Origin: an uncultured Candidatus Saccharibacteria bacterium
GTDB taxonomy: Bacteria; Patescibacteriota; Minisyncoccia; UBA6257; 1-14-0-10-44-23
Reading direction: 5' to 3'
DNA: 64,000 nt
NCBI GenBank assembly: GCA_964460325.1
Contig: CAYWPI010000001.1
Coordinates: 11,105 to 75,104, forward strand
In this document: piece after piece, positions 1 through 64,000 of the stretch
Layout of the letters: each line of letters begins with the position of its first letter
How positions within the stretch are numbered: position 1 is the first letter of the stretch
Notes under the pieces: generated by a model
The model's database searches: none
The model's input: the letters and a program-made list of their open reading frames with translations, nothing else
Told to the model about the DNA's origin: nothing
Program-made: the position numbers and the translations under genes

Positions 1-257
1 GCCGCGCTTTTTTAGTCGCACAATAGTACTACTGGCGGTATCCCGTGCGGCCAAAATATGATCCCCGCACGGGGTTCCAGGTTATGCAGAAGAGATACTT
101 TACGCTGCGCTCCAGCGCCACTGGATTAATTAACGGAGATCACAGCATCTCCTCCAAGTCTGCGCGTAAAGAAGAACCGCTGCATAGGAGCGGCATAGCG
201 ATAACCTGCGGTCGCTTACGTAGCCACTCTCAACCAAGCAGAAAATAAGATTCAAAA

Positions 258-279
258 TGCACACGGTGCACCGTGTGCA
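258..279. promoter_or_regulatory. Perfect 22-bp palindrome TGCACACGGTGCACCGTGTGCA downstream of leuS
   Basis: Read directly from the sequence. Function unknown; candidate operator or hairpin. Confidence 0.3.
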
Positions 280-379
280 GAGCACTGCTTTCTCTGCGAT
301 GCCTTTGGTTGCGATGCAGAGAAACCCGCACGCTCGGTGCCTCCTTTGGGGGCGCCGAGCGTAATTTTTTTCAAATAGT

Positions 380-3301
380 TTAAATAATAAAATTAATAAG
401 TCGATTCGATACAAAAATAACTTTCTTGGGAGTGGCACTGAGCCATTTTTTTGTTTCTTCGCGTCCTGTCGCTAATTTCTCCGCATCGGCTTGTGAGATG
501 CCCATTGGTGCCGAAACTTTATCGCGCACTTTTCCATTCACCTGAATAATAAGCTCAAAAGCATCTTCAACAATTAATTTTGCGTCATAAGCTGGCCACT
601 CGCTGACGTGGATACTTGGAGAAGCTTTTAGCTTTAAGCTGTTAGCTGTTAGCTTCTGCCAGAGCTCCTCGGTAAGGTGCGGGGCAAATGGTGCGAGAAT
701 CTGCAGAAATGCTTTCCAGATATCGCTTGGCATTGATTCTTTACTCGCCGCTTCGTTTACAAACACCATCATCGAACTGATTGCGGTGTTAAACGACATT
801 GATTCGATATCCTCTGAGACCTTCTTGATCGTCTTGTGCAGTGATTTTTCCAGGTCAGGGTTCTCCCCTTTTTTCACAACCTTTTCAATTCCGATACGAT
901 AGACGCGCTCCAAGAAACGAGTGCAGCCTAAAATGCCGTGCGGGTCCCAACTGATCGCTTGATTAAACGGTCCCATAAACATCTCATACATGCGGAGTGC
1001 ATCAGCACCAAACTCCGCGATGATATCGTCCGGATTAATGACATTGCCGAGCGACTTACTCATCTTTGAACCGTCCGCGGCGAGCACCATGCCGTGGCTG
1101 GTTCGTTTCTGATACGGCTCGCTTGTTGGCACGAGGCCAAGGTCGCGCAGGAACATATTCCAAAAACGGGAATATAAAAGGTGAAGCACGGTGTGCTCCA
1201 TGCCGCCGTTGTACCAATCCACCGGCATAAAGTATTCGAGCGCCTTCTTGCTCGCAAACTCCTTTTTATTTTTCGGGTCGAGATAGCGCAAGAAGTACCA
1301 TGAAGACCCTGCCCAGTTTGGCATAGTGTCGGTCTCGCGCTTGGCCGGCTTCTTGCACTTCGGGCACTTCACATTCACAAAGCTCTCAATGGCTGAAAGC
1401 GGACTTTCGCCCGTGTCGGTCGGCTGATACTTTTCCACTTTTGGCAGCTTCACGGGCAAGTCTTTTTCTGGAACAGCTACCCAGCCGTCGGTTTCACACT
1501 TAATGAGCGGAATCGGCTCACCCCAATAGCGCTGACGAGAAAATACCCAGTCACGGAGTTTATATTTCACTGTTTTCTTACCGCCGGTAATTTTAATCGC
1601 CTCATCTATAGAGATGAGTGGCTTATTCACTATCGGTAATTTAAACTTTTCAGCGAAAGCTCGGTCACGCTCGTCGTGCTGCGGCACCGCCATAATCGCT
1701 CCCGTTCCATACGTCGAAAGAACATAGTCGGCCACCCATACCGGAATCTCTTGCTTGGTCGCCGGGTTAATCGCCTTGATGCCCTTCAGCTCCACGCCCG
1801 TCTTTCCTTGTCCTGAGCCCGCCGAAGGATCTTTTTCGAAAGCAAGGCGCTCCTCCTCGGGTTTGTTCTTTACGCTCGCGATATACTTTTGAACTTCTCC
1901 AAAGTTAGAGATGAGAGGTCGGAGGTCGGAGATTAGTTTATGCTCAGGAGCAAGCACCATATAGGTTGCTCCAAACAATGTGTCGGGACGGGTAGTAAAT
2001 ACCTTCAGAGAAGGCACTACTTCCTGTAATAGTTCCGGGAATGCGTTTGTACCACCCATGTCGGCTGGCATAAAATGCCCATAATTAGGAAATTGGATCA
2101 ATCTTCCTCCAAGTTCCGCTGCATAAAGCCTTGCGCTTTTTTGATGTCTTTCTTTGTCCTGCTCACCAATAAAAACAACCACTTCGTCGCAGTACTCTTT
2201 GATGTTTTTATCAATAATAAAATCAGACCATAGCCGCTTTTCGGGCGTTGCATCATCGGCAGGTATTTTCGCGGCAGCAACAAGAACCAGCTTCGCAATA
2301 TTTTTTTTACTTTCGCTCAGCCATCGAACTAAAAATGCACCGCCACAGCTGTGCCCGATAAGCACGGTTTGTGCATCGATATTTAGTTTTTCAATTTCAG
2401 CCTTCCATTCTTCATAGTTTGGGCGCCATGCATTCGGCATGACAGGGTTATAAACCTGAATACCTTCTGTAGTGAGTTTTCGGCGCATCCAAGAGATCCA
2501 GTGTTTATCACTATCAGTCTCAACGTTAATAAATGATTCTTTATTCGGTGGACAGCCATGGATCATTACACATTTCGTGATCTTTTTTGTGGCAATCTTA
2601 AAATCAATCTCCACACCTTCGCTCCGGCCAATCCAATTCGTCTGTTGGGTAACCGCTTGGGGAATATAATCTAAACCCTCCAAACCCTTGAGGAGCTTAT
2701 CAGCATACTTCGTGATGGCAATCATCCACTGCTCCTTCTCGCGCTTTTCAACCGGGCCACCGCAGCGATCGCACACGCCGCCGGCCGCCTCTTCGTTAGC
2801 CAGGCCAATCTTATCCTTGGGGCACCAGTTGATATATGTTTTTGCCTTATATGCCAATCCTTTCTCAAAAAACTTCAAAAACATCCACTGCGTCCACTTA
2901 TAATATTCTGGGTCAGTGGTATCGATTTCTCTCTCCCAATCAAAGCCAAAACCCATCGCTTTAAGCTGACGACGGAAGTTGTCAGTATTCTGCTTGGTCG
3001 CCACCGCAGGGTCGATACCCATCTTTATGGCATAGTTTTCGGTCGGCAACCCGAACGCATCCCAGCCGATGGGATATAAAACATTAAAGCCCTCCATACG
3101 GCGTTTGCGCGTGATGATGTCCATCGCAGTCTGCGAACGGACGTGCCCAACGTGCATACCGGCGCCAGACGGATATGGAAACTCAATTAGGCCGTAAAAC
3201 TTCGGCTTTTTACCCCCCGTCTTGGCTTGATAGAGCTTTTTCTTTTCCCAAACGGATTGCCAATGCTTCTCGAAAGTTTTTCTGGCCTCGTTATAATTCA
3301 T
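380..3301 (-). CDS. leuS: Leucyl-tRNA synthetase with an extra inserted alpha/beta-hydrolase (RBBP9/YdeN-like) domain ahead of the CP1 editing domain
   Basis: 973-aa ORF. HIGH motif (HVGH), KMSKS motif, CP1 editing motifs TTRPDTLFGAT and AVPQHDERD. Extra ~188-aa segment (residues ~238-425) carries GHSCGG and YGHF motifs. Confidence 0.9.
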   Translation of the reverse strand: MNYNEARKTFEKHWQSVWEKKKLYQAKTGGKKPKFYGLIEFPYPSGAGMHVGHVRSQTAMDIITRKRRMEGFNVLYPIGWDAFGLPTENYAIKMGIDPAVATKQNTDNFRRQLKAMGFGFDWEREIDTTDPEYYKWTQWMFLKFFEKGLAYKAKTYINWCPKDKIGLANEEAAGGVCDRCGGPVEKREKEQWMIAITKYADKLLKGLEGLDYIPQAVTQQTNWIGRSEGVEIDFKIATKKITKCVMIHGCPPNKESFINVETDSDKHWISWMRRKLTTEGIQVYNPVMPNAWRPNYEEWKAEIEKLNIDAQTVLIGHSCGGAFLVRWLSESKKNIAKLVLVAAAKIPADDATPEKRLWSDFIIDKNIKEYCDEVVVFIGEQDKERHQKSARLYAAELGGRLIQFPNYGHFMPADMGGTNAFPELLQEVVPSLKVFTTRPDTLFGATYMVLAPEHKLISDLRPLISNFGEVQKYIASVKNKPEEERLAFEKDPSAGSGQGKTGVELKGIKAINPATKQEIPVWVADYVLSTYGTGAIMAVPQHDERDRAFAEKFKLPIVNKPLISIDEAIKITGGKKTVKYKLRDWVFSRQRYWGEPIPLIKCETDGWVAVPEKDLPVKLPKVEKYQPTDTGESPLSAIESFVNVKCPKCKKPAKRETDTMPNWAGSSWYFLRYLDPKNKKEFASKKALEYFMPVDWYNGGMEHTVLHLLYSRFWNMFLRDLGLVPTSEPYQKRTSHGMVLAADGSKMSKSLGNVINPDDIIAEFGADALRMYEMFMGPFNQAISWDPHGILGCTRFLERVYRIGIEKVVKKGENPDLEKSLHKTIKKVSEDIESMSFNTAISSMMVFVNEAASKESMPSDIWKAFLQILAPFAPHLTEELWQKLTANSLKLKASPSIHVSEWPAYDAKLIVEDAFELIIQVNGKVRDKVSAPMGISQADAEKLATGREETKKWLSATPKKVIFVSNRLINFII

Positions 3302-3366
3302 GTTAGATAGAAATAAGAAGTATGAAGTAGGAATTATGAATTGAATACATACTTAATTCTTGATTC

Positions 3367-4218
3367 TTAAATCTTAATTCTGAAAACGCGTTCTGCGTTT
3401 TCTTTCACCATCTCCTCTATACGATTATACGAGACGCCGCGGATTTCCGCCATTTTTTGGGCAACCTCAATAACATAAACCGGTTCATTACGCTGGCCTC
3501 GCTTTGACTGCGGGGCGACATACGGTGCGTCGGTTTCAACAAGGATTCTATCCTCTGGAATAAGACGGATGCTCTCGTCATAATCCCGGGCGAACGTAAT
3601 CACGCCGCCGAAGGTGAAATAGAAACCAGCAGCAATCATCTTCTTTGTCGTCTGCGGCGAACCGACGTAAAAATGCGAGATTTTTGGGATATTTTTTAGG
3701 GTTTCATCCGAAAGGATTTCAAGCAGATCCGTATATGCATCGTCACTTCCCTTTGAGGGGCGGCAGTGTATCATAAGCGGCTTGTTTACTGCGACCGCGA
3801 TCCGAGCGTGTTGGACAAATACCTCAATCTGCTTTGCCTTCGTCTTTATCAGATCGGCGGGGCGATAATAGTCCAAACCGCATTCGCCGATCGCTACCAC
3901 TTTCGGATCTTTGGCGAGTTCAAGATAAGTATTTACATCAAAAACCTCTCCACGGCTCGTAAATGCCTTTGCAGCTTCACCGCCACCAAGCTCCTGGCTG
4001 TCGTGATATGACCTTTCCGTATGAGTCGGATGTAAGCCAACCGTTGCATACACGGGTTTATCTTCAAACTCATGCGCCACCTCAATCGCTTTACGCGAAG
4101 TGTCCACCTGTGTGCCAACATTTATAAGGCCAACGCCTGCCTGAAGAGCCCGGCTTATAACCTCCTTATAGTCTTTCTCGAATGCCGCGAAGTGCGCGTG
4201 GGTGTGTGAATCAAACAT
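3367..4218 (-). CDS. tatD: TatD-family metal-dependent hydrolase/DNase
   Basis: The MFDSHTHAHF N-terminus is typical of TatD. The ORF-track start at 4263 is a TTG codon, so the ATG at 4216-4218 is the likelier start. ECGLDY motif present. Confidence 0.8.
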   Translation of the reverse strand: MFDSHTHAHFAAFEKDYKEVISRALQAGVGLINVGTQVDTSRKAIEVAHEFEDKPVYATVGLHPTHTERSYHDSQELGGGEAAKAFTSRGEVFDVNTYLELAKDPKVVAIGECGLDYYRPADLIKTKAKQIEVFVQHARIAVAVNKPLMIHCRPSKGSDDAYTDLLEILSDETLKNIPKISHFYVGSPQTTKKMIAAGFYFTFGGVITFARDYDESIRLIPEDRILVETDAPYVAPQSKRGQRNEPVYVIEVAQKMAEIRGVSYNRIEEMVKENAERVFRIKI

Positions 4219-4289
4219 AGAATTAACTTCATAAGTGTACGTGACTTTGAGTACATTTGACAATTAGTATCAATATCCGCTTTACTTAT

Positions 4290-4715
4290 ACCAGCCTACA
4301 GGGCTGGCGCGTTCAGGTGAGTTTGCGAGGCAGCATTGATTCCCTCTCTCCCTCCCATTCCTGCCCAAACGGATCGCCGTGAAGGCGAACCACTGCCGCC
4401 GCATCTATCTGACGCGCCACCCTGTTTTACATGCCCACAAGCACCCTTCACAGGGTGCGCCGTCCCGGGATTACATCACCCGGCAGCTAAGGAGAACTCT
4501 GTCTTGGGAACTACATCGTGACCTGATTTACTTGGAGGAAATCAGGAAACCAACCCAAGATTGATATAGAGGCTTGAGTGATGTGACGGGGCAGACACCC
4601 CCCCGCAAACGTCGTTCGTCTCCGAAAAATTCTCCTTAGCCTCAACGGTTCTTGGCCGAAAGGCCCGCGAAGTCGAGCCAGCATCCCCTACGGAAGCTGG
4701 CTCGAATTTATTTTC
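4290..4715 (+). ncRNA. Candidate structured non-coding RNA of unknown class
   Basis: A 460-nt gene-free gap between metG and tatD with locally raised GC. Long-range 11-bp inverted repeat GCTAAGGAGAA (~4487) pairing with TTCTCCTTAGC (~4632). Hairpin GAGCCAGC...GCTGGCTC followed by a T-run at ~4683-4715, oriented as a plus-strand terminator. No RNase P, tmRNA or SRP signature recognised. Confidence 0.3.
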
Positions 4716-4722
4716 CAAATAC

Positions 4723-6174
4723 TCAACCTATTCGCGGGAACAGTGAAGTTGCTGGCTTTGAACACAAATACTGCTTTCTTTCTTTATCAACCACAATACA
4801 AGCTTGAATTTTTGCGGCCGTCTCAGGTAAAAACGGCACCAAAAGATATGCGGCAGTAGAAAGCATATAAAGCAAGCTCACTAACGCCGCACCCTGCTCC
4901 GGTGAACCGACAGTAAGCTCCCATGGCTTTTTTGCGTTTACATATCCATCACCATATCCGATCAACTTCCAAATAGCCGCCAACGCATCATGAAAACGCA
5001 AAGACTGCATGTGAACTTCCACAGCCTTCGTTGCCTCTTCGATTGCCGTGGTTGTTCCCGCTTCAATTTTCTGCTCCAAATCAAACGAAAGCGCGCCAAA
5101 CTTTTGCGCCAAAGTCAGCACGCGGCTGGCAAAATTACCCAGCCCGTTCGCAAGATCAGCATTGAAACGCAGTTTAAACTTCTCATCCGTAAAATCTCCG
5201 TCGTCGTCTGAAGGCACTTCGCGCAAAAGATAATAACGGACTGGCTCGACGCCATACTTGGCGACAAGCTCCATCGGATCAATGACGTTACCAATGCTCT
5301 TAGACATCTTGTGACCATCCACTGTTACAAAACCATGCACAAATAGCTTCTTCGGAAGCGGAAGCTTTGCCGAGAGCAAGATAGCGGGCCAATAAACAGC
5401 ATGAAAACGAATGATGTCTTTGCCAATAATATGCAAGTCGGCTGGCCACCGATCGGGAGCCGCAGAGCGATAGACGTTGAGCGCGTCAAACCAAACATAC
5501 ATAATGTGGTGCTCGTCGCCAGGAACCGGAACGCCCCATCCACGTGAGCGGCTTATAGAACGGGAAATGCTTAAATCCTCTAGCCCATGACGGATAAAGG
5601 CAAGTGCTTCATTTTTGCGAAATGCCGGCTCAATAAGATACTCCCCGCTTTGAATAAGCTCCTGCAATTTTTCTTGATAACTCGAAAGCTTAAAAAAGTA
5701 ATTCTCCTCTTCAACCTCCTCCACTGGTCTGCCTGGATGCAAGGGGCACTCACCGCGCTCACTGAGCTCATCCTTGGTATAAAATGCCTCGCAACCAACG
5801 CAATAAAGCCCTTTATAACGCTTTTTATAAATATCGTTACTTGCCTCACAACGCTTCCACAGTTCCTGCGCGGATGCAACGTGATCCGCGCTACTACTGC
5901 GCTGAAACTTGTCTATCGAAACATTGAATACTTTCAGAAAATCCTGAAATGCACCCGCATATTTATCAGTGAGCGCCTTTACGCTCATCCCTTCTTTTTC
6001 TGCCGCCTGAACAATTTTGAGCGAGTTTTCATCGGCGCCGGAAACATAGAACGTATCATCGCCCTTTTGGCGGTGCCAGCGGGCCAAAGTATCGCCCTGC
6101 ACAAATTCAAGCGCATGACCCATGTGCGGTTTGGCGTTAACATAGGGAATGGCGGCAGTGAGGTAGTATTTCAT
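4723..6174 (-). CDS. metG: Methionyl-tRNA synthetase, short form
   Basis: MKYYLTAAIPYVNAKPHMGHA N-terminus (HMGH) and KMSKSIGNVIDP motif. Confidence 0.9.
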   Translation of the reverse strand: MKYYLTAAIPYVNAKPHMGHALEFVQGDTLARWHRQKGDDTFYVSGADENSLKIVQAAEKEGMSVKALTDKYAGAFQDFLKVFNVSIDKFQRSSSADHVASAQELWKRCEASNDIYKKRYKGLYCVGCEAFYTKDELSERGECPLHPGRPVEEVEEENYFFKLSSYQEKLQELIQSGEYLIEPAFRKNEALAFIRHGLEDLSISRSISRSRGWGVPVPGDEHHIMYVWFDALNVYRSAAPDRWPADLHIIGKDIIRFHAVYWPAILLSAKLPLPKKLFVHGFVTVDGHKMSKSIGNVIDPMELVAKYGVEPVRYYLLREVPSDDDGDFTDEKFKLRFNADLANGLGNFASRVLTLAQKFGALSFDLEQKIEAGTTTAIEEATKAVEVHMQSLRFHDALAAIWKLIGYGDGYVNAKKPWELTVGSPEQGAALVSLLYMLSTAAYLLVPFLPETAAKIQACIVVDKERKQYLCSKPATSLFPRIG

Positions 6175-6271
6175 TGGGTAGCTGTGAGCGATTAGCTATA
6201 AGCTTTAAGCTTCTTTAAAAGCATAAGAAAAAATGCCGACTTCCACAAGCTTACAGCTAACAGCTTGTAGC

Positions 6272-7303
6272 TTAAAGCTGGCCTTCTGTCGGCGGTAAAA
6301 CCGGACGATGACTAACCGACCAGTCGCGTAACATCTCTTGCACCAACACCGCAAGGGGCACTGCCAAGATGACGCCAATGAGCCCAAAGATCTTGCCACC
6401 CATAAGAAGCGATACAAGCACAATGACCGGATTAAGATTCGTGCTCTTCCCCATAACAGTCGGAATAAGCAGGTGGCTTTCAATTTGCTGAATAACAATA
6501 AAAAGGACAAGCGTATACAGCCCAAGAGTCACCGATTCAGTTAGCGCAAAAAGCACTGCCATACCGCCTGAAAATATCGGCCCAACGTATGGGATAAGCT
6601 CAAAGGCGCCCGCCAGCATGCCAAGAATAAGACTGTATTTTACGCCCAAAATCCATAAACCGATAAAGACAGCAAGCCCCACAATAAGACTTAGCAGTAA
6701 TTGGCCGCGAAACCATAAACTGATTTTACGCCTAACTCGTTCATAAATCGTGAGTACCTTTTCATGGTGCTGATATGGCAAAACCGTGATTAAAAATTTT
6801 TCAACACCGTCTCGCCCCACGGTAAGATAAAACGAGATAACAAACACGATGGCAGCGAAAAAGAGGCCGCCCAAAAATCGAGAGAAAATAGTGATGATAG
6901 TAATTTTACCGCCAAGAAAACCGGCCGTCACTTCATTTAGTCCCTGAATAAGCCCATCGAACACCCTTGCCCCTTCTTCGCCAAAATTTTGCACAATGGA
7001 ACCCATAAAACCGCCCGAGTTACTCAAGATACTATTAAGTTCCACCAACGCAACGGGAACCAGAAGATAAATAATAATCGCAACAAAAAGAATGGCGATA
7101 ATATAAATTGCCAGCGTGCCCAAAATACGTGGCACATTCTTGCGCTCAAGAAAGCTGACCCATGGATCAAGCGCCGAGGAAATGATAATCGCTAAAAACA
7201 CGGCAACCAAAATTTCGCGGGTCACAAAAAGTGCCGCCACAAGCCCCATCATCGCTAACACCTTCCATAGGGCTCCCCAACTTATTCCTCGGTCTTCAAT
7301 CAT
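6272..7303 (-). CDS. AI-2E family (PerM/YhhT-like) transporter
   Basis: 343 aa with multiple transmembrane segments and AI-2E-like hydrophobic pattern. Confidence 0.7.
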   Translation of the reverse strand: MIEDRGISWGALWKVLAMMGLVAALFVTREILVAVFLAIIISSALDPWVSFLERKNVPRILGTLAIYIIAILFVAIIIYLLVPVALVELNSILSNSGGFMGSIVQNFGEEGARVFDGLIQGLNEVTAGFLGGKITIITIFSRFLGGLFFAAIVFVISFYLTVGRDGVEKFLITVLPYQHHEKVLTIYERVRRKISLWFRGQLLLSLIVGLAVFIGLWILGVKYSLILGMLAGAFELIPYVGPIFSGGMAVLFALTESVTLGLYTLVLFIVIQQIESHLLIPTVMGKSTNLNPVIVLVSLLMGGKIFGLIGVILAVPLAVLVQEMLRDWSVSHRPVLPPTEGQL

Positions 7304-7430
7304 TATAGATATTAAAACACGCCATCGTAGTAACCGTAAACCCCCACACCAAACGTGGAACAGTCTCAGAGTTAGTAGCGGAGCTAGGCCTCCACATGTG
7401 ATGTGGGAGTAAAATATAATTGACCCCGAA

Positions 7431-8702
7431 CTATACGCTTAAGAGCTGCTCAAACTCCTTTTTGTCCTCATAGGGGCCAAGAATCGCCAGATTAAGCCGA
7501 TCATTGGTAAAATACTCAGTTGCCAGCTTTTGGATATCCTCCGCACGAACCGCGTGAATTTTTTTAATTAATTCATCGGTGGTGATGAGCTTTTTAGAAA
7601 GCACCTCCTGCACCCCATAGAAAACGGCCAACGCGTCCGAACCCTCTAATCCAAGCAGCATATTGCCAACATAATGGCTCTTTGCCCGTTCAAGCTCCGC
7701 CGGGCTTACTAACTCTGTTTTAAGCCGGCGGAACTCTTTGAGCATTTCAGTAATGACTGTTTTTGCCTTTGAAAGTTCAAGCCCCGCGGCGGCGGCGAAA
7801 TAACCATGATCGGTATAAAGATCAGCAGACGCCCGAACGTAATACGCAGCGCCGAGTTGTTCTCGCAACAGTTGAAAAAGACGCGAGCTCATTCCTCCGC
7901 CAAGAATATCACCCAATATCTCAAGAGCGAATCGCCGTTTGTCGTGCAAATCAAAGGTCCGAACCCCAAGCACGATATGCGCCTGATCGGACTTTTTGTA
8001 TTTCAACAGCACCTGCGGCGAGGCCTGCTGTTCCTTCACTGCCGACTTACCATGCTTTTTGCCATGCTCCATTTTGCCAAACAGTTCAGTTGCTCGCTTG
8101 ATCATTTTTTTCTCGTCGAACGCGCCGGCAATAACAAACGTAGTGGCTGACGGAACATAATGCTCACTGCGATAGCGCACAATATCCTCACGAGTCATTT
8201 TTGTAATAAGTTCTGGTTCGCCAGCAATATCCCACCCGGCAGGCTGATCGCCATACAGCAAATGCATGAACAGGTCGCCGATTTTGCGTTGCGGCATATC
8301 TTCATACATATGTATCTCTTCGATAATGACACCCTTTTCTTTTTCAATCTCTGCCGCGTCAAAAATGGGGTTGAGATAAAGATCAGCGATAATATCCAGT
8401 GCTTTCTCTCCCTTATCAGCACTCACCTTGGCGTAATAACCAGTATACTCATGACTGGTAAACGCGTTTGATTGAGCACCTAGGCCATCAAGTTCGCCGG
8501 CAATCATACTTGGCTTTGGCCGATTGATGGTGCCCTTAAAACAGAGATGCTCTAAAAAATGCGATATGCCATTGATTCGCTTTTCTTCATACTTACTGCC
8601 CGTTTCAACAAGCGCGAGCACGGTAAGCGCAACGGCATTTTCCTGCGGAACCGTAATAATGCGTAATCCGTTTTCAAGAATAGTCTTATTAAAATGCTGC
8701 AT
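7431..8702 (-). CDS. M16-family zinc peptidase (pitrilysin-like)
   Basis: Inverted zincin motif HFLEH near the N-terminus; 423 aa. Confidence 0.8.
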   Translation of the reverse strand: MQHFNKTILENGLRIITVPQENAVALTVLALVETGSKYEEKRINGISHFLEHLCFKGTINRPKPSMIAGELDGLGAQSNAFTSHEYTGYYAKVSADKGEKALDIIADLYLNPIFDAAEIEKEKGVIIEEIHMYEDMPQRKIGDLFMHLLYGDQPAGWDIAGEPELITKMTREDIVRYRSEHYVPSATTFVIAGAFDEKKMIKRATELFGKMEHGKKHGKSAVKEQQASPQVLLKYKKSDQAHIVLGVRTFDLHDKRRFALEILGDILGGGMSSRLFQLLREQLGAAYYVRASADLYTDHGYFAAAAGLELSKAKTVITEMLKEFRRLKTELVSPAELERAKSHYVGNMLLGLEGSDALAVFYGVQEVLSKKLITTDELIKKIHAVRAEDIQKLATEYFTNDRLNLAILGPYEDKKEFEQLLSV

Positions 8703-8823
8703 GCCAGTTTTCTTTAAATTAATATTTAACTAGAAAATTGAGCACCCCGTGAAATACAAAGTTTATTTCACTGGGGTGGATTCAATCACAAGATGTATTC
8801 CAGCAGTATAAACGAGAATGAAT

Positions 8824-8869
8824 TTTAAAAAAAGACAGCGCCCCGCCACCTCCGAAGAGGGGCGGGGCG
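8824..8869 (-). terminator. Rho-independent terminator of the high-GC cassette gene
   Basis: Hairpin CGCCCCGCC...GGCGGGGCG followed by a T-run on the minus strand. Confidence 0.6.
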
Positions 8870-8894
8870 AGCGGCGACCGCGCAGAGAATCGTG

Positions 8895-9200
8895 TCATCC
8901 CAAGGGAAGGGCACGGAAGAGCTCGGGATTCGAAAGAGCCCAGAGCGTTCCCGCCATGCCCCTCTGCGTCCAGTGGGGACAGACCGGCTTGGAGGGCTCC
9001 TGGCGTATGAGTCGCGAGGAGGTGAACTCACTCTGACGGATCTCGTAGAGGGAAAAGACTCGCTCGGCTCTCCCGGGCTTCGCTTTCTCCGCAGTCCAGC
9101 GCGAAAGTGCGACTGCATCGGATTCAGCCTCGAATTCGATCCGGATTACCGCGGTGCACTTGCCACAGTGATCGATCATGAGCAGGTACTGCATTGGCAC
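8895..9200 (-). CDS. Hypothetical 101-aa protein, high-GC cassette a; possibly YciI-like or Cys-containing
   Basis: Canonical SD GGAGGTG 5 nt before the ATG and its own terminator. Local GC ~60% against a ~45% backbone. Confidence 0.5.
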   Translation of the reverse strand: MPMQYLLMIDHCGKCTAVIRIEFEAESDAVALSRWTAEKAKPGRAERVFSLYEIRQSEFTSSRLIRQEPSKPVCPHWTQRGMAGTLWALSNPELFRALPLG

Positions 9201-9240
9201 CTCCTTGTCGTGACGGCAACCTTGTTATACTCCCGGCGCC

Positions 9241-10614
9241 CTACAGGGTCAATTGCTTATTCAAATATTGATCCAGCTCCGCGATCAACACTCTCTCTTG
9301 CTGCATACTATCCCGGTCACGGACCGTCACAGCCTTATCGTCTATAGAATCAAAATCCACGGTCACGCAAAGCGGTGTGCCGATCTCGTCCTGCCGGCGA
9401 TAACGTTTGCCGATAGACTGCGTTTCATCATATTCACAGACGAATTGCTTTGAAAGATGCGCATAGAGCGGTTTGGCTATCTTTGCAAGCTCGTCCTTTT
9501 TTGAAAGCGGCAAAATGGCAACCTTTACCGGCGCCAACCATTTCGGGAACTTCAAGACGACTCTTGAGTCGTCTTGACCCCGCATAGCCTCCTCAGAGGC
9601 GACGTGGGGTATTCCTTCTTCTGTGTAAGCTTCAAGCAGGGCGACCAAAACCGAACGATCAACACCGAACGAAGGCTCAATAACGTGCGGCAAAAACTTG
9701 CTCTTTTGGTCATCTGGATCGGCATACGTTAAGTCTTGTTTAGAAGCCCCTTGGTGACTCTTTAAATCAAAGTCGCCGCGATAGGCTAAGCCGTACAACT
9801 CTTTGCGGCCAAAAGGATAATCATATTCAATATCCACCGTTCGCTTGGAATAGTGCGCGCGATCTGCATCCGGGATATCAACATAGTGTAACTTATCTGA
9901 GCTGACACCAAGATCATGCAACCATTTTTTCATTTGCATGAGCCAGTGATCAAAGTGCGCCTCCCACTCCTGTTCACGAACAAAATACTCAATCTCCATC
10001 TGCTCGAACTCACGGGTGCGGAAGATGAAGTTACCCGGAGTGATCTCGTTTCGAAACGCCTTTCCGATCTGCGCGATACCAAACGGCAACCGACGACGGG
10101 TCGTATCAAGGATATTCTTAAACTGAACAAACATCGCCTGCGCAGTTTCAGGACGAAAATAAACCGTATTCGCCTTTTCTTCGGCCGGACCAAGAAAGGT
10201 TTTAAGCATTAGGTTGAACTGCTTAGCCTCGGCAAATGAGCTTTTTGCCTTACAGCTCTCGCATGGTCCCTTTGCATCAATCTGATCGGCTCGGAATCGC
10301 GCGTGGCACTTCTTACACTCCACGAGCGGATCGTTAAACGTCGCCAGGTGACCAGAAGCCTCCCACACCTTTGGGTTCATAATAAGCGCCGCATCAATAC
10401 CCACCATATCCGCGCGCTGGCGGACAAAACGGTTCCACCACTCGTCTTTAATGTTCTTCTTCAGCTCCGCGCCAAGCGGACCATAGTCCCAGCTGTTTTG
10501 TAGTCCGCCATATATCTCGCTTCCAGGAAAGATAAAGCCTCTGCGCTTGCAAAGCGAGATTATTTTATCCATTAAGTCCGCGGACTTTACTTTTGATTTT
10601 TTATCATTAACCAT
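9241..10614 (-). CDS. glyQS: Glycyl-tRNA synthetase, class II dimeric type
   Basis: 457 aa. N-terminus MVNDKKSKVKSADLMDKIISLCKRRGFIFPGSEIYGG is typical of GlyRS. Confidence 0.9.
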   Translation of the reverse strand: MVNDKKSKVKSADLMDKIISLCKRRGFIFPGSEIYGGLQNSWDYGPLGAELKKNIKDEWWNRFVRQRADMVGIDAALIMNPKVWEASGHLATFNDPLVECKKCHARFRADQIDAKGPCESCKAKSSFAEAKQFNLMLKTFLGPAEEKANTVYFRPETAQAMFVQFKNILDTTRRRLPFGIAQIGKAFRNEITPGNFIFRTREFEQMEIEYFVREQEWEAHFDHWLMQMKKWLHDLGVSSDKLHYVDIPDADRAHYSKRTVDIEYDYPFGRKELYGLAYRGDFDLKSHQGASKQDLTYADPDDQKSKFLPHVIEPSFGVDRSVLVALLEAYTEEGIPHVASEEAMRGQDDSRVVLKFPKWLAPVKVAILPLSKKDELAKIAKPLYAHLSKQFVCEYDETQSIGKRYRRQDEIGTPLCVTVDFDSIDDKAVTVRDRDSMQQERVLIAELDQYLNKQLTL

Positions 10615-10645
10615 TGGCGTATTTGCTACATGTCACGTGTTATTC

Positions 10646-12364
10646 TTACGGGCTAACCTGCTTGTCTTGCGCATCAAGCGTTGGATCGCTGATTAAGATT
10701 GTCGTAAAAGGGTAGATTTTGTCAAAATACGACGCATCAACAAATAAGTCCATCGCGTTCACTGTTGTTTCTCCAATAAGCGTTGGAAATTGATTAATCT
10801 GATTGCTTGACGGCGTTATCTCCACCTGGAACACCAATCGGACAGGCTCATCAATAATACCCTTGGTAGCATTTATCTTGCCCGCAATCCAGACAAACTC
10901 TTGCGTTCGTTCGTTATATTGGGGCGCGACACCATTTGTCGCAAAATACTTTCCTGTATAACGAACATGCGGGCCCAAGAACGTCTTCAGCGTAACTTCA
11001 TCCATATCAGTCGCCTCGTTGCGCACAACCCAGTGCATAGTAAAAGTGGTTGGTTGACCCACACGAAGCGGCAAGGGGCCGCTGTTGGTAATACCCGAGT
11101 CATCCTTAAAAAACGCATCCACAGCAGGGCGCAACATACCCTTTACTTTTGTCTCAAGCGCAACCGATCCAATGGTTCGCCCTGAAGAAACTTTCGGAGG
11201 AACAGTTGGTGATTCGATTTCAGCAAGCATTTTTAAAACAAAATGCTTATCGCTGATACGCTTGATGGGATAATCAGATTTCACCTTGGCCGAAAAAGAA
11301 ACTGAACCGCTCTCGCCGGGACGAATCACATTAAGATCAGGAACGCGCGCGGCATTCCACTGAATACTTGCGTCCGAAGAGCGATACACGCCCTCATCAG
11401 AATCAATTTCGCTCATATCAAACATATCGCCAATCAACTTGGCAGTAATAATCACGTCTTTAAGCCCCACATCGGTATTATTGCGATAGGTCAGTGTATA
11501 CGAAAGCAAATCTCCAGGCGTGGCAACATAATCCACAGCTCGCTCCACGGTGGCGACAAGCGAAAGGGGCGACGGCGAAAGAGACAGCGAGGCGGTCTTT
11601 TGATTAACCAAATATGCCTTTCCTAGAAACGAAGTATTCACGCCAACCATAAAATCAAAAAAAGCATTATCGGGCCCGGACATGCTTCCTTTTATCGTAA
11701 AACTGCCCTTTGAACCAGCGCGTAAATCGCCGAGCCTCCAGTTTGTCGTTCCTTCATCTGGGGTCAAGGTTGACGAGATAAACGTAAAGCCCCGAGGATA
11801 CTCAAACCCAAGCACCAAATCATAAAAATCAGTATCCGCCTTGTTTTCGTAATCAACCCTTATTTCAAACGTTTCTCCCGCAAATACTTTTTGAGGAAGC
11901 GCAAGATCAAGACTTATGCCAGACTCACCAATACTGATATCTTTGCTGGCTTGCTTTTCAAAGCGCGATCCAAGATTGGTTGGCACATACGAAAGCGCCG
12001 CCCGCAGCTGCACTAAATTATTTTCACCCGAAACTGGCATAATGCGAAACTCTTGATTGGTTACCGTTCCCTTCCCAAGACTTCCCAATGATTTATTAAT
12101 TACGCGCTTACTGGCTGGCTCAGTCATAAAAACCATGCCATCTGGCAAACTTATCGATAACGAAGTTTCTTGCGCCACGCCACTGCCAGTATTACTAATT
12201 GAGACTTTCGCGGTAAATGGAACGCCAATTTGCGCGCTATCGGGCGCGTTTACCACAACTTCAACACCACCCGCTTGGCGAGCTTGATACCATAAATACG
12301 TAATCAAGCTTCCGCCGATCACAAAAAGCACAACAAAAAGAATAATGATTGTTTTCCAGCGCAT
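10646..12364 (-). CDS. Membrane-anchored surface protein with repeated beta-rich domains (DUF11/CARDB-like)
   Basis: N-terminal transmembrane segment and a 572-aa Ser/Thr/Gly-rich repetitive extracellular region. Confidence 0.5.
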   Translation of the reverse strand: MRWKTIIILFVVLFVIGGSLITYLWYQARQAGGVEVVVNAPDSAQIGVPFTAKVSISNTGSGVAQETSLSISLPDGMVFMTEPASKRVINKSLGSLGKGTVTNQEFRIMPVSGENNLVQLRAALSYVPTNLGSRFEKQASKDISIGESGISLDLALPQKVFAGETFEIRVDYENKADTDFYDLVLGFEYPRGFTFISSTLTPDEGTTNWRLGDLRAGSKGSFTIKGSMSGPDNAFFDFMVGVNTSFLGKAYLVNQKTASLSLSPSPLSLVATVERAVDYVATPGDLLSYTLTYRNNTDVGLKDVIITAKLIGDMFDMSEIDSDEGVYRSSDASIQWNAARVPDLNVIRPGESGSVSFSAKVKSDYPIKRISDKHFVLKMLAEIESPTVPPKVSSGRTIGSVALETKVKGMLRPAVDAFFKDDSGITNSGPLPLRVGQPTTFTMHWVVRNEATDMDEVTLKTFLGPHVRYTGKYFATNGVAPQYNERTQEFVWIAGKINATKGIIDEPVRLVFQVEITPSSNQINQFPTLIGETTVNAMDLFVDASYFDKIYPFTTILISDPTLDAQDKQVSP

Positions 12365-12440
12365 GAAAATAAATAACTAATCAGATCACCGAAAACTCTC
12401 GGCAAGATACACGATATATACCTTATTAGTTTAGCATATG

Positions 12441-12962
12441 CTACGTCGCAACGCGGCCAAGGCGATACACACCTTCGATACTGGAAAATGTCTTTACGCA
12501 CCGCATGCAGTAATAATGCGCATCACGACTAGAAAAATACTCTGGATTCTTTGTCTCGCACAATGCGCACGTCGCGTGTCTCGGATCAAAACCCAAAATA
12601 GTTAATATGTGAAGCGCAGAGGGTTTTGCAGAGGCAAGTTCATGCCATAAACGCTCATCAGCGTGATGTTCAGAGGTAAGTGAGCGCACAATCTGACACA
12701 GGCCAATCTGCTCTCTGGAAATGTTCACGTTGCCTCGCGCCGGCAAGGCGTCAACAATCTGAATACCGTTCTTCTCAACCAATCGAACCTGCACGCGACG
12801 CATTGGCTGCAGATAACTTGAAAGACGAGAAGTAATATGCCCAGCGCTGCGCGCCCGTGCCATTATCCGGCCAAGCTCTTTGGTGTATAAAAAAATGCGG
12901 GCGTCGGTTTCGCCAGCAATCTCTCTGTCTAATACAATCGCTTCGGTGAGATATTCGCGCAT
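12441..12962 (-). CDS. recO: DNA repair protein RecO (short)
   Basis: N-terminal OB-fold-like MREYLTEAIVL... and a C-terminal Cys4 zinc-finger pattern. Confidence 0.65.
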   Translation of the reverse strand: MREYLTEAIVLDREIAGETDARIFLYTKELGRIMARARSAGHITSRLSSYLQPMRRVQVRLVEKNGIQIVDALPARGNVNISREQIGLCQIVRSLTSEHHADERLWHELASAKPSALHILTILGFDPRHATCALCETKNPEYFSSRDAHYYCMRCVKTFSSIEGVYRLGRVAT

Positions 12963-13031
12963 GCCTTCAGCATATCACAGGAGCCAAGTCGCGCATGCGC
13001 AACTTGGCTCCGATATTATACTTCCGCCGCT

Positions 13032-13448
13032 CTAACCGGCAGCGAGTTTGTACGCTCGTTCGCTAACGGCCTGCACCAGTCCTTCACCAACCTGGGATCG
13101 TTCGTATGCCATCTGGCATCCGCACATACAATATTCCCGCCTGACGGCCTCCGTGTCAGAGATGGCAATACGCAAGCAGTCGCGCCCATCCTCCGTATCG
13201 CGACGACACAGCTCCGAAACAAGTCGTAGTGGTGAAGCGCCCTGTACTGATCGCACCTTGTGATCATCGACAACCACAATGTCGCGCCGAGGATCGTGCA
13301 TGCAAAGCAAACGACCCCCTTCAACCGTATCGCTTTCCATAAAAACAAAGTGCTGTCGCGGGAAACGTACACCTAGCAATTCTTCGAGTACCTCACGGAA
13401 AGACTCGGTAAGCCCAATCCAGATGACCGTAATCGCCTTCTTGAGCAT
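13032..13448 (-). CDS. Hypothetical 138-aa protein, high-GC cassette b
   Basis: SD AAGGAGGA upstream of the ATG. High GC. C-terminal CMCGC motif. Confidence 0.45.
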   Translation of the reverse strand: MLKKAITVIWIGLTESFREVLEELLGVRFPRQHFVFMESDTVEGGRLLCMHDPRRDIVVVDDHKVRSVQGASPLRLVSELCRRDTEDGRDCLRIAISDTEAVRREYCMCGCQMAYERSQVGEGLVQAVSERAYKLAAG

Positions 13449-13539
13449 CTCATCCTCCTTGCTTGACGCAAAAAATCCACCGGGAACCGTGTTTGTAGAA
13501 ATACAAGCCTTTTACTAAAAAGTCAAGAAACGGATGGCT

Positions 13540-14058
13540 TTACACTCCCTGCGCCTTTGAGCCACGGGCGCGGCGAATCAGTTCGTCGCGCAGCTGTTCT
13601 GCCTCTGCGCGGGACAAAGCCGGAAGTCTTCCCTCGGCGTGCATACCCGATGTTCCTCGGCGGGTTACAAGGGCGCTTGCGCCGGCTGTTTGAATATGCA
13701 AATCGGAGAGCCCAAGAATGCGAGCCAAGATGCCACGATAGATATCCACATTCTGGATGCGCTCATAAGGAATAGTTACGTAACGCTTATAGATAACGCC
13801 TGATTCTTTCCGAAAGCCATTCTCAGTAAGTTCATAGAGAAAGTAACCATACGAAAGCTTCGCCCAGATCCAGCACAGCGCCAGAACGATAATCAGCATG
13901 GGCCAAAACAGATTGAGTGGAATGCTATAGCCTTGCTCCAAGGCCACGACCGCGACGTCGGCAAGTATCCAAAAACGGACAACCACTAAAAATAGTGTCC
14001 AGCGAAATGCCAGTCTTATGAAAAACAGCCAGAGCGCTTTCGGGTCAAGATGCTTCAT
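13540..14058 (-). CDS. Bacterial PH-domain membrane protein (YdbS/YdbT-like)
   Basis: Two transmembrane helices followed by a bPH_2-like domain. Start chosen at MKHLDPK. Confidence 0.55.
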   Translation of the reverse strand: MKHLDPKALWLFFIRLAFRWTLFLVVVRFWILADVAVVALEQGYSIPLNLFWPMLIIVLALCWIWAKLSYGYFLYELTENGFRKESGVIYKRYVTIPYERIQNVDIYRGILARILGLSDLHIQTAGASALVTRRGTSGMHAEGRLPALSRAEAEQLRDELIRRARGSKAQGV

Positions 14059-14082
14059 GATCTGTGATGTTATGTTTTTATT

Positions 14083-14162
14083 GTGCGGGATATTGAATTT
14101 AGTTCGAACCGTGTTCGCGGCGCCGCCCGCCACCGGCGCACGCGAAGGGCGAACCGGTCTTT
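14083..14162. repeat. IR-A left arm: 80-bp perfect inverted repeat
   Basis: Exact reverse complement of 15258-15337, compared by eye. Confidence 0.85.
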
Positions 14163-14265
14163 AACAATTTCAAGTTGTTTTTTGGCGGCAAATTCTTGAT
14201 TTGATTGTATCCTAATTTGCTGAAAAGAAAAGGAACCCTTAACGATCGCGTACTGCGATGGGTTC

Positions 14266-14670
14266 CTACGGGGGCGTTGCAGCCCCAGCTGAAGACGACA
14301 GAGATGGATTCAGTCGTCGGGTTCGGACGAGAGCGAGCAGCGTCAGTAGCTCTTGCGGAGCAACGTATCCACCAAGTTGCTCCACCATCAGTGCGGCCTT
14401 CTCGATGTCTTCCTTGCTGAACTGGCTGGGCGCTTCGGGTCGCAACTGCTTCGCGATGCCATGAAGAGCGCGAGCGTCTTCTTCTGTCTTCCCGCAAGCC
14501 CTTGCAATGGCCAGCAAGGTCTTCAGACGCGGCACGAGTGTGATCGTCTCCTCGATGCGCCGGATCTGCGAGATCGCGATCTTCGCCTTTTCGGCGAGTT
14601 GCTCGCGACTTAGACCTGCTTCCTTGCGCCAAGCCCGAACGGTCGCGCCGACACCTTGAACTTCGTTCAT
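14266..14670 (-). CDS. XRE-family HTH transcriptional regulator
   Basis: HTH signature LSREQLAEKAKIAISQIRRIE. High GC. Start overlaps the upstream ORF stop (ATGA). Confidence 0.6.
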   Translation of the reverse strand: MNEVQGVGATVRAWRKEAGLSREQLAEKAKIAISQIRRIEETITLVPRLKTLLAIARACGKTEEDARALHGIAKQLRPEAPSQFSKEDIEKAALMVEQLGGYVAPQELLTLLALVRTRRLNPSLSSSAGAATPP

Positions 14671-14850
14671 CCGCGTTTCTCCTGAATGAGCTCGTGAATG
14701 GCGCGGATGGACATCACGATCCAGAATCCGCCGACGCCACCGGCAATCGAAGGAACGATCTTGATTCCGATCGCGTACCCGATCGCAGCTACGGTCAGCA
14801 AGACATACGCACCGATCGTGAAGAGCATGGCTGCTTTAGCGGTTTCCATC
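14667..14850 (-). CDS. Small membrane protein (~60 aa)
   Basis: METAKAAMLFTIGAYVLLTVAAIGYAIG... SD AAGGAGGAG. Translationally coupled by TGATG/ATGA overlaps on both sides. Confidence 0.4.
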
Positions 14851-15093
14851 ACTCCTCCTTCTTCTCGTTCGGACGAACGATGATCATGCTCCCCCCGAAG
14901 CCCAGCTTCCATCCTAGGAGCCAAGCGATGATGAGGATCCCGATCGAGATCCCGATGCCCGGCAGGATCGCAGGACGCCCGACGGCCCACAATGGGACGC
15001 CGAAAGCTCCTGCCCACATCAGCACGAAGAAGATGCGGTAGACGACCGCCTCACGCGGACCGAGCTCGTGCACGGTCAAGTTGGCAGGTCCCA
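14850..15093 (-). CDS. Small membrane protein (~81 aa)
   Basis: MGPANLTVHELG... with two transmembrane segments. First gene of a three-gene minus-strand operon. Confidence 0.35.
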
Positions 15094-15257
15094 TGTGTAC
15101 TCCAAGTGCCACAATTGGCCTGCTGAATATGCCACATCTCAAAATAAAAAGCAAATATAAAACAAAAACAGCCCCTTTGGGCCGTTTCTCAAAAATGTTC
15201 TTTTCTTCTTTCCCTCTGATTCGAGCCGATGGATTTCCGGGCTCTTTGGCGGTTTTG

Positions 15258-15337
15258 AAAGACCGGTTCGCCCTTCGCGTGCGCCGGTGGCGGGCGGCGC
15301 CGCGAACACGGTTCGAACTAAATTCAATATCCCGCAC
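15258..15337. repeat. IR-A right arm
   Basis: Reverse complement of 14083-14162. Confidence 0.85.
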
Positions 15338-15406
15338 AAGTCAGAAGATGTCAACGCCTCGCGCCGACTTTGTCGGCGCTCGGCGAGCTGTTGGTACGGC
15401 GGTTTC
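15334..15406. repeat. IR-B left arm: 73-bp perfect inverted repeat, abutting IR-A
   Basis: Exact reverse complement of 16845-16917. Shares GCAC with the end of IR-A. Confidence 0.85.
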
Positions 15407-15449
15407 TCTTAGGGAAAGAAGAAAAGAACATTTTTGAGTTAAATCTCAT

Positions 15450-17255
15450 ATGAAATACATACTGTACGCAAGAAAATCAACAGAAGAAGACGACAGACAA
15501 GTCTTGAGTATTCAGGCGCAACTCGCAGAGTTGCGAGAATTTGCCGCCAAAGAACACCTTGAAATTGTTGCTTCCTTTCAGGAAGCCAAAACCGCCAAAG
15601 AGCCCGGGCGAATTAAATTCGCAGAAATGGTGGCAATGATTGAATCCAAGAAAGCAGACGGAATCATAAGCTGGCACCCCGATCGTCTTGCTCGCAATTC
15701 CGTAGATGGAGGCAAGATTATTCATTTGATCGATCGCGGCTTGATCAAGTCATTAAAATTTCCCACCTTCTGGTTTGAGGCCACCCCACAAGGTGTGTTC
15801 ATGCTCAATATCGCCTTTGGACAGAGTAAATATTTTGTAGATAATTTGCGAGAGAATGTGAAGCGGGGACTACGACAGAAGATCAGAAACGGCATCTGGC
15901 CTGGCTGGGCTCCGGTGGGGTATATTAATAATCCACGAACGCGAGATATTGATGTTGATAGTGAAAAAGCTCCAAAAGTGAAGAAGTTGTTTGAGATGTA
16001 CGCCACCGGAGCATACACACTAAGTTCTCTCGCAAATTGGTGCGTGGAAAATAATCTCAAGGGCAACAGGGAGAAGAAAATATCAATCAGCAATCTGCAG
16101 AGTATTCTACAAAATATTTTCTACGTTGGCCTCATGAGATATCGTGGGGAAATTTTCGAAGGCAAGCACGAGCCACTCATCTCAAAGAAACTTTTTGATG
16201 AAGTCCAAAAAGCGATGAAAAACCGAGGAAAACAGAAACACGTTCGTAAACATCACTTTGCTTTTCTTGGCCTACTCAAATGCGCTTCGTGCGGTTGCTC
16301 CATCACCGGCGAACGTCAGAAGGGTCACAACTATTATCGCTGCACCAAAAAGAAAGGCCCATGCCAAGAAAAGCATTATCTTCGAGAAGAAGATTTATTA
16401 GCTCAAATCAAAAGCATTCTTCAAAAAGTTTCTTTGGGAAGCCACGACACTGAAAGAGTTTTGGCGGCGCTCGCAGGCGAGGAGGCGGAGGCAAAAGAAT
16501 ACTCTCAAAATGAAGTAGGGTTATTAAAATCAAAACTGACAGAAATAGAAGCCAAACTCTCCCGCCTCCTCGACCTGTATCTTGCGAGCGAAATATCCCT
16601 TAGCAAAGAGGAGTTCGCCGCCAAAAAAGAAAGCCTTGTCTTGCAAAAGGCAGAATTAGCTCAGAAAATTAATGATATTGAGCAAAAAGGAGTGTCGTGG
16701 CTCGAACCGGCTCGTGAGTTCGTTCTATCCTTGAATCAAGCCGCGAAACTGCTTGAGAATGGGAACCCAGAATCATTGCCACCATTTCTCAAAGCCATCG
16801 GCTCGAACCACACCCTTCAAAACCGACAAGTCGGTTTTGAGCTGAAACCGCCGTACCAACAGCTCGCCGAGCGCCGACAAAGTCGGCGCGAGGCGTTGAC
16901 ATCTTCTGACTTGTGCCCGGGACAGGAGTCGAACCTGCATGCCTTGCGGCGCTACCACCTCAAGGTAGTGCGTCTGCCATTTCGCCACCCGGGCAAACTT
17001 GCATTAACAATCTCGACGCTTGCAATACAAGGTCGGGACTCCGACCCGGTCATAGCGTCGGATCTGACAACTAATAACTTACAACAAGCAACAAGAACTT
17101 TCAAATCAAAACCGCCCTTGCGGGCGGCAATGAGTTATTTTTCTTTTGTGTCAGCCTCTTTTGCTTCAGCCGGCTTGGTGGCTGCCTTTTTGTCGTTACC
17201 ACGCTCAGCAGACATCTTACGACGAATCGCCTTCCTGCTAATATCTCGGATGTAA
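15450..17255 (+). CDS. Large serine recombinase; the ORF has no in-frame stop and reads through IR-B and tRNA-Leu, so it may be a pseudogene or carry a non-native 3' end
   Basis: YARKST catalytic-serine motif at the N-terminus, resolvase domain, recombinase domain, zinc ribbon CASCGCS...YYRC and a coiled coil. The native end is probably near ~16845. Confidence 0.75.
   Translation: MKYILYARKSTEEDDRQVLSIQAQLAELREFAAKEHLEIVASFQEAKTAKEPGRIKFAEMVAMIESKKADGIISWHPDRLARNSVDGGKIIHLIDRGLIKSLKFPTFWFEATPQGVFMLNIAFGQSKYFVDNLRENVKRGLRQKIRNGIWPGWAPVGYINNPRTRDIDVDSEKAPKVKKLFEMYATGAYTLSSLANWCVENNLKGNREKKISISNLQSILQNIFYVGLMRYRGEIFEGKHEPLISKKLFDEVQKAMKNRGKQKHVRKHHFAFLGLLKCASCGCSITGERQKGHNYYRCTKKKGPCQEKHYLREEDLLAQIKSILQKVSLGSHDTERVLAALAGEEAEAKEYSQNEVGLLKSKLTEIEAKLSRLLDLYLASEISLSKEEFAAKKESLVLQKAELAQKINDIEQKGVSWLEPAREFVLSLNQAAKLLENGNPESLPPFLKAIGSNHTLQNRQVGFELKPPYQQLAERRQSRREALTSSDLCPGQESNLHALRRYHLKVVRLPFRHPGKLALTISTLAIQGRDSDPVIASDLTTNNLQQATRTFKSKPPLRAAMSYFSFVSASFASAGLVAAFLSLPRSADILRRIAFLLISRM
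16845..16917. repeat. IR-B right arm; its last 4 nt overlap the 3' end of tRNA-Leu
   Basis: Reverse complement of 15334-15406. Confidence 0.85.
16914..16994 (-). tRNA. tRNA-Leu(GAG)
   Basis: Manual fold: acceptor GCCCGGG, anticodon loop TTGAGGT, long variable arm, T-loop GGTTCGACTCC. Confidence 0.8.
17100..17128 (-). terminator. rplS terminator
   Basis: Hairpin CCGCCCTTGCGGGCGG followed by a T-run on the minus strand. Confidence 0.55.
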
Positions 17256-17527
17256 TAAATCTTTGAGCGACCCACTTTCTTCGGCGAACTAATAATTTCA
17301 ACCTTACTAATAGCCGGAGAAAAAATAGGAAATGTTTTTTCCACGCCAAGCCCGGCAACAGTTGCGCGCACCGTAAAACTCGCGCCAGCCTCCGTACCGT
17401 GTTTGCGGGCGAGCACTAAACCTTCAAAACGCATCTGGCGCTCTTTATCCCCTTCTTTATACGACTCAAAAACACGCACCGTGGCGCCTGTTTTTATTTT
17501 TTCCATGACTTCTTTTGAAATGGCCAT
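17135..17527 (-). CDS. rplS: 50S ribosomal protein L19
   Basis: The KIYYIRD region matches the L19 family pattern. 130 aa with a basic C-terminal tail. Confidence 0.85.
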   Translation of the reverse strand: MAISKEVMEKIKTGATVRVFESYKEGDKERQMRFEGLVLARKHGTEAGASFTVRATVAGLGVEKTFPIFSPAISKVEIISSPKKVGRSKIYYIRDISRKAIRRKMSAERGNDKKAATKPAEAKEADTKEK

Positions 17528-17653
17528 ATCTGGGGAATATCTAAAAAACTAATTACTGATGTCTCAATGAGATAGAGGGAGTATATAAGAAGCACCGGAC
17601 TCCGTCAAGCCAAGCCCCCGGGGCAGCCACCCGTGTTAAACTAAAGCTATTGT

Positions 17654-18805
17654 ATGAAAACCCTTATCGACGTCCGCCTGCTTGGACGCGGCGCTCATTC
17701 TGGCATCCCCGTATTTGCCAAGGAGACTACCGATCATCTCTTGAGCCAAGGCAAAGATGCATTTGAACTCCTTTATGCCGGCATTAAGAAAAGTCCCTTG
17801 CCGGTATCGTGGCGCACAAACCCTCGCGTCACAATACGCGATTGGCGCATCGCCAACAAAGCGCTTGATCTTGCCAGTACGTTGTTTAACGCGCCAGATA
17901 TCAGCCGTCACACAAAGGCGGATATCATCTTCAGCCCGCATTTCCATAATCTCAACAAGGGCTCTTTGCCACGCGTACTAACCATTCACGATCTTTCGTT
18001 TGCTCACTATCCCACCTTTTTTTCTCCCAAACAACGACTATGGCATTCCATGCAACATTGGCAAAAGCAGATCCAAGAGGCGGATCATCTGATTGCCGTT
18101 TCGCGTTTCACCAAAGAAGACATCATCCAAACATTAGGTATCAAGCCAGAAAAGATATCAGTTGTGTACCCGGGAATCAGCCGCGAATTTCACCCGCTTG
18201 ATCCGCATGACAAGCACCTGCTTCTTTTTCAAAAGAAACACGAGATACACACTCCTTATTTCTTATATTTCGGGGCGCTTGAAGCCCGTAAAAATGTCGT
18301 GCACGTGATACAGGCCTTTGATTTACTGAAAACCAATCCAAAATACAAGGACTACCGATTAATTCTTGCCGGAAGTCCGGGTCACCGTGCGCACGAAATC
18401 GCGCGCGCCGCTTCTCAAAGCCGATCTGCCGCCGCGATCTCCATCATCTCCCGCATTACTGACGAAGAACGAATACTGCTTTATAATGGAGCAGTAGCAT
18501 TTGTGTGTACGTCCTTTTTTGAAGGTTTTGGATTTCCCGTTCTTGAAGCCCAGGCATGCGGCATCCCCGTTATTGCGAGCAATCGCACCACGTTTATTGA
18601 AACGCTTGCGGGTAGCGCGCCACTTGTCAATCCGTGGAGGCCAGCTGAACTCGCCGACGCACTCATAAATCTAGCGACCGATGGGGCCGTTCGCGCGCGC
18701 GCCATCAACCTTGGAACGCAAAACGCCTCGCGATTTAACTGGAGCGATACCGCCAAACATGTCCACGCCATACTTATAAAAACCCATCGTTCATTCTATG
18801 GATAA
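17654..18805 (+). CDS. Glycosyltransferase family 1 (GT4-like)
   Basis: C-terminal GT1 motifs (FGxxxxE...EGFG) and Rossmann-like halves. Confidence 0.7.
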   Translation: MKTLIDVRLLGRGAHSGIPVFAKETTDHLLSQGKDAFELLYAGIKKSPLPVSWRTNPRVTIRDWRIANKALDLASTLFNAPDISRHTKADIIFSPHFHNLNKGSLPRVLTIHDLSFAHYPTFFSPKQRLWHSMQHWQKQIQEADHLIAVSRFTKEDIIQTLGIKPEKISVVYPGISREFHPLDPHDKHLLLFQKKHEIHTPYFLYFGALEARKNVVHVIQAFDLLKTNPKYKDYRLILAGSPGHRAHEIARAASQSRSAAAISIISRITDEERILLYNGAVAFVCTSFFEGFGFPVLEAQACGIPVIASNRTTFIETLAGSAPLVNPWRPAELADALINLATDGAVRARAINLGTQNASRFNWSDTAKHVHAILIKTHRSFYG

Positions 18806-20807
18806 TCGCAAAGATCTCATGGCGGATATCTACCACTCAACCGGACGGCCCGTCGCCCGCCTTTCGCGCGCACCACAACCTTTGCCTCCTGAACCACCTC
18901 GACAGCGAAAAAAAATTATCGCTATTGTCATTGCCATACCTCTGCTTGCGACCATTCTTTTTTATGGCACGCGCGGATTGGTAGTCAAAAAGCTTGCCGC
19001 CCATTCTGCCGAACTCATTGAAGAGCGTATCGCCCAGGCAAAACAAGCACTTATCGCCTTTGATGTGCATAAAGCTCATGACGCGTTCCTTGATATCAAA
19101 CGCATTGTTATCGATCTTGAAAGCGAAGCCTCGCGTTATGGGCTGCTTGGCTTGGCTGAAATTGCCGGAACCTTTTCTTCTCAGCTTGCCGCCGCTCCGC
19201 AGGCGCTTTCCATTATGCACCGACTTTCAGACAGTGTGCTTTCCATTATTGAAACTTCAGAACATATTAAAGCCAATGCGTTTGATCTCATGGTAAACCG
19301 ACAGGGCAAGACGCTCATCACGCATCTTACCAGCCTGCAAGAGAAGGTAGCCAGCCTCGGAGAGATTTTAGAAGAGATGAAAGAGAACGCTTCTTCTCTT
19401 GATTATCCGGTTGGCGATGACGTGTTGGCGTTTCGCGCTCAACTGTATCGCACCGAGCAACTACTTGGCGCGGCCATTGACTGGCTCTCAGACACCAATC
19501 ACGTGGCGGTGATGTTCATGAATCCAAGCGAAATACGACCAGGCGGCGGATTTCCCGGTAGTTATGCGGGTATCACCGTAAGCCGTGGAAATGTGGAAAA
19601 GATTGAGGTAAAAGACATCTATGACCCCGATGGCCAACTTGATATCGCAATCACTCCCCCGAGACAACTGCAACTCATCACCAGTACCTGGGGAGCGCGT
19701 GACGCGAATTGGTTTTTTGATTTTCCCACGTCTGCTCGAAAAATCCTTTATTTCTTAAATGAATCGAAAATATATCGCGAGCAAGATTTGACATTCAGCG
19801 CCCTGCTCGCCATTCATGTCAATGCAGTAAGCGATATTCTTTCAGTCACTGGACCAATTGATCTACCCGAATATCACCTTACCCTCACTGACAAGAATTT
19901 TTTGCATGAAGTGCAGCGTGAGGTACGTAGCGGATTAGATCGGACTGTTGGGGAACCAAAACGCATATTAAAAATACTCACCCCCCTTCTCCTAGAACGA
20001 ATCAGCTTATTAAACGCCGCGCAAAAAGGCGAATTAATTAAACTCATACGACAACGTTTTGCCACTAAAGATATGTTGGTGTATATCGAAGACGCAGTAA
20101 TGCAGACCTACCTTGAAGAGCTTGCGGTAGCCGGCGAGGTGCACCGGGCGCGAGACGGGACCCTCAATGAATACCTTGCCGTAGTAAACGCGAATATTGG
20201 CGGGGGTAAGACCGATGCCGTCATGCGCCAAAGCATCACCCTCAAAAGCCGCATCGACCTTGAGGGAAAAATAAATAACACGCTCACCATTCGTCGCACC
20301 CATAACGGAAAATCAAGCGCCGATACTTGGTACCAAACGACCAACAAAAACTTCTTGCAGATATTCACGCCCCGAGGCAGCAACGCCGTTTTTGCCCGTG
20401 GCGCCGATCCATTGCCAACCATCCCGCAGCCAGGTAACACCGACCATAAAACCGATCGCGACGTTGCGGCAATCGAAAACTCCGTCGAACATCTTGGCGA
20501 ATTTAATCTTAATCAAACGCTCGCGTTCAATAAAACTGTTTTTGCCGGCTGGTTTAATACCGCGCCCGGCGCTACCAAAACATTTGAGCTTCAGTATATC
20601 AATCCGCAAAAGATAAACTACGGTGGCACCACCGATTATGTGTTTGTGTTTGAAAAACAACCAGGTATTGAAACAGCGCTTTCAATCACTATTGATGCTC
20701 CGCCGGAATATAAATGGAAAGAAGAAAACAGCGCCACTTACGCATATGAAACTAGCTCAGCACCTGGTCGCCTTGTTGTGCCACTAACTCTTGTCCCAAT
20801 CCGATAG
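18798..20807 (+). CDS. Large membrane-anchored hypothetical protein (possibly DUF4012-like)
   Basis: N-terminal transmembrane segment. 669 aa. GGGFPGSYAG motif. Confidence 0.4.
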   Translation: MDNRKDLMADIYHSTGRPVARLSRAPQPLPPEPPRQRKKIIAIVIAIPLLATILFYGTRGLVVKKLAAHSAELIEERIAQAKQALIAFDVHKAHDAFLDIKRIVIDLESEASRYGLLGLAEIAGTFSSQLAAAPQALSIMHRLSDSVLSIIETSEHIKANAFDLMVNRQGKTLITHLTSLQEKVASLGEILEEMKENASSLDYPVGDDVLAFRAQLYRTEQLLGAAIDWLSDTNHVAVMFMNPSEIRPGGGFPGSYAGITVSRGNVEKIEVKDIYDPDGQLDIAITPPRQLQLITSTWGARDANWFFDFPTSARKILYFLNESKIYREQDLTFSALLAIHVNAVSDILSVTGPIDLPEYHLTLTDKNFLHEVQREVRSGLDRTVGEPKRILKILTPLLLERISLLNAAQKGELIKLIRQRFATKDMLVYIEDAVMQTYLEELAVAGEVHRARDGTLNEYLAVVNANIGGGKTDAVMRQSITLKSRIDLEGKINNTLTIRRTHNGKSSADTWYQTTNKNFLQIFTPRGSNAVFARGADPLPTIPQPGNTDHKTDRDVAAIENSVEHLGEFNLNQTLAFNKTVFAGWFNTAPGATKTFELQYINPQKINYGGTTDYVFVFEKQPGIETALSITIDAPPEYKWKEENSATYAYETSSAPGRLVVPLTLVPIR

Positions 20808-20834
20808 CGATCAGTGCAAGCTGCTCAACCGCAC

Positions 20835-21575
20835 TCACTCAGCTTTCAGTTCAGCTAATGCCATTTTCAACTCGTCAGAAAGCTCACTGACGCCGACTAT
20901 CTTCTTACCCAACGGAGAAATAAACTCAATTTTTTTCGCATGCAAAAACTGACGCGTGAGCCCAGGCAAACTTCCTTTTTTTCCGTAAAGCTTATCTCCT
21001 ACAACAGCATGCCCTATTGAGGAAAAGTGCACTCTGATTTGATGAGTTCGCCCGGTTTTGGGCTGCACCTCTACCAAGGTCAACGCCTCTTCGCCAAAAC
21101 GATATCGACTCAAAACGCGATATTCCGTCATTGCTTCACGAGTCATCTTACCCCTGAAAACAGTGCGCTTTACTGAGCCGTCAATAATGCTTATGGGTTT
21201 ATTAATAGTGCCGGAATCGGTTTTCATCCTTCCCCATACCAGCGCGACATATGTCTTATGTATTCGTTCTCCGTTTTCCGCAGAAGAACCCCCTCCGGCA
21301 GAAAAAAGTTTCTTTAAATACAGAAACGCTTCTTGGGTTCTGGCAACAACCATCACGCCAGAAGTTTCGCGATCAAGCCGGTGCACAATGCCACCCCGTT
21401 GCGCGGGCGCATCGCCAACATATTTTATCTCGGGATAGCGCAAAGTAAGCCAATCTACTAACGTCTCTTCATTGTGCTTTGCCTCTCCCTTGTGATAAAT
21501 GCCATGGACAAGCCAGCCCGCCGGCTTATCGACAAGGAGCAAGTGCTGGTCTTCATAAAGAATGCGCGGAGTCAT
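20835..21575 (-). CDS. RluA-family pseudouridine synthase
   Basis: Catalytic motif HRLDRETSGVMVVA. Confidence 0.85.
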   Translation of the reverse strand: MTPRILYEDQHLLLVDKPAGWLVHGIYHKGEAKHNEETLVDWLTLRYPEIKYVGDAPAQRGGIVHRLDRETSGVMVVARTQEAFLYLKKLFSAGGGSSAENGERIHKTYVALVWGRMKTDSGTINKPISIIDGSVKRTVFRGKMTREAMTEYRVLSRYRFGEEALTLVEVQPKTGRTHQIRVHFSSIGHAVVGDKLYGKKGSLPGLTRQFLHAKKIEFISPLGKKIVGVSELSDELKMALAELKAE

Positions 21576-21603
21576 TATTACTTAAAATACTATTGCATCG
21601 CAT

Positions 21604-21640
21604 AAAATGAGTTGGGGGTCGGCGCCTGTGCACCGACCCC
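21604..21640 (-). terminator. Terminator of cassette d
   Basis: Hairpin GGGGTCGG...CCGACCCC followed by a T-run on the minus strand. Confidence 0.45.
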
Positions 21641-21657
21641 ACACACGAGCACCGCGT

Positions 21658-21990
21658 TTAGCTCGCCCGGCGAGCCAAACGCTTTTGCGCTCGACGAGAC
21701 TTTCGCTCCCGATGAAGCTTCCGCAACCGCACAAGCGCCCGGCGATGACGCTTCGCGCGCCGGTATCGCTTGCGAGGATCGCTCTTTTTCAGGGTCGCAG
21801 CCGGTGCCACGCGCCAATCGAAGAACCGCAACTTCCCCTGCTCGTATCGGGCATTGCCCTCCACGAGCTCATTCTTGGAAGGGAACCAGCCGCGTCGTTG
21901 GTCGATCAGCAGCGCCACGTCGCCACTTGGAACCAACTGCACAGTACCACTTGCTCCGTCGACCACTCGAGCCCACTGCCGTTGACTCAT
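21658..21990 (-). CDS. Hypothetical ~110-aa protein with an Arg/Lys-rich C-terminal tail, high-GC cassette d
   Basis: SD GGAGGTGG before MSQRQW. High GC. Own terminator. Confidence 0.4.
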   Translation of the reverse strand: MSQRQWARVVDGASGTVQLVPSGDVALLIDQRRGWFPSKNELVEGNARYEQGKLRFFDWRVAPAATLKKSDPRKRYRRAKRHRRALVRLRKLHRERKSRRAQKRLARRAS

Positions 21991-22087
21991 ACCACCTCCT
22001 TCATCTGGTATGCGTTCCCGTCGATCTGACGGAGTCACACCACCTCTTTTAAGTAATAGCAAAAGAAGAGCGGTCTGTAAATTATGG

Positions 22088-22253
22088 GGTGCGCAAAACT
22101 GGAAGAAATTACACTGCCGACCTTTTCAGGGTCAGCGCCAACAAATAATGCACTCCAGTAATTTGTGCGCATTACCGAAATCGAACCAGCGGTTTTTTCA
22201 ATGTTAAAGAACTCACTCAATCAAACCTGGCGACTTTCGTCCACTGAGCCCTG
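22088..22253 (-). other. tRNA-derived fragments or a disrupted tRNA, including a Phe-GAA-like anticodon arm, a D-loop-like GGCTCAGTGG and a T-loop-like GGTTCGATT
   Basis: Manual inspection only. No complete cloverleaf could be folded. The GCGCACA acceptor-like motif occurs three times. Confidence 0.3.
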
Positions 22254-22325
22254 TGCGCGCTGGAGGGATTGAACCTCCGACCTTTTCAATGTCAATGAAA
22301 CGCTCTACCACTGAGCTAAGCGCGC
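22254..22325 (-). tRNA. tRNA-Val(GAC)
   Basis: Manual fold: GCGCGCT acceptor, loop TTGACAT, T-arm GGAGGTTCAATCCCTCC. Confidence 0.8.
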
Positions 22326-22369
22326 AATATATGAGAATCTGAATCTGATATACTATACCGTATACACCT

Positions 22370-22546
22370 ATGAAAAATCAAAACCTTGCGAAAGTTTTTA
22401 ACACACTCGGTATTATCTTGGCAATTTTGGCAATTGTTGCCGCTGCCGGCATATTTTTAAGCATCTTCTTACCCGTGCTTGTTCTGGTTATCTTTACTGT
22501 TATCTGTTTTCAAGTCGCCAGCTACTTTCAAAGAAAAATCTCATAA
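22370..22546 (+). CDS. Small membrane protein (58 aa); not in the ORF track
   Basis: MKNQNLAKVFNTLGIILAILAIVAAAGIFL... followed by a strong terminator hairpin at 22563-22597. Confidence 0.35.
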   Translation: MKNQNLAKVFNTLGIILAILAIVAAAGIFLSIFLPVLVLVIFTVICFQVASYFQRKIS

Positions 22547-22630
22547 ACCGCAGTTCTCTATCCCAAAAGCGCCCCATCAGGGGCGCTTTTGCATTTATAA
22601 GCTTAACTTTTTCGTACTGCTCTGAGTGTT

Positions 22631-23149
22631 TTACTTTCCAAGTGTCTTTGTCCCCGGCGTCCACTCCACCGGGCACAGCTCGCCGGTTTGAAGCGCTTGC
22701 AAGGCACGCAATACTTCTTTGACAGAACGACCGACCGAGTTGTCTGAAACCATCATCCAGCGCAAAAAACCTTCGGGATCAATGATAAACGTTCCCCGCT
22801 GGCTGGCCCCATCGGCCCCCAACACATTGTAATTGGAAGATACTCGTAGGGTTGTATCCGCCAAAATCGGATACTTCACCATCGGTAAGTCTTTGCTAAA
22901 CCACGCCTTGTGGCTATGCTCACTGTCCGTTGAAGCACCAATAATAACCGCTTTGTGCTTTTTAAACTGCGGCTCCAGGTGCGCAAACTCTTTAATCTCT
23001 GTTGGGCACACGAAAGTAAAATCGCGCGGATAAAAGAATAGAACAACCCACTTTCCCTTGAAGTCTTTTAAACTCACATCGTGAAACTCGCCAATGTGAT
23101 ATGCCAGAACGTTACTGAAATCCGGAGCTTTTTCGCCGACTTTGATCAT
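22631..23149 (-). CDS. Peroxiredoxin (AhpC/TSA family)
   Basis: FTFVCPTE peroxidatic-cysteine motif. Confidence 0.85.
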   Translation of the reverse strand: MIKVGEKAPDFSNVLAYHIGEFHDVSLKDFKGKWVVLFFYPRDFTFVCPTEIKEFAHLEPQFKKHKAVIIGASTDSEHSHKAWFSKDLPMVKYPILADTTLRVSSNYNVLGADGASQRGTFIIDPEGFLRWMMVSDNSVGRSVKEVLRALQALQTGELCPVEWTPGTKTLGK

Positions 23150-23284
23150 AAATATAAGATACTAATATACTAATATGCACTAATAATACTAATAAATACG
23201 AATAAATCCAAGACTAACCGCAGATACGAAAGAAGTTAACAGTTGCAGTCTATTTCATCAGAGACTATAACGGGGTAGCACTCA

Positions 23285-23782
23285 CTAGCTCGAAAGGCCT
23301 ACAATAGTAATAAGAAGAATCGCAAAAGCAAAAATACACGGAACTACCACAAGCTGCATTTCTGTCCAAATAATTCCATAACCTCTTTGTATCATACCGA
23401 TCGCCCACGGAAGCAAAAGCAGTGCACCACTTTCAATGAGCCTTGCACTAGAAACTCTAGTGCGCGAATTCACTCCATCGCCCCAAAACCAAACGCCGAA
23501 AATATAAAATAAGACATAAAGTAATACTCCTAACAGGAGCAGAAAACCAATTATAGCAATAATCTTACCGACAATACCCGTTTTAATAACTCTTTTTTTC
23601 TCGGGTGCAATTCCATATGTCATTGAACTAGCCCCAAGTAATAGCAAAATCATTCCAAGAGGCACAAGGGGGACATTTCTCGACAAAATCGAAGCCGAGC
23701 CCTCTTCGTAAAGCGAGAAGGAGATGAAACCCAAAAGTACTATAATAAAACCAAGCAGAAAAAATAGTTTCCTTTTTGTCAT
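23285..23782 (-). CDS. Hypothetical membrane protein
   Basis: Multiple hydrophobic helices. Confidence 0.4.
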   Translation of the reverse strand: MTKRKLFFLLGFIIVLLGFISFSLYEEGSASILSRNVPLVPLGMILLLLGASSMTYGIAPEKKRVIKTGIVGKIIAIIGFLLLLGVLLYVLFYIFGVWFWGDGVNSRTRVSSARLIESGALLLLPWAIGMIQRGYGIIWTEMQLVVVPCIFAFAILLITIVGLSS

Positions 23783-24558
23783 GAATGTAATCGAAAGAAG
23801 TTCTCAAACAATTGAGCCACAACAATAGGACCCGTTCCGCCCGGGGTTGGCGTTACCAACTTTGTCTTCATCGCAATCGCTTTCGCATCCACATCCCCCG
23901 TTGTTTTTCCATCAAGCTGGCCATATCCAAAATCAACCACTACTGCGTTCGGCTTAATGTGCATTTCATTAATAAGATGTGGCACCCCCGTTCCTGTAAC
24001 CACCAAGTCAGCCTCGCGGATAACCGCCTCATCCAACTTTGCCTTGCCAAGCACTGTAAGCTTGATGACCTTATCCATGAGCCAGGCTGCGCAGGGGCGA
24101 CCAATCAGCATGCCCGGGCCAACCACCACCGCTCGCTTACTAGTAAGATCAAACCCCACTTCTTCAAGAATATGCTTAAGTGCTCCGACGGCTGGCGGCA
24201 ATACTTTGGTTGTTTCACCATTCAACACGTCAACATCTTTCTCAATACCAATGGCATTTAACACGGGCACGCGGTCATATTTTTTCGGCAAAGGAAGCTG
24301 AACAATAACCGCACCCACTGATGGGTCGGCAGAAATTCCCCGCACCTGGCGCTCAAGCTCGCCCTGACTAAGTGTTTCCGGCAAGATATGGAGTACAAAG
24401 CGCACACCGAGTTCTTTTGCCACTTTTTCTTTTTGCTTTAGAAAACTAAGCGACGCCTTATCCTCGCCAACCAAAATTGCTGCCAGCACCTTTGTGGGCG
24501 TTTTCCTGGTCTTAAGCTGCTCAATAATTTTTTTCGCAATAGCGTTTCCATCAATCAT
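23779..24558 (-). CDS. folD: Bifunctional methylenetetrahydrofolate dehydrogenase/cyclohydrolase
   Basis: N-terminal pattern MIDGNAIAKKI...AAILVGED and conserved FolD length (259 aa). Confidence 0.85.
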   Translation of the reverse strand: MIDGNAIAKKIIEQLKTRKTPTKVLAAILVGEDKASLSFLKQKEKVAKELGVRFVLHILPETLSQGELERQVRGISADPSVGAVIVQLPLPKKYDRVPVLNAIGIEKDVDVLNGETTKVLPPAVGALKHILEEVGFDLTSKRAVVVGPGMLIGRPCAAWLMDKVIKLTVLGKAKLDEAVIREADLVVTGTGVPHLINEMHIKPNAVVVDFGYGQLDGKTTGDVDAKAIAMKTKLVTPTPGGTGPIVVAQLFENFFRLHS

Positions 24559-24573
24559 ATCTTTAGAATATCA

Positions 24574-24909
24574 CTAAAGAACTTCGTTGATGATATAGCT
24601 TGCCACATAAAGTGCCGCGACAATGCAAGCCACCATAATAATATTTCTTTTTGAAAGCCTGTCGATAAATCGAGCTAACAGATAGTGAATGCCAAATATA
24701 TAGGCAAAAGGCAAAATAAACGCAAGCGGCGTTACCCACGGGGAGAGCAAAATCAGCCTGAACCAGGCAAAATTACTCATCAGCGGATTAAACACCCACT
24801 TGCAGCCAATAAAACACACATACCACGGCAGAGGCACGAAAAGAACGATGGCAACCGTCGTCAGCCACAACCCCTTGGGTTTCCTTTGAATAACTGAAGT
24901 ATTTTCCAT
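24574..24909 (-). CDS. Small membrane protein
   Basis: Hydrophobic 111-aa ORF. Confidence 0.35.
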   Translation of the reverse strand: MENTSVIQRKPKGLWLTTVAIVLFVPLPWYVCFIGCKWVFNPLMSNFAWFRLILLSPWVTPLAFILPFAYIFGIHYLLARFIDRLSKRNIIMVACIVAALYVASYIINEVL

Positions 24910-26130
24910 TTAATAAGGCAAAGGGAATTGCTTACACAATTTTACCACTTCTTTTTTGACTGACTCGGCCGGCTCTTTAAGATCAAACAAGTGATGCATA
25001 AACATTGCAATCAGCTTCATTTGTTTTTCTTTCATACCCCGACTAGTAACTGCCGGCGTGCCAATGCGAACCCCCGACGGCTTAAACGGCTTTTCATCGC
25101 CCGGCACCGAGTTGCGGTTGGCCACAATCCCCGCCTGTTCAAGCATCTGCTGAGCCGCCATGCCGTCTAAGCCCTTATTGCGCATGTCCACTACCAACAA
25201 GTGGCTGTCGGTTCCGCCAGAAACCAAATCAAACCCATATCCAGAAAGTGCCGCCTCAAGCGCCTTCGCGTTTTTCACAATCTGCTTTGCATAAGACCGA
25301 AAGGCCGACTTTTGCATCGCTTCGAACATCCAGGCAATAGCCGCCGTCTGATTATTATGCGGCCCACCCTGCAACCCCGGCATAATCGCCTTATCAATAA
25401 GCTTTGCCAACTCCTCGCCTTTAGTGAAAATAACTGCTCCACGAGGGCCGCGCATTGTTTTATGCGTAGTTGCCATCACCACGTCTGCATACGGAAACGG
25501 ACTGGGATATACGCCGCCGGCAATAAGCCCCGCCACGTGAGAAACGTCAGCAACCAATTTTGCGCCCACCGCATCGGCAATAGCTCGCATCTTTTTAAAA
25601 TCCAACAATCGGCTATATGAGGTGGTGCCCAAAATAATCATCGCTGGCTTATGCAGCTTTGCCAGTTGCGCCACTTCTGCATAATCAATAAGTCCGGTTT
25701 TAGGGCTCACGCCAAATTGCACCGACTTATAAAACGTTCCGGAAAAATTCACCGGATGCCCGTGTGTTAAGTGTCCGCCATCTGCCAGGCGCAATCCCAT
25801 TACCGTATCACCAGGCTTTGCCAGCGCAAAATAAATTGCCAAGTTCGCTGGTGAACCCGAATATGCCTGCACGTTGGCAAACCACTGGCCCTCCTTAAGC
25901 CCAAACACCTTCAAGCCCTCTTTCCGCGCAAGATTCTCAATCTCGTCGCAGAACTCGTTGCCCGGATAATATCGCCGACCCGGATAGCCTTCTGAATATT
26001 TATTAACGAGCGGACTGCCGAGGATTTTCAGCATCTCCGGATCAGCGACATTTTCCGATGGAATCAGATCAATCGTTTCCTGCTGGCGTTTTATCTCCTT
26101 CTTGATGAGTTCATTGAGCTTTTTTGACAT
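24910..26130 (-). CDS. glyA: Serine hydroxymethyltransferase
   Basis: PLP-lysine region VMATTHKTMRGPRG. Confidence 0.9.
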   Translation of the reverse strand: MSKKLNELIKKEIKRQQETIDLIPSENVADPEMLKILGSPLVNKYSEGYPGRRYYPGNEFCDEIENLARKEGLKVFGLKEGQWFANVQAYSGSPANLAIYFALAKPGDTVMGLRLADGGHLTHGHPVNFSGTFYKSVQFGVSPKTGLIDYAEVAQLAKLHKPAMIILGTTSYSRLLDFKKMRAIADAVGAKLVADVSHVAGLIAGGVYPSPFPYADVVMATTHKTMRGPRGAVIFTKGEELAKLIDKAIMPGLQGGPHNNQTAAIAWMFEAMQKSAFRSYAKQIVKNAKALEAALSGYGFDLVSGGTDSHLLVVDMRNKGLDGMAAQQMLEQAGIVANRNSVPGDEKPFKPSGVRIGTPAVTSRGMKEKQMKLIAMFMHHLFDLKEPAESVKKEVVKLCKQFPLPY

Positions 26131-26206
26131 GTTCCAATATTATCACAACTCGCTGTACTTCAAAATCTCACGTAACTTCTTACATCGTATGTAATAAGTT
26201 ACTACT

Positions 26207-26257
26207 TTAAAAAGAAACCGCCCCCAGGTCCGCGTTGGATTGCGCGGCTGGGGGCAG
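26207..26257 (-). terminator. Terminator of the patatin-like gene
   Basis: Hairpin GCCCCCAG...CTGGGGGC followed by TTTCTTTTT on the minus strand. Confidence 0.55.
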
Positions 26258-26287
26258 TATTCGCGATGGGTACCTCGACTCGTCAGC

Positions 26288-27595
26288 CTAGGTCCCATGT
26301 ATGGAGGCGTGGTCGTCTCCGTTGTTTCCCTTCTCTCTGCTGCACGAGAGTACGCGAGCGAGCAAGTCAGGCTTGAGCGGAGGCAGCGACGGCTCTTCCT
26401 CTTCCGGCGGCAGCCGCAGGTGGTACAGGTGAACGCTCAGCTCCCCCTGCAAACCAGCTTCCCGCAGCTTATTCGGATCAGTCGTGAAGGCGCCCACCTC
26501 AGTGTCCCGCCAGGGCAAAATTCCTACCTTGACATCGTCTCGAGCATGAGCTCGGAGAGTTGCGCTATCAAGACGGCTTCGAAGGTTGTGAACGCGCCGC
26601 CTGAGACGGCGCGGGAACGCTCCCATGAGGAACTGGACCACCAAGTACTCGATCGTCCGAAAGGACAGTCGACGTAGCCAGCCGCCAAGCCCCTCAACGC
26701 TACGCCACACGTAACGCCGTAGTCGTTGCTTTCGCAACGCCTTCTTGGAAGTCGAACCTCTCGGGCAGGTGTAGAGTAAGAAGAGCTCCACAATCCAAGA
26801 CGCCACCCTCCCGAGGTAACGGCTGGACGACCTAACCGGCAGCTTAGTCGTCACAATCCTGTTGGGAATAACCAGGATGTGAGTAGGCCGGAAAAGTCGG
26901 ATCACTCGCTCCACCGGGAAGAGATTTCCGAGGGCGCCATCGAAATACTTGCGCCCGTTGATCGTCACATACTTGCCGTACAGCGATCCCGGCAGTGCGG
27001 CACTAGCGATAATCGCAGCGATCGGATCTGGACACTCTTTCACATTCAGCACTACGGACTTGCCCTCCGGCGTGGTCACCTGGACATAGAACTCGCTCGT
27101 GGCGGCCAGGAGCGCCGCTTGGTCAAGCGGGGGGATGCCCAGGGTGGGGTCACCAAACCGGATGAGGCGCTCAAGCCAGTCGATATCGGCCGCCCCCTTA
27201 CGAAAAGGGCGGACGAACTTTTCTCTCTTAAGCCAGCAGCGAATTCGATGCCACAGATCCGCAAAGGAGCTGATGAAATCGTTACGCACACCCCGAAAGG
27301 GACTAATGAATCGACGCGTGGCAAGCGCATCCCAGTAGGAACGTAGCGCCACCTCCGACTGTCCGGCGAGAAAGTACGCCGCGGTGATGGCCCCGGTCGA
27401 GATTCCGAACACCACATCAAACGCCCGGTGTAAACCCATCCTGACCAGAGCTCTCGCCTGACCGGCGCCGAAGACACCGCGCATACCACCAGCAAGCACC
27501 ATGAGAACGCTCTTGAAGTAGCTAATGGTAGCAAGCCTATCACGACGGAGCAGGTCATAGATGACCTCATCCGTCTTGCTAGCCTTGTAAAGCAT
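26288..27595 (-). CDS. Patatin-like phospholipase, high-GC cassette e
   Basis: Oxyanion motif GGMRG (GGxRG), nucleophile elbow GISTGA (GxSxG) and catalytic DGA. ~60% GC. Start chosen at MLYKASK. Confidence 0.75.
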   Translation of the reverse strand: MLYKASKTDEVIYDLLRRDRLATISYFKSVLMVLAGGMRGVFGAGQARALVRMGLHRAFDVVFGISTGAITAAYFLAGQSEVALRSYWDALATRRFISPFRGVRNDFISSFADLWHRIRCWLKREKFVRPFRKGAADIDWLERLIRFGDPTLGIPPLDQAALLAATSEFYVQVTTPEGKSVVLNVKECPDPIAAIIASAALPGSLYGKYVTINGRKYFDGALGNLFPVERVIRLFRPTHILVIPNRIVTTKLPVRSSSRYLGRVASWIVELFLLYTCPRGSTSKKALRKQRLRRYVWRSVEGLGGWLRRLSFRTIEYLVVQFLMGAFPRRLRRRVHNLRSRLDSATLRAHARDDVKVGILPWRDTEVGAFTTDPNKLREAGLQGELSVHLYHLRLPPEEEEPSLPPLKPDLLARVLSCSREKGNNGDDHASIHGT

Positions 27596-27873
27596 AAGGC
27601 CCCCAAAACGGAAAAGGAATTTCGTCGAGCCTGGCAACGAGCCAGCTCGAACTATCCTTACCCTGCAACAAGGCCTAGGGATAGTCAAGACGCCAGGCTA
27701 AGCTAGGCCGGGCATGTATCACTTCCTATCGTTGGTGCGTGTGGATCAAAGTCAACAGACATTGATGGGTGGCGGTCAACTAACCATAATCCAGGCGCCA
27801 CCCGGGGACGGAATGAAATTCCTTCCACGCAATATGAATTAAAGTTTGACCCTTTACGGGCCAAACTTTACTG

Positions 27874-27945
27874 TGCGTGTGGAAGGAATCGAACCTTCGA
27901 CCTTTTCATTATCAGTGAAATGCTCTACCACTGAGCTACACACGC
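27874..27945 (-). tRNA. tRNA-Ile(GAT)
   Basis: Manual fold: GCGTGTG acceptor, loop CTGATAA, T-arm GAAGGTTCGATTCCTTC. Confidence 0.8.
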
Positions 27946-28057
27946 AATATTTACTGTAGAGCATTGAAATGCTCTTCCGGGGTGAGTTACCGAATTATAG
28001 TTTTTTGAACCTCACCCGTCGAGACCTGCTGGCCTCGACCCACTGAGCTACACACGC
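27946..28057 (-). repeat. Upstream tRNA module 1: duplicated tRNA-Ile 5' fragment (18 nt) plus three hairpins (GTCGAG...CTCGAC; GGGTGAG...CTCACCC; CGGAAGAGC...GCTCTAC)
   Basis: Direct comparison with 63694-63803, which has the same architecture and conserved GTCGAGGCCA, ATAATTC and CGGAAGAGC motifs. Confidence 0.6.
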
Positions 28058-28094
28058 AGAATGCTATTTATTTAAGACGAAAATTGTTTCTTGG

Positions 28095-28448
28095 TCAACT
28101 GCTAGTTGCCGCGGTTGAAGTGGGCACAGAAGAAGTTGCAGTCGTACTGCTTGCCGGATTGGCTGATCCTGCCGGCAACACGGGAGCGGTTGTCGTCGCA
28201 GGCACGCTCGGAACTGTTGAAGAACCGCTGGTTGTCGCTGGCCGCAAACCGAGCGCCTCAAAAGCTTTGAAATCAAAGTGCCCAGAGGTATCGTTGGTAC
28301 TCGCTGGTCTTCCAAAAACTCGATATACCTTTTCAGTAAGTCCATTCACTAACGAAACCACATAAATTGAAACACCAACAACAATAATGCTAATGAGCAC
28401 GATCGCGATCATTTCTTTTTTCCGATCAGCAAATTTATGAAGTTTCAT
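28095..28448 (-). CDS. Ser/Thr-rich membrane-anchored small protein
   Basis: N-terminal transmembrane segment and a low-complexity S/T/A/P-rich tail. Confidence 0.4.
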   Translation of the reverse strand: MKLHKFADRKKEMIAIVLISIIVVGVSIYVVSLVNGLTEKVYRVFGRPASTNDTSGHFDFKAFEALGLRPATTSGSSTVPSVPATTTAPVLPAGSANPASSTTATSSVPTSTAATSS

Positions 28449-28560
28449 TCCAGTGAGAAATAGTTGCGATAACGACTTTTATCAAAGCTCATTTTCGGTG
28501 AAATCATAACGTTTATTATATCCCATAACATCGCGCTCAATTTTTCACTCACCCATTTCT

Positions 28561-29085
28561 TTAACGAGTAAATATTTCTCCAGAAGTTCCAAGCGTATAC
28601 CGCGCGTTTTCCGCACGCACCAAGTCAACCGACGAAAGACTCGTGAAATAGGGATGAGCTTCAAATGCTTTCATGAACGCCAAGATATTATCGAACTCCC
28701 CACCCAAAGACATCGTAAAGCGAATACTCCCCGGCTGCCCAACAACACTAGGCGTTTCATTACCAAATGAGAACCCAAGATCAATTGCGTGTTCTTTCGC
28801 GCGTTTTTCGAGCTCACGCGGAAAACCAATGAGTTGATCGCGATTCGGCAGGGCGGCTTCCAGCAAAGCATAATCTGATCTGGCTTGCAGCGCCTCTTTC
28901 TGAAGGTCACTGAATATCAACATTGACTGCGATCGTATTATTGTTTCATCACGCCGCGCCTCAATGCGCCTCATCCGCTTGTTAATATCGAAATTTAAAA
29001 CGATAATAATGACGGCAACCACCACAATGGAGATGGTTGCTGAAAGAAGCTGCTTCATCAGTCTTCGCTTGAAAGAGTCTGGCAT
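28561..29085 (-). CDS. Hypothetical membrane-anchored protein (PilO/GspM-like topology)
   Basis: Single N-terminal transmembrane segment plus a ~130-aa periplasmic domain. Weak call. Confidence 0.35.
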   Translation of the reverse strand: MPDSFKRRLMKQLLSATISIVVVAVIIIVLNFDINKRMRRIEARRDETIIRSQSMLIFSDLQKEALQARSDYALLEAALPNRDQLIGFPRELEKRAKEHAIDLGFSFGNETPSVVGQPGSIRFTMSLGGEFDNILAFMKAFEAHPYFTSLSSVDLVRAENARYTLGTSGEIFTR

Positions 29086-29125
29086 GAGTTCTTGTGTTCT
29101 ATTATATCACAGGCAAAAAAACCTT

Positions 29126-30166
29126 ATGACCGCATCAATCGAACACTATAGCTTTAATGCTCTCGCCACATGGGCACATGGCGATTATCGAAAACTGCAT
29201 GCGCTTTTTACTCAGTACGGCTCATGGCATACCGCTTACCAAAAGAACGCGCACACGGTGGGCGATGCGGACACGTACTGGAAAAAATTAGCACAAAAGA
29301 ATATTCGCCTCGTGCTAGAAACCGATGATGCATTTCCAGAACTATTGCGCGAAATTCCCTGGAAACCTTTTGCGCTGTACGCCATTGGCGCCCCACTTGC
29401 CCCTACGCGGAAAATCGCAGTCGTAGGCACTCGCAAGGCAAGCGCCGCAGGACTAGAAATTGCCAAACGCCTCAGTAGTGAGCTTGCCGCCGCGAGATTG
29501 AGTATTGTAAGTGGGCTGGCATTGGGCATCGACGCAGCGGCGCACGAAGGTGCGTTAGCCGCTTTTGGCAATACCGTCGCCGTACTCGCCTGCGGCCTTG
29601 ACTCAATCTATCCACGGCAAAACGAGCATCTTGCTAATAAAATACTTGCCAGCGGCGGTACCATCGTTACTGAATACCCGCCGGGTTCGCCCGCATTACA
29701 GCAACGCTTTCTTGAACGTAATAGAATCACAAGTGGTTTATGCGAAGGAGTAGTAGTAATTGAGGCTCCCATAAAATCAGGAGTACAATCAACTGCTCGC
29801 TTTGCTATCGAACAAAACCGTGAGGTCTTTGTACTACCCGGAATGGTCACCAACCCAAATTATGCCGGCAGTCATCAATTGATACGCGCAGGCGCACAGC
29901 TTGTCACCAAGAGCGCTGAAATTCTTGAACATCTTGAAATAAAACCAAGGAGCAATCAGACTCTGTTTGCGCAAGGCGGATTTGACAAACTTGAGAAATC
30001 GCACAAAATCATCTTACGCGAGCTCACTGAAAGTGGATTGCCGCTTTCAGTTGATGCGCTCACCGAACGCACAGAAATGACTGCGGCAGAAATCGCAGAA
30101 ATTCTCACTATGCTTACGATTGATGGCATGATCGCGGAAGAAAACGGAACCTATTATATTGCCTAA
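29126..30166 (+). CDS. dprA: DNA processing protein A (DprA/Smf)
   Basis: Rossmann core IAVVGTRKAS...GLALGIDAAAH. Start moved to MTASIEHY to avoid overlap with the upstream ORF. Confidence 0.8.
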   Translation: MTASIEHYSFNALATWAHGDYRKLHALFTQYGSWHTAYQKNAHTVGDADTYWKKLAQKNIRLVLETDDAFPELLREIPWKPFALYAIGAPLAPTRKIAVVGTRKASAAGLEIAKRLSSELAAARLSIVSGLALGIDAAAHEGALAAFGNTVAVLACGLDSIYPRQNEHLANKILASGGTIVTEYPPGSPALQQRFLERNRITSGLCEGVVVIEAPIKSGVQSTARFAIEQNREVFVLPGMVTNPNYAGSHQLIRAGAQLVTKSAEILEHLEIKPRSNQTLFAQGGFDKLEKSHKIILRELTESGLPLSVDALTERTEMTAAEIAEILTMLTIDGMIAEENGTYYIA

Positions 30167-30183
30167 CATCTTAATGAAATATC

Positions 30184-32256
30184 ATGGCAGCAAAATATAC
30201 CCTCATCATCGTTGAATCGCCAACCAAAGCGACAACGATCGGAAAGTTTTTAGATAAAAATTATCGTGTCGAATCTTCATACGGCCACGTGCGCGATCTG
30301 CCCCGAAGTCGATTTGGCATTGATATCGAACACGGCTTTGAGCCCCAATATATCATTCCCGTCAAAGCCCGAAAGCGCGTTACTGAGCTTAAAAAAATAG
30401 CCAGTAAAGCCAGTGCCATTATTCTCGCATCCGATGAAGACCGCGAAGGAGAGGCAATCGCTTGGCACGTGCAGGGTGTGCTTTCTGAGGCCTCCAAAAA
30501 AGAGCCTGGGGTTAACCCGATAGCCGGTAAACCAGTGAGCCGTATTGTATTTCATGAAATAACCAAAGGCGCCATCGAACACGCCATTGCTCACCCGCGC
30601 GAACTTGATATGAATATGGTGAACGCTCAGCAAGCGCGTCGAATTTTGGATCGCCTGGTTGGTTATAAGCTCTCCCCCTTTTTATGGAAAAAAATCGCGA
30701 AAGGACTTTCAGCCGGTCGCGTGCAATCAGTTGCCCTGCGCCTTATTGTTGATCGCGAAAACGAAATCCGCGCTTTTAAACCGGAGGAATTTTGGAGCAT
30801 TACAGCTTTTTTGAAAAAGTCAGAAACGGCTAACGTTCGCATTGAAGCCGCAGTCATCAAAATCGGCGATAAAGCTCTTCAAAAGTTCGATATTCCAAAC
30901 AGCGAGCAGGCAACGCATCTTGTTGACGATTTAAAAACCGCCGATTACAAAGTGGCAAGCGTCAAAAAGACCGAAACTCGGAAAAATCCTCTCCCCCCAT
31001 TTACCACCAGCACGCTTCAGCAAACAGCCAGTAGCCGCCTTGGTTATTCAGCAAAAAAAACCATGATGTTTGCGCAAATGCTCTACGAAAAAGGGCTTAT
31101 TACGTATATGCGCACTGATTCAGTGAATCTTTCCAAAGAGTCGGTTCTTGCCGCCAAAGAGTGGCTGGTACAAGAACTTGGCGCTCGGTATGCCTTGCCC
31201 GAACCACGCATCTTTACGGGTAAATCAAAACTTGCCCAAGAAGCCCATGAAGCCATTCGCCCCACCAAACTCATTCGTGCCGAAGATATCGAAGTGAAAG
31301 AGGAGGCCGAGCGAAAAATATATCGCCTTATCTGGGAACGCTTTGTCGCCAGCCAAATGCCACAAGCTGTTTTTGACGCCACCCAAGTGGACATCACGGC
31401 TCGAGGCAAAATCGAAACCTATACGCTGCGCGCAAATGGCAATACCATGAAGTTTGATGGATATCTTAAAATATACAATCAGAATTTTGAAGAAAAAGAA
31501 ATTCCACCCGTAGCCGAGGCTGATACATTGATTGTCTCTGAAATCAAACCAGAGCAACACTTTACCGAACCACCGTCTCGCTTTACAGAAGCTAGGCTTA
31601 TCAAAACCCTGGAAGAGTATGGTATCGGCCGGCCCTCCACGTATGTGCCCATCATCTCAGTTATCCAAAGCCGCAATTACGTGAAGAAAGAAGGTGGTAG
31701 TTTTCTGCCGACTGAAATCGGTGAAATCGTAAACAAGATTCTTACAAAGAACTTCCCGGAAATTGTCGATATCAACTTTACGGCGACGATGGAAGAAAAA
31801 CTTGACTTGGTTGCTGCTGGCACGGAACGCTGGCAAGAACTGCTTACTAATTTTTACACGCCATTTAACGCCAACTTAGAGGCAAAATATCTTTCGGTTG
31901 ACAAGGAGTTTGAAGATGAAAAAACAAATGAAGTATGCGAAAAATGCGGTAAGCCAATGGTTATTAAATTCGGACGGTTTGGCAAGTTTCTCGCATGCAC
32001 CGGTTTCCCCGACTGCAAAAACGCAAAACCCTATGGCCAAGCCGCTCCCAAAAAGATTGGCTTGAAATGCCCGAAGTGCTCTATCGGCGAAGTAGTAGAA
32101 AAATGGACTCGCAGGGGCCGCAAAAAAATGTTCTGGGGATGCGACCGATATCCTGATTGCGATTTTGCCAGCTGGAACAATCCACTGGAACCGGCACCAG
32201 AGCCAAAACCAAGCAAGCCTAAAAAAACACGTCCGCAAGACAAAAAGCAGATATAA
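30184..32256 (+). CDS. topA: DNA topoisomerase I
   Basis: TOPRIM N-terminus LIIVESPTKA, catalytic region, and C-terminal zinc ribbons. Confidence 0.9.
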   Translation: MAAKYTLIIVESPTKATTIGKFLDKNYRVESSYGHVRDLPRSRFGIDIEHGFEPQYIIPVKARKRVTELKKIASKASAIILASDEDREGEAIAWHVQGVLSEASKKEPGVNPIAGKPVSRIVFHEITKGAIEHAIAHPRELDMNMVNAQQARRILDRLVGYKLSPFLWKKIAKGLSAGRVQSVALRLIVDRENEIRAFKPEEFWSITAFLKKSETANVRIEAAVIKIGDKALQKFDIPNSEQATHLVDDLKTADYKVASVKKTETRKNPLPPFTTSTLQQTASSRLGYSAKKTMMFAQMLYEKGLITYMRTDSVNLSKESVLAAKEWLVQELGARYALPEPRIFTGKSKLAQEAHEAIRPTKLIRAEDIEVKEEAERKIYRLIWERFVASQMPQAVFDATQVDITARGKIETYTLRANGNTMKFDGYLKIYNQNFEEKEIPPVAEADTLIVSEIKPEQHFTEPPSRFTEARLIKTLEEYGIGRPSTYVPIISVIQSRNYVKKEGGSFLPTEIGEIVNKILTKNFPEIVDINFTATMEEKLDLVAAGTERWQELLTNFYTPFNANLEAKYLSVDKEFEDEKTNEVCEKCGKPMVIKFGRFGKFLACTGFPDCKNAKPYGQAAPKKIGLKCPKCSIGEVVEKWTRRGRKKMFWGCDRYPDCDFASWNNPLEPAPEPKPSKPKKTRPQDKKQI

Positions 32257-32295
32257 ACTGGTCTTGTCAGCAATGCGACCATTATCTCGCACGCA

Positions 32296-33987
32296 ATGAA
32301 AAAACTTGATACGCTGCTTAAAGAAAATCCAAAGGTAAGGCGGGCTAGTGAATTTGCCCGTGAAGTGCATCAGGGACAGCGGCGCAAGAATGGCGATCCT
32401 TATTATTACCATCCTCTTGCGGTTGCACACAGCCTTGCCGATTGGGAATTAGACGAAGCAACCATTATTGCCGGCTTTTTGCATGGCCTGCATGAAACTG
32501 GCTCAATCCCGACCGAAAAAATCCGGACAGATTTTGGCGATGAAGTGATCACTCTGCTTGATGGCGTGCGCAATATTCGAAAAATCACCTATCAGGGAGC
32601 AAGCAGAGATGTCGAAACATTCCGCAAATTTATTCTGCAAGTCGGCAAAGACGTTCGCGCAATGCTTATTCAGCTCGCCAGCCGACTGGACAATTTAAAG
32701 CTACTCTATGTTCAAGATACTCAAACGCAACGGCGCGTCGCTCTTGAAACGCTCGAAGTCCACGCACCGCTCGCCTATCGCCTGGGCATGTATAAACTGG
32801 GTGGTGAACTTGAAGATCTCGCCTTCCCTTATCTTTACCCAAAGGAATATAAGTGGATATTAAAAAATCTGAAAGATTTATATGAGACCCGCGAACGTTA
32901 TGTCGAAAAATTGAAAGCGTTGGTGGAGGCAAGTCTTAAGGCACACGGACTTGAACCAGTCGAAATGCATTCGCGCGCCAAGCGATATGCCAGTCTGTAT
33001 AAAAAGTTGCTCAAATACGACATGAAGCTTGACGATATTTATGATCTTGTCGCGCTTCGCATTGTGGTGAATACGGTTGAGGAATGTTATCAGGCGCTTG
33101 AAATTATCAATCGATATTGGCCGCCACACCCGGAAGGATTCGATGATTATATCGAGCACCCAAAACCAAACGGTTACCGCAGCTTGCACGCGAATATTTA
33201 TGGCCCCGAAAAAAAGATAACCGAAATTCAAATTCGCACCAAAGAAATGCATTATGAAGCCGAACTTGGCATTGCGGCGCGTTTTGCCTATGACCGCCTG
33301 AAAGAAAGCCCCCACTATGGCAAAGGCGGTATTGCGGCCACGACAAAGAGCGACTCGTGGATCAGGCGATTATTGCAATGGAGAGCCAATCCAAAACAAG
33401 GCCTTAAAGTGGATATCTTCGACACGAATATTTTGGTTATTAGCCCCAAACAAGAGCTAGTTGAAATTCCTGCTGGTTCCAGCGCACTTGATTATGCATT
33501 TAAAATCCACTCACGACTTGGACTGCGAGCAAAAGAGGCAATTATCAATGGCGCGCCCAAACCAGTTACTACCCCGCTCGCTTTTGGCGACGTGGTGCAG
33601 ATTGTTGAGGATGAAGCGGTAACCCCCACGCCTGAATGGCTCACCCACGTGGTTACTCCACATGCCAAAAGCCACATCAAGTCAGCCTTAGATAAAAAGC
33701 CGATATCACCTGCTATTGCCACACCTCGCGCCTCTGCTGAAAAAAATATTATCAACCTCTATCACACAGCTCAAACAGGTATCTTGCCGGCAATTCTACG
33801 GCTTCTTCATGAATCGGGCGTTATGATTGAAAAAACAAATGTCCTTACCACGGGCGTTATTTCAAAATCTCCAACGATAACGCTTATTACCGGACGCATA
33901 GCAGACCAAGCCAAACTAACCGAAAAACTCAGCTGTATCGCCGGCGTCACCAAGGTTGGCATCAAGCCGTACAAAGCGAAAGACTAA
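32296..33987 (+). CDS. rel: Bifunctional (p)ppGpp synthetase/hydrolase (Rel/SpoT homolog)
   Basis: HD domain (HPLAVA), synthetase domain (RIVVNT...YRSLH) and a TGS-like C-terminus. Confidence 0.85.
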   Translation: MKKLDTLLKENPKVRRASEFAREVHQGQRRKNGDPYYYHPLAVAHSLADWELDEATIIAGFLHGLHETGSIPTEKIRTDFGDEVITLLDGVRNIRKITYQGASRDVETFRKFILQVGKDVRAMLIQLASRLDNLKLLYVQDTQTQRRVALETLEVHAPLAYRLGMYKLGGELEDLAFPYLYPKEYKWILKNLKDLYETRERYVEKLKALVEASLKAHGLEPVEMHSRAKRYASLYKKLLKYDMKLDDIYDLVALRIVVNTVEECYQALEIINRYWPPHPEGFDDYIEHPKPNGYRSLHANIYGPEKKITEIQIRTKEMHYEAELGIAARFAYDRLKESPHYGKGGIAATTKSDSWIRRLLQWRANPKQGLKVDIFDTNILVISPKQELVEIPAGSSALDYAFKIHSRLGLRAKEAIINGAPKPVTTPLAFGDVVQIVEDEAVTPTPEWLTHVVTPHAKSHIKSALDKKPISPAIATPRASAEKNIINLYHTAQTGILPAILRLLHESGVMIEKTNVLTTGVISKSPTITLITGRIADQAKLTEKLSCIAGVTKVGIKPYKAKD

Positions 33988-34928
33988 AGATGAAAAGAGT
34001 CGGCAGCACTTAGCGGCTTAGCATTGTGCGAATCGGTATCAGCCGGTGCATCAGCCGCCGCTGGCATGATAGATTGTGCCTGAGACTGCGCACTAGAAGT
34101 GGCGATTTTATCTAAAATGGCGTGCAGCTCTTCCGGCGAGAAAAATTCGATGGTGATTTTGCCAATGCGCCCGGTTTTTTCAAGTTTTACGCTCGTACCA
34201 AGCGCCTCTTCAAGCTCTTTTTGAATGAGATCCGCCTCTGGATCGGGCATAGCCGGGGCAATCGTGTCCATTGATTTCTTCTTCGCGCCCTTAAAGCCCT
34301 CAATGCGCATACGCAACTCTCTCACGCTTAAATTATTTTTCAGTATATCTTCGAAAAAATTCTGCTGCTGCGCCATATCTTCAACTGAAAGCAGCAACCT
34401 TGCCTGACTTTCCGAAAGCTGGCCGCGACTGAGCGCGTCTTGCATCTGCGTGGGCAGATTTAATAAGCGCATCGTATTAGCAACTGCTTCGCGGCTCTTA
34501 CCAATACGCACCGCAATCTCACGCTGGGTCAGTTTAAACTCATCCTGGAGACGATTATATGCCTTGGCGGCTTCGACTGGATTAAGATTGGCGCGCTGAA
34601 CGTTTTCAACAATCGCCATTTCAAGACGCTCACGATCAAGCTGAACGTTTTTTACAATCGCCGGAATACGCTCAAGCCCCAGGAGCTTACTGGCGCGCAA
34701 TCGGCGCTCACCGGCAATCAGCTCATAGCGAACATTCGTCCCACTCTCGGTCTCCTCAATGATCTTAGTGACTACGAGCGGCTGCAATATGCCAAACTCA
34801 CGGATGGAGTTGGCAAGTTCGCGAAGCTCTTCCTCATTAAAAACCTTGCGCGGCTGGAAAGGATTGACGCTTATCTTATCGACTTCAATAAGATACACGG
34901 GCTCCTGAATTGGAGGATCTTGGATCAT
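33984..34928 (-). CDS. parB: ParB/Spo0J partition protein
   Basis: ParB box GERRLRA and HTH region. Confidence 0.8.
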   Translation of the reverse strand: MIQDPPIQEPVYLIEVDKISVNPFQPRKVFNEEELRELANSIREFGILQPLVVTKIIEETESGTNVRYELIAGERRLRASKLLGLERIPAIVKNVQLDRERLEMAIVENVQRANLNPVEAAKAYNRLQDEFKLTQREIAVRIGKSREAVANTMRLLNLPTQMQDALSRGQLSESQARLLLSVEDMAQQQNFFEDILKNNLSVRELRMRIEGFKGAKKKSMDTIAPAMPDPEADLIQKELEEALGTSVKLEKTGRIGKITIEFFSPEELHAILDKIATSSAQSQAQSIMPAAADAPADTDSHNAKPLSAADSFHL

Positions 34929-35002
34929 ACTAAGAGAACTTTTTTAACTACCTTGATTTTAGCACAAAATAAAGCTTAAATATAGAAACCACACTCAAAG
35001 AC

Positions 35003-35085
35003 GCCGAGGTGGCGGAATGGCAGACGCACAGCACTCAAAATGCTGCGACCGCAAGGTCATGAGGGTTCGACTCCCTCCCTCGGCA
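35003..35085 (+). tRNA. tRNA-Leu(CAA)
   Basis: Manual fold: GCCGAGG acceptor, loop CTCAAAA, long variable arm, T-loop GGTTCGACTCC. Confidence 0.8.
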
Positions 35086-35246
35086 CACTTCGAAAAAGTC
35101 AAAGAGTTATAAGAGATCAGAAGCATCAGCGATGATTGACTCTCCTAACATTACCCTTGACATATAACTGATATTATGATATATAATGTAATAAATCCAA
35201 GCACGACTTTTGGATGGAATCAAACCGTACCTTTGAGGAGGACGAC

Positions 35247-35645
35247 ATGGCAGAGCTCAGAGAAAAAGTCGACGAAAACCCTCAGCGAAGGGCGCTGATG
35301 GACACTCTCGATCGGATCCGTGGACGCGCCCAGTCGCAGTTCGCCAACCCGCTCACGATCGAGCACTACCAACCAGACCCCAGGGAATGGTTTCCGGGGC
35401 ACCACCCATTCTTCTTCATCGCGGAGGTTCGCACGAAGTACTGGCTCGGCATCATCCCGCGCAAGCAGCGCTGGAATCTGTTCGCCATCTATCCGGGGTT
35501 CGCCGGCAGTGCGTACGGACTGAGGGAGATCGACTGCGCCGTATACAATCGCTCCCTGCTCGAGATCGTCAGGGAGGAGGTGCAGAAGTACGCAGACGCC
35601 TTCCAGGCGACTACCATCAACCTCAAGCAGGACTTCGTCTGCTAA
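35247..35645 (+). CDS. Hypothetical 132-aa protein, high-GC cassette f
   Basis: SD GAGGAGG before ATGGCAGAG. High GC. Own terminator. Confidence 0.4.
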   Translation: MAELREKVDENPQRRALMDTLDRIRGRAQSQFANPLTIEHYQPDPREWFPGHHPFFFIAEVRTKYWLGIIPRKQRWNLFAIYPGFAGSAYGLREIDCAVYNRSLLEIVREEVQKYADAFQATTINLKQDFVC

Positions 35646-35666
35646 CACACGCGAACGTCGAATCTA

Positions 35667-35707
35667 TCTGGGTCGGTCCGTAACAGGATCGACCCAGATT
35701 TCTTTTC
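35667..35707 (+). terminator. Terminator of cassette f
   Basis: Hairpin TCTGGGTCG...CGACCCAGA followed by TTTCTTTTC. Confidence 0.6.
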
Positions 35708-35878
35708 TATAAAGAATGATTTGTCACTGAGACTAAGATTTGCTTAAATCTAATGTGTTCATTATGAGAATCCTAAGTTGAGCGCCTATATGAAGCTTAA
35801 AAAAAATTTCTTATTTTATCTGACCGTTGTCATTATGCCACTTATCTTTCTGGCGCTTCTTATCGCCATTATCTTTGT

Positions 35879-36478
35879 TTAATGAAACCCCAGATCGGCT
35901 GGGTTATGATCTCCTGAAATGCGCCCCACCCTGCCCCCTGCTTTTTCAAACTGCTTGCGCAGCTTTGCCACGTCTTTTACCAAATCCCTTGTTTCTTCCG
36001 GAATTTCTTTTTTTATATAACCCTTTGACCAATAATCAATGACTAGCTTGCTGTCACCGAATATTTTTTCAGCGCCAGTTGCAATCGCTATTTGAAGAGC
36101 GAACTTGCAACCCAGCAGTTCGCCATAATTATTCGTTCCTTTCACGTTATATTTTCCGTGCTTGTTAATGTGCGACTTTGGCAGAATAAGCGAAAGCAGG
36201 TCTTTGCCATTCATATCAGTCACACTCACCTCCGTGCCGTCTCCCCGGCCGGTCCCCGCGTCAAAATAAATACCCGCTTCAAGTGTCGGCCTAATTTTCG
36301 ATTCATATTGAGCGCCAGAAGAAAGCCAGGCTTCTGCCTCCTGGCGCGTCATAAACCCCTTAAATCGCGCCATTTTGCCCTTTACAGCCGCTTCACACGC
36401 CTTCCATGAGTCAACCACCGCTTTCTCGCCCGTGGCAAGCAGTATGTATGCATAGAACGAGTTCTTTTTTGATTTCAT
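35879..36478 (-). CDS. rnhA: Ribonuclease H1 with an N-terminal hybrid-binding (viroplasmin-like) domain
   Basis: HBD-like FYAY...GIY...W pattern plus DEDD-like RNase H residues. ATGA overlap with the msrB stop. Confidence 0.6.
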   Translation of the reverse strand: MKSKKNSFYAYILLATGEKAVVDSWKACEAAVKGKMARFKGFMTRQEAEAWLSSGAQYESKIRPTLEAGIYFDAGTGRGDGTEVSVTDMNGKDLLSLILPKSHINKHGKYNVKGTNNYGELLGCKFALQIAIATGAEKIFGDSKLVIDYWSKGYIKKEIPEETRDLVKDVAKLRKQFEKAGGRVGRISGDHNPADLGFH

Positions 36479-36858
36479 TGGGTTTTTTCGAGTTTTAAAC
36501 ACGCGGAGTTAATACAGTACCGCTTCCCACCTCTATCAGCAGGACCGTCATCGAACACGTGGCCCAAGTGACTGCCACAATTTTTGCAATTTACCTCAAC
36601 CCGGCTCATGTCATGACTTTTGTCTTCCCGCAGATCCACATTCTTTCGATTTACCGCATCAGTGAAGCTAGGCCAGCCAGTGCCAGAATCAAACTTTGCA
36701 TCTGAACTAAAAAGCTCATTACCGCACGCTGCACACTGATATATACCCTTCGCCTTCTCGTCGACATACTCACCGCTAAACGGCACCTCGGTTCCCTTTT
36801 GGCGCATAATCCGATATTGATCGGGGGTAAGTTTTTTCTTGAGTTCGTCCTCGTTCAT
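36475..36858 (-). CDS. msrB: Peptide methionine sulfoxide reductase MsrB
   Basis: CxxC...CxxC zinc motifs and a GWPSF-like region. Start chosen at MNEDELKK so the ORF no longer overlaps the tRNA. Confidence 0.85.
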   Translation of the reverse strand: MNEDELKKKLTPDQYRIMRQKGTEVPFSGEYVDEKAKGIYQCAACGNELFSSDAKFDSGTGWPSFTDAVNRKNVDLREDKSHDMSRVEVNCKNCGSHLGHVFDDGPADRGGKRYCINSACLKLEKTQ

Positions 36859-36872
36859 AAAATGATAGTGTG

Positions 36873-36957
36873 CGGAGAGGGTGAGATTCGAACTCACGGT
36901 GGGTTGCCCCACTCCTGTTTTCAAGACAGGTGCGTTAGACCGCTCCGCCACCTCTCC
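36873..36957 (-). tRNA. tRNA-Ser(TGA)
   Basis: Manual fold: GGAGAGG acceptor, loop CTTGAAA, long variable arm. Confidence 0.8.
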
Positions 36958-37046
36958 ATTGGTCTTCTGCCGATAATACCGCAAAAACACAGCGCCCGCC
37001 AAGTGGCGGGCGCCAGACTACACTACTACGTCCCTACTTTCCTACC

Positions 37047-37979
37047 CTACTGCTTTTGAAAAGGTGGATATCGGTCTGGGTCAATGGTTCGCTCAAAACA
37101 GGTGCGGCCGGCCTCGTGCTGCCAATTTTCTGCCGGATACCCATAATAATCAACGGGCACCGTCTTGTTGCCGACATCAGACATCAGCGATGCGGTGGCA
37201 AAAGTTGCACACAATTCAAAGGTAAGCGGCCCAGTAACTGTATACTCATACTCAGCGCCCGTTTCTGGGTCAACCGGCAAACTATATCCGCCGATCGGAT
37301 CTTTTACTTCTTCCAGGGTAACAGGAAGCTTTCGCTTGGCCTGCCAAAAATTAATCACCTGCCACTGCACCTCATTTAGGGCGCTTACTCTTTGCGCATC
37401 AAGGGCAAGCCGGCGATTTTCCGCCGGTGAACCCACAACAAAGAAAGCGCCAACCACAATAACTAATACAAACGCAAGCGTGCCCCACATAAACATTTTG
37501 CGCGCACCCTCTTTTGTCCCTGGTACGCGCCTTAGGTTAAACAGGTAATACCACAAAATAAGGCCGGCAACGAGCAATACCGCAAGTGCCTTAAGCCCGA
37601 ATCGAACCGTTAGCTCGCCCCCAAGAAAACTGTTCACAAGCATAATGAGGTCGACAATAATCGTAACTGCCGCAAGAAAGAGCGTCAGGTAAATCATCAC
37701 TCGGCGAATTCCAATATCACGCTTGGCCGGATTGCGATCAATATCGCGGCTCAAATAACGCATCACCAGCACATAAGCCGGGAACACAACAATGAGGAGT
37801 GAAACGGACCAGCGCATGCCAGCCGTCAGCCCATAGCTATACGCCGTAGCATCCGGAAACCACTTATTGACATACTCCCAAAGCAGGGAAATAACGCTTC
37901 CGGCCGAAAAATAAAGTGCGCCAGTGGCGAATAAATATAAAAAGAAGTCGCGGACACCGCCTTTTTGTGAGTTTTCCAT
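37047..37979 (-). CDS. Hypothetical integral membrane protein
   Basis: At least six transmembrane helices and a C-terminal soluble domain. Confidence 0.4.
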   Translation of the reverse strand: MENSQKGGVRDFFLYLFATGALYFSAGSVISLLWEYVNKWFPDATAYSYGLTAGMRWSVSLLIVVFPAYVLVMRYLSRDIDRNPAKRDIGIRRVMIYLTLFLAAVTIIVDLIMLVNSFLGGELTVRFGLKALAVLLVAGLILWYYLFNLRRVPGTKEGARKMFMWGTLAFVLVIVVGAFFVVGSPAENRRLALDAQRVSALNEVQWQVINFWQAKRKLPVTLEEVKDPIGGYSLPVDPETGAEYEYTVTGPLTFELCATFATASLMSDVGNKTVPVDYYGYPAENWQHEAGRTCFERTIDPDRYPPFQKQ

Positions 37980-38108
37980 CTCGTTAGAAATATTGGTTTA
38001 TAAACGACTATTACGATGACAAGTTCTCTGCAATGTGAACAGTATGGCTTACAGCTTTCGCCCGTTATGTCCAATTTCTAACGGGATCAATATTATTCTA
38101 ATAATACC

Positions 38109-38639
38109 TTATTTCATTATTTTTTTCACGTCTTTTTTCATATGCTCGATATCCTGCTCGATATGCTCAAGGCCCTTGATGTTGCGCCATGATTTTGGTA
38201 AGAACCAACGAATTGGCTTATTACCAAAAAAGATAAAAATCAGCATGATCAGCGAAATAATAATGACGATGTCAAACGTGTTCGGGAACAAATACTGACA
38301 CGCCAACCCGATTTTTTCGCCCGTGCAGTTAAGCAAAAGTCCAAGCTCGTCCACGATAAGACCAATGCCAACGCCAATGCAATAACTGAGAAAATGACGA
38401 ACTCCGTCGTGATTTGTCACCACGCCCACAATGGAAGTGACGGCCAAAATAAACATGCCGTAATAAAAGTGATGAATATGATAGCCTGCCAAAAACACAT
38501 AATAGGGCACAAACAGCGAATACAGGTGTGCCACGGTGAAGGTAACAAGAAACGCAAAAAGAACGTTAAAAAGCATTCGCGGGCTTTCGCGATGCCAATC
38601 ATTGCGCACCACCTTTATAAAACGATTGATAATGCTCAC
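38109..38639 (-). CDS. Hypothetical membrane protein
   Basis: Hydrophobic 176-aa ORF. Confidence 0.4.
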   Translation of the reverse strand: MSIINRFIKVVRNDWHRESPRMLFNVLFAFLVTFTVAHLYSLFVPYYVFLAGYHIHHFYYGMFILAVTSIVGVVTNHDGVRHFLSYCIGVGIGLIVDELGLLLNCTGEKIGLACQYLFPNTFDIVIIISLIMLIFIFFGNKPIRWFLPKSWRNIKGLEHIEQDIEHMKKDVKKIMK

Positions 38640-38718
38640 AGAAAAAGTATATCAAACAATGTGCCCCTACAGTATGTTAGCCACTTAACCAAGCATCAAC
38701 TCAAGTCGACAAATCCCC

Positions 38719-39399
38719 TTACGTTACCCTGCGAACATCTGAAATAATCACGCCATCCTTAAGCGAAATGACCCGTTGCGCTTTACGCGCATACTCCTCT
38801 TCATGCGTGACCATGATAATCGTCTGCCCCATTCGATTGATCTCTAAAAACGCATCCATCACCGGCGCGGCGCTTGCCGAATCAAGATTGGCCGTTGGTT
38901 CATCCGCGAACAGAATCTGAGGCTCATGGGCAATTGCCCGAGCGATTGCCACGCGCTGTTGTTGACCACCTGAAAGTTGAGCTGGTTTGCTGCGAATCTT
39001 GTCAGACAAATTAACTTTTGCCAGCGCCTGCTCTGCTTTCATAAACGCAATCTTGGGGTCCATCCGTTGCACCATCATTGGCAACAATACGTTTTCAAGC
39101 GCGGTAAGCTCTGGCAAAAGCGCATAATCCTGAAACACATAACCAAGCTTGTTCAACCTGAGTGCTGTTTTCTCTAGATCGCCCAATCCGGAAGTTGCGT
39201 GACCATCAATAAAGATCTCGCCGCTGGTTGGCTCATCCAAAAGAGATAATTGATATAAAAGGGTGGATTTCCCGGCACCCGATGGCCCAATAATCGCGAC
39301 AAACTCGCCCGATTGAATGGTCAGATCCAGGTGCTTAAGCACCATGAGTGCAAGCTCACCCTCGCCATATGTTTTGACCAATTTTCGCGCTTCAATCAT
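38719..39399 (-). CDS. ABC transporter ATP-binding protein (MacB/LolD-like)
   Basis: Walker A GPSGAGKST, ABC signature LSGGQQQRV, Walker B. Confidence 0.85.
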   Translation of the reverse strand: MIEARKLVKTYGEGELALMVLKHLDLTIQSGEFVAIIGPSGAGKSTLLYQLSLLDEPTSGEIFIDGHATSGLGDLEKTALRLNKLGYVFQDYALLPELTALENVLLPMMVQRMDPKIAFMKAEQALAKVNLSDKIRSKPAQLSGGQQQRVAIARAIAHEPQILFADEPTANLDSASAAPVMDAFLEINRMGQTIIMVTHEEEYARKAQRVISLKDGVIISDVRRVT

Positions 39400-39416
39400 G
39401 TTTTTGTATGGTTCGA

Positions 39417-40718
39417 CTATCGTCCTAATATAGAATCAAGTGTATTTTTGCGCACAATTAGCTTGGCAGGAATATATCCGGCAATGAGCGTCACAACAAA
39501 CAGAATGATCACGCGAATGGCCGCGCCCATGGGCGTCGCCACTAAGATACCGTCGGAAAACGGAAAGTTAATCGGATTGGCGTCAAAATAAGGCTTAAGC
39601 ACACCAAACGTCAGCAACAGTCCGATGGCTGAACCGATAACCGCATAGACAATTGCCTGAAAAACATACGAAAGCTCAACAACCTTGGGGGGAATGCCAA
39701 TGCCCTTCATAATACCGATCGATTTGCGCTTAGTGACCGCATTAATAAAAATGACAATAAAGATGGTGATCGAGGCAACCACGAGAGCAATGGACGAAAG
39801 CGCATTACCAAGAATCAGAAACGTAGTCTCAATATCGCGCAAGAAAGATGGAATTGCGTCTGCCGATGTCTGCACAAGAGCTGCCGTTGGATCATTGAGA
39901 TAGTCATTCACCTGCGCGACAAGCGTCGGCGCATATGTCGGATCACTCACGGAAATGGCAATTTCCTGATACTGCTCGCGATTTGATGGCAACATGCGAC
40001 GCAACTCCCGGTCAGTCATAAAAAGCCGCGTGGAAACCTCATCTACTTTGCTTTTCACGATACCTTTGACGATAAAGTCTTTCCGGGCGGTTGTTCCTCC
40101 GGTTGTGATGGAAACACGAACGCGCGTACCAACATCAACATCATTCAAAAAATCAAAACCGGGAATATTCACGTCCGAAAACGCAGAATACTTCCGTATC
40201 ATATTGGCGCCAATAAGCACATATCCTTCTTCGTTTGGATCGAGCATTTCGCCATAGCGCACAAACCGGGAAAACCCCGTCATAATCTCTTCTTTCGCAA
40301 CATCCAATCCAACCACCCGAATACCAATTTGATTGGGGCGCTCTCCTTTTGCCGGTAAATCGTTAAGCGTGCCCAGCACCTGACCACTTGCGCCATACCG
40401 GGGCGAAATCGCGGTTACCTCTGGATGATTGTTCAAGAAGCCAATAAGCGCTTGCGAATCTTTAATATAATTTTGCTGAGGAGCAGAGGTGATGATAACA
40501 TCGCCCGAATAACTTTCGTGATACTGCTTAAATGCACCAGAAATAATGCCTGAAAGTAAACCAGAGACAACAACCAAGTTCAAAAACGTAAGCACCATGA
40601 TAAAGGTGATCAGTCCTGTCGTCCACTTGCTTGAGTGCTTAATATTGCGAAGCGCCAAAAACCAGCCAACTCGAATGGCTGTAAGATATTGTTGTGACCA
40701 GCCCAGAAATCGTTTCAT
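39417..40718 (-). CDS. ABC transporter permease (FtsX/MacB-like)
   Basis: N-terminal transmembrane segment, large periplasmic domain, C-terminal FtsX-like helices. Confidence 0.7.
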   Translation of the reverse strand: MKRFLGWSQQYLTAIRVGWFLALRNIKHSSKWTTGLITFIMVLTFLNLVVVSGLLSGIISGAFKQYHESYSGDVIITSAPQQNYIKDSQALIGFLNNHPEVTAISPRYGASGQVLGTLNDLPAKGERPNQIGIRVVGLDVAKEEIMTGFSRFVRYGEMLDPNEEGYVLIGANMIRKYSAFSDVNIPGFDFLNDVDVGTRVRVSITTGGTTARKDFIVKGIVKSKVDEVSTRLFMTDRELRRMLPSNREQYQEIAISVSDPTYAPTLVAQVNDYLNDPTAALVQTSADAIPSFLRDIETTFLILGNALSSIALVVASITIFIVIFINAVTKRKSIGIMKGIGIPPKVVELSYVFQAIVYAVIGSAIGLLLTFGVLKPYFDANPINFPFSDGILVATPMGAAIRVIILFVVTLIAGYIPAKLIVRKNTLDSILGR

Positions 40719-42199
40719 TATTGCTTTTCAATTACCACCACATCCCCTTCCGCCAAGCCGTCAAGAACTTCCACTAATCCATTATTGCCCCGGAGTCCAA
40801 GCTTCACAACGGTTTGCACTCGCTCGTTGCCGCGCAGCACCTTCACCGTTTTCTCACCACCGACCAACGATATCGCTCGAAACGGAATAACGAGCACTTG
40901 TTCTTTTGCTTGCGTCGAAACAATGATATTCGCGGTCATCCCCGATCGAATACGAGCATCGTCGGCATTAAACGCAAAGGTGGTTTTATAGGTTGCCACT
41001 CCATCAATCACCGTTTCCGCCGGATCAATGGCCTTTACGGTAACCGCAAAGGGGTTTTCTGAGCCATACGCGTCCAGTACAACCGTGGCGGGATTACCAA
41101 CCGCCAGCTTGGCAATGTCAATTTCGGGAATATGCGCGGTCACCTCAAGCCCGCCTTCTCCGAGCACGTAATAAACCTGGTCGGTGGCGGTCACCCCCTC
41201 GCCGATACTTTTGCTCTTTGAGGCAATGACGCCACTGATCGGCGCATACAAGGAGGCGTTAGTAAGATTCGCCTGAGCAATCGCGACGGCGGCTCTGGCC
41301 GTTTCCACTTGCGCCTGCGCTGTTTTATAACTCGCCGCACTGGTATTATTTTCAAGCACATTGTTTGTTTTCGCGTCAGCAATCGCTTTGGCATAGCCAG
41401 CCACCTTCGCAACCGCGTCATTAATATCCGCCTGCGCATCTGCAGCTGAGGTGCGATAGGCATTATTTGCGTCACTGGACGAAAGCGTCTTCAACTCTTT
41501 AATAAGCGCAATGGTTACTTGCTGAATAGCAAGCAGGGGCGAATATACCTTTGCCAGCGCAGATTCGATCTCCGTCCTACTTGCGGTTGGTGTTAAATTT
41601 TTAAGGGCGAATACCGTTGTTTCGTATGCGTCTTTCATTTTTTTCAACTCGTCGAGCCTGCCACTGACTGAAGCCTGATCATAAATACTTTTTACGGTAT
41701 CGTTCGTTGTTTGCGCAAGGTTAAGCACCTCACCCAAGCCAGCAAGGGCATCCGAATAGGCAGTCGCAAGCGTCTGCTCGTTTTTGATTCTCGTGTCTCC
41801 CACGCTTTGGCCGGCATTGCTGAGCGCAACCTGCATCGCGGCAAGCTCCGCCTCGGCCTGAATCACTTTTTGTCGCAAATCACCCGCATTGAGCGTGGCG
41901 AGCAATTGACCCTTGACCACCGCATCTCCTACTTCAGCCTTCAACGTCGCAATCGTACCGGCAGACTCAAACCGCAGTGAAGCTGCATTTTTAGGCCTCA
42001 CTGTTCCCGTCGCTGTCACCGTTTCCACCACATCCCCCCGACTGACCGTTATAAACTCATCAGCAATCTCTGTTCCTCCTTTTACCACCTGATATCCCAA
42101 AATCACCACCAATGCGACAAGCGGCCAAAAGAGCCACTTCTTTCGATAGAATGCCTTTAAAAAATTTTTCATAAACAATATTTGAATAGATTGCCACAA
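40718..42199 (-). CDS. HlyD/MacA-family periplasmic adaptor (membrane-fusion protein)
   Basis: N-terminal anchor, long Ala/Gln-rich coiled coil, beta-barrel C-terminus. Forms an operon with the ABC pair. Confidence 0.65.
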   Translation of the reverse strand: MWQSIQILFMKNFLKAFYRKKWLFWPLVALVVILGYQVVKGGTEIADEFITVSRGDVVETVTATGTVRPKNAASLRFESAGTIATLKAEVGDAVVKGQLLATLNAGDLRQKVIQAEAELAAMQVALSNAGQSVGDTRIKNEQTLATAYSDALAGLGEVLNLAQTTNDTVKSIYDQASVSGRLDELKKMKDAYETTVFALKNLTPTASRTEIESALAKVYSPLLAIQQVTIALIKELKTLSSSDANNAYRTSAADAQADINDAVAKVAGYAKAIADAKTNNVLENNTSAASYKTAQAQVETARAAVAIAQANLTNASLYAPISGVIASKSKSIGEGVTATDQVYYVLGEGGLEVTAHIPEIDIAKLAVGNPATVVLDAYGSENPFAVTVKAIDPAETVIDGVATYKTTFAFNADDARIRSGMTANIIVSTQAKEQVLVIPFRAISLVGGEKTVKVLRGNERVQTVVKLGLRGNNGLVEVLDGLAEGDVVVIEKQ

Positions 42200-42280
42200 T
42201 GTCTACTGGCGCACCTGCCAGGATCAGAAAGGCAATGTGCGGTCATTCTACCATAAAAATGTGATATAATACAAAGCAAT

Positions 42281-42679
42281 ATGGCTGAAAACATTAACGC
42301 CTTCGAACAAGAAATAAAAGAACTTGAGGCGAAGCTTGAGGCAAAGAAAAAAGAGATGGCGGCTTCTGGCACTGAAGCACAAGAGAGGCATCTTTTTAAA
42401 ACGGTTCTTCGTGAACACACCGGGCACGAACCGGTCGCCCCCTCTCCACTGCCCACTCCGGCGACTGGCTCGCAAGCGTCCGGGTCGATTGCTGTTTCTC
42501 CTGCTGACGAACAAAAAATCGACAACTTGATTTCACACGCGTTCACCAAGGGCATCAGTTCTGCCATCCATGAAGCACGCAAGATGAATATCCCTTTTTT
42601 GGTTGATATGCTTCATGACCGGCTTGCGGATGAGTACTATCAGAAATTACTCGAGGCTCGGAAGATAAGCACCGAATAA
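42281..42679 (+). CDS. Hypothetical coiled-coil protein
   Basis: N-terminal heptad-like EIKELEAKLEAKKKE region. Confidence 0.35.
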   Translation: MAENINAFEQEIKELEAKLEAKKKEMAASGTEAQERHLFKTVLREHTGHEPVAPSPLPTPATGSQASGSIAVSPADEQKIDNLISHAFTKGISSAIHEARKMNIPFLVDMLHDRLADEYYQKLLEARKISTE

Positions 42680-42687
42680 CTGTCATC

Positions 42688-45156
42688 ATGCCAATCATCT
42701 GGGGGATAATCACATTAATCAGTTGTATTGGTTTTATTGGTTTTATTGTTTTTTTTCTTATCCTTAGCCGTTTTCGGCAGCGAGGTGAACTCTCGCATTC
42801 GCTTGGCCTTGCCCTACTGCGCGTCCAATTGCCTCGCGCCCAAAAAGAAGAAGACAAAGGGGGCATGAGATCAACCGCGAACGATCTTCGAGAAAAGATC
42901 GCGGTTATGGAACAGGTGTATTCGCAGTTTGCCAACATCACCGAACACGGCCTGCACGCCTGGTTTTATGGCACTCCGTTCTTTTCTCTTGAAATTGTTG
43001 TTCCGCATGTGGGGCAAGAGGTCATTTTTTATTGTGCCGTACCCCGCAAATATGCCAGCGCCACCGAAAAGCTTATTCAGGGCGTATATCCAGACGCCAC
43101 CATCGAACCCGTGAAGGATTACACTATTTTCCAACCGGAAAGCAGTGTTTCGGCGGCCTATGCGCGCGGAAAAAGCAAGTTTTTGCCACTTAAGACATAT
43201 CAAACCATGGATGCAGATCCCCTAGGCAGCATTATTAATGCGTTTTCAAAAGTTTCCCATGATGGAGAAGGATTGGCACTACAAATCGTTTCTCGTCGCG
43301 CCGAAAGTCTTTGGAACACAAGGCTCATCCGACTCACTCGGTACTTGCGCGAAGGCAAGCCGCTGCACCGCGCATTAAAGGAAGCCAACAAATCGGAACT
43401 GCTTCGCGCGGCGCAGGGCAATAAAAGCGAGGAAAAAAGAAAACAGGAGGAGTATGAAAAACAAGCGGTGAATGAAACGCTTGTCGATATGGTTAATAAA
43501 AAAGCTCAGAAAATATTATTCGAGACTAACATTCGCATTGTCGCCGCGGCGAAAGATAAATCACGCGCCGACACCCTTCTCCAAGAGCTCGCCACGCCAT
43601 TTGCCCAATATATGATCGGTGACACCAATGGCATTACGTTTTCTAAAGTGAGTGGTCGTTCTCTGCAGCGGCTTGTCTATCAATTTTCATTCCGTACGCC
43701 CGACCCAGCCACGCCACTCATCCTTTCCTCAGAAGAACTTGCCAGCATCGCGCACCTGCCCAACACCGTCATTGGCGCCAGTCACCTGGCCGCAATCAAG
43801 GCTAAACAAGCACCCGTTCCGTTCAATATCCCCCGTACCGGATTACTGCTTGGCGTGAACACATTCCGGGGCACGGAAACGGAAATTCGGATGGCTGAAG
43901 ATGATCGTGCGCGCCATTTTTACATCATTGGGCAGACCGGGACCGGTAAGACATATTTTATGCGCAACATGATTATTCAAGACATTGAAGCCGGCAATGG
44001 CGTTTGCTTTATTGATCCGCATGGCGACATGTGCGAAGACATTCTGGGGACCATTCCCGCCAGCCGCATTGAAGACGTGATCTATTTTAACCCGGGAGAC
44101 GTGAGCCGTCCGATGGGCATGAACATGCTGGAATACGACCCTAAGTTTCCGGAACAAAAAACATTTATCATCAATGAACTGCTTGAGATTTTCAACAAAC
44201 TTTATGACATGAAAACTGCCGGAGGACCAATGTTTGAACAGTACTTCAGAAACGCCACCGCGCTGGTTATGGATGATATTCCAAGCGGCAACACGCTTTT
44301 AGAAATCAACCGGGTGTTTGTTGATAAAAAATTCAGGGATTATAAGCTTTCGCGCACTACCAACCCGCTGGTAAAAATCTTCTGGCGCGACATTGCCGAA
44401 AAAGCCGGCGGCGAGGCAAGCTTGCAAAACATTGTCCCCTATATCAGCTCCAAGTTTGACTCGTTCCTTTCAAATGAAATCATGCGGCCGATTGTGGCTC
44501 AAGAAAAATCTGCTTTCCGCTTGCGCGATGTGATGGACAGCAAAAAAATACTGCTGGTTAACTTAAGCAAAGGCCGCCTGGGCGAACTGAACAGCTCGCT
44601 TATTGGCCTTATCCTTGTCGGCAAGATTTTGATGGCGGCGTTTTCCCGCGTGGATATCCCAGAAAAAGATCGAAAGAGCTTTTATCTCTATATTGATGAG
44701 TTCCAAAACGTCACCACTAATTCTATTGAAACCATTCTCTCTGAAGCGCGTAAATATAAACTTTCGCTCACCATCGCCCACCAGTTTATCGCCCAGCTTG
44801 AAGAAGACACCTCAAAATCAGTATTCGGCAACGTGGGCTCGATGGCCGCATTCCGTGTTGGCGCAGAAGATGGTGAGTTTTTGGAAAAGCAGTTCGCGCC
44901 TACTTTTAATCAAAATGACCTCATCAATATTGATAATCGCAACTGCTACGTAAAGCTGCTCATTAACGGCACTACGGCTTTGCCGTTTTCCATGCGCACC
45001 GTGGCTGGCAAGCAGACCAATCCCGAACTGGCCGCCAAAGCTAAAGAGTATTCCCGTTTAGCATTTGGAAGAGATCGACAAGATGTTGAAAAAGAAGTAA
45101 TGGAAAAATTCGCGGCACTGGACAAGACGGCACAAAAACCAGTGTCTCCATTTTAA
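42688..45156 (+). CDS. Membrane-anchored P-loop ATPase (TraG/VirD4-like or DUF87/HerA-FtsK-like)
   Basis: N-terminal transmembrane segments, Walker A GQTGTGKT, Walker B LYIDEFQ. 822 aa. Confidence 0.5.
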   Translation: MPIIWGIITLISCIGFIGFIVFFLILSRFRQRGELSHSLGLALLRVQLPRAQKEEDKGGMRSTANDLREKIAVMEQVYSQFANITEHGLHAWFYGTPFFSLEIVVPHVGQEVIFYCAVPRKYASATEKLIQGVYPDATIEPVKDYTIFQPESSVSAAYARGKSKFLPLKTYQTMDADPLGSIINAFSKVSHDGEGLALQIVSRRAESLWNTRLIRLTRYLREGKPLHRALKEANKSELLRAAQGNKSEEKRKQEEYEKQAVNETLVDMVNKKAQKILFETNIRIVAAAKDKSRADTLLQELATPFAQYMIGDTNGITFSKVSGRSLQRLVYQFSFRTPDPATPLILSSEELASIAHLPNTVIGASHLAAIKAKQAPVPFNIPRTGLLLGVNTFRGTETEIRMAEDDRARHFYIIGQTGTGKTYFMRNMIIQDIEAGNGVCFIDPHGDMCEDILGTIPASRIEDVIYFNPGDVSRPMGMNMLEYDPKFPEQKTFIINELLEIFNKLYDMKTAGGPMFEQYFRNATALVMDDIPSGNTLLEINRVFVDKKFRDYKLSRTTNPLVKIFWRDIAEKAGGEASLQNIVPYISSKFDSFLSNEIMRPIVAQEKSAFRLRDVMDSKKILLVNLSKGRLGELNSSLIGLILVGKILMAAFSRVDIPEKDRKSFYLYIDEFQNVTTNSIETILSEARKYKLSLTIAHQFIAQLEEDTSKSVFGNVGSMAAFRVGAEDGEFLEKQFAPTFNQNDLINIDNRNCYVKLLINGTTALPFSMRTVAGKQTNPELAAKAKEYSRLAFGRDRQDVEKEVMEKFAALDKTAQKPVSPF

Positions 45157-45376
45157 TCTCTGCCGCGACGCAATCTCATACACCGCAGACAAGCCGGAGA
45201 CAAAAAAGCCCCGATCGTAGTTCACGGGACTGTTTTGCGGTTGGAAAGGCCACTCTACTCTAGCCATAAAGCAGGATGCGGTCTCTCTTCTCCTGGGGAA
45301 CTTGCAATGGCAAGTTCCGAGTAACCTGGGGGGTTACACTACTTATGACGACCAAGAAGCGTATTTATGACACGAC

Positions 45377-45799
45377 TTAAAGCTTGAGATGAAAAACATT
45401 TGTATCTTTTATCGTAAAACCAAGCTTCCTATATAAACTATGAGCCGCTTTCCGATCAGGGCGACTTGTAAGCGCCACCTTTCTAACATTTTCTTTTTTA
45501 CCGATATCGATAAGCTCCTTCATCAGTCTCTCGCCCAGTCCACGCCCTCGATATCTTTCATCAACCACCAGATCCTCAATCATCGCCTTTGTCCCAATAA
45601 TCTGCCTCATAAGAATTAAACTTGCGGTCCCAATAAGCTTCTTCTTATCGAACAAGCCAAGCAGATACACATTCTTATCCTTCAATATTGATTTAAGCTG
45701 AGAATCAGTTAATACCTTATCTGGACTTAGTTGAGCAATCAATCCATTAAATTCTGGCACAAGCCCCTTTTTGAATCGTGTAATACGCAAAAGCTGCAT
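45377..45799 (-). CDS. GNAT-family N-acetyltransferase
   Basis: RGRGLGERLMKELI acetyl-CoA-binding motif. Start moved to MQLLRIT to avoid an 86-nt overlap. Confidence 0.65.
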   Translation of the reverse strand: MQLLRITRFKKGLVPEFNGLIAQLSPDKVLTDSQLKSILKDKNVYLLGLFDKKKLIGTASLILMRQIIGTKAMIEDLVVDERYRGRGLGERLMKELIDIGKKENVRKVALTSRPDRKAAHSLYRKLGFTIKDTNVFHLKL

Positions 45800-45803
45800 A
45801 TCA

Positions 45804-46532
45804 TTATTTTCTCTCTGGACCATTGTATTCCACATCGCCTTCCTCAAACCGGCGGTAGGGTTTTTCATTTTCGATTTCCTCAACAACATGCGCCATCATG
45901 CCCGGCATGCGGCCAAGAGCAAAAAACGCCTTGCCCAGCTTGGGTGAAAATCCCATCGTAACCAAAATTGCCGCCACAGCACCATCAATATTCAGCGGCA
46001 ACGTTTTCCCGCTTTGAGCCGCAAGCTCCTTTTCAATGAGCAGGGCTTTTTTAATAACCAAATCATTCACTTGTGCCTGCGCCGCGCGAACAAACAGCGC
46101 CGCTGTGCGCGGATCACTTTCTTTATAAATCTTATGTCCATAGCCGGCCAAGCGCTCTTTGTTTGCCAATGCGGCCGATACAATCTCTTTCGCCTCAGCA
46201 GAACGCATAAACAGCTCCATAGCTGCCTCAATGGCGCCGCCGTGATAATCGCCAATTGCCAGCAAATCAGCCGCCAGAGCCGCGTTTACGCTGTTTCCCG
46301 TGCTTGCCACCACGCGGCCCACAAACGCCGAAGGCACCTCAACGCCGTGTTCGATACAGGCAAGCAAACAAGCGCTTAACACCTCACTCTCACCTGGCTT
46401 TGGCATTCGCCCCAAAAGAAGCAAAAAGATGCCGTCAATAAAGCCATGCTCGGCGATTAATTGAGTAAGCTTCTGCCCGCGAATATACAATTCGCCGTCT
46501 TTGTGTGTGCTAATTTTTGTTTTCCACCGCAT
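45804..46532 (-). CDS. Citrate-synthase-like short protein (citryl-CoA lyase-like)
   Basis: Citrate synthase signature GYGHKIYKESDPR and an HGG motif in DYHGGAIEAA. Only 242 aa. Confidence 0.55.
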   Translation of the reverse strand: MRWKTKISTHKDGELYIRGQKLTQLIAEHGFIDGIFLLLLGRMPKPGESEVLSACLLACIEHGVEVPSAFVGRVVASTGNSVNAALAADLLAIGDYHGGAIEAAMELFMRSAEAKEIVSAALANKERLAGYGHKIYKESDPRTAALFVRAAQAQVNDLVIKKALLIEKELAAQSGKTLPLNIDGAVAAILVTMGFSPKLGKAFFALGRMPGMMAHVVEEIENEKPYRRFEEGDVEYNGPERK

Positions 46533-46602
46533 AGAGTAATCGCGAAAAATGCGAAAAAGAGTAATAATGCGAATGAGTCCTCTATACTATAAACTCTTGC
46601 CC

Positions 46603-47499
46603 TTAACTTAACAACTTTTTAAGTATTTCAGGGATGTCTTCAATGGTATCGCTGACGTGAATACCAGCGTCTTTCAAAGCTTTAATTTTCGACTCATATC
46701 CGCCTTTGCCCTTGCTTACAATCGCTCCCGCGTGCCCAAGCACCACTCCTTGTGCAAGCTTTTCAGTGAACCTGCCACCCACAATCGCCACAATTGGCTT
46801 GGTAAATCTTCCTGCTTTAATAAAATCCGCGACATCCTCTTCATAAGTTCCGCCAACCTCACCAAACATGACAATAGCTTTTGTCTCCGCATCTTGCTCA
46901 AAAAGCGGCAGGAGATCGACATAATCAGAGCCGGCAATAATGTCACCCCCAATACCAACGGCCGTGCTTTGGCCAAGGCCGGCGCGCGTAAGCGCGTTGG
47001 CAAGCTCTGCCACCATGCCGCCGCTTTTTGAAATAACCCCAATGGGCCCTGGAATAAACACCCGGCTGATTTCTCCGCTGCCCACACTGCCAACCTTGCC
47101 AAGCCCCGGAGAGATAATACCCACCGATGCGGGGCCAATAATGCGGGCGCCCATCTTGCGCGCCGTTGCCACCATAATCGAGCTGTCGCGCGGGGGCACA
47201 TATTCCGTAAGAATATTAATAAGCTTAATGCCCGCCTCAAGCGCTTCCAGCGCTGCATTTTTCACAAACTGGGGCGGCACCACGATAAGCGATAAGTTCA
47301 CCTCTGGGTGCGCCACAAGCGCCTCTTTAACGGAGTTATAAACGGGAATAGAATCCATATACTGCCCGCCCTTGCCCGGCGTCACACCACAAAGCACAGC
47401 AGTTCCATATTTCACCATCTCCCGGCACGCGCGCGAACCTTCTGTACCCGTAATGCCCTGAATGAGCACTTTTGTGTTTTTATCAACCAAGATCGCCAT
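46603..47499 (-). CDS. sucD: Succinyl-CoA synthetase alpha-like subunit (CoA-binding; phosphohistidine loop GHAGAI)
   Basis: Typical SucD motifs across 298 aa. Confidence 0.85.
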   Translation of the reverse strand: MAILVDKNTKVLIQGITGTEGSRACREMVKYGTAVLCGVTPGKGGQYMDSIPVYNSVKEALVAHPEVNLSLIVVPPQFVKNAALEALEAGIKLINILTEYVPPRDSSIMVATARKMGARIIGPASVGIISPGLGKVGSVGSGEISRVFIPGPIGVISKSGGMVAELANALTRAGLGQSTAVGIGGDIIAGSDYVDLLPLFEQDAETKAIVMFGEVGGTYEEDVADFIKAGRFTKPIVAIVGGRFTEKLAQGVVLGHAGAIVSKGKGGYESKIKALKDAGIHVSDTIEDIPEILKKLLS

Positions 47500-47531
47500 G
47501 TTGTTTGTTGTCAGTTGTTAGTTGTTAGTTG
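47500..47531 (-). promoter_or_regulatory. CAA/AAC-repeat leader between sucC stop and sucD start, with no Shine-Dalgarno sequence
   Basis: mRNA-sense CAACTAACAACTAACAACTGACAACAAACAAC immediately 5' of the ATG. A 20-nt core reappears inside sucC at 48196-48215. Confidence 0.35.
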
Positions 47532-48614
47532 TTAGTTCGTCTGCGGTGGCTTTATGCCACGATATGCCAAATCAACCACATACTGCGCGGTTTTTATCAT
47601 CGGCGTCTCACTACCATAGATATAAAACTCAAATCCCTCTTTTGCGGCAAACTCTTTTAGCATCACAATCGCTTCTTGCGTGCGCGGGCCGCCACGGCGG
47701 ATAACAAACGGAAAATTCGGTTTTGGGCTCACGTGCCGCAAGCCTTCCACAAACCCGCTCATGGTTTCATAAATATCCGTAAAGTTCGCTGTGCCGCCAA
47801 TCACCCAGCACGCCTTAATGCCGGGTTGAGCAAACACCTGCTTCGTAAGTTCAGTCACCACCTCTTTGGGCGGATTGCCGGAATACTCGGTATAATTTGC
47901 CGGCTTGCCGCCGGCTAACAGCAAGGCATCCATATTAATAAGCGAGGCGCCGCCGCCAGAAGCAATAACCGCAATATCGCCGCCCATTTGCTCCACACTG
48001 CGCCGTTTGCCCATATCAACCTTTGCATCACCCGCAAACAGCTTGCCGTCTTTTGTTTTAAGAATGGGGTTAATTTCAGCCACGGTCGCCTTCTCCTCAT
48101 TAAAAAGCTTCCAAAGCTTCATAACAATATCCGCCACACCAGGAATGTCTTCGCTTTGAAATCCCGCCGCCCTTAATTCCTGTTGTACGTTGTCAGTTGT
48201 TAGTTGTTGAAGCACGTCAATCGCATACACATACGCGTCATGAATGCCGCTGCCGCCCTTGGGACTTATAGCAAGCACGGGACCACGGCGCTTAGTGTCA
48301 TAACTGAATGACACATAAAATTCACCGGCCACGTCTGCCAGCTGCTCCACCAGTACTTTTTCAACCTTTTCGCCCTGAATTTCACCGCTAAGAAGTTTTA
48401 AAATAGCATCATTCAGTTCTTGTCCAGTCCGCGCGATAATAATCCCGCCTGCCTTTTTCCGATCAGTGGCCCGCACCTGAGCCTTGACGATGACTGGTAG
48501 CCTAATAGACGAGTGGTTAATTAGTGAACTTGCTGAATCCAAAACTTGCCGCGGCAAAAGCGGAATGTCATATTTGGCAAAAATCTCTTTTCCTTCGTAT
48601 TCAAACAGCTTCAT
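47532..48614 (-). CDS. sucC: Succinyl-CoA synthetase beta-like subunit (ATP-grasp)
   Basis: MKLFEYEGKEIFAKY ATP-grasp N-terminus. 360 aa. Confidence 0.8.
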   Translation of the reverse strand: MKLFEYEGKEIFAKYDIPLLPRQVLDSASSLINHSSIRLPVIVKAQVRATDRKKAGGIIIARTGQELNDAILKLLSGEIQGEKVEKVLVEQLADVAGEFYVSFSYDTKRRGPVLAISPKGGSGIHDAYVYAIDVLQQLTTDNVQQELRAAGFQSEDIPGVADIVMKLWKLFNEEKATVAEINPILKTKDGKLFAGDAKVDMGKRRSVEQMGGDIAVIASGGGASLINMDALLLAGGKPANYTEYSGNPPKEVVTELTKQVFAQPGIKACWVIGGTANFTDIYETMSGFVEGLRHVSPKPNFPFVIRRGGPRTQEAIVMLKEFAAKEGFEFYIYGSETPMIKTAQYVVDLAYRGIKPPQTN

Positions 48615-48640
48615 TGTGGTAAGAAATGAAAAGTAAAAAG

Positions 48641-48871
48641 TTATCGATCCTCAATGTGCTTCTTCCCCCAATGCACCCGGTTCCAGATACGCTCATGGAT
48701 ATAATAAGCAACAAGCCCGACAAAGAAAATGGTAATACTGAAGCGCAAAGACTGCGCAACATCACGTGTTTCGTAATACAAGATGCAAAAACTGATGACT
48801 GAAGCGATTATCTTCCAACTGAAAGCTTTGAGTATGGAACGGCCGTGGCTCTCAAGAAAACGGTGAAACAT
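48641..48871 (-). CDS. Small membrane protein
   Basis: 76-aa hydrophobic ORF. Confidence 0.3.
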   Translation of the reverse strand: MFHRFLESHGRSILKAFSWKIIASVISFCILYYETRDVAQSLRFSITIFFVGLVAYYIHERIWNRVHWGKKHIEDR

Positions 48872-48909
48872 ACGGTCATTTTACCACAATAAGAGCGCGC
48901 GTGCCCGAA

Positions 48910-49149
48910 TTATCGCCCCCGAACATCAATAAGAAGCTGCCTAAATTCGGCAACACTTTCTTTAAACGCCGGATACACGCCAATCATATTAAGCACCCAG
49001 CCGATAATGACCAAAATAATCGCCGCACCAACAATACTGCCAAGCCCCTGAAAGGTGCCGCGCACAAAAGATCGCCATGGGCTGGTAAGCGCCCGGTCAA
49101 TCCGCGCCAAGTGCTTATTCATCTCAGCCTGATCTTTGTCGATTTCCAT
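48910..49149 (-). CDS. Small membrane protein
   Basis: 79 aa with a C-terminal transmembrane helix. Confidence 0.35.
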   Translation of the reverse strand: MEIDKDQAEMNKHLARIDRALTSPWRSFVRGTFQGLGSIVGAAIILVIIGWVLNMIGVYPAFKESVAEFRQLLIDVRGR

Positions 49150-49252
49150 CTACTAATAATAACAGAAATAAGCGGTTAATTAAATAAAAACGCTTTCTGT
49201 GGGGTTGATGAGCGAAGTGGCTTGCACTGAGCAAGCGAAGCGAGTCGAAGTG

Positions 49253-49323
49253 TGGACCTAGCCGGAATCGAACCGGCACTTCGTCCATGCCATGGACGCA
49301 CACTACCACTATGTTATAGGCCC
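49253..49323 (-). tRNA. tRNA-Ala(GGC)
   Basis: Manual fold: G3:U70 identity pair, loop ATGGCAT, T-loop GGTTCGATTCC. Confidence 0.75.
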
Positions 49324-49578
49324 ATTAAATTAAACTCACACAATCTAATCGAATAACCTGAATAGTATCATATATTCCTCATAAATTTTCAACTCACTCG
49401 ATTTCACTCAATAAAACAATGCATTAAGGCGCAATGAGTTTAATTATTAGAAAATAAATTATAATTTCGTCAACTTGGCAGAATATAATAGATTATGCAA
49501 AGATAATAAAAGAACCGGGCCGGTAAACCGCCAGCCCAAAACGTACATGGGGTAACCACCCCAGAAGGAGTATCCCCC

Positions 49579-50223
49579 ATGTCAGAGAAGATGAGCAGTT
49601 GGCAACTCCCGATCTTCACGTTCGTTATCCTGGCAATCGGAATCATGCTCGGCGTGATGATCACCGCCACCGAGTACAATCCGAACGCTCCCAAGCGGTT
49701 CACCCCCGGCGCCAAGCCCGTGCCGACCACTGCGACAGACTACGGCGCGTTCCTGATCGCAGATTATGACGAGCAGGGGCCCGGCAAACCGTCGTGGCAC
49801 CGCGCTCGCGTGGCCGGCGTGCCAGCGTGGACGCACGAGGAGGCAGACAACCACTTCAGGCGCGACGATCCGAACGTGATGATCCTCGAGGAAGAATGGG
49901 TAAGACGCTTTGGCTACCAAGCAGAGCTCAAGGATATCAAGGCTGCGCCATCGTGCTGTATCCCGAATGGGAAGCTCGTCGACGAGAACAGCCGAGACTT
50001 CATCATCGAATTTGAGGTTCGCCCGTCCATCGAAGAGGCGGCCCCTGCTCCAGAATACGTCGGAGACGCACCGCCTGCAGAATTCCGTGAGGTCGGAACT
50101 GGCAAAACACTGAATCCGATCGAGGAGCTCGAAGAGAAATTGAGGAGCGAGGGGTGGACAATCACCCGCAATCCCCCCGACGATTCCGAGAGTGCCGACT
50201 CAACAGCCGAAGATGGGCCCTAA
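49579..50223 (+). CDS. Hypothetical membrane-anchored 214-aa protein, high-GC cassette g
   Basis: SD GAAGGAG. Single N-terminal transmembrane segment. High GC. Own terminator. Preceded by a ~200-nt extremely AT-rich tract. Confidence 0.45.
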   Translation: MSEKMSSWQLPIFTFVILAIGIMLGVMITATEYNPNAPKRFTPGAKPVPTTATDYGAFLIADYDEQGPGKPSWHRARVAGVPAWTHEEADNHFRRDDPNVMILEEEWVRRFGYQAELKDIKAAPSCCIPNGKLVDENSRDFIIEFEVRPSIEEAAPAPEYVGDAPPAEFREVGTGKTLNPIEELEEKLRSEGWTITRNPPDDSESADSTAEDGP

Positions 50224-50242
50224 CGCCCATCTCAACGCACAA

Positions 50243-50280
50243 CGCCCCGCGAGGTCTTCCTCGCGGGGCGCGTTCTTTTT
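50243..50280 (+). terminator. Terminator of cassette g
   Basis: Hairpin CGCCCCGCGAGG...CCTCGCGGGGCG followed by TTCTTTTT. Confidence 0.65.
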
Positions 50281-50297
50281 CAAGACCACAAAACTTC

Positions 50298-50528
50298 TTA
50301 AGCAACTGTCACAACCGGCTTTTTCACAAAGTGCTTTACGATAAGCAGAAGCGTTGCCAGACCAACTAAGACATAGAAAGCGCGCAGAATGAACTCACTC
50401 TCGCCGCTCAATGTCCACAGGAAATCGTAATCAAACACTCCAATACTGCCGAGATTGAGACCGGCGATTGCGATGATGATTCGAGAGACTAAGTTAAGTA
50501 TTTTCATTGTATTTACTTGAACTGCCAA
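50298..50528 (-). CDS. Small membrane protein
   Basis: 76 aa with two transmembrane helices. Confidence 0.3.
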   Translation of the reverse strand: MAVQVNTMKILNLVSRIIIAIAGLNLGSIGVFDYDFLWTLSGESEFILRAFYVLVGLATLLLIVKHFVKKPVVTVA

Positions 50529-50544
50529 AAACGACCTTTACGAC

Positions 50545-53500
50545 TTAGTACCCTGCTGACTTAATAATACTCTCCGCTGTCTCATTCGCCGGGCACCTGA
50601 AGCTTTTTGAACCACCACATTTAGTACAATCAACCACTACAACCGGGAGCTGTGTGCAAGTAGCGCCAGCGGTCGCTGGATTATATGTTGCACGTCCTCG
50701 TTCATCAAGAGCATCTGCCAGACCGGGAGTGTATGGGATACCGCGCGAACGCAAAGTCGAGGCAAAATTTTTACATATTGTACATGTTCCCGGCTTCGCT
50801 GGTATATTACCAAACTCACCACCCCTCCCATATATTGTTATCGCACACTTACAACCAGCTCCAACGACCGGTGATGATTGCACAGGAGGCTGCTCTAAGC
50901 AACCACACTTCCCATCTGGCATTACTCCACAACGCCCACCCGCAGAAGTACACTTTTTCTGAGTACAGATTGAATTCTTTGCATTCCTATACTCCGGGGT
51001 CTTTATCGCCTCAGAAATCGGGACACCACCCCACGTCATGTTGCCCGCTCGATCCAGAACGATACCCATTTCATCCGCCTTAACTTCACAGCCTATAGGA
51101 TATTTTAACGACGTTGAAGGCGGTTGCAGTGGCGACTTCGGCTCCCGATAAGGAGTTGTCGGACTTTTAGTTTGCGGAGTTGTAGCTGGACTTCCTCCCG
51201 TCGAACCACCATCTGGCGTGACCGGAGGTTGTGTTGCTGGCGGCGGCGGACTACCACAGGCACATCCATCGCCACTCACAGTTGACTGACAAATACCAGC
51301 GGTACAATTAAGACCCTTCTTTGAACAGGCTGCGCTCGGCGAAACTCCGCCACAATCACCCCATGTTTCTTCAATGGAAATTAAGAAATTAATTTGCGTC
51401 TGAGTTAATCCGGCATCCTCTCCGTTCTCAGTTATTTGCTCTGGAGATGGACAGTTCCCTTTATCGTGGGGGACAAGTTTATCAATAAACTCTTGAGCCC
51501 GCTGAACATTCTCAGGTGAGTATCTAAGACAAGTGTTTACTTTCTCGCCAATCACACCCGGATCAATAACACCAGGGAAGTCAAACGGTTCATCTAAACC
51601 AAGCGGAGGCAAATCAGTTGGCTCACTAGGCTCTGGGGATACAAATGGCGGGTATTCTTCTCCATCCGAAATTTCTGGATCGGCAGGATTGACCGCAGGA
51701 ATATCAGGGAATTCAGAAGAATCAGGCGGTGTTAATGGCGCGCACATACATCCACCGCCGGCACTATTACTGCAAGACCCACCGGATTTGGCACAACTCC
51801 CAGAACATTCTCCCGTCGAACCCTTGCCAGTAACCCAATTCAATAATCTTTCCCAGAAGGTTGTATCATGACACGTATCTCCCGGCTCAAGCACAGGTGC
51901 AGCTGTCGGCGCATCGACTACAGGGGGTTGAGAGTCGTCATTTGAATCTGGCGAGGCGGTCGGGGCAGTAGGGGCTGAAGCTGGCGCAGCTGATCCGTTA
52001 CAGCTGCATGTAATAACATATTTCCCGTTTTGCAAAGTTGGTGATGACGGCGCACACTTCCCAGCAGAACAAGCCTTTGTATCTGTTGAACAAACAGCAC
52101 CTAATGCACCAGAGGCTATATTATCTGCAACAGCCTCTTTTTCCTTTTCCAAACGCTGAGTTTCACTGTTTAAATTCGTAACAAGGCTTGGCACCTGATT
52201 CCTTGCAACCTCAAGCCCACGATTATAATCACCGTTGCCGAGTTGAGTTATTTGTTGATTAATACTAGTAATTGATGCCGTAATTTGATTGAGAAGGTTT
52301 AATTGCTCATCAAGTTTTGCATTACCAACCCGAGTACAAGAACCCGCTTTGTCAGTTCCAACAACAGGCGGAACGGTAGGCACAACAGGAATCGGGGCAG
52401 GTTCGGTCGGTGTTACTGGTACAACAGGAGCAACTGGTTGCTCGCCAGTTGATTGCGGTACTGCTCCTGCTGGCACATTGCCATCACTAGCTCTATCAGG
52501 CGTAGAACCACCACAGCATTCAATTGAATACTGCAAATAACCACTTGCGGTCGTCCGCTTTACCAATACAGCTGGCCCACACTGACCACCTCCAGAGCAT
52601 TGTGCCGCTGGATCGCCGCCGCACATAAAATCTTTCGCGCTCGCCAACGCCTTCACGAGATTGTCATAAGTTGGTTTTATTCTCTGCGCAGCAAACCGCG
52701 CCTGCTCATCAGCTGACATCGACTGGCTTTTTTCACCTAAATACTGATAAAGCGCATTGAGCTCTAATAATGGATCAGTTACTGAAGGTGTAATTGTTTT
52801 TTGACACACTCTGGGCGCAGTTATATTCAAATCAGCACCTTCGGGATTCTGCGGAAGCCCGTCATTATTCCCGAAAATAGTCCCAAACACCTTCGCGCGA
52901 AATGCCGCTGCAAACTTTGATGGAAGGCTTAATATGCTGTCAGATGCTGATGCCGGAGCATCAGCCCCGCTACCACTACCCGCACCAGTCGATCCACCAG
53001 TGCCGGGAGTTGAACCACCTCCGCTAGTACCACCAGACCCAGCCGAACCTCCGTCTTTTACGGAATTCGTAATCCCGCACGCCATAGTCCAGTTGTAATT
53101 CACCTCAACCGCCGCCTCAACATTAACAGTAATCTTAACTGAATCACCCGAACCGCTCTGCTTAGCCTGTGTAACATACGCACCTTCATCACTCGAATCA
53201 TCCCCAGTATAAGTGCAGGCACCAATACTATATGTTAACTCCGTACCACACGGCTTACAGTTAGTCTCCTTCCCGTCATTGGGACACGAAACATCACAGG
53301 CGATAATCTTATTTTTTGCAGCACTCTCTGCATTAGCATTTGCACTCTCACAAGCCGACTTCTGCGCCGCTTCAAGCATTTCTCGAAACTCCCCTTGTAC
53401 GCGATTAATAAATTGCACACCATTTTCATATTGAGTCGTTTTGTTTGCACACTCAGTTCTGCAACTGATAATTGGGTAGGTAGACTGAGGACCGGCAACA

Positions 53501-55023
53501 TTTTCACATACAGTATACGCATCTTCACAAGCACCTGTTCCATGAGTAAGCGTCTGCGAAGCGCTGCCTGACCCCGTTACTGATTCAGCATTGCTTCCAG
53601 TCTTTGTTGTCGCAGGGCATGATGGCCCTTGAGTTGGCTCTGGCACTGGCGAACCAGTCACCTCCTGACATCCACAGGTCGGCACGGTAACTGCCTCATA
53701 TCCTCCCGTATCACCGCCAACCCACCGCCGATCTGATTGAGTTCCCGCAACACAGGTTCCCGCCGCACCACTAGAGGTGGTGCACTCGCCGCCACACTCA
53801 GAACGCTGAGCACACTCATCTCCACCACCAGTTGCCGTTGTGCCACTCGGAAGTTCACTGTCGGGCTTGCCACCAAACACATCATCGAAAAAGGAGGTAA
53901 TGTTTCGTAAAACATTCACGATGCCGTTGGTCACCACGCTAAGAGCGGTTGTGCGAGCATCAGGAACCGTAAAAACACCAACCTGGGTCTCAAGGTCAAC
54001 ACGACCCAACACATTATTGGCTGTCTTCACTGCAATTTCATCAATCAAATCACCCGCTTTTGTAACATGCAGCTCGGTAATGGTTCCTGTTTGAGTTTCG
54101 GCAAAAACTTGTTCCCCAGAAATAGTGGCAAAAACTTGTTCCCCAGAAATAATACGCGGAGCCACTTGGAAAGGAACACAATCAGAGCCGCATGCTTGCT
54201 GATCAGCATAAGCTTCTGCGGTTGTGGGCAATAAGATAACCTGCAACCTTTGTCCACTTACGGGATCCACGGTTTGCGTGTCTGCCGTTACCACATTCGT
54301 TGTTTGAGCGGGCACCCAAATCTGCAAAGCTGATTTCACTTGTGGAACAGAGGCGGCGGGAGCAGTTGTTACGCGTTGACCGGTTCCTGCATCTGCCGTT
54401 GGCTGCCTATCAATCACCGGTTCAGTTGTTACCCCGCTGGGAAGTTGCGGATCAGAAACAATGGGCGGCAGAGGATCTATAAGCGCTTGAATATTAGGAA
54501 CTTCCACAATTTTCGTCGCTCCGCCGGACACCGCCGAACCGCTCATCCACGCATCGATAAGACTTTTTGCATTTGCCCCCGGATCATATGGCTGGGTAAC
54601 AATACCCGCACCAGATCCCTTCGAATTACTAGGTGGTGTCACTGTTGAACCAGAGCCACCGGCTTGAGTTGCTCCTCCATCGTTACCTGTTACGTTTTGC
54701 GAACCAGAGCCTGATGGCTGAGTATAGCTTGGAAGGTCAGGCGTGAAATGAGGAAGAATCGGCTCTACTTCGAAATAAATACCACCCGGCTCTTGATCAT
54801 TTTTTCGTTCTTCATAAAAACTAGTTCCACTGGTATCCGCCATGTTGCCTCCCGCTCCGCCTTGATACACTTGAGCCAGCTGACTTGAGCCAACGATATC
54901 GGCCGGAATCACTGGGAGCATTCCCGTGACCAAAGCGAGTGCCGCAACCGGAAGCACAAGTCGAACAATATGTCGCATCATTGATATGTAAATAAAGTGT
55001 AAAGATAAAGAAGAGCTCCTCAA
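50545..55023 (-). CDS. Giant secreted Cys-, Gly- and Thr-rich surface protein (1492 aa)
   Basis: Signal peptide or N-terminal transmembrane segment. Numerous Cys-rich segments. Internal 27-nt perfect tandem duplication at ~54098-54151 (ISGEQVFA x2). Confidence 0.65.
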   Translation of the reverse strand: MRSSSLSLHFIYISMMRHIVRLVLPVAALALVTGMLPVIPADIVGSSQLAQVYQGGAGGNMADTSGTSFYEERKNDQEPGGIYFEVEPILPHFTPDLPSYTQPSGSGSQNVTGNDGGATQAGGSGSTVTPPSNSKGSGAGIVTQPYDPGANAKSLIDAWMSGSAVSGGATKIVEVPNIQALIDPLPPIVSDPQLPSGVTTEPVIDRQPTADAGTGQRVTTAPAASVPQVKSALQIWVPAQTTNVVTADTQTVDPVSGQRLQVILLPTTAEAYADQQACGSDCVPFQVAPRIISGEQVFATISGEQVFAETQTGTITELHVTKAGDLIDEIAVKTANNVLGRVDLETQVGVFTVPDARTTALSVVTNGIVNVLRNITSFFDDVFGGKPDSELPSGTTATGGGDECAQRSECGGECTTSSGAAGTCVAGTQSDRRWVGGDTGGYEAVTVPTCGCQEVTGSPVPEPTQGPSCPATTKTGSNAESVTGSGSASQTLTHGTGACEDAYTVCENVAGPQSTYPIISCRTECANKTTQYENGVQFINRVQGEFREMLEAAQKSACESANANAESAAKNKIIACDVSCPNDGKETNCKPCGTELTYSIGACTYTGDDSSDEGAYVTQAKQSGSGDSVKITVNVEAAVEVNYNWTMACGITNSVKDGGSAGSGGTSGGGSTPGTGGSTGAGSGSGADAPASASDSILSLPSKFAAAFRAKVFGTIFGNNDGLPQNPEGADLNITAPRVCQKTITPSVTDPLLELNALYQYLGEKSQSMSADEQARFAAQRIKPTYDNLVKALASAKDFMCGGDPAAQCSGGGQCGPAVLVKRTTASGYLQYSIECCGGSTPDRASDGNVPAGAVPQSTGEQPVAPVVPVTPTEPAPIPVVPTVPPVVGTDKAGSCTRVGNAKLDEQLNLLNQITASITSINQQITQLGNGDYNRGLEVARNQVPSLVTNLNSETQRLEKEKEAVADNIASGALGAVCSTDTKACSAGKCAPSSPTLQNGKYVITCSCNGSAAPASAPTAPTASPDSNDDSQPPVVDAPTAAPVLEPGDTCHDTTFWERLLNWVTGKGSTGECSGSCAKSGGSCSNSAGGGCMCAPLTPPDSSEFPDIPAVNPADPEISDGEEYPPFVSPEPSEPTDLPPLGLDEPFDFPGVIDPGVIGEKVNTCLRYSPENVQRAQEFIDKLVPHDKGNCPSPEQITENGEDAGLTQTQINFLISIEETWGDCGGVSPSAACSKKGLNCTAGICQSTVSGDGCACGSPPPPATQPPVTPDGGSTGGSPATTPQTKSPTTPYREPKSPLQPPSTSLKYPIGCEVKADEMGIVLDRAGNMTWGGVPISEAIKTPEYRNAKNSICTQKKCTSAGGRCGVMPDGKCGCLEQPPVQSSPVVGAGCKCAITIYGRGGEFGNIPAKPGTCTICKNFASTLRSRGIPYTPGLADALDERGRATYNPATAGATCTQLPVVVVDCTKCGGSKSFRCPANETAESIIKSAGY

Positions 55024-55161
55024 CCCTTGTATTTATTTTACGGCAATAGCAACCATCACACAACCGCCCCCGTGTGCATAAACGGGTCGCTTTACCAAAG
55101 CACTCATTTCCGATAAGCTATCAGCTATTGGCCTCACCCGCAGACCGGCGCGGTGGCCGAG

Positions 55162-55251
55162 GGAGGCGTGTCAGAGTGGTCGAATGAGCCAGTTTCGAAA
55201 ACTGGTAGACTCGAAAGGGTCTCGAAGGTTCGAATCCTTCCGCCTCCGCCA
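55162..55251 (+). tRNA. tRNA-Ser(CGA) with encoded CCA
   Basis: Manual fold: GGAGGCG acceptor, loop TTCGAAA, long variable arm. Confidence 0.8.
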
Positions 55252-55253
55252 AT

Positions 55254-55283
55254 TCAAAAACCGCCCCTGTAGGCGGTTTTTGA
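55254..55283. terminator. Bidirectional terminator
   Basis: Hairpin AAAAACCGCCCCTGTAGGCGGTTTTT. Confidence 0.65.
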
Positions 55284-55302
55284 ATAATGTTATGTAAGAA
55301 AA

Positions 55303-55473
55303 CTATTTGGCCGCACCCATAATGCGGAACATCTTGGTGCCGCACACTTCGCAAGTTCCCGTCATCGCCCGGCGCTCCTTACCGCCCTTGCCCTGCATAG
55401 CCACTTCGGTCGCATTGGCCATCTTGCGATCCTTTGCCTTGCACTTTACACAGTATCCAGTTACGTCTGCCAT
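55303..55473 (-). CDS. Small zinc-ribbon protein (56 aa); not in the ORF track
   Basis: MADVTGYCVKCKAKDRKM...GTCEVCGTKMFRIMGAAK with two CxxC pairs. Terminator immediately downstream. Confidence 0.45.
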   Translation of the reverse strand: MADVTGYCVKCKAKDRKMANATEVAMQGKGGKERRAMTGTCEVCGTKMFRIMGAAK

Positions 55474-55714
55474 AATTTTGAAAAACAGATGACAAGTGAC
55501 AATTGACCTTTGACGGGAGCAAACCCGATAAGTTCACACTGCCAGATGCCAGTCGTTAGTTATTAAAGGTTATTTATTATTCGACCGATTATTACTATTA
55601 CAGTACCATAAAGTCAATGAAATGCAACGTTTGACCATTATTTCTATTTTGTGTTGTAATTTAAGAGCATAAGACGTCCCCGCCAGACGCCTGCGGCGCA
55701 GGAATAGAAAATAA

Positions 55715-55786
55715 GCCCTCGTAGCTCAATGGATAGAGCTACTCCGTCCTAAGGAGAAGATAACTGTTCGATTCAGTTCGAGGGCA
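55715..55786 (+). tRNA. tRNA-Arg(CCT)
   Basis: Manual fold: GCCCTCG acceptor, loop GTCCTAA, T-arm AACTGTTCGATTCAGTT. Confidence 0.75.
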
Positions 55787-55914
55787 CCCATAGCTCAAAG
55801 CTGATGCCTCCTGGGTCGGCTTTCTCACCTTGCGTTGAAGTAGATGAGAGCTGCCCCGCCCTAAGGCACACCTGACTGCTCAAATCAAGTCCAGAAACAC
55901 AGAAAGAATCGTCT

Positions 55915-55955
55915 TAAAGCAAAATAGTTACGGCGGCCTCAAAATGAGGCCGCCG
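55915..55955 (-). terminator. Terminator of cassette h
   Basis: 10-bp hairpin CGGCGGCCTC...GAGGCCGCCG followed by a T-run on the minus strand. Confidence 0.55.
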
Positions 55956-55971
55956 GAAGACACTTCCCGAA

Positions 55972-56190
55972 TTAATCCGGGATTGCGGCTGCTTTCGGAA
56001 TCCAGCGCATGACCGCGCCAGGATGATTATCATAACGAATCCCGAAATGCTTGGGAGCTACTGCGACGACTCTGGCTCTTCCTCCCGCCCACAAACCATC
56101 GGGATGCTCCCTCACCGTTACATGGTCGTGAAGAACAACGTCAAACTGAAACCGAAACACGAGCTGAACTTCCTTTGTCCTGCTTTCCAT
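55972..56190 (-). CDS. Hypothetical ~72-aa protein, high-GC cassette h
   Basis: SD GGAGGATGA before MESRTKEV. High GC. Own terminator. Abuts the truncated 3' end of the pyruvate-kinase-like gene. Confidence 0.3.
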   Translation of the reverse strand: MESRTKEVQLVFRFQFDVVLHDHVTVREHPDGLWAGGRARVVAVAPKHFGIRYDNHPGAVMRWIPKAAAIPD

Positions 56191-56260
56191 TACCTCATCC
56201 TCCAGTGGCCTGACCTGAATGTATCGAAATGTTCGCCTTAAATCAACCACCTTCGTCTTG

Positions 56261-57061
56261 TTAACCCAACACCCGCACGCGGCGCTTCCCTTCATGTCGC
56301 TCCGCCTCACTGACAATCTTCTCCATTATGGTTACCGCCTCAACTGGATACTTGCCACGTGCCGTCTCTTCTGAAAGCATTACGCCATCTGCGCCACCTA
56401 AAATCGCATACGCGACATCCGAAACCTCCGCTCGAGTCGGCGCCGGATTTTCCACCATTGAAAGCAACATCTGCGTGGCGACAATAACAGGCTTCTTGGC
56501 CTTATGCGCGGTCTTAATTATGCGCTGTTGAGCAAACGGAATTGTTTCAAGCGGAATTTCATTCCCCAAATCGCCACGGGCCACCATCACCGCATCACTC
56601 GCTTTTATAATTGCCCGCAAGTCATCAAGCGCCGCCTGCCGCTCTATCTTGGCGATAATGGGAATGCGCACTCCCCGCTTTTTCATTTCCGCCCGAAGCA
56701 ATTCAATGTCCCGCGCACTGCCCACATACGACATTGCCACATAATCAACCTTATGCGCCACGCCAAAATCAAGATCGGCCAAATCTTTTTGCGTTAAAAT
56801 CGCGTCACCGCCTTTAAAATGATGCCCACCAGCGTCTTGCATACGCGGCCCAGACAAGTCCTGTATAATTGGAATGCGCCTGCCCGCATCTTCAGCCGCT
56901 TGTCGGATAGTTTTAATATAATGCGCATGTTCTTCATACGTCCCCCAGGAAAAGTTAAGTCGCGCCACATCCATCTGATGCGCGACAAGCAGACGCATTA
57001 CTTCAATATGCTGCGTGGCAGGACCGATCGTCGCAATGATTTGAGCCGCTGAATGTTTCAT
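56261..57061 (-). CDS. Pyruvate-kinase-like protein, barrel (A) domain only, lacking the B and C domains
   Basis: PK motifs MVARGDLG and MLSEETA. Only 266 aa. Confidence 0.65.
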
Positions 57062-57069
57062 ATGATTTA

Positions 57070-58314
57070 TTATACTCCCTGCGCTTTTTCAATCGCGCAC
57101 AACCGATTATATTTTGCCATGCGCTCTGCCGGCCGAGGCGCGCCAGCCTTAATACCAAAACAGCCAAACGCAACGGCAAGATCAGCAATAAAATCATCCA
57201 TTGTTTCGCCGCTGCGATGGCTGACCACGCAATGAATATGATGCGCTCGCGCCAACGCGATAGCTTCTATTGTTTCTGAAACAGTGCCAATTTGGTTTGG
57301 TTTTATGATAATGCCGCCAATGCTTTTTTCGCCGATTGCCTTTTTTAGCCGGCCGACATTGGTCACCGTTAAATCGTCGCCGATCACAAGCAAACTGGGG
57401 TATTGGGCCGCCAGGCGCGCAAATCGACCAAAGTCTTCTTCCGCAAACGGGTCTTCGATCGAAAGCAGATTAAAATCTTTCATAAGTCCCGCATACATAC
57501 CAAAAAACTCGTCTTCGCTTACCGCTTTCCCATCCACGGCATACTTTTTGCCGTCATAAAAGGAAGAGGCGGCAACGTCCAAAGCAAAGCGCACCTTGTT
57601 TTCATAATGCAGTTCGCGCGCCACTGAGGCAAGCAACTCAAGCGGCAGCCGAGCAGAGGCAACATCTAAAGCAAAACCACCCTCATCGCCGGAGACGAGC
57701 GCCCGTTCGCCAAACTCATTTTTTATCTTTCGTTCCAAAGCCGCCTGCATCGCAATGCCAATCTCAAGCGCCTGAGCCACCGAATCAATCATCGGCACCA
57801 CGTGATATTCCTGAAATGCCAAGCGGCTTTTCGCGTGCTTACCACCATTAATAAGGTTCATGTAAAGATACGGTAGTGGCCGTGAGGATTGGATTACGGC
57901 AAGCGAGCGAAGATATGCAAACACCGGCACGCCCTGACATTGCGCCGCCGCCTTGGCCGCCGCCACGCTCACGCCGATAAGCGCGTTGCCACCCAACACG
58001 CTCTTGTTGTCCGTTCCATCTTTTTCAATCAGCACATCATCTATCTTTTTTTGCGCGCTCACTGGCTGACCAATAAGAAGCGGGGCGATGATATTATTTA
58101 CATTGGCAATTGCCTTAAACACGCCCTTACCATTGGCATATGCCGCATCGCCATCACGAAGCTCGTACGCCTCGTGCGCGCCTGTACTTGCACCCGAAGG
58201 AACCATGCATTCGCCCACCTTACCATCGGCAACCACACGCACCGAGATCGTAGGAACGCCCCGTGAATCGCGCACCTCGCGCGCCGTAATCGATTGAATT
58301 CGCGCATCCATCAT
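57070..58314 (-). CDS. eno: Enolase
   Basis: SHRSGETED-like motif SHRSGETMD. 414 aa. Confidence 0.9.
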
Positions 58315-58315
58315 A

Positions 58316-59584
58316 TTATTGCGCCTCCAACATGATCATTAAATCTGAAACATTTGCGCCTGTCGCGCCAGTATAGATAAGATCGCCCGTCTGAGAAAGC
58401 GCGGTCATCGCATCAAACCGCCGAATATGTTTCACCATATCAAGACCAGCCTTTTTTGCTCGCACGAGCGTACCAGCGTCTACTATACCTCCGGCGGCAT
58501 CACTATTATCCTTACCATCAGAAGCAAATGAAATAAACACCTGCTGCGGTTTCAATTTTGTCGCCATCGTAAGCGCCAAGTGCTGATTACGCCCACCTGA
58601 TCCGTGCGTAGTATTTACAACTAATCGAGGCTCACCACCAGCCAACACCGCGTGCTTGGGCCGACTGCTATGCATAAACTCTTCATCAAGCAAATCTATC
58701 TCGTCATACACCTTAGTTGAAAGCACAAGCGCCTTATACCCAAGTTCACCGCCGCGACGCTCCATCGCCTCAATTGCATTTACATTTGAAACTAAAATAT
58801 GGTTAGTAGTCCGTTCAAAATATTTATTTTCTTTGACGGTTTCTAACAGCCGATACGAGCCAAGATTATATTTATCAACAATGCGCTGCGCGTCTTTCAC
58901 TGTTGTCTTATCAAAATAGGTTGGCCCGGAAGCGATAATCTCTGGATGCTTACCAGGAACATCGGAAAAGACCAATCCAAATACGCGCGCCGGATACAGC
59001 AACTTAGCCAATCCACCGCCTTTTATGAGTGACAGGTGCTTGCGCACAATATTTAGCTCGTGAATAGTACCTGACGACTTAAGAAACGCGTTATACAGCG
59101 CCGCCCCCTGATCGCACTCATCCTCCGGCCAACATGTCAGTGCCGAGCCGCCGCCAGAGACAATCACCAGCACAATATCTTTTTCTGTGATGCCATTGGC
59201 AATCTCAATCAAACGTTTACTGGCAGCAATATTCGCCTCGGTCGGGCGCGGGTGCGTGCCAGCAAACATCTCAATGCGCTTTGACTGACCGCCTCCAATA
59301 CTAATTACCACGCCGCCGCTAATGCGGTCACCCAATATTGATTCAATTGTTTCCGCGGCTTTGGCCGCCGCCTTACCAAAACCAAACACAAGAACACGCC
59401 CTACTCCCCTGAGTGAAATAGCCTCATCCTGAATCGTCAGTTTATCTCCGGAAAGCTTAATTGCACCGCGAATAATAGTTTCCGTGTCAATTGCCGAAAG
59501 CCCCGCCTCCATAATGTGCAACCCATGCTCGCGAATTGGCGTAGTCGCAATCTCTTTGAAGTTCTGTATCCACGTTTTACTCAT
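58316..59584 (-). CDS. Glycerate 2-kinase (MOFRL family)
   Basis: DUF4147/MOFRL architecture. N-terminal Gly-rich loop VFGFGKAA. Confidence 0.7.
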   Translation of the reverse strand: MSKTWIQNFKEIATTPIREHGLHIMEAGLSAIDTETIIRGAIKLSGDKLTIQDEAISLRGVGRVLVFGFGKAAAKAAETIESILGDRISGGVVISIGGGQSKRIEMFAGTHPRPTEANIAASKRLIEIANGITEKDIVLVIVSGGGSALTCWPEDECDQGAALYNAFLKSSGTIHELNIVRKHLSLIKGGGLAKLLYPARVFGLVFSDVPGKHPEIIASGPTYFDKTTVKDAQRIVDKYNLGSYRLLETVKENKYFERTTNHILVSNVNAIEAMERRGGELGYKALVLSTKVYDEIDLLDEEFMHSSRPKHAVLAGGEPRLVVNTTHGSGGRNQHLALTMATKLKPQQVFISFASDGKDNSDAAGGIVDAGTLVRAKKAGLDMVKHIRRFDAMTALSQTGDLIYTGATGANVSDLMIMLEAQ

Positions 59585-60585
59585 AGTGCAACAAGATTGA
59601 CTGGCTTGCCGGCGATAAATCCCTTAATACTTTCCGCGGTTAACCCCAGAATGCGTTGTACCGCCTCTTTGGAATAAAAGGCAATGTGCGGGGTCACAAT
59701 AACGTTTGGCATGTCTAAAAGCATATAATCGTTTAACAGCGTCTTAAAATTGCGCGGATGATCTGCGGAAGCGGTCAAATGAATTTCTTCTTTAAGTTCG
59801 CGCTCGCCTTCAAGCACATCAAGCCCCGCGCCCGCCAATATGCCATTTTTAAGCACCTCCACCAACGCTTCAGTCTCCACAATTTCACCGCGAGCCGTAT
59901 TAATAAGATAGGCGCCCTTCTTGATAAACCGCATATTCTCTTTATTGAGCAGGTGATGCGTGTCGGGCAAATACGGCACGTGAATAGAGATAATGTCAGA
60001 AGCAGAAAGTAGTTCAATAAGCGGCACATATTCAAACCCAGCCTCTTCCGCCAGCGCCATATCCGGCCGCGGATCACAACCAAGAATTTTCATATGAAAC
60101 GCGTTGGCAAGCTTTACCATCTCGCGGCCAATCTTGCCCACACCGATAATGCCAAGCGTCTTTCCTTCAAGATCAAACCCCTGCAACTGATCAATACTGA
60201 AGTCACCCTGTGTTTTAAGCTGCTGATGCGCTGCTTCAATTTTGCGCGAGAATGAAAAGATCAGCCCAAACGCGAACTCTGCCACCGTTCGACTGCCATA
60301 CGTTGGCGCATTGGCAACCAGAATGCCTTTTTCTTTCGCATAGGCGCAATCCACGTTATCATAACCCGTTGAGCGCGCGACAATAAGCTTCACATTCGGC
60401 AACTGCTCAAGCACTTCCTTGCTGGCAGTTGAATTTATGAAAAGAGAAATAATATCAGCATCCTTTGCTTTGCTTGCCGTTTGCACGTTCAAATCCTCTT
60501 CAAAATAATCCACCGGTACGCCGACAAGCAACCGCTCTAAACTTTCCCGCTCCACCCCTGAAATGCCAAAAACAGATACTTTCAT
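59581..60585 (-). CDS. D-isomer-specific 2-hydroxyacid dehydrogenase (glycerate/hydroxypyruvate reductase-like)
   Basis: NAD-binding GIIGVGKIG and a catalytic His region. Confidence 0.8.
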   Translation of the reverse strand: MKVSVFGISGVERESLERLLVGVPVDYFEEDLNVQTASKAKDADIISLFINSTASKEVLEQLPNVKLIVARSTGYDNVDCAYAKEKGILVANAPTYGSRTVAEFAFGLIFSFSRKIEAAHQQLKTQGDFSIDQLQGFDLEGKTLGIIGVGKIGREMVKLANAFHMKILGCDPRPDMALAEEAGFEYVPLIELLSASDIISIHVPYLPDTHHLLNKENMRFIKKGAYLINTARGEIVETEALVEVLKNGILAGAGLDVLEGERELKEEIHLTASADHPRNFKTLLNDYMLLDMPNVIVTPHIAFYSKEAVQRILGLTAESIKGFIAGKPVNLVAL

Positions 60586-60697
60586 GTTTTTGCATATTAT
60601 AGCACATCGCCCTCCTATATTCAGCTAAAAACTTTGATTTTTAAACTCGCTTGTTGTAAGTTGTTAGATGTCAGCAACAAGAAAATTATTGCACCAC

Positions 60698-60768
60698 GGG
60701 CGCTTCGTTCAATGGTAGGACTGCTGTCTCCAAAACAGCTGACGTGGGTTCGATTCCTACAGCGCCCG
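60698..60768 (+). tRNA. tRNA-Trp(CCA)
   Basis: Manual fold: GGGCGCT acceptor, loop CTCCAAA, T-loop GGGTTCGATTCC. Confidence 0.75.
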
Positions 60769-62862
60769 CCTTCGTTTTATTCTCAAACGGCTAAGCAGAA
60801 ATAATCCTCCAAGTACGCCGAAGGCAACTCTCCCGTACCGGTATATGCGAGTGCCATTATTTTCGTTCCCGCCAGACGAGTCAACGGCCGAGGCGACAAA
60901 CGGAATACGTTCTTCTTGTGGCGCAACATCACCTTCGTCAGCGGCTTCTTCTGCCGGCACTGCCTGCGGCACATCTTCTGCCACAGGTGCTTTTGCAATT
61001 ACCGGAGCTGTTGCGACACTTGTAACCTCAACTGGTTCACTGACCGCCTCTACCACAACCCTTGCCCCTTTCTTCACTTCAATCACCTCTTTTTTATCGT
61101 TTGTATCGCTCGTATTGTTATCCGCCTTCGGCTCTACTTTTCTAAACGAACTCATCAACTCTGGCCACGAGCGGTGCAGCGCGGCTGGAATCGCATAAGA
61201 AGTTGCCCACAGCCTGTTTTCATCTGAAGCAGACTGTTCGCCAAACCCACCATCATCTTCTTGCTCTGCCGCAAGCGCATCATCTGCGCCAGTAAGCGCG
61301 CCATCAAGCGCCTGCAGTGCCCAGCTTAATGAATAGATATTGCCAAATCCTCCGTCATCATTTTGAGCGGCCAGAATATAATCTTCAGCGCGAAGCAGCG
61401 CCGCATCAACCCCCTCAATGCCGCGCAAGGGCGCGAGCGCCTGCATAGCCGCCGCCGTTAAATCAACACCAATCCAAGCGCCGGAAGACTTTTGTCGGCT
61501 CAATAAAAATGAAACTGTTTTTGCAATCATTTCATCACTGCTCTTATACCCGGCTTTCATGAGTACCAATAATGCGAAGATGTCGTCATTTTCCAGCCCC
61601 GCATCGCCAAACTGCTCACCATCAAACTCACGAGTAATGCGATCGATATAATCCACCTTAGTGTCGGTGTATGGGTTAATGCCCACCGTCATCAACGCAA
61701 GCGCCCGCCGCTCATTATCAGTCAGCGAAGCGGAATCTGAAAGCGATTTATCAAGCAAATACTCTTTCACCTTTGTAAGCCCCGTTTGCGCCTGCGCATT
61801 GCCAGCTCGCGCAGCTGCTTTTAATGCGATCGCCGCCCAATCGGTATACATCTTTTCGCCAAATCCGCCATCGCCACTTTGAAAATGCAGCAGAAAATCA
61901 ACCGCATCACCAAGATCAAACTCTGGCTTTTCTTCTGTTTCTGGCTCTGCCTGTATTATGCTGCCGCCCGTACTGTTGTTATTATTCGCGCCGTTGTCAG
62001 AAGCGGCAGCCATCGGTGTTATCGTAAGCGACGGACTTTGCACGAAATTACCATCTTTGCGGGCGTATAAAACAACGGGATCTGCGGTGGTAATTGCCAG
62101 CGTATATGTTCCGTCGTTATTGACCGCAAAATCGTTAGCGCCGCTTATCAAATGGCTTTGCGCCGACGGCTTCCAAACAGGATTCCAGCTCTCGTCATAA
62201 CCAAACTCCTGCACAGTCAGCACCACGCTTTCACCAACCGCCGGAGAAGCACTACTCACTGAAAGCTTGAGCGGCGCACTGTTTAATACCACCAGCACCT
62301 GATCGCCGGATGTTAATGCGTATTTATTAAGCGCCGTTTCGCCATATGCAAGATTTGAAAACCAGCCCCAATACCAGCCATTTGCATTGTCATTCGTAAT
62401 ACCATTTATCGAATCTAAAAACGCGTCGGAACCCCACCAAGACCACGTGCTGGAAACGTGCGCCTGACTCACAGCGCAATAAGCAGTTAACGCCATCGTG
62501 CCGGCGCCATCGCTGTCACACGGGATCGTATTCACGTCGCCAGAAAAAAGCTCTGTACTGCTTGCCTTGATAGTTAAGTGAATCAAGGCCGACGATGAAG
62601 CCTCTTCAGCGCGCGCGCTGCCCGCAACAGAAAAAATGATAATCGCCGCAACCAACACGACACATCGCAGTAAACTCTTCTTATATTCGAACATATGCAA
62701 ATTGATTTTAAAATAAAAACTTCTACAGAAGTTGTAGAAGTCCCGAAAAAGATGGTTCGACTTTTCCTGCTCGGGAACTTCTAGAGCCCATCTCAAAATA
62801 TATTGAGATAAACTCTGTCGATATGAAGATCGGGCTTGTGACATTTTAAAAATGTCCATCAC
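60757..62862 (-). CDS. Secreted surface protein with prenyltransferase/terpene-cyclase-like alpha/alpha-toroid repeats (DGGFG) and a C-terminal transmembrane anchor
   Basis: Repeated QxxDGGFG motifs. N-terminal signal/transmembrane segment. C-terminal hydrophobic anchor plus a basic tail. The last 12 nt overlap the tRNA-Trp 3' end. Confidence 0.5.
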   Translation of the reverse strand: MMDIFKMSQARSSYRQSLSQYILRWALEVPEQEKSNHLFRDFYNFCRSFYFKINLHMFEYKKSLLRCVVLVAAIIIFSVAGSARAEEASSSALIHLTIKASSTELFSGDVNTIPCDSDGAGTMALTAYCAVSQAHVSSTWSWWGSDAFLDSINGITNDNANGWYWGWFSNLAYGETALNKYALTSGDQVLVVLNSAPLKLSVSSASPAVGESVVLTVQEFGYDESWNPVWKPSAQSHLISGANDFAVNNDGTYTLAITTADPVVLYARKDGNFVQSPSLTITPMAAASDNGANNNNSTGGSIIQAEPETEEKPEFDLGDAVDFLLHFQSGDGGFGEKMYTDWAAIALKAAARAGNAQAQTGLTKVKEYLLDKSLSDSASLTDNERRALALMTVGINPYTDTKVDYIDRITREFDGEQFGDAGLENDDIFALLVLMKAGYKSSDEMIAKTVSFLLSRQKSSGAWIGVDLTAAAMQALAPLRGIEGVDAALLRAEDYILAAQNDDGGFGNIYSLSWALQALDGALTGADDALAAEQEDDGGFGEQSASDENRLWATSYAIPAALHRSWPELMSSFRKVEPKADNNTSDTNDKKEVIEVKKGARVVVEAVSEPVEVTSVATAPVIAKAPVAEDVPQAVPAEEAADEGDVAPQEERIPFVASAVDSSGGNENNGTRIYRYGRVAFGVLGGLFLLSRLRIKRRRAL

Positions 62863-63091
62863 CGTTGCGGCACAGCGGAGGAATTCTCGCCCTTCGTAGT
62901 CTTGACGAAGAACGGGTCACCTCACTTCCACATATCAAACGTATGTACTTACTTCTCTACCCTACCACCCCCAAAAAATTGAGCAAGTGGATAACACAAA
63001 ACCCGCCAAAGGCGGGTTTTGCTGAATACTAAATCTTAGCTTCCTTATGCGCCGTATGTTTTCCGTTCGGCAAGCTCAGGATGCACACACG

Positions 63092-63262
63092 CTATATTTT
63101 AGCTTCTTTGTGAGCCGTGTGTTTTCGGCACTGGCTGCAGAACTTGGAAAGAGCGATTTTGCGCTCCACAAGCTTTTTGTTCTTACGCGTGTAATAATTA
63201 CTGCTCTTGCACACCGTGCAGCGAAGCTTTATTTGGTTTTTGTTGCGCTTTGAGTCAGACAT
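63092..63262 (-). CDS. rpmG: 50S ribosomal protein L33; not in the ORF track
   Basis: MSDSKRNKNQIKLRCTVCKSSNYYTRKNKKLVERKIALSKFCSQCRKHTAHKEAKI matches the L33 family pattern. Confidence 0.85.
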   Translation of the reverse strand: MSDSKRNKNQIKLRCTVCKSSNYYTRKNKKLVERKIALSKFCSQCRKHTAHKEAKI

Positions 63263-63396
63263 ATGAAGAAAGTGCGTAGTTAGTAGTTGGTAGTGCGTAG
63301 CAAGGGGGCGATGCGAATCATTATACTTAAAAGCCCAAAAAAGGCAAGGCTATAGACTTTTATTCAAAATTCACTAGAATGATTCAATACATCAAT

Positions 63397-63677
63397 GCCG
63401 ATGTAGCTCAGCTGGTAGAGCAACTCCATGGTGGCTCGCAAAGCCCGCCCATTACGTAAGTAATTACGTAATGAATCCCGAATAACGGTTAATATCCCAA
63501 CAAAGTCAGGGCAAGATCCTTCGGCTTCGCTCAGGACAAGACCGTAGCGTCAATTGACGCTCGAACGACTGACAAGGGCTCCGATGCTTGAGATGCGGAG
63601 AAGATACAGTCTAGCCCTTTATGTAAATAGAGGTGTAAGCGAAGGAGTAGGTCGCCGGTTCAATTCCGGCCATCGGC
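63397..63677 (+). tRNA. tRNA interrupted by a group I intron; tentatively tRNA-Thr(GGT) if the splice site is between positions 36 and 37
   Basis: 5' exon GCCGATGTAGCTCAGCTGGTAGAGCAACTCCATGGT. 3' exon AAGGAGTAGGTCGCCGGTTCAATTCCGGCCATCGGCT. The exons fold into a cloverleaf. Anticodon assignment is uncertain. Confidence 0.6.
63433..63640 (+). other. Group I intron (~208 nt, no ORF)
   Basis: P-like GACCGTAGCGTCAATTG, R-like CGAACGACTGACAAGG, S-like AAGATACAGTCTAG (P7 pairing GACTG/CAGTC). 5' exon ends in U and the intron ends in G. Confidence 0.55.
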
Positions 63678-63693
63678 TCACAATTAAATAGCA

Positions 63694-63803
63694 GCTACCA
63701 CCTTAGCTCAGTTGGGTCGAGGCCACCAGGCCGAGACGGGCGAACCGCCTGAGCGTCATAATTCAAAGTTCGCCCCGGAAGAGCTTGCTCTACCGACGAT
63801 ATT
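63694..63803 (+). repeat. Upstream tRNA module 2: duplicated 18-nt 5' fragment of tRNA-Thr(TGT) plus conserved hairpins
   Basis: CCACCTTAGCTCAGTTGG, then GTCGAGGCCACCAGGCCGAGAC, then GGGCGAAC...GTTCGCCC, then CGGAAGAGCTTGCTCTAC. Same organisation as 27946-28057. Confidence 0.6.
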
Positions 63804-63876
63804 GCCACCTTAGCTCAGTTGGTAGAGCAACACTTTTGTAAAGTGAAGGTCCCCGGTTCAAGTCCGGGAGGTGGCT
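63804..63876 (+). tRNA. tRNA-Thr(TGT)
   Basis: Manual fold: GCCACCT acceptor, loop TTTGTAA, T-arm CCCGGTTCAAGTCCGGG. Confidence 0.8.
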
Positions 63877-63965
63877 CAAATGATCTTGAACCGGAAACCC
63901 GGTTGCCGCTCAAGTGGCGGCATTGCGATTTCTAAGTGCTCAAAATCTCGCACAGAAATCGGGAA

Positions 63966-63987
63966 CAAGTCCGGGAGGTGGCTCAAA
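63966..63987 (+). repeat. 22-nt direct repeat of the tRNA-Thr(TGT) 3' end (CAAGTCCGGGAGGTGGCTCAAA)
   Basis: Identical to 63859-63880. Separated from the tRNA by ~85 nt of hairpin-rich sequence. Confidence 0.7.
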
Positions 63988-64000
63988 ATAGGATTGACAA

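Follow-up and report, generated by a model that had tools for sequence, protein, structure and literature searches.

The locus examined here raises the question of which tRNA is encoded by an interrupted gene in the window, as we call the whole 64,000-nt stretch of DNA that was analysed, and what kind of element interrupts it. A preliminary description had read it as a tRNA gene, probably for Thr(GGU), carrying a compact, ORF-less group I intron between nucleotides 36 and 37. We consider it very likely that tRNA-Thr(GGU) is indeed split between U36 and A37 by an intron of the group I kind, that this intron belongs to a widespread, divergent family inserted at the same site, and that it would splice itself out of the precursor. 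The gene occupies 63397-63678 of the forward strand and its 209-nt insert lies at 63433-63641, between nucleotides 36 and 37. The exons, the insert and a promoter-like site are as follows:

63353..63380, + strand: promoter-like site TAGACT-16-TAGAAT, 17 nt 5' of the tRNA start, from a consensus scan only
63397..63432, + strand: 5' exon, tRNA-Thr nucleotides 1-36, ending in the anticodon G34 G35 U36
63433..63641, + strand: intron, 209 nt, ORF-less; absent as a gap from loci L129 and L131; 172.6 bits with the family model
63642..63678, + strand: 3' exon, tRNA nucleotides 37-73, from A37 to discriminator U73; CCA is not encoded

Matches to the promoter-like consensus were no more numerous than in shuffled sequences; the stretch at 63353..63380 is kept in the orthologous locus L129, and it may function as the promoter of the gene.

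The exons form the standard cloverleaf that had been claimed for them, with the acceptor stem GCCGATG/CATCGGC, D-arm, anticodon stem ACTCC/GGAGT and T-arm all intact, as read from the sequence and from ARAGORN. In the junction test every junction leaving a 7-nt anticodon loop was enumerated (n=8), and only 63432|63642 combines a U at -1 with a G at the intron end. These are U63432 and G63641, the very bases previously assigned to the 5' and 3' splice sites. Ligation at this junction gives the loop AUGGUAA and the anticodon GGU, and the joined exons are foldable and are called tRNA-Thr(ggt) by ARAGORN. By the identity rules of E. coli tRNA-Thr, which were those used here, the spliced product possesses the Thr features G1-C72, C2-G71, G35, U36 and A37, all of them bases read directly. 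A junction yielding tRNA-Pro(GGG) was ruled out by the enumeration together with the intron-less orthologues. The preliminary description gave the insert as about 208 nt and ended the gene at 63677, which is C72; the insert and the gene both stand, but the former measures 209 nt and the latter ends at 63678, with nucleotide 73. The insert is ORF-less as described, the sole ORF that touches it being a frame of 45 aa which continues into the 3' exon. The predicted fold of the precursor tRNA is more stable than all of 200 shuffled sequences (200/200, z = -3.8), and in the minimum-energy fold U36 is already paired to a G, in a hairpin with the first bases of the intron.

The neighbourhood of the gene provided uninterrupted counterparts. 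A gene for ribosomal protein L33 lies 135 nt upstream of the tRNA on the opposite strand, and its nearest homologue found (96% identity) is in contig L129 (GCA_040960175.1). At the orthologous position this contig has an uninterrupted tRNA-Thr(GGU) gene with a clearly homologous upstream flank, which reads ...GAGCAACTCCATGGT|AAGGAGTAGGTC... across the junction, exactly as in the predicted ligated exons. The intron-less genes of L129 and L131 share the reading ...ACTCCATGGT|AAGGAGTAGGTC..., are identical to the predicted ligated exons here and are called tRNA-Thr(ggt); nucleotides 21-36 of the 5' exon are the same bases in both, and the gap in the alignment with either gene corresponds exactly to 63433-63641. 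The junction enumeration and these orthologues together bear out both the Thr(GGU) identity and the insertion between 36 and 37.

The preliminary description had proposed the Rfam group I covariance model as a check, and formally this check failed: at the gathering threshold Rfam gives no group I match at the locus, the score being 18.6 bits where the gathering score is 50. This weak RF00028 match was obtained in a 701-nt search and spans 63445-63633 (E 0.029). The confident part of its alignment comprises GAAGAUACAGUCUAG against the consensus GAAGAUAUAGUCUAA (J8/7-P7, high posterior probability) and the P9 hairpin. Among the family loci described below the RF00028 gathering score was reached in none of 18, and a match at E <= 10 was found in only one of nine. 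Failure with RF00028 is a known property of this intron family and not evidence against group I, and Rfam is uninformative for the Thr(GGU) introns; the group I assignment therefore rests on other evidence. The sequence elements to which attention had been drawn proved to be real, GACCGT being the 3' strand of P4, CGAACGACTGACAAGG covering J6/7-P7-J7/3-P3' and AAGATACAGTCTAG covering J8/7 and the 3' strand of P7.

Relatives of the intron were sought in one genome per species (GTDB r232) by scanning for tRNA-Thr(GGU) in which position 37 is not A. At least 120 loci were obtained, and interrupted genes were recognised among them by locating the 3' exon in each scan match. This revealed at least 76 interrupted tRNA-Thr(GGU) genes, the window included, with inserts of 176-230 nt (median 193). 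Among the matches listed, the insert is preceded by U36 in 76/76 and ends in G in 76/76, although the last base was not filtered on, and both core motifs are present in 74/76. The hosts, again among the matches listed, are overwhelmingly Patescibacteria, and include Kaiser-, Wolfe-, Jorgensen-, Nomura-, Azam-, Vogel-, Harrison-, Moran-, Magasanik-, Uhr-, Doudna-, Peregrini- and Saccharibacteria. At least 73 distinct Thr(GGU) introns were found across many lineages of this phylum, plus one in Niastella (Bacteroidota). A covariance model (R1) built from 72 other interrupted tRNA-Thr genes, with the window excluded, has a single match in the 64-kb window, at 63423-63648, which covers model positions 1-212 of 212 with a score of 172.6 bits (E 3.9e-61). 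The window intron is thus a member of the family. The alignment also includes L059, a member from the complete Wolfebacteria genome CP011209, which belongs to the 2015 CPR genome series.

The L33 protein encoded beside the tRNA has its best matches in proteins of Patescibacteria, Paceibacterota, Harrisonbacteria and Liptonbacteria, and is 55-70% identical to the L33 adjoining the same intron-bearing tRNA in Harrison-, Jorgensen-, Wolfebacteria and other Paceibacteria. Judging from the sequence, the host has a Paceibacteria-type (Patescibacteria) genome. BLAST disclosed no near-identical relative of the intron and its flanks among the at least 120 genome loci. The Niastella member (L062:5227-5424, NZ_LWBP01000002.1) is a 181-nt intron in a 300-kb contig of a cultured Niastella populi isolate, which suggests that the family extends, or was transferred, beyond the Patescibacteria.

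The architecture of the intron was studied in an alignment of 73 sequences by RNAalifold prediction, after which P3 and P9.0 were added. The elements are:

63430..63449, + strand: P1 hairpin, in which exon G34 G35 U36 pair with C63449, C63448 and G63447
63437..63439, + strand: P1 loop CGC, with its complement in the three terminal intron bases, 63639-63641
63450..63473, + strand: P2 hairpin, 10 bp with a GUAA (GNRA) loop at 63460-63463; compensatory changes in 9/9 modelled pairs
63477..63479, + strand: P3 5' strand CCC, pseudoknotted with GGG 63576-63578 and followed by J3/4 GAAUA, 63480-63484
63485..63490, + strand: P4 5' strand ACGGUU, pairing with GACCGU 63540-63545
63495..63536, + strand: P5, UCC 63495-63497 with GGA 63534-63536; covaries
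63546..63561, + strand: P6 hairpin AGCGUC/GACGCU; compensatory changes in 4/5 modelled pairs
63562..63578, + strand: J6/7 CGAAC, P7 5' strand GACUG (63567-63571), J7/3 ACAA and P3 3' strand GGG (63576-63578)
63579..63600, + strand: P8 hairpin CUCCG/CGGAG; compensatory changes in 4/4 modelled pairs
63601..63611, + strand: J8/7 AAGAUA and P7 3' strand CAGUC; matches the RF00028 consensus GAAGAUAUAGUC in the weak alignment and is invariant in the family
63614..63615, + strand: J7/9 GC, forming P9.0 with 63639-63640; 98.6% paired, with 23 and 22 double changes
63616..63633, + strand: P9 hairpin, 7 bp with a GUAA loop; compensatory changes in 6/6 modelled pairs
63634..63641, + strand: 3' tail UGUAAGCG, in which G63641 is the terminal (omega) G and 63639-63640 pair with J7/9 or the P1 loop

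The anticodon stem, P1, P2, P4, P5, P6, P7, P8 and P9 all emerge independently from RNAalifold, and 35 of the 50 pairs so predicted show compensatory change. With P3 and P9.0 included, 95.6% of 4009 cells are paired; shifting the 3' partners by 1-3 columns lowers this to 34-44%. Changes on both sides occur in 40 of the 55 pairs, and none of 500 shuffles reaches any of the observed measures. The anticodon stem covaries across the intron, with double changes in 5/5 pairs. In P1 the pair U63432.G63447 is the splice-site wobble; it is U.G in 73/73 sequences and is flanked by two invariant G-C pairs with the exon. The part of P1 internal to the intron joins GGCU (63433-63436) to AGCC (63442-63445), leaving C63446 bulged (the minimum-energy fold bulges C63444 instead), and shows compensatory changes in the 73-sequence alignment. 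P3 comprises only 3 bp, which are 99.1% paired with double changes in 1, 5 and 2 sequences per pair; a longer P3, or pairing of its 3' strand with other upstream segments, was ruled out, the covariation favouring CCC/GGG alone. The strands of P4 are complementary, with five pairs invariant and the sixth formed as U.G by 65 sequences and as C-G by 8, and those of P7 (GACUG/CAGUC) are complementary and invariant in all 73, so that for these two helices covariation gives no test. In P6 one pair is G-C in 61 sequences, A-U in 11 and C-G in one. The stretch 63562..63578, whose P7 strand pairs with 63607-63611, is nearly invariant in the 73 sequences, as are J3/4, J4/5, J6/7 and J8/7. J8/7-P7 and J6/7-P7 represent the classical S and R elements.

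Inside P5 the intron is extended by about 33 nt (roughly 63499-63532). The extension aligns to the model as an insert of 33 nt, forms a hairpin in the minimum-energy fold and is missing from L134 and all 72 other aligned members. The helices follow the order P1-P2-P3-P4-P5-P6-P7-P3'-P8-P7'-P9 with a P3/P7 pseudoknot, this arrangement, P3' standing between P7 and P8 and P7' following P8, being the double pseudoknot of group I introns. The family model, the covariation and the core elements together support a compact, ORF-less intron of group I type in tRNA-Thr(GGU) at 36/37. For a group I intron it is atypical in the 3-bp P3 and the 4-nt J7/3.

Three other readings of the locus have to be weighed. 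In default mode ARAGORN did not detect the split gene. In intron mode it detected it at 63397-63679, but named it tRNA-Arg(GCG) with the insert between 34 and 35, as it also did for the interrupted gene of L134. [quoted passage not shown] It is also refuted by the intron-less orthologues, which are Thr(GGU) with identical exons, and the same ARAGORN miscall is recorded in Table 1 of PMC13011429. The gene might instead be dead, having received an inert insertion that is never removed. That the Rfam group I model does not recognise the insert would agree with this, but a perfect cloverleaf has been kept, the anticodon stem has changed in concert on the two sides of the insert in every pair, and across more than 70 species the insert shows 40 covarying pairs and a catalytic core with invariant motifs. 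Nor was a second tRNA-Thr(GGU) found within the 64-kb window. By supplementary table 2 of PMC13011429, complete genomes bearing the intron have two Thr genes by intron-blind tRNAscan-SE, as opposed to three in most other Patescibacteria. On this evidence a dead gene is highly improbable.

A group I-derived intron that lacks autonomous self-splicing, either needing a protein cofactor or splicing only in vivo, is unlikely. The family is divergent, with its 3-bp P3, long J7/3 and scores below the Rfam thresholds, but the U.G pair, the terminal G, P7, J8/7, the J4/5 adenines, P9.0 and the GNRA loops of P2 and P9 are intact and highly conserved, and the proteomes of Patescibacteria are very small. 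In vitro splicing is reported in PMC13011429 for Asn and Asp introns and not for Thr introns; against this, the same paper describes in vitro self-splicing by related tRNA introns of Patescibacteria. We retain a putatively self-splicing group I intron in tRNA-Thr(GGU) as the best explanation of the locus.

The following scheme of self-splicing by this intron is drawn by analogy with established group I chemistry. The anticodon stem would keep both exons together. This is probably the case as it is in the Anabaena pre-tRNA, the exons of which, as Zaug and colleagues are said to have found in 1993, are held together by that stem. The last three exon bases, GGU, pair with the internal guide GCC in P1, where the U.G wobble formed by U36 marks the 5' splice site. 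After U36 the attack would come from a free guanosine occupying P7 (GACUG/CAGUC). The terminal G63641 would then replace the free guanosine in the P7 site, placed there by the 2-bp P9.0 (63614-15 with 63639-40), and the freed 3'-OH of U36 would attack after G63641, joining U36 to A37 in the normal loop AUGGUAA. A P10 helix was considered and rejected, since the AAGG of the 3' exon could form no more than a single pair with the guide, and this one is not conserved.

Complementarity between the P1 loop and the 3' tail is a further feature of the family. This pairing is present in 95.8% of cells, compared with 5-39% when slid, with 13 and 16 sequences changed on both sides, and the two segments covary through the states CGC/GCG, CGU/ACG, CAC/GUG, CAU/AUG and CUC/GAG. 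The tail bases covary with J7/9 as well, and the J7/9 and P1-loop pairings are mutually exclusive. Nine members of the family with a short P1 are missing the loop motif. The loop pairing may represent a parked state, in which the 3' splice site and the omega G would be kept back before step 1, with P9.0 taking over and the omega G being let into the G-site for step 2. More tentatively, the family could be a group I subclass absent from Rfam that uses an undescribed 3'-splice-site switch in place of the missing P10; from the alignment we regard this as possible, at well under even chances. An L1-tail contact was looked for in the Azoarcus cryo-EM paper, and nothing relevant was found there.

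The preliminary description considered both the 36/37 site and a Thr(GGU) host unusual, and neither is. Position 36/37 is the standard site of the introns in tRNA-Arg(CCU) and tRNA-Ile(CAU): Williams 2020 (bioRxiv 10.1101/2020.01.27.920355) lists the classical settings Leu.3Ug, Arg.5Ug, fMet.2Ug and Ile2.5Ug, in which setting 5 denotes 36/37, and adds 17 further tRNA intron settings. Introns in Thr(GGU) at 36/37 have themselves been published and, by our scan, occur commonly throughout the phylum. They were found with tFind (Williams 2020) in three complete Patescibacteria genomes by Nakagawa et al. 2026 (mSystems, PMC13011429, Table 1). These introns are undetected by RF00028, two of the three are named Arg(GCG) 34/35 by ARAGORN, and they are termed 'divergent group I introns' after Castelle et al. 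2018. In the intron tree of that study (PMC13011429) the Thr introns lie on a long branch with Patescibacteria IA introns and not with IC3, and self-splicing is demonstrated there for the Asn and Asp introns.

The window intron is an ordinary further example of this intron class already described in Patescibacteria. It resembles the published cases in its host tRNA, site, size class, absence of an ORF, escape from RF00028 and miscalling as Arg(GCG), but differs in the extension of P5; the published cases number three, as compared with at least 73 distinct introns here. The IC3 introns of Azoarcus tRNA-Ile(CAU) and Agrobacterium tRNA-Arg(CCU) are likewise inserted after U36, are about 200 nt long and ORF-less, and also form P1 with the last bases of the anticodon, including a U.G pair, cap P2 and P9 with GNRA loops and possess a P9.0. 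There is no useful sequence similarity with them, however, and the window intron differs in its 3-bp P3 and 4-nt J7/3; their splicing is experimentally established, whereas we infer that of the Thr family. The tRNA introns of Patescibacteria inserted at 35/36 share the phylum and the location in an anticodon loop, are mostly ORF-less and are reported as nearest on the intron tree; they differ in occupying another site in other tRNAs, in being detected by RF00028 and in their demonstrated self-splicing in vitro, and some encode HNH endonucleases. The cyanobacterial and plastid tRNA-Leu(UAA) intron is also a group I intron in an anticodon loop, whose exons are held by pairing in the anticodon stem, but is an IC3 intron at 34/35 which Rfam finds readily.

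Two other groups of interrupted tRNA genes were noted among the loci. Introns of group I type, 223-250 nt in length and beginning with GGTTTTCGG, occur at 33/34 of tRNA-Phe(GAA) in L001, L014, L033, L037, L041, L071 and L087 (and in L010, L013, L036 and L073), the hosts being Moranbacteria, Magasanikbacteria and MAGs labelled Bdellovibrionales or Gammaproteobacteria. The Phe(GAA) 33/34 intron is listed in PMC13011429. In a Bacillaceae MAG and an alphaproteobacterial MAG (L009:4054-4340 and L109) tRNA-Thr(GGU) is split at 36/37 by introns of 218-229 nt with the core GTAGAGGCCAGACGG...AAGGGATGGTCC, which look like more canonical group I introns. Because these are unrelated to the Patescibacteria-type family, the Thr(GGU) 36/37 site has evidently been colonised by at least two intron lineages.

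Presence of the intron is patchy among close relatives of the window, although it encodes no homing endonuclease. It is found in the window and in L134 (172 bits with the family model), whereas tRNA-Thr(GGU) is without it in L129, L131, L136, L138 and L140; the L33 proteins of these loci are 73-96% identical to that of the window. Since the intron is present or absent among such close relatives, it is, on comparison of these loci, gained or lost over short evolutionary time. An 89-aa free-standing GIY-YIG ORF was observed between the intron-less tRNA-Thr(GGU) and the L33 gene at L136:1623-1892 and L137:153-422, GIY-YIG being a homing-endonuclease fold.

These results do not overturn current understanding. 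They show the class to be far commoner than the three published cases, and to come and go between close relatives without a homing endonuclease. The practical consequence is that standard tRNA finders miss or misname the gene, so that a genome of this kind would seem to be without tRNA-Thr(GGU) or to have an odd tRNA-Arg(GCG), and such misnaming distorts inferences on completeness and codon usage in Patescibacteria. The gene would also be a further instance, in a minimal genome, of RNA self-splicing being required to make an essential tRNA.

Two intact tRNA genes of the window, tRNA-Thr(UGU) at 63804-63877 and tRNA-Ile(GAU) at 27873-27945 (-), have odd flanks in common. The regions concerned are:

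63698..63987 of the window, + strand: tRNA-Thr(UGU) with its flanks
27735..28057 of the window, - strand: tRNA-Ile(GAU) with its flanks

Upstream of each gene there is an exact copy of its own first 18 nt, and then, after the GG of the D-loop, a conserved, structured insert of 66 nt (GTCGAGGCCAsCAGG...GACGGG-stem-CCCCGGA). On the 3' side of the insert follow AGAGC (tRNA nucleotides 21-25) and an inverted copy of the D-arm which is tailored to each tRNA. Downstream there are an inverted copy of T-arm sequence, an insert of about 60 nt and then the 3' end of the tRNA repeated exactly, over 22 nt in the case of Thr and 11 nt in that of Ile. Around tRNA-Thr(UGU) the spacing of both repeats is exactly 107 nt. 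In L129:3571-3722, tRNA-Thr(GGU) and a plain tRNA-Thr(UGU) are 5 nt apart; because this locus has no 66-nt element between its Thr tRNAs, we regard the element as an insertion. By comparison with the same locus, the outer 3' fragment of tRNA-Thr(UGU) in the window adjoins what was ancestrally the downstream flank. The 66-nt element recurs a third time at L131:715-893, with about 90% identity to the Thr copy of the window; it stands before the intron-less tRNA-Thr(GGU) and is preceded by an exact copy of nucleotides 1-18 of that tRNA. The element has no match in Rfam and was not found in the at least 120 genome loci; a pattern scan gave seven chance matches in GC-rich coding DNA of metagenomes and none in viral sequences. 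The layout of the flanks resembles either insertions that duplicate a very long target or att-like scars left by an element that targets tRNA genes.

A recurrent module is also seen 3' of tRNA genes for Tyr, Gln, Asp and Met in Patescibacteria (L026:3612-3900, L046 on the minus strand, L069:2637-2930 and L099 on the minus strand). It consists of a terminator hairpin, an inverted copy of the tRNA 3' end, an intervening stretch of about 80-100 nt and a direct copy of 16-21 nt of the 3' end, and in L046 and L069 the intervening stretch has the motif GAGCGAAGCGAA in common.

Follow-up and report, generated by a model that had tools for sequence, protein, structure and literature searches.

Near the right-hand end of the 64,000-nt stretch of DNA analysed here (the window), an intact tRNA-Thr(UGU) gene is bordered on both sides by short arms that contain copies of its own ends. 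How did a working tRNA gene come to be framed by pieces of itself, and what is the DNA that lies between the pieces? A sequence-only reading of the locus had drawn attention to a repeat downstream and a fragment module upstream, had likened the former to the footprint of site-specific integration, and had proposed a remnant or a miniature element. That last proposal was in the right range of ideas. With roughly even confidence, and on the basis of sequence comparison, we take the arms to be scars of miniature hairpin-forming mobile DNA that entered tRNA loops and left the tRNA terminus duplicated.

Both repeats are exact. The 3'-end repeat was recovered as first described: CAAGTCCGGGAGGTGGCTCAAA, which at 63859-63880 runs from the T loop to the 3' end plus CAAA, recurs at 63966-63987 (22/22 identical) with 85 nt between the copies. 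At the other end of the gene, CCACCTTAGCTCAGTTGG (tRNA nt 2-19, 63805-63822) is found again at 63698-63715 (18/18 identical). The start-to-start offset is 107 nt for both repeats, and the inserts measure 85 nt on the 3' side and 89 nt on the 5' side. By our own estimate, exact matches of 18 and 22 nt between a 75-nt gene and a 400-nt flank have a chance expectation of about 1e-6 to 1e-9. The two offsets are equal although the upstream and downstream inserts are unrelated in sequence.

Several simpler identities were considered and rejected. For a tandem duplication with a period of 107, the 85 nt that follow the tRNA should be repeated after the second repeat, which they are not, and tRNA nt 1-18 are absent 107 nt downstream. 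The outer fragments do not represent an intron-containing tRNA, as the outer copy is without an anticodon arm, and a tmRNA-like gene or known ribozyme found no ARAGORN or Rfam support. An Rfam search of the arms returned nothing at E values up to 10, the only matches being the tRNA and a weak group I intron hit.

The organisation of the arms is given in the table. On the 5' side, the outer fragment is followed by a 63-nt double-hairpin core, here called AB, and by hairpin C, in which TTGCTCTACCGAC is antisense to tRNA nt 15-27. It can pair with either the adjacent sense copy or the D arm of the real tRNA, to which the leader at 63785-63797 is antisense over 13 bp, including one G-U. The 3' arm mirrors this order, with a piece antisense to the T arm (CTTGAACCGG, 63885-63894), a sense copy of nt 50-56 (CCCGGTT, 63898-63904), a double hairpin, and finally nt 56-76 plus CAAA. 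The 61-nt insert of the 3' arm showed no detectable similarity to AB, to the 3' arm of tRNA-Ile described below or to the other sequences compared, so the two sides of the locus may have different histories.

Table. Positions of the arms at tRNA-Thr(UGU) and tRNA-Ile(GAT), and of all AB copies
Feature	Position	Strand	Details
Intact tRNA-Thr(UGU)	63804-63877	+	ARAGORN and Rfam
Spacer after tRNA-Thr(GGU)	63684-63697	+	with TTAAAT-AGCA
Outer 5' fragment (S1)	63698-63715	+	exact tRNA-Thr(UGU) nt 2-19; acceptor 5' strand to D-loop GG
AB	63716-63778	+	63-nt double-hairpin core; ends CGG; GG at both borders
Hairpin A of Thr AB	63716-63737	+	9 bp; ACCA loop
Hairpin B of Thr AB	63738-63775	+	8 bp; 22-nt loop with CATAAT
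Hairpin C	63779-63797	+	sense AAGAGC (D-arm nt 21-25) and antisense TTGCTCTACCGAC
AT-rich spacer	63798-63803	+	GATATT; abuts mature tRNA 5' end
Trailer fold-back	63885-63904	+	antisense CTTGAACCGG, then AAA, then CCCGGTT
Double-hairpin insert	63905-63965	+	61 nt; GCCGC..GCGGC and CGATTTCT..AGAAATCG; splits outer 3' tRNA copy in T loop
Outer 3' fragment	63966-63987	+	exact tRNA nt 56-76 plus CAAA; ancestral 3' context
Ancestral 3' flank	63988-64000	+	ATAGGATTGACAA; 9/13 against the undisrupted tRNA flank of the relative, 8 contiguous
tRNA-Ile(GAT)	27873-27945	-	
Ile 5' arm	27946-28057	-	S1 28040-28057; AB 27977-28039; hairpin C 27956-27976; spacer 27946-27955
Promoter-like site in Ile 5' arm	28022-27994	-	TCGACG-17-TATAAT
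Ile 3' arm	27735-27870	-	terminator-like hairpin 27840-27870; T-arm fold-back 27808-27832
Ile 3' arm, remainder		-	inverted AB 27745-27807; outer 3' fragment 27735-27745
AB copies in the window	63716-63778, 27977-28039, 27745-27807		covariance model
AB copies in L079	250-312, 5171-5233		covariance model; 3' of tRNA-Ile and 5' of tRNA-Val
AB copy in L075	733-796		covariance model; 5' of tRNA-Thr(GGU)

The window's gene content and its closest loci indicate a Patescibacteria genome (Parcubacteria/Paceibacteria-like). Five related genome fragments, recovered via neighbouring proteins, allowed the same locus and its counterparts to be compared between relatives. Fragment L072 (NCBI JBFOMP010007162.1) has an L33 that is 96% identical to that of the window, while that of L075 (Logan SRR31893986) is 84% identical. 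In L079 (JGI Ga0451708_0007628) the SHMT is 93% identical, and in L082-L087 it is 71% identical, with gene order as in the window. In coding genes the relatives differ from the window by about 25-30% at the nucleotide level. L071 and L001 are Logan contigs from the window's own organism.

The comparison of the locus between relatives, which the sequence-only reading had proposed, yielded an empty version. In L072 an intron-less tRNA-Thr(GGU) is followed by 7 nt, tRNA-Thr(UGU) and then CAAAAGCATATTGACAAGG. The window's counterpart of this flank, CAAAATAGGATTGACAA, is found only after the outer 3' fragment, where the junction reads ...CTCAAAATAGGATTGACAA in the window and ...CTCAAAAGCATATTGACAAGG in L072. 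The sequence directly after the working tRNA matches the L072 flank at just 4/13 positions, against 9/13 after the outer fragment. The empty site and the flank match together indicate that 107 nt was inserted on the 3' side, that the outer fragment is the displaced original end of the gene, and that the structure ends at 63987. An earlier suggestion that it might continue past 64000 was therefore not borne out, as the downstream insert amounts to 107 nt bounded by the 22-nt repeats, with ancestral flank from 63988 onwards. Nor does the repeat belong to a second tRNA gene running past 64000: none is predicted in 63878-64000, and the repeat consists of the 3' end and ancestral flank. On the 5' side of tRNA-Thr(UGU), about 125 nt stand in place of the relative's 7-nt spacer; where the window has the spacer 63684-63697, the empty site has CCCGCAC alone. 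The TTAAAT-AGCA of this spacer is similar to the -10 region of the ancestral tRNA-Ile promoter (28070-28075). Judged by this comparison, about 107 nt has been added on each side of the gene relative to L072.

The upstream neighbour is unusual in its own right. The sequence at 63397-63678, which had been read as a copy of the module, is a tRNA-Thr(GGU) gene that a group I intron of 209 nt (63433-63641, with G as its last base) interrupts at position 36/37. The intron was missed by the sequence-only reading and by ARAGORN, and Rfam Intron_gpI scores only 18.6 bits, but 63397-63432 and 63642-63678 joined together give tRNA-Thr(GGT), and the L072 orthologue is intron-less. Group I introns in Patescibacteria tRNA genes have already been described (PMC13011429). 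A little further upstream, the terminal 35 nt of rpmG (L33, minus strand) occur twice, the second copy 63 nt downstream (63029-63063 and 63092-63126, 83% identity), while in L072 the end of rpmG is present as a single copy directly beside a terminator hairpin. Here too, a gene end is duplicated and the insert is tiny.

Support for the Thr arms at the assembly level is limited by the fact that an independent Logan contig from the same sample, SRR15237813_12041, stops at about 63670, inside the T arm of tRNA-Thr(GGU) and just before the arms begin, so that the Thr arms rest on one assembly. Low coverage could account for such a break, as could a population in which filled and empty alleles coexist. 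The break would also suit an artefact in which tRNA-containing reads had been mis-joined to give the arms. We consider such an artefact highly improbable: in our judgement, repeats of 18 and 22 nt are shorter than the k-mers that assemblers typically use in their last rounds, the Logan assembly, which is independent, agrees at every base over the tRNA-Ile locus, where the architecture is identical, and a 94% identical AB core lies beside a tRNA-Thr in an unrelated sample (L075). Look-ups with L33, a 68-aa ORF and the 2-hydroxyacid dehydrogenase gave no longer contig, the most they returned being the Logan contig ending at about 63670. A scan of a genome collection with the neighbouring 695-aa protein found two distant loci only, both without the tRNA. 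A metagenome scan for GGTCGAGGCC..CCCCGGAAGAGC returned 67 matches, all of them chance matches inside high-GC coding genes, and scans of viral contigs with two module patterns gave chance matches only, none of which fitted the model. The overall evidence base is a handful of metagenomic fragments.

The upstream fragment module of the sequence-only reading held up well. Its span, 63694-63803, is homologous to sequence upstream of tRNA-Ile(GAT) (27946-28061, minus strand), where the same architecture is repeated. The 5' end of tRNA-Ile is repeated over 18 nt at a distance of 112 nt upstream and its 3' end over 11 nt at 138 nt downstream (an offset of the same 107 nt plus a 31-nt terminator-like hairpin), and antisense pieces of the D arm and T arm adjoin the gene. 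The upstream arms of the two tRNAs align, and the downstream arm of tRNA-Ile is an inverted and diverged copy of the same module. The outer 5' copy comes after an ancestral TTGACC-17-TTAAAT promoter that is also present in L082. The left end, TTAAATAGCA, was considered as part of the module and set aside, as at tRNA-Ile it belongs to this ancestral promoter; it is present upstream of the Thr arm too. L082 has, downstream of its intact tRNA-Ile, a second and disrupted copy (7221-7413). This begins with nt 2-12 in antisense, and its two further tRNA segments, nt 13-46 (34/34 identical) and nt 61-76, are each preceded by an insert, a double hairpin of 42 nt in the first case and a hairpin-rich piece of 73 nt in the second. 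The copy resembles an earlier stage or an alternative form of the 3' arm.

A covariance model identified six AB copies in three related genomes (three in the window, two in L079 and one in L075), and each of the six is situated within a copy of a tRNA end. Run with filters off, a core-only model found no AB away from a tRNA within the 64-kb window, and no copy in L072, L082-L087, L002 or L003. AB is exactly 63 nt long in five copies and 64 nt in the sixth, and all are preceded by GG and terminate in GG. It occurs in both orientations, interrupting the displaced tRNA copy just after the D-loop GG or, in the inverted arm, after GTGG on the other strand. The stem of hairpin A is 9 bp long and closes an ANCA loop; that of hairpin B is 7-8 bp long, and the 22-24-nt loop above it always contains ATAA. 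In the stems, 89% of cells are paired and in 11/17 pairs both partners have changed; neither the observed pairing nor the double changes nor the covariation score was matched in any of 500 shuffles, and slid controls were 31-44% paired. Pairwise identity between copies falls to 46% at constant length. The ends of AB, GTCGAGGCC... and ...GCCCCGG, are not mutual inverted repeats, so that a single module is without terminal inverted repeats, and inverted symmetry is seen only between whole arms, at tRNA-Ile. The accompanying tRNA-end repeats vary in length (11, 13, 18-19 and 22 nt). Within the displaced 5' fragment (S1) of the tRNA-Val arm of L079, a perfect 18-nt palindrome, CCTGCCTGCGCAGGCAGG, is cleanly inserted at 5241-5258.

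Which tRNA genes carry arms differs between relatives. The tRNA-Ile 5' arm is present in the window and absent from L079 and L082, the tRNA-Val 5' arm is present in L079 and absent from the window and L082, the tRNA-Thr(UGU) arms are present in the window and absent from L072, and the tRNA-Thr(GGU) arm is present in L075 and absent from the window and L072. The AB core at tRNA-Thr(UGU) in the window is 94% identical to that at tRNA-Thr(GGU) in L075, and AB, hairpin C and spacer together match at 81/89 positions, whereas rpmG is only 75% identical; the S1 beside each copy matches the local tRNA. Conversely, the AB copies 3' of tRNA-Ile in the window and L079 are 51% identical, against 93% for the surrounding 155 nt including the tRNA. 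The antisense piece of the window's Thr arm is a better fit to the D loop found in L072 and L075 (..CGGTAGAGCAA) than to the local one and travels with AB (91% identity), which argues that it came with the module and was not copied from the local tRNA. AB thus behaves like a discrete repeat family resembling a miniature mobile element, as far as these sequences allow. Compared with the window (22253-22325; 63397-63678), L072 and L082, two armed tRNA genes, L079 5061-5136 (Val) and L075 821-893 (Thr(GGU)), are inverted relative to their neighbours, and arm gain and tRNA gene inversion may be linked.

The integration footprint suggested at the outset survives in part. The repeats do mark inserted DNA, as the empty site in L072 attests, but a single classical element at the 3' end would leave the 5' end, the other tRNAs and the 63-nt core unexplained. 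A fuller version would have larger integrase-borne elements entering at the T-loop-to-3'-end block and at a 5' site, each bringing a replacement tRNA end and later being deleted down to about 85-90 nt, with attL/attR-like repeats left behind. The 22-nt repeat indeed spans the T loop to just beyond the 3' end, which is the block of identity typical of tRNA-targeting tyrosine integrases, and the outer copy sits in ancestral flank. Integration-derived tRNA gene fragments have also been documented (PMC9897764). Supporting this, tRNA-Val(GAC) (22253-22325, minus strand) has two degenerate copies of its 3' half downstream, at 22165-22204 and 22089-22128. The nearer of these has the T arm of the relatives (CCGCTGGTTCGAT), which differs from the one in the current gene, so that foreign sequence appears to have replaced the 3' half of the working gene. 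However, six independent arms would have to shrink to one size while retaining an insert of exactly 63 nt that compensatory changes have preserved; arms are found at either end of the tRNA and in either orientation; and the insert interrupts the displaced tRNA copy instead of adjoining it. The integrase or recombinase that the sequence-only reading would have looked for is absent from the precomputed Pfam matches of genes near the Thr and Ile loci, and 107 nt is too small to encode one. Eroded integrase-borne elements are therefore an unlikely origin for the arms. Elsewhere in the window, a 1492-aa ORF (50545-55023, minus strand) has no Pfam match.

The sense and antisense pieces could instead point to errors of local replication. 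Forks stalled at a structured tRNA gene might switch template, folding back and then returning, and so leave sense-antisense-sense partial triplications of the D and T arms. Unrelated hairpin repeats would later pile up in the fragments, which are redundant and non-essential, since any that entered the working gene would be lethal. Under such a scheme the presence of tRNA nt 15-25 three times (sense, antisense, sense), and of the T arm likewise, is expected, and the disrupted tRNA-Ile copy of L082, which opens in antisense and contains two hairpin inserts of another kind, and the palindrome inside S1 of the L079 Val arm are also in keeping with it. Nevertheless, every arm would require three separate steps (duplication, fold-back and AB insertion) to come together, the spacers do not copy the upstream leader, and the antisense piece, with its better fit to the L072/L075 D loop, travels with AB. 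On balance, an origin in replication errors is quite unlikely.

Another possibility is that the arms are kept by selection as functional flanks, in the form of a promoter cassette and/or a structured 5' leader and 3' trailer that would exert antisense or decoy control over tRNA folding, processing or transcription. The region folds far better than shuffled sequence (z = -5.5 and -7.9), the antisense piece can pair with the decoy or with the tRNA D arm so that alternative structures are possible, the stems are kept by compensatory changes, and the ATAA of the B loop is invariant. A promoter-like -35/-10 pair is aimed at the tRNA. It spans the A/B junction and the loop of hairpin B, with TTGATG-17-CATAAT as its form in the inverted Ile 3' arm. 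The promoter-like sites in both Ile arms point at the tRNA and are the sole promoter-like matches in that region; the corresponding match in the Thr module, GAGACG-18-CATAAT, is weak and below the scan threshold. The high identity of AB between genomes that are 25% diverged in rpmG would also suit a selected sequence. Against this, orthologous tRNAs in relatives do without the arms, which are thus dispensable; the same module is inverted on the 3' side, where transcription from the promoter-like site would run antisense; copies in equivalent positions share just 51% identity; and Rfam finds no match. Selection on function is in our view improbable as the main account of the arms, although a functional signal, in RNA or DNA, would also be compatible with how strongly the AB stems and ATAAT are conserved.

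Under the mobile-DNA reading, tRNA-Thr(UGU) would have received small non-coding hairpin-forming DNA on both sides while the gene itself stayed intact. Each insertion would leave a displaced tRNA terminus on the outside (nt 2-25 upstream, nt 50-76 downstream). A double hairpin of about 60 nt interrupts this displaced copy in its D or T loop, and a short antisense piece that folds back into a hairpin connects it to the working gene. AB-type modules would insert at GG sites in the loops of tRNA genes. We infer that insertion and duplication of the tRNA's terminal segment are one event, comparable to a long target-site or att-like duplication, because insertion would otherwise destroy a single-copy essential tRNA gene. 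Speculative candidates for the intermediate are a folded single strand on which a recombinase acts and template switching. Transcription of the displaced tRNA may be helped by the -35/-10-like site at the A/B junction and in the loop of hairpin B. In L072, tRNA-Thr(UGU) is probably co-transcribed with its upstream neighbour, and a module that separates the two may need to supply a promoter.

Certain features sit less comfortably with mobility. No transposase, integrase or full-length parent element was found, and the case for mobility therefore depends on comparative patterns among five related genome fragments. In addition, the duplicated tRNA segment is of variable length, unlike the product of a fixed staggered cut, and a module that moves between different tRNAs nevertheless bears the first 18 nt of the local tRNA.

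A more far-reaching claim, which we regard as possible but doubtful, is that AB-type modules represent an undescribed class of non-autonomous mobile DNA in Patescibacteria that invades loop GG sites of tRNA genes, duplicates the terminus and supplies a new promoter. The very small genomes of Patescibacteria presumably hold their tRNA genes in single copy, and DNA that targets the tRNA genes of minimal genomes must avoid killing its host. If the claim is true, the length of the target duplication would be set by tRNA structure, and the gene would be left intact with a new promoter. Selfish DNA would then have a new means of surviving in a minimal genome, and tRNA genes would have a source of rearrangement; the observed turnover of tRNA genes between relatives, and possibly their inversion, may also be driven by the modules. 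The arms also create tRNA fragments and may break assemblies.

Full-text literature searches found no description of tRNA-flanking hairpin modules in Patescibacteria, and several known systems share some of their features. One is the group of tRNA-targeting integrative elements such as tyrosine-integrase islands and prophages, in which, as at the Thr locus, direct repeats of the tRNA terminus bound the insert, the working gene is restored and the displaced copy keeps the ancestral flank. However, the inserts here are only 85-89 nt long and without a recombinase, they occur at the 5' end as well as the 3' end, and the displaced copy is split by a double hairpin of fixed length and capped by an antisense fold-back.

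Duplication-inverted triplication-duplication rearrangements arise by replication template switching and resemble the arms in their sense-antisense-sense order and in turning at a stem-loop. The arms differ in their scale of 10-13 nt, in an antisense piece that travels with the module and in the constant presence of a 63-nt mobile-looking unit.

Bacterial miniature repeats, including MITEs such as Correia and RUP and the Rickettsia palindromic elements, are small, non-coding, multi-copy and hairpin-forming, and some have promoter elements; the Rickettsia elements can even sit inside RNA genes. In general description, AB is likewise small, non-coding and multi-copy (three copies in 64 kb). Unlike MITEs, it has no terminal inverted repeats; beyond the 2-nt border GG of all six copies, it apparently has no short fixed target duplication either. 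It was found only within tRNA-derived sequence and is accompanied by a long duplication of the tRNA end.

Double-hairpin and other repetitive hairpin-forming elements of fungal and sponge mitochondrial genomes (PMC2800124 and references therein) also resemble AB. They are short and non-coding, consist of two hairpins whose structure is conserved more than their sequence, occur in both orientations, vary between relatives and inhabit small compact genomes. These elements are organellar and lie mostly in intergenic or variable rRNA regions, and gene-end duplication is not reported for them (PMC2800124), whereas every AB copy lies in tRNA-derived sequence of a bacterium. For this reason, the mitochondrial family is best seen as an analogue of AB and not as its home.
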